The notes under the pieces: model-generated
Told to the model about the DNA's origin: nothing
Seen by the model: only the letters and a program-made list of their open reading frames with translations
The model's database searches: none
NCBI GenBank assembly: GCA_038858525.1
Contig: JAWCFL010000002.1
Span: forward strand, 13,188 to 27,047
DNA length: 13,860 bases
Direction: 5' to 3'
Origin: Candidatus Jordarchaeales archaeon
GTDB lineage: Archaea; Asgardarchaeota; Jordiarchaeia; Jordiarchaeales; Freyrarchaeaceae
Translations under genes and position numbers: made by a program
Shown: one piece after another, positions 1 to 13,860 of the stretch
Layout: each line of letters opens with the position of its first letter
Position numbering within the stretch: the first letter of the stretch is position 1

Positions 1-802
1 TATCGTATGCGTTCCTAGAGGCTTCAATTGTAGCCTTTAAGGATAAGAAGTCTTTCCTCATATGGAAGAGGAACGTGTCGTTAGCTTTCCACGCTCCAAC
101 TATGTCTACTTGGTCTGACGTGAACTCTTTCGCTTTCTCAGCTGGGCATATAATCAAGGCTGCAGCCCCGTCGCCTATAGGCGCACAGTCCATGAGGTGT
201 ATTGGCTCTGCAACAGGTGCTGAGTTGAGGGCTTTATCGAGAGAAATCTTGAAGGGGAACTGCGCGTAAGGATTCTTGGAGGCGTTTTCATGCATTTGCA
301 CAACAAACTTGGCGAAACTTTCCCTCTTAACGCCAAACTTCTTCATGTAGAGACGCATCACCATGGCGTTTATTCCTGCAAGGGAAAGACCGGTAAAAGC
401 CTCATACTCCTGATCCGTTACTGTTGAAATTATAAATGTAGCATCGCTCGTCGTCGTATCCATCATTTTCTCAACGCCGCCCACAAGCACAAAGTCATGC
501 ATTCCCGAGGCGACGTCTTTAAGCGCCATATACAAGGCTGCGGCACCCGAACTACAGCCCTCCTCCACCCTTAAAGACGGCTTCGACCCTAGCCCCAAGG
601 CGTCTGCCAGCATAGGGGCCAAGTTCTCCTGCTTGTTAAACTGGCCCGCCGACATGTTGCCCACGTAGAGGGCTTCTACATCAGGGTTCCCTGCGTCCTC
701 CAAGGCGTTTATAGCCGCCTTGGTGAACAGGGAGCGGAGAGACTCCTTCCAGTGGTGGTCAACCTTAACCATCCCAACACCGATCACGGCAACCTTACGC
801 AT
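1..802 (-). CDS. Archaeal acetoacetyl-CoA thiolase (acetyl-CoA C-acetyltransferase); 3' end truncated by the window edge
   Basis: Not in the ORF track; translated by hand from ATG at 802: MRKVAVIGVGMVKVDHHWKESLRSLFTKAAINALEDAG...YVGNM...RVEEGCSSGAAA (catalytic Cys)...GGVEKM...HENASKNPYAQF...DCAPIGDGAAALI. The frame is open to position 1. An AGGTGGG RBS-like site lies just upstream, 14 nt after the HMG-CoA synthase stop. Confidence 0.93.
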   Translation of the reverse strand, partial: MRKVAVIGVGMVKVDHHWKESLRSLFTKAAINALEDAGNPDVEALYVGNMSAGQFNKQENLAPMLADALGLGSKPSLRVEEGCSSGAAALYMALKDVASGMHDFVLVGGVEKMMDTTTSDATFIISTVTDQEYEAFTGLSLAGINAMVMRLYMKKFGVKRESFAKFVVQMHENASKNPYAQFPFKISLDKALNSAPVAEPIHLMDCAPIGDGAAALIICPAEKAKEFTSDQVDIVGAWKANDTFLFHMRKDFLSLKATIEASRNAYD

Positions 803-816
803 AAACAACCCACCTA

Positions 817-1887
817 TTATTTTGTTTCTAAACCGATGATCATCCTGCGCCATTTAGCGTAGCAAGCATAGTCGATGTACTGCTTCCTCTTAATGTAATC
901 CCAAACCTTGGGAGCCGCGTCCCTTTTCTCGTCTACACCATCTTGAACGATAATGTACATTGCATCGCTACCCGCCCCAGACCCATATGACACTAAGAGA
1001 ATCTGCTGGCCGGGGGTAGCTTCGTCCAGGACTGCGGTTAGCCCGAGTAATGAAGAGGCGGAGTAAGTGTTCCCTATGTAGGGTACAAGAAGTCCTTTCG
1101 AAACTTGCTCCTTAGTAAAGCCAAGCTGGCTTGCAGCCCTTAAGGGGAACTTACCGTTTGGCTGATGAAATATTACGTAGTCGAAGTCGCTCGGCTTAAG
1201 GCCAAGCTCGCTCATGAGGTGCTCGGCCGCCGAGGTAACATGGTGGAAGTATGAGAGACCAGTGAACGGGCCACCATGCTTAGGGTATGGCTGCTCAGCC
1301 CTCCTCCAGAAGTCAGGCGTATCAGTAACATAGGACACGGTTGCCTCTATCGAGGCGGCTGAGGAGGAGTTTAAGGGTCCTATTATTAGGGCCGCTGCCC
1401 CTGACGCGGCGGCATATTCAAGGTCGTCTCCGGGGGCGCTCTGAGCTACATCGGCACCTATAGCCAGACCGTACTTGATCATTCCTGATGCTACGAGCGC
1501 AATGCACATTTGAACGGCTTCTGTGCCTGCCTTGCATGCGAATTCTAGGTCTGCTGCGAGCGTGTAGGGTGTTGCACCTATCACTTCTGCGACTGTGCAT
1601 CCTGTAGGCTTTACCGCGTAGGGGTGTGATTCCGAGCCGCACAGAACGGCCCCTATTTCTGAGGGGTTTATTCCCGCTCTTTTGATGGCGTTAATCGCAG
1701 CCTCCGTGGATAGGGTTATAGTGTCTTCGTCGGGCCCAGCAACGGCTTTTTCTTGTATCATTAAGTCTTCCTTGAATCGGTCGGTCGGAGCGTCCCAAAC
1801 TGACGCTATATTCTCTGTTTTAATTCTGTACTGGGGGATGTAGCATCCCCATCCTTCTATTCCAACTCGTGATTTAGGGATCATCAT
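817..1887 (-). CDS. Hydroxymethylglutaryl-CoA synthase, archaeal type (356 aa from ATG 1887)
   Basis: Motifs [11 protein letters not shown] (catalytic Glu), EFACKAGT (catalytic Cys), [16 protein letters not shown] (His), GNTYS and [10 protein letters not shown]. Start moved from 1935 to 1887 because GGGAGG lies upstream of ATG-ATG at 1887/1884. Confidence 0.95.
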
Positions 1888-1986
1888 GAGTATTTTCCTC
1901 CCACTAGAAGCGGCCCTGTTCTCTAGAAAGAGCATTTGGAGTTTGGGTCATACCCTCTTTGAAGAGGAGGCAAGGCTACCTTGTCT

Positions 1987-2036
1987 ATTTAAGGATTACG
2001 CACCAATAAAATGCAACTTCGACAAATTTAAGGATT
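1987..2036 (-). promoter_or_regulatory. Two copies of ATTTAAGGATT (1987-1997 and 2026-2036); candidate tandem TATA elements or operator for the HMG-CoA synthase-thiolase operon
   Basis: Exact 11-bp direct repeat with a 39-bp period. The minus strand reads AATCCTTAAAT, with GAAAATCC-TTAAAT (BRE/TATA-like) at the distal copy. Confidence 0.4.
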
Positions 2037-2175
2037 TTCACATTTTAACGCAAAAATGCAGATATTTTGGCCCTTATCCGAGCGCTTCTTACCTCTCCCT
2101 TCCTGTGGGGTCCCATGAATTTCCTTATATTGCGCGGTGAATTCTAAAAATGACGAACCCCAACATGGTTTTAGA

Positions 2176-2190
2176 GAGAAACGATTTAAA
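2176..2190 (+). promoter_or_regulatory. BRE-TATA promoter of the prenyl synthase gene
   Basis: GAGAAAcgaTTTAAA lies about 50 nt upstream of TTG 2241, which has a GGAGGA RBS. Confidence 0.5.
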
Positions 2191-2240
2191 GAAGAGCTTT
2201 AGTCTTCAGAACCAGTAAAAAGCGAATTGGAGGAGAAGAT

Positions 2241-3305
2241 TTGGGTTTCGAGGAAGAGGTTTACAGGCATCTTAAGGGGGTTAACGCTGCGATAAACGAG
2301 TTCCTTGACTCGAAGATCACACACGCGATCACCCCCTACCATGCCGAGTATTACTCGAATATAAAGGAGTTCATAATGAGGGGGGGCAAAAGGCTTAGAC
2401 CCGTATCCTTAGTTAACGCGTACTTTGGAGTTGGCGGGAAGAACAAGGGAGACGTTTACAAGGCGTCGATTTCCGTTGAGTTACTCCACAATGCAACGCT
2501 CATACATGATGACCTAATAGATCATGACGAGACACGTAGAGGAAAAGAGACGTTCCATGTGAAGTATAGAAACTGGTACAATGAGAACTTTGAAGGTGAG
2601 CGGGGAGAAGACTTCGGTATGACCATGGCTATTCTTGGAGGGAACACCGTCTATAACCTTGGAGTTGAGGCTTTGCTTGAGGCTGGCTTCTCCTCTGATC
2701 TCACCTGTAAAGCGATCAGCAAGTATCAGAGGGTCTTTGAGGAGCTTATAGAAGGAGTGATGTTCGAGACTGTTCTCTCCATGAGGGAGAAGGCAAGTTT
2801 CAGTGAGTACATGCAGATGATAAAAATGAAGACAGCGGCTCTCCTCGAGTCCTCCGTTGAGATAGGAGCGATATTGGGAGGAGGAAGCGAGAAGCAGGTT
2901 CAAGCACTGAAAGAATACGCTATTCTTGTAGGTCAGGCGTTTCAGATACAGGATGACATTCTTGGAACGTTTGGCGAGGAGGAGGAAACAGGTAAGCCGA
3001 CGGACGGAGATATAAAAGAGGGGAAGAAGACCGCGCTGGTGGTTTACGCCTTAGAAGCCGCAGGACCAGAAGAACTTAGTGTGCTTAGAAGCGTGCTGGG
3101 CAAGAGGAACGCCACGCCGAGCGAAGTGGAAGAAGTCAGAAGAGTCTTCATGAATACAGGGGCTCTCGAAAGAGCGCGTGAAACAGCGATCAAACTTAAG
3201 AGTGAGGCGAAGGAGAAGATAAGGAGCATGAAGCCATCCCTCACCAAGGAGGCCGAAGAATACTTCCTCGGATTAGCAGACTTCGTGGTGGAAAGAATAC
3301 GCTAA
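2241..3305 (+). CDS. Trans-isoprenyl diphosphate synthase (polyprenyl synthetase family, GGPPS/IdsA-like; product chain length uncertain)
   Basis: RGGKRLRP, first Asp-rich motif ELLHNATLIHDDLIDHDETRRGK, KTAALL, second motif GQAFQIQDDILG, and DIKEGKKT. TTG start preceded by GGAGGA. Confidence 0.93.
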   Translation: MGFEEEVYRHLKGVNAAINEFLDSKITHAITPYHAEYYSNIKEFIMRGGKRLRPVSLVNAYFGVGGKNKGDVYKASISVELLHNATLIHDDLIDHDETRRGKETFHVKYRNWYNENFEGERGEDFGMTMAILGGNTVYNLGVEALLEAGFSSDLTCKAISKYQRVFEELIEGVMFETVLSMREKASFSEYMQMIKMKTAALLESSVEIGAILGGGSEKQVQALKEYAILVGQAFQIQDDILGTFGEEEETGKPTDGDIKEGKKTALVVYALEAAGPEELSVLRSVLGKRNATPSEVEEVRRVFMNTGALERARETAIKLKSEAKEKIRSMKPSLTKEAEEYFLGLADFVVERIR

Positions 3306-3395
3306 ACTTGAGGAGCGCCATACTATAGGAAGACGCCTCCAACATAAGATTTTAATTTTTCAGGCTTCTTTGTGTTTTCGTCCGAAGTGGTTAGA

Positions 3396-4322
3396 ATGCT
3401 TGTCGATCCGTTCGGCCGGCCGGTGAATAACCTTAGGATTTCGCTTACCCAGAAGTGTAACCTAAAATGCTTTTACTGTCACCATGAGGGGGAGGGCTGC
3501 GGTAGCGATCCACGTAAGAAAAACGAGATGACGCCTGAGGAGGTCGCCTTTCTAGTTAGAGTTGCTGCAAAACTAGGTGTGAGAAGCGTTAAGCTGACGG
3601 GCGGGGAGCCGTTACTCTACAGTGGTGTTGAGGAGGTTATCAGAATGATTTCCTCTATAAATGGCGTCCACGAAGTCTCTATGACTACTAATGGCGTCTT
3701 CCTCTCGGAGTGGGCGCAATTACTGGCAGAAGCGGGGTTAAAGAGGGTTAACGTAAGCTTGGGCACTCTCTCAAGAGAGAAGTATAAGATGATCACAGGA
3801 CTGGACGCACTCGAAAAAGTTATTGAAGGAGTAGATGCGGCATTAGAGGCGGGATTAAAGCCCGTTAAGCTAAACATGGTTTTGCTTAGAGGAGTCAACG
3901 TTTCCGATCTGGAATCGATGATCGAGTTCTCAAGGGAGCGGAGAGGTAGTATTTTACAGGTAATAGAGCTTGTTCCCGGAGCTAACCGGGCGCTTGAAGA
4001 TTACCACGCTGATCCTCTTTTCATCGAAAAAATGCTTGAAGAAAGAGCGGTTAAGGTTGTTGTGAGGAAGATGCATAGGAGGAAAAAGTTCTTTTTGAGT
4101 GGGGGAGGGGAGGTTGAAGTTGTCAGACCTGTTCATAACAGCGAGTTTTGCGCTAACTGCAACAGACTGAGGATTACGAGTGAGGGAAAGTTGAAGCCGT
4201 GCCTCATGAAAAACGACAACCTAGTCGACGTTTTAACGCCATTAAGGCAGGGAGCTTCAGAAGAGGAGATCAAGAGGCTTTTCGTCGAAGCGGTGAACAG
4301 GCGTTCCCCATACTACCACTAA
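3396..4322 (+). CDS. moaA: GTP 3',8-cyclase MoaA (radical SAM; molybdopterin/tungstopterin biosynthesis), archaeal type
   Basis: MLVDPFGRPV..LRISLTQKCNLKCFYCHHEG (CxxxCxxC), KLTGGEP, MTTNG, C-terminal FCANCNRLRITSEGKLKPCL, and an archaeal-style PYY end. ATG 3396 is preferred over GTG 3372. Confidence 0.95.
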   Translation: MLVDPFGRPVNNLRISLTQKCNLKCFYCHHEGEGCGSDPRKKNEMTPEEVAFLVRVAAKLGVRSVKLTGGEPLLYSGVEEVIRMISSINGVHEVSMTTNGVFLSEWAQLLAEAGLKRVNVSLGTLSREKYKMITGLDALEKVIEGVDAALEAGLKPVKLNMVLLRGVNVSDLESMIEFSRERRGSILQVIELVPGANRALEDYHADPLFIEKMLEERAVKVVVRKMHRRKKFFLSGGGEVEVVRPVHNSEFCANCNRLRITSEGKLKPCLMKNDNLVDVLTPLRQGASEEEIKRLFVEAVNRRSPYYH

Positions 4323-5440
4323 AACACGTCAACTATGTCTAGGACACGTACCTGGCTTCTTTTTCTTTTAGCGCTTCTGCCTAGCATGTGCTCGCATAGC
4401 GGACATGATGTTACAATGATTTCTGCCCCGGCATCTATAGCTTCGCCCAGCCGCCTTTCAGCGATCCTAGCGGTGAGTCTAGGATGAACAATTGGAGCTC
4501 CACCCCCGCCGCCACAGCACAACGTGTTAAGCTTATTATGCTTCATTTCGACCATGACGACGCCGGGGATATTTTCGATGATCAAGCGCGGTTCATTAAT
4601 TATTCTTGAGAATCTCGCGAGGTGGCAGGGGTCATGAAAGGTTACGTGCGCATTTAAGCTTCTCGGGGTCAGTTTCCCATTTTCCATGCTTCTTGCTAGA
4701 AGTTGGGTTAAATGCTCCACTTCAACGTCGAAATCGAAGAATTTAGGGTACTCTCTTGAGAGAGTTTCGTGGCATCCGGGACATGCTGTAACAATACGTT
4801 TAACTCCCGCTTCCCTAAACTTGCCTACGACCCGTTCACCGTAATCCATGAAGGCGTCAATCTGCCCGGATGCAAGAAGCAGGTTCCCACAGCAGGGCTC
4901 GTCCGGGCCAAGCCACGCCACGCCTCCGATCCTCGAGAGGACTTCTCCTATCTTGATGAGCTTCTCAGGGAGATACTGGGCATAGCTGCAACCAGCAAAG
5001 AACACCGTTTCACCGCCTTTAGGAAGCTCAAGGAGCTTTTGAAGGGACTTAGAGTATGGGTTGCCATGGCTGAGGATCATGTCCGCCGCCTTTCTATGCT
5101 CTGGGTCGAGGCATCCTAACCGCGCCAGTTCAGCTCTGAGGGCAATTATGACGTCTACGTTTTGGAGAGCACACTTGTACATGCAGTACCCACAAGTAGT
5201 GCAGGCCGTAACAGCCCTCAACAGTTCTCCGCTGGGCTTTATAATTCCCTCAGAAAAACCTCTAGCTATCAGCATCTTTCCTCTACTGGAGTATGGCTCC
5301 AGTCTTAGCTCCTTGAAGAAGGGGCATTCCTCAACACATTGGCCGCCGCCTGTTCAGGGACAGCTATAGCCGCACCTAGCCCTGTTACACGTGTAAATGT
5401 CTGGGAGATACTTTTCGAGCAGCAAGTCATCACGCTCCAA
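4319..5440 (-). CDS. HdrD/GlcF-like Fe-S oxidoreductase subunit (2x[4Fe-4S] plus two CCG domains), split by a 27-nt intron: exon 1 5440..5366, exon 2 5338..4319, 364 aa when spliced
   Basis: TTG at 5440 lies 1 nt after the upstream TAG and is in frame with ATG 5275. The spliced N-terminus is MERDDLLLEKYLPDIYTCNRARCGY|CVEECPFFKELRLEPYSSRGKMLIARG. It is followed by CTTCGYCMYKC, FFAGC, EPCCG, VTACPGC, FHDPCHLAR, LCCGGGGG and VTSCPLC. The unspliced frame has TGA at 5356-5354. Confidence 0.88.
5339..5365 (-). other. Putative bulge-helix-bulge (tRNA-endonuclease-type) mRNA intron, 27 nt, phase 0
   Basis: RNA sequence AGCUGUCCCUGAACAGGCGGCGGCCAA. Fold: exon stem GGUGC/GUGUU; central 4-bp helix GGCU/GGCC; 3-nt bulges AU^A and AA^U on opposite strands; intron stem GCUGUC/GGCGGC closing an 8-nt loop. 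Cutting after the second nucleotide of each bulge removes the TGA and restores CGY-CVEECP. Confidence 0.85.
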
Positions 5441-5441
5441 A

Positions 5442-6893
5442 CTAATCTTTTATCCATTTTGAAGCAAACTTCTTGCCCGGATTCAGTATGTTCTTCGGGT
5501 CGAAGACGCGCTTCACCTCAAGCATGTAGTCAAAAGCAGGGCCATGTTCATACTTATTGAACCCGCCTAGCCGTTCCCCGTCTCCTATATAGGTGCTCAT
5601 CGTGCCCTCCAAGTCCACAGCCATCTTGCTCATTTCAGAAACATACTTGTAGAAGCGGCGTACCTCGTCGGGGTTCCCGTCGTCCACGAAAACCGCGAAG
5701 CTTATGCTCGGGCTCACCCTGTTAGGCCTCTGGTGGTAGACGCACATGCCCAAAACCTCTAAACCGTTCTTAGCAGCGATCTCAAGATATTTTCTATATG
5801 CTTCCTCTATTCGGCCTATCGGTATTCCTAGGTCTGCGGCGCCGAACTTTTTCATCCGTTGACTGTCAGGCCACTTTTGCTTGAATGGCTCAAATTCGAG
5901 GAGGTGCTTACTCGTCCACCAGCTTTCAACCAGCTCCCTCTCCTTAACGAGGACTCCGCCGGCTTTTTCCACGAGACTTGACGCATAGTTTCTCGAGAAT
6001 TCGACGACGTCCCTGTCTCCGCCGAAGGAGAAAAACAATATCGCTTCAGCCCACTCAGGTATCTCGGGCGCCCTGCCATATCTTTGCCTGTACGCATGAG
6101 TGTAGAACTGAAGTCTCTTTTTGCAGTTGATGTGTGCGCTCTCCACACACAACCCGGCTTGGATCATTTTTTCAAGCACAGAGACGGCGGAGGACAGAGA
6201 CTTAAATACTGCCGCCTCAACCACTCTTGCCTCAGGCTTCTTGAAAACTCTCAACGTTGCCTCAGTAACTATTCCAAGCGTCCCCTCCGCTCCAACCATA
6301 AGCCAGTGAAGCTTATAACCAGTAGAGGAGCACAGGGCCTTTCTATGCCCTAACCTAACCACCTCACCCTTACCTGTGACGACCACGACGTTCAGCAGGT
6401 AATCCGCCAGCTTACCATACCTTATACCGAACGTCCCGTCGTTATCGCACGCTATAGCAGCCCCGACAGTAGACGCCGGCTTACTTTCAGGGTCGTGAGG
6501 CCACCATAACCCGTGCTTCGCAAGCTCCTCGTTTAATGCTGAAACGGTAATCCCTGCCTGAGTCACCACGACCATGTTTTCCTCGTCTACCTCTAAAACT
6601 CTGTTGAGGCCACGTGTATCTATAAGAATACATCCCTCAACGGGGACTGCGCCGCCGCCCATCCCCGTTCCGCCGGCAAAGGGAACAACTGGGACACTGT
6701 TCTCGTAAGCCACCCGCACAACTTCAGCAACCTCTTCAGTGCTCGTCGGCCTAACGACCACTTCAGGCATCGAGTAATAATCGGCCGGTCTAGGAGACCA
6801 GTCCCTGCTATAAGTGAACCTTACAAAGTCGTCGGTGAACACTTTACCATCACCCAGTCGCCTCCTCAGCTCGTCTACGACCGCACTGCTCAT
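5442..6893 (-). CDS. FAD-linked oxidoreductase, GlcD/D-lactate dehydrogenase/VAO family (FAD-binding PCMH domain plus C-terminal cap); substrate unknown
   Basis: PEVVVRPTSTEEVAEVV, PFAGGTGMGGG, VVTQAGIT, HDPES, RYG, GYKLHWLMVGAEGTLGIVTEATLR, and C-terminal KRVFDPKNILNPGK. GGTGA RBS upstream of ATG 6893. Confidence 0.92.
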   Translation of the reverse strand: MSSAVVDELRRRLGDGKVFTDDFVRFTYSRDWSPRPADYYSMPEVVVRPTSTEEVAEVVRVAYENSVPVVPFAGGTGMGGGAVPVEGCILIDTRGLNRVLEVDEENMVVVTQAGITVSALNEELAKHGLWWPHDPESKPASTVGAAIACDNDGTFGIRYGKLADYLLNVVVVTGKGEVVRLGHRKALCSSTGYKLHWLMVGAEGTLGIVTEATLRVFKKPEARVVEAAVFKSLSSAVSVLEKMIQAGLCVESAHINCKKRLQFYTHAYRQRYGRAPEIPEWAEAILFFSFGGDRDVVEFSRNYASSLVEKAGGVLVKERELVESWWTSKHLLEFEPFKQKWPDSQRMKKFGAADLGIPIGRIEEAYRKYLEIAAKNGLEVLGMCVYHQRPNRVSPSISFAVFVDDGNPDEVRRFYKYVSEMSKMAVDLEGTMSTYIGDGERLGGFNKYEHGPAFDYMLEVKRVFDPKNILNPGKKFASKWIKD

Positions 6894-6947
6894 GCTTTCA
6901 CCGCGCCAACAAGTTTCAACTAACAGTTACAACATTCCAGAAAAATG

Positions 6948-6961
6948 ATAAAAATTTTTAT
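6948..6961. promoter_or_regulatory. Perfect 14-bp AT palindrome ATAAAAATTTTTAT between divergent genes; candidate bidirectional TATA or operator
   Basis: The sequence is self-complementary and lies about 55 nt from ATG 6893 (minus) and about 83 nt from ATG 7044 (plus). It reads A-run then TTTTTAT on both strands. Confidence 0.5.
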
Positions 6962-7043
6962 TGTTCAATGTAGGAGTAGAATGTGGAAGAATTAGATGCG
7001 GGTTGCAGTCTCTTTTTGGGGTTTGCATGAGTGGGGTGTTTTT

Positions 7044-7553
7044 ATGGCAAAAAGGGATTACCCCGAGAAGGAGTTATCTACCTTGATTACAGAGTTTGAG
7101 TCAGCTATGAAGGAGTGCCGAGCAGCGGTTTCTAGCTTCTTTAAGGCGGTTTCAACAATGAAGTTGAACAACAACAATAGAAGGGACGTAGCTAAGGAGG
7201 CTGACGGCGCTCTAGATGCTCTCTACGACATTTGTGAGCAGATATTCAAACTCGAGGATGTAGCGGAGAGCGCGGCTGGCTTCACTATAAACGATGACGA
7301 GGAGAAGGTAGCTTGGAATTTTATCCGGACCGCGAAGAGTGTTAGGGAAAAAGTGGAGGTGCTTCAGAGGGTTGTGAAAAACTACCTTAAAGCCGCTGAG
7401 ACGCCCGACCTAGCGTCTCTCGCTGGTGAGGAGCTTGAAAAGGAGATTAAAGAGTTCAACAAGAATATGAGCGGGCTAGAAGAGCGGGGGGGTGAGTTTC
7501 TATCGATGCTTCGCTCAAAGTATGAGAAGGCAAGAGTTGGGCGCTTACCCTAA
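7044..7553 (+). CDS. Hypothetical all-alpha-helical or coiled-coil protein (169 aa)
   Basis: Glu/Lys/Ala-rich ORF with amphipathic patterning. GGGGTG RBS precedes ATG 7044; ATG 6996 is an alternative start. No family recognised. Confidence 0.75.
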   Translation: MAKRDYPEKELSTLITEFESAMKECRAAVSSFFKAVSTMKLNNNNRRDVAKEADGALDALYDICEQIFKLEDVAESAAGFTINDDEEKVAWNFIRTAKSVREKVEVLQRVVKNYLKAAETPDLASLAGEELEKEIKEFNKNMSGLEERGGEFLSMLRSKYEKARVGRLP

Positions 7554-8863
7554 GCTGCCCCTCTACCACCTCTTTCTTTCCTTCTGTTACTCTTACTCAT
7601 TGTTTTTATGATTGTTGCCGCCATCGAGAAGCTGAAAACTATTGGAAGCAGAAGAACTAGTACTATTTCTGGCTGTGCAACTTCTATGCTCTCAACGACA
7701 GGCAGCGGTGCGCCTATTTGTCGAAGAACAAAGAGTGCTGTGAAGCATATGAAGGACAGAACGATGACACCGCTTACTCTCAGAAGCATGCCGGTCAGCG
7801 AAGACCTTATTAGTGGCTTAATTTTTGGAGCAGCATCCTTAGCACTTAATGTTGAGCGGGAATTAGGCACCTTCAGGAATACTTCCTCCAAGTATGCTTT
7901 AAGCCTGCGCAGGTCGTGGAGAACTTCGATCTTAGCCGCCTCCGGCCTGCTGAAAATTTTCATTTCGACAAGTCCTTTAAGAAAGTCTAACGCTTCTTTA
8001 CTGAGGGGAACGCTCTCTCCGAGCTCCATCATGCTGGACGCTGCCGCCAGCTCCTCAACGATTCTCAACTGCTTCGCGACTCTCTCTCCTCTCTCAGACG
8101 CTGGAGAAGTTATTTCCGAGATGTACACTAGAAGCAGCCCAACCTCCAAGTAGAGGTAGCATGCAAGCGCCGAGAAGAAGAGGGGGGACGTCAGAAAGCT
8201 AGCGAGTGCTCCTGATACGCCTCCGAAAAGAAGCTGCTGAAAAAAGACGTTTGACGTAAGGAAAAGACTGGTGAGGGGAGTTCCTATGTTAACATGCCCC
8301 GTTAGGGCTGCCAGACCAAAGGAGGATAAAGTAAAAGTGAAGGATGAAAAAAGGTATTTGACCTTTATTTTAGATACGAACAAGGCACCTGACGCGACGG
8401 CGCCCAAGGCTAGAAGCTGGAAGAGAAGGAAGTATATTGACCAGACGCATGATGTTGCGGCATAGCCGAGAACCATCCATCTAACGGATGGCCAGAATAG
8501 CAACCATTGCCCTGGGGGGAAAGCAACTATGATGTATGCTAGAGGGATAGGGTAGAAGTAAGCTGCCGCCATGAACACCTCAACCACAGCCTCTGCTAAA
8601 GCCAAGTAGATGAACAGCTTGGGGTCAAGAAGCCAGAAGATCGGGGGGATAATGGACTCAACAATGAGCGATGTAAAAGCGTTCATTAGCATTGTTAGTA
8701 ACACGTTGATGAACATCCAAGTTCTCCACGCAGTTAACCCCGCCATGCCCAGGTCCCATATGTAAACCCAGAAGCCTTCATATTTCATGTATGGCTGAAT
8801 GTTCGTGAACACTACAGTGAAGGTAACGATGAGCAGCACGGCTGCAGCAGCCCTCATTCCCAA
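7550..8863 (-). CDS. Hypothetical polytopic membrane protein; last gene of the MoxR operon
   Basis: 437 aa with many hydrophobic segments at the N-terminus, a charged central helical domain and two C-terminal hydrophobic segments. Start is TTG 8863 or ATG 8857, about 41 nt after the DUF58 stop. Confidence 0.8.
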   Translation of the reverse strand: MGMRAAAAVLLIVTFTVVFTNIQPYMKYEGFWVYIWDLGMAGLTAWRTWMFINVLLTMLMNAFTSLIVESIIPPIFWLLDPKLFIYLALAEAVVEVFMAAAYFYPIPLAYIIVAFPPGQWLLFWPSVRWMVLGYAATSCVWSIYFLLFQLLALGAVASGALFVSKIKVKYLFSSFTFTLSSFGLAALTGHVNIGTPLTSLFLTSNVFFQQLLFGGVSGALASFLTSPLFFSALACYLYLEVGLLLVYISEITSPASERGERVAKQLRIVEELAAASSMMELGESVPLSKEALDFLKGLVEMKIFSRPEAAKIEVLHDLRRLKAYLEEVFLKVPNSRSTLSAKDAAPKIKPLIRSSLTGMLLRVSGVIVLSFICFTALFVLRQIGAPLPVVESIEVAQPEIVLVLLLPIVFSFSMAATIIKTMSKSNRRKERGGRGAA

Positions 8864-8904
8864 CTGGAGGGTGTCAAACCTTGCTTTTTGGAGAAAACCT
8901 TCGC

Positions 8905-10227
8905 TCAGCGTAGCGCAATCCCCCTTCTCTTCGCATTCAAGTACTGGCTCACTATTGCCGGCAGGAAATCATCTGGCCCGACGTCGATAACCTTTACATC
9001 CATCCTAGCTAGCTCGTCGCTCACCTTCCTCCTGAACTCTAGAAGCTCCTCTGATACTGCCTCTGCGAGCGCTCTGTCGACGGGGGATAAGGCTTCAGGG
9101 TAGACCTCAAACCATGGACCAAATGGAGATAAGACCAGCAGATGGTTTCGGTGTGCCCTTATGAGCTTGACGGCTTCAACTATGTCGCTCGCGTCCCCCT
9201 CAAGGTCGCTGATCAACACATATAACATTCTTTTCGGTGAGCGCTTTATAACCCACTCGATGGAGTCTTTCATGCGAGTTCCGCCGGTGGGTTCGACAAA
9301 GGCTAAGGCTTCAAGTATTTTGTAGAAGTAGTCCTTTCCCGGCCTTGGAGGAACGTGCTGATATACTTTGTCGGAAAAAGCAGCCAGCCCGACTTCGTCT
9401 CTCCGCTCCAAAGCGACCTTTGCGAGCATGACAGCAGCTCTTATTGCGAAGTCGAGCTTAGTGTTGTCGGGAAGCCCGCCCCCCATACTGCTACTACAGT
9501 CAATGAGAAGCATCACCTTTATGTTACGTTCACTCTCGAACTCTCTGACTATTAGGTCGCCTGTCCTAGCTGTGGCTTTCCAGTCTATACGCCTAAAGTC
9601 GTCCATTGGGAAGTAGTCACGCAGACCAAAGAATTCGACGCCGATGCCCTTCTGCCTCGTTCTGTGAACTCCGAAAAGCTTGCCTAGAACCCTCTTGGCG
9701 CCTAGAGCTTCAAGTTTCCTTACGTCCTTGTAGGACGGATAAACTAGAATCTCGGTATATGAGGGAATTTCCTTCTCTTCAAACATCACACCTATTCTGT
9801 CCTTCATGACTAATTTTGTGGGTCCTATTTTGTGGACGCCTCTCTTCCTGCACTGGAGAACGTATGAAAACTTTATCTCGTCGCCCGGGTCAAGTCTTGT
9901 CGATATCTTGTTCTCTCCGAGGACGAGTGTGAAGACCTCTGGGTATCCGTCTTCGACTTCGAGACGGTCAATCCTCATTCTCCCCTTATTAGTGACCGTG
10001 ACGGTAACGTGGATGAACTCTTCAGCAAAGACCTTTTCCTTGTCGAGGCTTCTTGTTACTTCCACCCCTTCAAAACTTGCTGATAGAGTGAAGTAGGGCA
10101 TGCTGACGACGGAGGCTATAGTAAACATCACACCTAAAAGAACGAGAAAGTAGTTTACAGTAGAGAAACCGAAAACTAGGATGAATACGCCAGTTACTAT
10201 GGCTACGCCGCCCCTCGCCGTCAGCAA
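8905..10227 (-). CDS. DUF58 (vWA-like) protein with an N-terminal membrane anchor; MoxR partner
   Basis: EILVYP, GVEFFGLRDYFPMDDFRRIDWKATARTGDLIVREFESER, MIDAS-like LLIDCSSSM, and VLISDL. GGAGGG RBS upstream of TTG. Confidence 0.92.
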   Translation of the reverse strand: MLTARGGVAIVTGVFILVFGFSTVNYFLVLLGVMFTIASVVSMPYFTLSASFEGVEVTRSLDKEKVFAEEFIHVTVTVTNKGRMRIDRLEVEDGYPEVFTLVLGENKISTRLDPGDEIKFSYVLQCRKRGVHKIGPTKLVMKDRIGVMFEEKEIPSYTEILVYPSYKDVRKLEALGAKRVLGKLFGVHRTRQKGIGVEFFGLRDYFPMDDFRRIDWKATARTGDLIVREFESERNIKVMLLIDCSSSMGGGLPDNTKLDFAIRAAVMLAKVALERRDEVGLAAFSDKVYQHVPPRPGKDYFYKILEALAFVEPTGGTRMKDSIEWVIKRSPKRMLYVLISDLEGDASDIVEAVKLIRAHRNHLLVLSPFGPWFEVYPEALSPVDRALAEAVSEELLEFRRKVSDELARMDVKVIDVGPDDFLPAIVSQYLNAKRRGIALR

Positions 10228-10240
10228 AAAATAAACCCTC

Positions 10241-11203
10241 CTAAAACGGGACAGGAGTCTCCTCGAGAAGGCGTTCCACCACCTTCTCGGCGGTTACCCC
10301 TTCAAGCTCGGCCTCCGGCCTCATTATTATTCTGTGAACGAACGCTTGTTTCGCTATCGATTTAACATCGTCAGGTATGACGTAGTCCCTGCCGTTCAGC
10401 GCCGCCCTAGCCATGGCTCCCTCCATTAGCACTATGGAAGCTCTAGGACTACCTCCAAGCAATATCTGAGGGTGCCTCCTAGTTCTGACCACTAACTCCC
10501 TTATGTAGTCCATTATTTCTGGGGCCACGTAGACTCCTTTAACTATTCGCTGCATTTTGATTATAGTGTCTGGTGAGACTACGGGGTTCACGTCCTCAAC
10601 GCTCGCGTTAACCCTCCTCCTGAGGATCTCGACTTCCTCATCTCCTGATGGGTAGTCCACTGTTAGTTTGAAGAGAAACCTATCTAGCTGAGCTTCAGGG
10701 AGCGGGTAAACCCCTTCAGATGTTTCTATCGGGTTCTGGGTAGCTATGACGATGAAGGGGGAGGGTAATGGGTGTGTTACACCTTCAACTGTAACTTGCC
10801 GCTCCTGCATAGCTTCGAGAAGAGCTGACTGGGTTTTTGGGGGAGCCCTGTTTATCTCGTCTGCCAGTATCACGTTAGCGAATATCGGGCCGGGGCGAAA
10901 CTCAAACTCCCCGCTCTTCTGATTGAAGACATATGTTCCTATTATGTCTGAAGGAAGGAGGTCGGGGGTAAACTGTATTCGTTTAAACGAGCTACCCAGA
11001 GTCCTCGCGAAGGTTTTAGCCATGAAGGTTTTAGCAACACCCGGAACACCTTCAAGCAGGACGTGGCCATTGCACAGAAGCGCTATCAACAGGTTCTCGA
11101 AGACGTCAATCTTTCCCACAATGACTTTCTTGAACTCCTCCATTATGGCTTTCGAAAAAGACTGCACGTTCCCAACATCAATTTCAACTTCGCTTTCCAA
11201 CAA
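10241..11203 (-). CDS. moxR: MoxR-family AAA+ ATPase (MoxR-proper type)
   Basis: Walker A GHVLLEGVPGVAKT, RIQFTPDLLPSDIIG, Walker B LADEINRAPPKTQSALLEAMQERQVT, ATQNP, LPEAQLDRF and GSPRA. GGAGG RBS upstream of TTG. Confidence 0.96.
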   Translation of the reverse strand: MLESEVEIDVGNVQSFSKAIMEEFKKVIVGKIDVFENLLIALLCNGHVLLEGVPGVAKTFMAKTFARTLGSSFKRIQFTPDLLPSDIIGTYVFNQKSGEFEFRPGPIFANVILADEINRAPPKTQSALLEAMQERQVTVEGVTHPLPSPFIVIATQNPIETSEGVYPLPEAQLDRFLFKLTVDYPSGDEEVEILRRRVNASVEDVNPVVSPDTIIKMQRIVKGVYVAPEIMDYIRELVVRTRRHPQILLGGSPRASIVLMEGAMARAALNGRDYVIPDDVKSIAKQAFVHRIIMRPEAELEGVTAEKVVERLLEETPVPF

Positions 11204-12554
11204 TAACCGCCTCCATTATTCTTTTCATAACGAAGAAGTGGTTAAGAAATGTCTCGGATCCCATATAGACAGGCTTCTCCCCTTTGTCTATGGCCTCCCA
11301 CTCCTCAAGAAACCGTCTAAGCTGCTTCCGCCTCATCGTCGGAACAGCCTCAGCCAATACGTCCACCACAACGTCAACGCTGAACTCTCTCAACTTAAAC
11401 CTCTTGACTATGTGCCTCTTCATTCTTCTGTAAAGGAGCTTCAAAGCATAGCCATACTGCCTGTTCTCCTTATACCATCTAAGCCTCTCCGCGAGGAAAG
11501 TCTTCCCCCTCTTAAGGTAAACCGCAGTCGGGCCCATCTCCTTAGGCTTGCTCTTCGGCAACCATTTCCAAACAGAGAAAACTATAAGCACAGGATATAT
11601 TGGGGCTAGGAGCCAGTTGGCGCTAGCCCAGTCAATGTAGCTGAGGATGCTGCCGAAGAGCTTATCGTAAGAATAAGTTGCAGTCAGATGAGCCTCGTCG
11701 AAGATGACAAGGTTGCTCCCTCCACCCTCGTCTCTTCTCGAAAGCCAATCAATCACGTTAATAGTGAAGCGTAGATTGTCCCCCTTCAGTATCATTTCGT
11801 TATTGAAGATGCTTGGATCACTAATCACAACTATCCGACCATCACCGTAACTTACCTCATGCCCCCCAATATTGATACGCTTAAGGTCATAGGCTGCGAC
11901 AACTGTTGCGACTGGAAGAGGCATGTCAGGGTTTAGCGGCTCTAGCTGCATATTTTTGTTGATATCAAGGATGCCGGGAGCGAGGGCTGCAACCTGATTC
12001 TCTGGCGGGACATTCCAGAGCGCTGTTGGAAAGTTAAGTATCACCTGATTTACATCTTTGAATATTGGGTGTGAAGCATTAAACACATTGACAACAGGTG
12101 TAGGGGTCCACATTGTTATCCCCCCAGTGAGGCTACCATAGAGGGGGCTATTATAAAACATCGGCGGGGGAAGCCCCATAGACATGAATAGGATGGTAGT
12201 AAATAAGTTGCCAGCTCCGAAGTCGTCGGCGATGAGCAGACCTCCGCCCTCGCGAACGAAGTCCACGAGCTCCATGAGCTCTATGGGATTTATAATGGAT
12301 GTGGGTGATAGGATCATTACTGTGGCTCCCTCCGCTCTGCTTAGAACGCTTAGTGATGATATGAGGGGGCGTATGTCGTACCCATTTCTGCTGAGCTCCA
12401 TTCTGAGCAGGAAGCAACCGTTCCACATTGGATTGTAGAGGGAAAGGTCTTGCAGCTTTACGCTCTGCGCGTACCCCGGAATTAGGGGGAGCACTAGCTG
12501 GGCCCATACGAGTATGAAGATGCAGACGTAAACGGCGGTTTTCGCTTTACCCAA
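11184..12554 (-). CDS. DUF4350-type (GldG/glutamine-amidotransferase-like fold) membrane-anchored protein
   Basis: N-terminal signal or TM segment, SLYNPMWNG, FVREGGGLLIADDFG, GRIVVISDPSIFNNEM, NLRFTINVIDWL and VIFDEAH, then a second TM segment and a basic tail. It overlaps both neighbours. Confidence 0.8.
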   Translation of the reverse strand: MGKAKTAVYVCIFILVWAQLVLPLIPGYAQSVKLQDLSLYNPMWNGCFLLRMELSRNGYDIRPLISSLSVLSRAEGATVMILSPTSIINPIELMELVDFVREGGGLLIADDFGAGNLFTTILFMSMGLPPPMFYNSPLYGSLTGGITMWTPTPVVNVFNASHPIFKDVNQVILNFPTALWNVPPENQVAALAPGILDINKNMQLEPLNPDMPLPVATVVAAYDLKRINIGGHEVSYGDGRIVVISDPSIFNNEMILKGDNLRFTINVIDWLSRRDEGGGSNLVIFDEAHLTATYSYDKLFGSILSYIDWASANWLLAPIYPVLIVFSVWKWLPKSKPKEMGPTAVYLKRGKTFLAERLRWYKENRQYGYALKLLYRRMKRHIVKRFKLREFSVDVVVDVLAEAVPTMRRKQLRRFLEEWEAIDKGEKPVYMGSETFLNHFFVMKRIMEAVIVGKRS

Positions 12555-13860
12555 TGCTTATTATTCCCCCCGTGACTTCCTTGTATATCTCGTTAAGTGT
12601 TTTTGCGGCCTCCTTATAGTCGGAGCTGGTGACCTCACGCTTGCTGAAGCGTGCCTTCTCGAAAAGCTGGGTCATAGTGTTAACTAACTTTGGTGGTAAA
12701 CCGCCCTTTATGGCCTTTCTAGCAATGTCACGTGTCGTTTCATGGGGAGCACGCTCTATCCTCAAGTAAACGTTCAGGAGCTCAACATACATTCTGTAGA
12801 GTTGAATTAACGCCTCCCTATACTTACCCGCCTTAGCCAATTCATCCAGCGACTCAATGTTCCATGTCAACCTAGGCTTCTTGACGCTAGTAGATTTCAT
12901 CCGAGACACGTACACGAAAACAAAAACGAGCAGCAAAGCCACCAGAACGCCTATGATGAAAAGTGGCAGGATGGGGGAGGAGCCACCAGCCTGCAGAGCA
13001 TACAATAAAGCCATAATATAACCTCCTGTGAAGTCCTCCTTTACTACGGGAATATTAACCATTGCTGAGTCACCGGTATCGATTACAACGTATATTGTGA
13101 GGTTCCCTTCAGCGGTGTCATCAGGCACGTTATATGTAAATGTTCCATTCCCGTCGCTTCCAGTCTCCGCTGAGCCCACGTTAGTTGTCATGTTCCAGTA
13201 AACGGTGAAGGAACGCCCCACAACGGGGTTGCCATTTGGGTCGCGGATACTAACGTTAATCGTCAACGGCTTTCCGATAACAGCTTTTTCCGGAATGGAT
13301 AAGTTCACATTGGCATTGTTGAAAACGTGTATTCTAACTTCAAACTGAGCTGACCCGAATGTCTCATTTCCAGGGTAAACCACGCTTAGAACTGAAATCC
13401 GGTTAACCGGAAGCATGGAGAGGTCGTCTGGGCTCAATGTGATGTTAAGGAAGCCATTGGTGCCCGTAATATTACTTGAAAGAGCAACACCATTATAGTA
13501 GGCTGTGAAGTTTAATCCTCCCAGTGGGCTGCCAGAAGCAGAATCAACAACACTAGCGGTTATGAATGCATATTCGCGAGGCGTGAAGGAGCCTATAAGA
13601 GTAGACGTCTGCTTAGCGGCGAGAGGAAGTGAAGCTGAGGAGGAGGAGAAACCCGAAACAATGATGGAAGGCTTAACTTTCACTTGAACAACCACAATAT
13701 TACTCACGCCGCTAAAGGTTTCGTTAAGGCTGACAGCTTCCACATTGTAACTTCCAGGAGCCAACCAAGAAGGAACAGGCACACTACAGTAGAATGAGCC
13801 GTCAGCCATTGTCTTCTCAGTAGCATTGTAAGTATAAATGACGCCACTAGCGTTGGAAAG
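12547..13860 (-). CDS. Large surface protein with Ig-like beta domains, a TM helix and a C-terminal DUF4129-like domain; 5' end truncated
   Basis: The frame stays open from ATG 13809 to the window edge (LSNASGVIYTYNATEKT-M). It has a beta-rich Thr/Ser/Asn region with 12 N-x-S/T sequons, a hydrophobic helix, and a YREALIQLY...PHETTRD...LFEKARFS tail. Confidence 0.8.
   Translation of the reverse strand, partial: LSNASGVIYTYNATEKTMADGSFYCSVPVPSWLAPGSYNVEAVSLNETFSGVSNIVVVQVKVKPSIIVSGFSSSSASLPLAAKQTSTLIGSFTPREYAFITASVVDSASGSPLGGLNFTAYYNGVALSSNITGTNGFLNITLSPDDLSMLPVNRISVLSVVYPGNETFGSAQFEVRIHVFNNANVNLSIPEKAVIGKPLTINVSIRDPNGNPVVGRSFTVYWNMTTNVGSAETGSDGNGTFTYNVPDDTAEGNLTIYVVIDTGDSAMVNIPVVKEDFTGGYIMALLYALQAGGSSPILPLFIIGVLVALLLVFVFVYVSRMKSTSVKKPRLTWNIESLDELAKAGKYREALIQLYRMYVELLNVYLRIERAPHETTRDIARKAIKGGLPPKLVNTMTQLFEKARFSKREVTSSDYKEAAKTLNEIYKEVTGGIISIG

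What the first reader, a model, noticed from the sequence alone, without database searches (positions are those of the whole stretch)
5339..5365. Canonical bulge-helix-bulge intron inside a protein-coding gene, splitting an Fe-S cluster motif
Seen: the minus-strand frame from TTG 5440 reads ...TCNRARCGY-SCP*TGGGQ-CVEECPFF..., a 9-codon insert with an in-frame TGA in the middle of a ferredoxin-type motif. The RNA reads GGUGC[GGCU]AU^A GCUGUC-CCUGAACA-GGCGGC [GGCC]AA^U GUGUU: two 3-nt bulges on opposite strands, separated by a 4-bp helix and flanked by helices. Established: this is the substrate of the archaeal tRNA-splicing endonuclease EndA, which cuts after the second bulge nucleotide before RtcB ligates. 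The well-documented archaeal mRNA introns of this type are in crenarchaeal cbf5 and are of similar small size. Applying the rule removes exactly 27 nt, deletes the stop and gives CNRARCGYCVEECP. The structural prediction and the protein-motif prediction reach the same junction independently. Inference: this is mRNA splicing of a metabolic redox gene, a target class I do not know to be described. Standard annotation would truncate the gene to the 5275 start or call it a pseudogene. Caveat: the exon-side stem is weak (one G-C pair and four G-U pairs).
Basis: partly seen in the sequence, partly recalled or inferred. Interest (0 to 1): 0.93.

Follow-up and report, generated by a model that had tools for sequence, protein, structure and literature searches.

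The report
Spliced mini-intron in Asgard Fe-S gene
A 27-base insert carrying a stop codon in an iron-sulfur enzyme gene of a hot-spring Asgard archaeon is almost certainly a tRNA-type intron cut out of the mRNA, a kind of protein-gene splicing so far published for only one archaeal gene (cbf5).

Summary
On the minus strand, 5365-5339 is a 27-nt insert with an in-frame TGA inside the first [4Fe-4S] motif of a GlcF/HdrD-like Fe-S/CCG subunit gene. It folds as helix, 3-nt bulge, 4-bp helix, 3-nt bulge, helix.

The genome is a Jordarchaeia (Asgard) MAG. All five species of its GTDB family carry an insert at this codon junction. The inserts are 27, 28 or 30 nt long and break the frame by TGA, TAA or a frameshift. 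The inner helix covaries fully while the 4-bp helix and bulge geometry stay fixed. RNAalifold recovers the same structure unaided.

Six syntenic orthologues in the sister family have no insert and read RCG(F/Y)|C, which is the junction that the EndA cutting rule predicts. The genome encodes two EndA paralogues and RtcB. Its cbf5 gene carries the classical intron at the catalytic Asp codon, and ppsA, EF-2 and a hydrogenase gene hold further inserts.

Selenocysteine read-through, a pseudogene and an assembly artefact are all rejected.

No RNA reads cover the junction, so splicing is inferred and not shown.

This scan has already reported the same kind of intron in other Jordarchaeia genes on other DNA. 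In print I found only cbf5 and one 5'-UTR case.

The parts
5366..5425 (-). Exon 1: 20 codons, from the conserved TTG start (5425-5423) to TAT (5368-5366). It encodes MLLEKYLPDIYTCNRARCGY.
   Evidence: the start codon (TTG, or GTG in one orthologue) and the peptide are conserved in 9 orthologues, and most differences are synonymous. Its position matches the N-termini of intron-less homologues.
5435..5438 (-). GGAG Shine-Dalgarno-like site, 9 nt upstream of the TTG start
   Evidence: GGAG, GGGG or GAGGTG sits at the same distance in the orthologues.
5339..5365 (-). 27-nt BHB intron, with an in-frame TGA at 5356-5354 in the hairpin loop
   Evidence: It is absent from syntenic orthologues in the sister family.
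5333..5376 (-). Complete hBHBh' motif: outer helix 5376-5372/5337-5333, central 4-bp helix 5371-5368/5344-5341, bulges 5367-5365 and 5340-5338, inner helix 5364-5359/5350-5345, loop 5358-5351
   Evidence: 97.2% of cells paired, against 34-56% with slid partners. RNAalifold gives the identical consensus structure.
4319..5338 (-). Exon 2: 339 codons plus the stop codon. It holds the rest of the first Fe-S motif (CVEECP), the second motif (CTTCGYCMYKC) and two CCG domains. The spliced product is 359 aa.
   Evidence: Pfam CCG, Fer4_8; NCBIfam matches all below their cut-offs.
5442..6893 (-). Upstream partner gene: a GlcD-like FAD-linked oxidase (483 aa). Its stop codon lies 16 nt before the Fe-S gene start.
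   Evidence: FAD_binding_4, FAD-oxidase_C. The gene order is conserved in all orthologous loci.

Best explanation
The region 5365-5339 (minus strand) is a bulge-helix-bulge intron inside the coding sequence of the Fe-S/CCG subunit of a two-subunit GlcD/GlcF-like FAD/Fe-S 2-hydroxyacid dehydrogenase in a Jordarchaeia (Asgard) archaeon.

Proposed mechanism:
1. The pre-mRNA folds locally into helix, 3-nt bulge, 4-bp helix, 3-nt bulge, helix.
2. The splicing endonuclease EndA cuts after the second nucleotide of each bulge. Two paralogues are encoded, consistent with the broad-specificity (alpha-beta)2 form.
3. RtcB joins the exons and probably circularises the 27-mer.
4. The stop codon is removed and the first [4Fe-4S] motif CNRARCGY|CVEECP is rebuilt, giving a 359-aa protein.

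Shown here: the structure, its conservation and covariation, the exact junction, the enzymes and other interrupted genes in the genome.

Inferred, not shown: that cleavage and ligation happen on this RNA.
For: 1. The geometry is exact in the sequence.

2. Nine distinct orthologous inserts of 27, 28 and 30 nt keep the BHB. The central helix and bulge lengths are fixed. The inner helix is replaced outright: GCUGUC/GGCGGC, GCUGCCC/GGGCGGC, GCCACUU/AAGUGGC, GCCCCCUU/AAGGGGGC. In one search, 97.2% of cells pair against 34-56% when partners are slid, and 0 of 500 shuffles reach the observed pairing or covariation score. RNAalifold predicts the same structure unaided.

3. The inserts break the frame in different ways: TGA, TAA, or +1 in the 28-nt forms. 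In all nine, the bulge rule gives RCGYC(V/I)E.

4. All five species of GTDB family f1 carry the insert. Six syntenic orthologues in sister family f2 lack it and read RCGF|CRN or RCGY|CRE. One of them has the DNA TGCGGCTAT|TGC, which is the predicted ligated junction. More distant homologues agree.

5. Exon 1 is under purifying selection.

6. The genome encodes two EndA paralogues and RtcB.

7. [quoted passage not shown] That is the position of the experimentally spliced crenarchaeal cbf5 intron (PMC2738675). It also has inserts in ppsA, EF-2 and a NiFe-hydrogenase large-subunit gene.

8. Freyarchaeia/Jordarchaeia have introns in 92-95% of their tRNA genes (bioRxiv 10.1101/2023.11.21.568159).
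Against: No RNA evidence could be obtained.

In the window's own sequence the BHB fold is -9.7 kcal/mol at 37 C, against an MFE of -15.8 for a competing fold, and +2.9 at 70 C. The outer helix is four G-U pairs plus one G-C pair. Cleavage would therefore depend on protein binding or on a relaxed-specificity EndA.

One orthologue (L009) and one metagenome variant (L048) each have a C.A mismatch in the inner helix.
Confidence: 0.88

Rival explanations
1. The TGA is a selenocysteine codon. The 9 extra residues (SCP-U-TGGGQ) would then be a real insertion in a selenoprotein.
For: Jordarchaeia do recode TGA as Sec and have a few selenoproteins (PMC9723677). The read-through frame is open.
Against: Orthologues carry TAA instead of TGA (L008, L009, L010, L011), or a 28-nt insert that shifts the frame (L002, L014). 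The insert peptide is not conserved, whereas the RNA pairing is. Syntenic and distant homologues have no insert. The Asgard selenoproteome paper has no occurrence of the terms HdrD, glycolate, Fe-S or CCG in its main text.
Confidence: 0.02
2. The gene is broken or naturally shorter. Only the 318-aa product from ATG 5275 is made, as public annotation has it, and the upstream piece is a decaying remnant.
For: Gene callers give 318 aa for five orthologues. No RNA or protein data contradict it directly.
Against: Exon 1 and the 21 codons between the insert and ATG 5275 are conserved as protein across orthologues down to 43-46% identity. Within exon 1, about 9 synonymous and 3 non-synonymous codon changes separate the window from L008. 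The start codon and Shine-Dalgarno site are conserved. A remnant would not keep a covarying helix with fixed bulge geometry across five species.
Confidence: 0.05
3. The ribosome skips the insert by translational bypassing, a hop of the phage T4 gene 60 type, rather than the RNA being spliced.
For: A hairpin with a stop codon sits in the gap, and GGC codons lie on both sides. Hopping is not bound to the reading frame, so it could also tolerate 28-nt inserts.
Against: No stop codon directly follows a take-off codon. A GGC-to-GGC hop would give RCG-QC and lose the conserved aromatic residue seen in all homologues. What is conserved is the exact 3-4-3 BHB geometry, which is the EndA substrate. The genome holds the same motif in cbf5 and in other genes.
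Confidence: 0.02
4. The 27 nt are an assembly or sequencing artefact.
For: The genome is a metagenome-assembled genome (63 contigs).
Against: Thirteen DNA runs hold at least half of the region's sampled 31-mers, and the holders come from about 10 studies. Independent assemblies from NCBI, JGI, ENA and Logan carry the same or an orthologous insert.
Confidence: 0.01

Closest known systems
cbf5 pre-mRNA BHB intron of Crenarchaeota (Watanabe 2002; Yoshinari 2006; Yokobori 2009, PMC2738675)
   Same: A short BHB intron inside a coding sequence. It disrupts an essential motif, so it must be removed. It is associated with a two-subunit EndA. It is present or absent among related lineages.
   Different: The host gene is different (a metabolic Fe-S/CCG subunit, not an RNA-modification enzyme) and so is the phylum (Asgard/Jordarchaeia). 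Here the intron is phase 0, between a Tyr and a Cys codon. Splicing here is predicted, not demonstrated. The genome also carries the cbf5 intron itself.
Archaeal pre-tRNA and pre-rRNA BHB introns and processing sites (EndA plus RtcB)
   Same: Identical motif: two 3-nt bulges on opposite strands around a 4-bp helix. The cutting rule is the same and the size (27-30 nt) is in the tRNA-intron range.
   Different: It sits in an mRNA with no tRNA body. The exon-side helix is built from codons and is mostly G-U pairs in the window.
HVO_1309 5'-UTR BHB intron of Haloferax volcanii (Schwarz 2020, PMC7714728)
   Same: An mRNA that is a substrate of the splicing endonuclease.
   Different: That intron lies in the untranslated leader, so no reading frame depends on it. 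Its host is a euryarchaeon whose EndA is given as the alpha2 type in the review PMC10485636.
IRE1/RtcB unconventional splicing of XBP1 and HAC1 mRNA in eukaryotes
   Same: A protein endonuclease and RtcB-type ligation excise a short intron (26 nt in XBP1, from my own knowledge) from a coding region. This changes the protein that is made.
   Different: The endonuclease and the RNA motif are different (twin stem-loops rather than a BHB). That splicing is regulated by stress. No regulation is known here.

Membership tests
Archaeal BHB (hBHBh') intron, substrate of EndA | [quoted passage not shown] | tested here: met
   (sequence); the central helix is paired in all cells in 9 orthologues, and bulge lengths are invariant.
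Archaeal BHB (hBHBh') intron, substrate of EndA | Flanking helices on the exon side (h) and the intron side (h') | tested here: met
   The outer helix is 5 bp and paired in 100% of cells, although it is mostly G-U in the window. The inner helix is 6-8 bp, with compensatory changes at 3 pairs.
Archaeal BHB (hBHBh') intron, substrate of EndA | Removal by the cut-after-second-bulge-nucleotide rule yields the functional product | tested here: met
   The spliced junction RCGY|C(V/I)E is the same in all 9 orthologues. It equals the sequence of syntenic intron-less orthologues and of distant homologues.
Archaeal BHB (hBHBh') intron, substrate of EndA | The host encodes EndA and the RtcB ligase | tested here: met
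   Two tRNA_int_endo paralogues at 110.7 and 80.6 bits. RtcB at 601.5 bits.
Archaeal BHB (hBHBh') intron, substrate of EndA | The spliced RNA, or the excised circle, exists in cells | tested here: inconclusive
   Read laying gave 0, 0 and 2 reads on the whole stretch from three raw metatranscriptomes, sampled at 3-5%, and none lay at the junction. The RNA contigs miss 5211-5357. The spliced junction was not found in the JGI contigs.
Archaeal BHB (hBHBh') intron, substrate of EndA | Cleavage by EndA in vitro | not testable with these tools
   This needs recombinant enzyme and a synthetic substrate.
cbf5 mRNA intron family | Located in cbf5, at the catalytic Asp codon | tested here: not met
   The host gene is an Fe-S/CCG subunit. 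The genome's own cbf5 has a separate 30-nt intron at that codon.
Selenoprotein gene (in-frame UGA = Sec) | The UGA is conserved, or replaced by a Cys codon, in orthologues, and lies within conserved protein sequence | tested here: not met
   Orthologues have TAA or a frameshift, and the insert is absent from homologues.
Translational bypass (T4 gene 60 type) | Matched take-off and landing codons, with a stop codon directly after the take-off codon | tested here: not met
   The stop is the fourth codon of the insert. A GGC-to-GGC hop would delete the conserved Tyr/Phe.

The most novel reading that the evidence does not exclude
In the hot-spring family of Jordarchaeia, EndA/RtcB splicing may be a routine step in expressing protein genes. 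Many housekeeping and metabolic mRNAs would be interrupted by 16-70-nt BHB introns, and each intron would be conserved across species. That would make this a prokaryote in which interrupted protein genes are common, in the archaeal group closest to eukaryotes.

I verified the following in this genome: the Fe-S subunit gene, cbf5, ppsA and EF-2, and less firmly a hydrogenase large-subunit gene. Strict BHB motifs whose removal restores an ORF number 84, against 52-63 for six decoy bulge geometries. A further possibility is that splicing of this gene is conditional and acts as a switch.
Probability: 0.7. Interest if true: 0.85.

Novelty: new member of a known kind. Interest (0 to 1): 0.68.

Why it matters
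In the literature I could search, the only published BHB intron inside an archaeal coding sequence is in crenarchaeal cbf5; one further case lies in a 5' UTR (PMC7714728, PMC10485636). [quoted passage not shown]

This case is a well-supported additional example. It lies in a metabolic redox gene of an Asgard archaeon and has been kept across a whole family.

Practical consequences:
- Public annotations of this gene are wrong: 318-aa or 287-aa truncations, or a 379-aa product that fuses two frames.
- Metabolic reconstructions and protein databases for Jordarchaeia will systematically miss or mangle genes like this one.
- Gene callers for these lineages need a BHB-aware step.

[quoted passage not shown] BHB introns are, however, unrelated to spliceosomal introns.

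Tried and rejected
- RNA evidence. The only read-laying run used three raw hot-spring metatranscriptomes from the source study plus one RNA contig set. It gave 0, 0 and 2 reads, and no contig crossed the junction. This is no test either way.
- Spliced or intron-less junction in JGI metagenome contigs: 0 hits.
- Pattern scan for more unspliced variants: 91 raw hits, of which only 4 were true loci and one was a new variant.
- Single-sequence folding of the window RNA does not give the BHB. The z-score was 0.67 and the energies are.
- Rfam and tRNA scans of the window found nothing.
- The apparent split of the GlcD-like gene in locus L002 is a run of N (a scaffold gap), not a second intron.
- My genome-wide motif scans are noisy and insensitive. 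Loose criteria give thousands of chance motifs. Strict criteria miss relaxed introns such as the EF-2 one, which has no adjacent outer helix.
- NCBIfam gives no match above its cut-off for either subunit, so the substrate is not assigned.
- No complex or structure prediction was run, because none was needed for the claim.

Full report
**What is in the sequence**

On the minus strand, a GlcD-like FAD oxidase gene (5442-6893) is followed by a gene for an Fe-S protein. That protein has a ferredoxin-type dicluster region and two CCG domains. Read from upstream, its frame gives ...IYTCNRARCGY SCP* TGGGQ CVEECPFF..., with the TGA at 5356-5354.

- outer helix GGUGC/GUGUU
- central helix GGCU/GGCC
- bulges AUA and AAU on opposite strands
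- inner helix GCUGUC/GGCGGC
- an 8-nt loop that holds the UGA

Cutting after the second nucleotide of each bulge removes 5365-5339 (27 nt) and joins TAT to TGT.

**Who the organism is**

The window is contig C2:13188-27047 of a 2.09-Mb MAG that is 92.7% complete. The closest named loci belong to Candidatus Jordarchaeum and Jordarchaeia, also called Freyarchaeota. DNA holders of the stretch are hot-spring metagenomes, about 10 studies in all.

**Comparative test 1: is the insert part of the protein?**

No. Homologues at 27-45% identity read IYTCNR(T/S)RCGF|CRExCP with no insert.

The GTDB class holds 11 species in two families. In sister family f2, six genomes have the syntenic orthologue: the GlcD-like gene is 72% identical upstream and moaA lies convergent downstream. 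All six are uninterrupted and read RCGF|CRN or RCGY|CRE. One has the DNA TGCGGCTAT|TGC, which is the predicted ligated junction to the nucleotide.

**Comparative test 2: is the insert conserved as RNA?**

All five species of the window's own family, plus metagenome variants, carry an insert at the same codon boundary.

| Insert length | Where | How it breaks the frame |
|---|---|---|
| 27 nt | window, L003, L006, L007 | in-frame TGA |
| 28 nt | L002, L014 | +1 frameshift |
| 30 nt | L008, L009, L010, L011 | in-frame TAA |

The 28-nt form explains the odd N-terminus of the 379-aa public protein P0003, which starts in another frame.

The central helix and both 3-nt bulges are fixed. The inner helix is rewritten with full complementarity: GCUGUC/GGCGGC, GCUGUC/GGCAGC, GCUGCCC/GGGCGGC, GCCACUU/AAGUGGC, GCCCCCUU/AAGGGGGC. 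The exon helix keeps pairing through synonymous or conservative codon changes.

On the 9-sequence alignment, 97.2% of cells pair, against 34-56% when partners are slid by 1-3 columns. No shuffle out of 500 reaches the observed pairing or covariation score. RNAalifold, given only the alignment, returns exactly this hBHBh' structure. In all nine sequences the bulge rule gives RCGYC(V/I)E.

**Comparative test 3: is exon 1 a live coding region?**

The start codon is conserved (TTG 5425-5423, GTG in one orthologue), as is a Shine-Dalgarno site 9 nt upstream and the 20-residue peptide. Between the window and L008 there are about nine synonymous and three non-synonymous codon changes. The spliced protein is 359 aa, like its 357-372-aa homologues.

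**Machinery and precedent in the same genome**

The genome has two EndA paralogues (ORFs of 193 and 198 aa) and RtcB. Two paralogues fit the (alpha-beta)2 form, which, together with the epsilon2 form, is the type that cuts non-canonical introns (PMC5829648, abstract seen). A recent preprint finds two paralogues in 44 of 60 Asgard genomes.

The genome's cbf5 gene carries a 30-nt strict BHB insert with an in-frame TGA. [quoted passage not shown] That is the position of the experimentally spliced crenarchaeal cbf5 intron (PMC2738675).

I also verified inserts in three more genes:
- **ppsA:** a 20-nt insert. Pfam PPDK_N positions 2-113 lie before it and 115-317 after it.
- **EF-2:** a 29-nt insert. 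GTP_EFTU is split at model position 80, and removal gives DTPGHV-DF. The motif is relaxed, with no adjacent outer helix.
- **NiFe-hydrogenase/NuoD-like large subunit:** a 50-nt insert. This one is less firmly supported.

A decoy-controlled scan gave 84 ORF-restoring strict BHB motifs, against 52-63 for six wrong bulge geometries. This is a modest excess from an insensitive method.

Freyarchaeia/Jordarchaeia are already known for introns in 92-95% of their tRNA genes.

**Rival explanations**

- **Selenocysteine.** This is a serious candidate in principle, because Jordarchaeia recode TGA. It cannot explain the TAA and frameshift orthologues, the unconserved insert peptide, or the intron-less orthologues.
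- **Pseudogene or a genuinely shorter protein.** This is contradicted by purifying selection on exon 1 and by the maintained RNA geometry across five species.
- **Ribosomal hopping.** It lacks its defining signals and would delete a conserved residue.
- **Assembly error.** It is excluded by the many independent assemblies.

**Weak points**

No RNA read covers the junction, and no spliced sequence turned up in the JGI contigs.

The window's own BHB is thermodynamically poor: -9.7 against an MFE of -15.8 kcal/mol at 37 C, and positive at 70 C. Several orthologues fold into it as, or near, their MFE. Cleavage is therefore inferred from comparative evidence and from the enzyme repertoire.

**Relation to what is known**

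The papers I could search name cbf5 as the only archaeal coding-sequence BHB intron, plus one 5'-UTR intron in Haloferax. They expect more to be found. The Jordarchaeia/Freyarchaeia genome papers and the 2026 Asgard tRNA-intron preprint do not mention protein-gene introns.

Earlier notes of this scan report the same kind of intron in other Jordarchaeia genes (alba, rpl44e, gatE, fbp, moaE and a zinc protein, the last with a spliced RNA contig) and list more in this genome. I used them as leads only, and I re-verified cbf5 and EF-2 myself.

**Verdict**

This is a new member of a known kind: a BHB mRNA intron in a new host gene and a new phylum. It is strongly supported in silico and awaits RNA-level proof.

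Noticed in passing
G000:C1:177182-177211 (+), outside the window; locus L114:283-312: [quoted passage not shown] This is the same site as the experimentally spliced crenarchaeal cbf5 intron, here in an Asgard genome.
   Followed up: yes
G000:C1:42657-42676 (+); locus L112:658-677: A 20-nt BHB micro-intron, which shifts the frame, lies in the PEP synthase/PPDK-like gene. Pfam PPDK_N positions 2-113 lie before it and 115-317 after it. The spliced product reads VAVRSSASAED|LPGASFAGQQ.
   Followed up: yes
G000:C4:81117-81145 approx. (+): EF-2 is interrupted by a 29-nt insert with central helix ACGU/GCGU, bulges AGA and AAA, and a 9-bp inner stem. There is no adjacent outer helix, so the motif is relaxed. 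Removal gives LIDTPGHV-DF-TGHVTRALR.
   Followed up: partly
G000:C2:3086-3135 (-); locus L113:1387-1436: A 50-nt strict BHB insert (inner helix 9 bp, outer helix 7 bp) lies near the 5' end of a NiFe-hydrogenase/NuoD-like large-subunit gene. The spliced product reads IPVGPQHPALH|EPEHFQIFVEGE.
   Followed up: partly
G000:C25:8156-8184 (-): A 29-nt candidate BHB insert has nearly the same core as the one studied here (GGCU[AUA]...GGCC[AAC]). This may point to a shared origin or to an EndA sequence preference. I did not identify the host gene.
   Followed up: no
G000:C3:81835-82089 (-) and G000:C43:5978-6235 (+): There are two EndA paralogues (ORFs of 193 and 198 aa), consistent with a heterotetrameric (alpha-beta)2 splicing endonuclease. 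I did not check the catalytic residues.
   Followed up: partly
Loci L010/L011 (GCA_038894675.1, GCA_038889235.1) and L014 (JAPDJY010000039.1): The public records are labelled 'Nitrososphaerota archaeon' and 'Thermoproteota archaeon'. By coordinates, L011 and L014 coincide with genomes G003 and G004, which the genome tool places in the same family as this Jordarchaeia window. They share its gene order and the intron, so the labels look wrong.
   Followed up: partly
Locus L002:2214-2226: The GlcD-like gene of the QC4 MAG appears split into two ORFs. The cause is a run of 12 N (a scaffold gap), not an intron.
   Followed up: yes
window 5275-5440 (-) and public proteins P0002-P0009: Public gene calls for this orthologue group are all wrong at the 5' end: 318-aa or 287-aa truncations, or a 379-aa product that begins in another frame.
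   Followed up: yes
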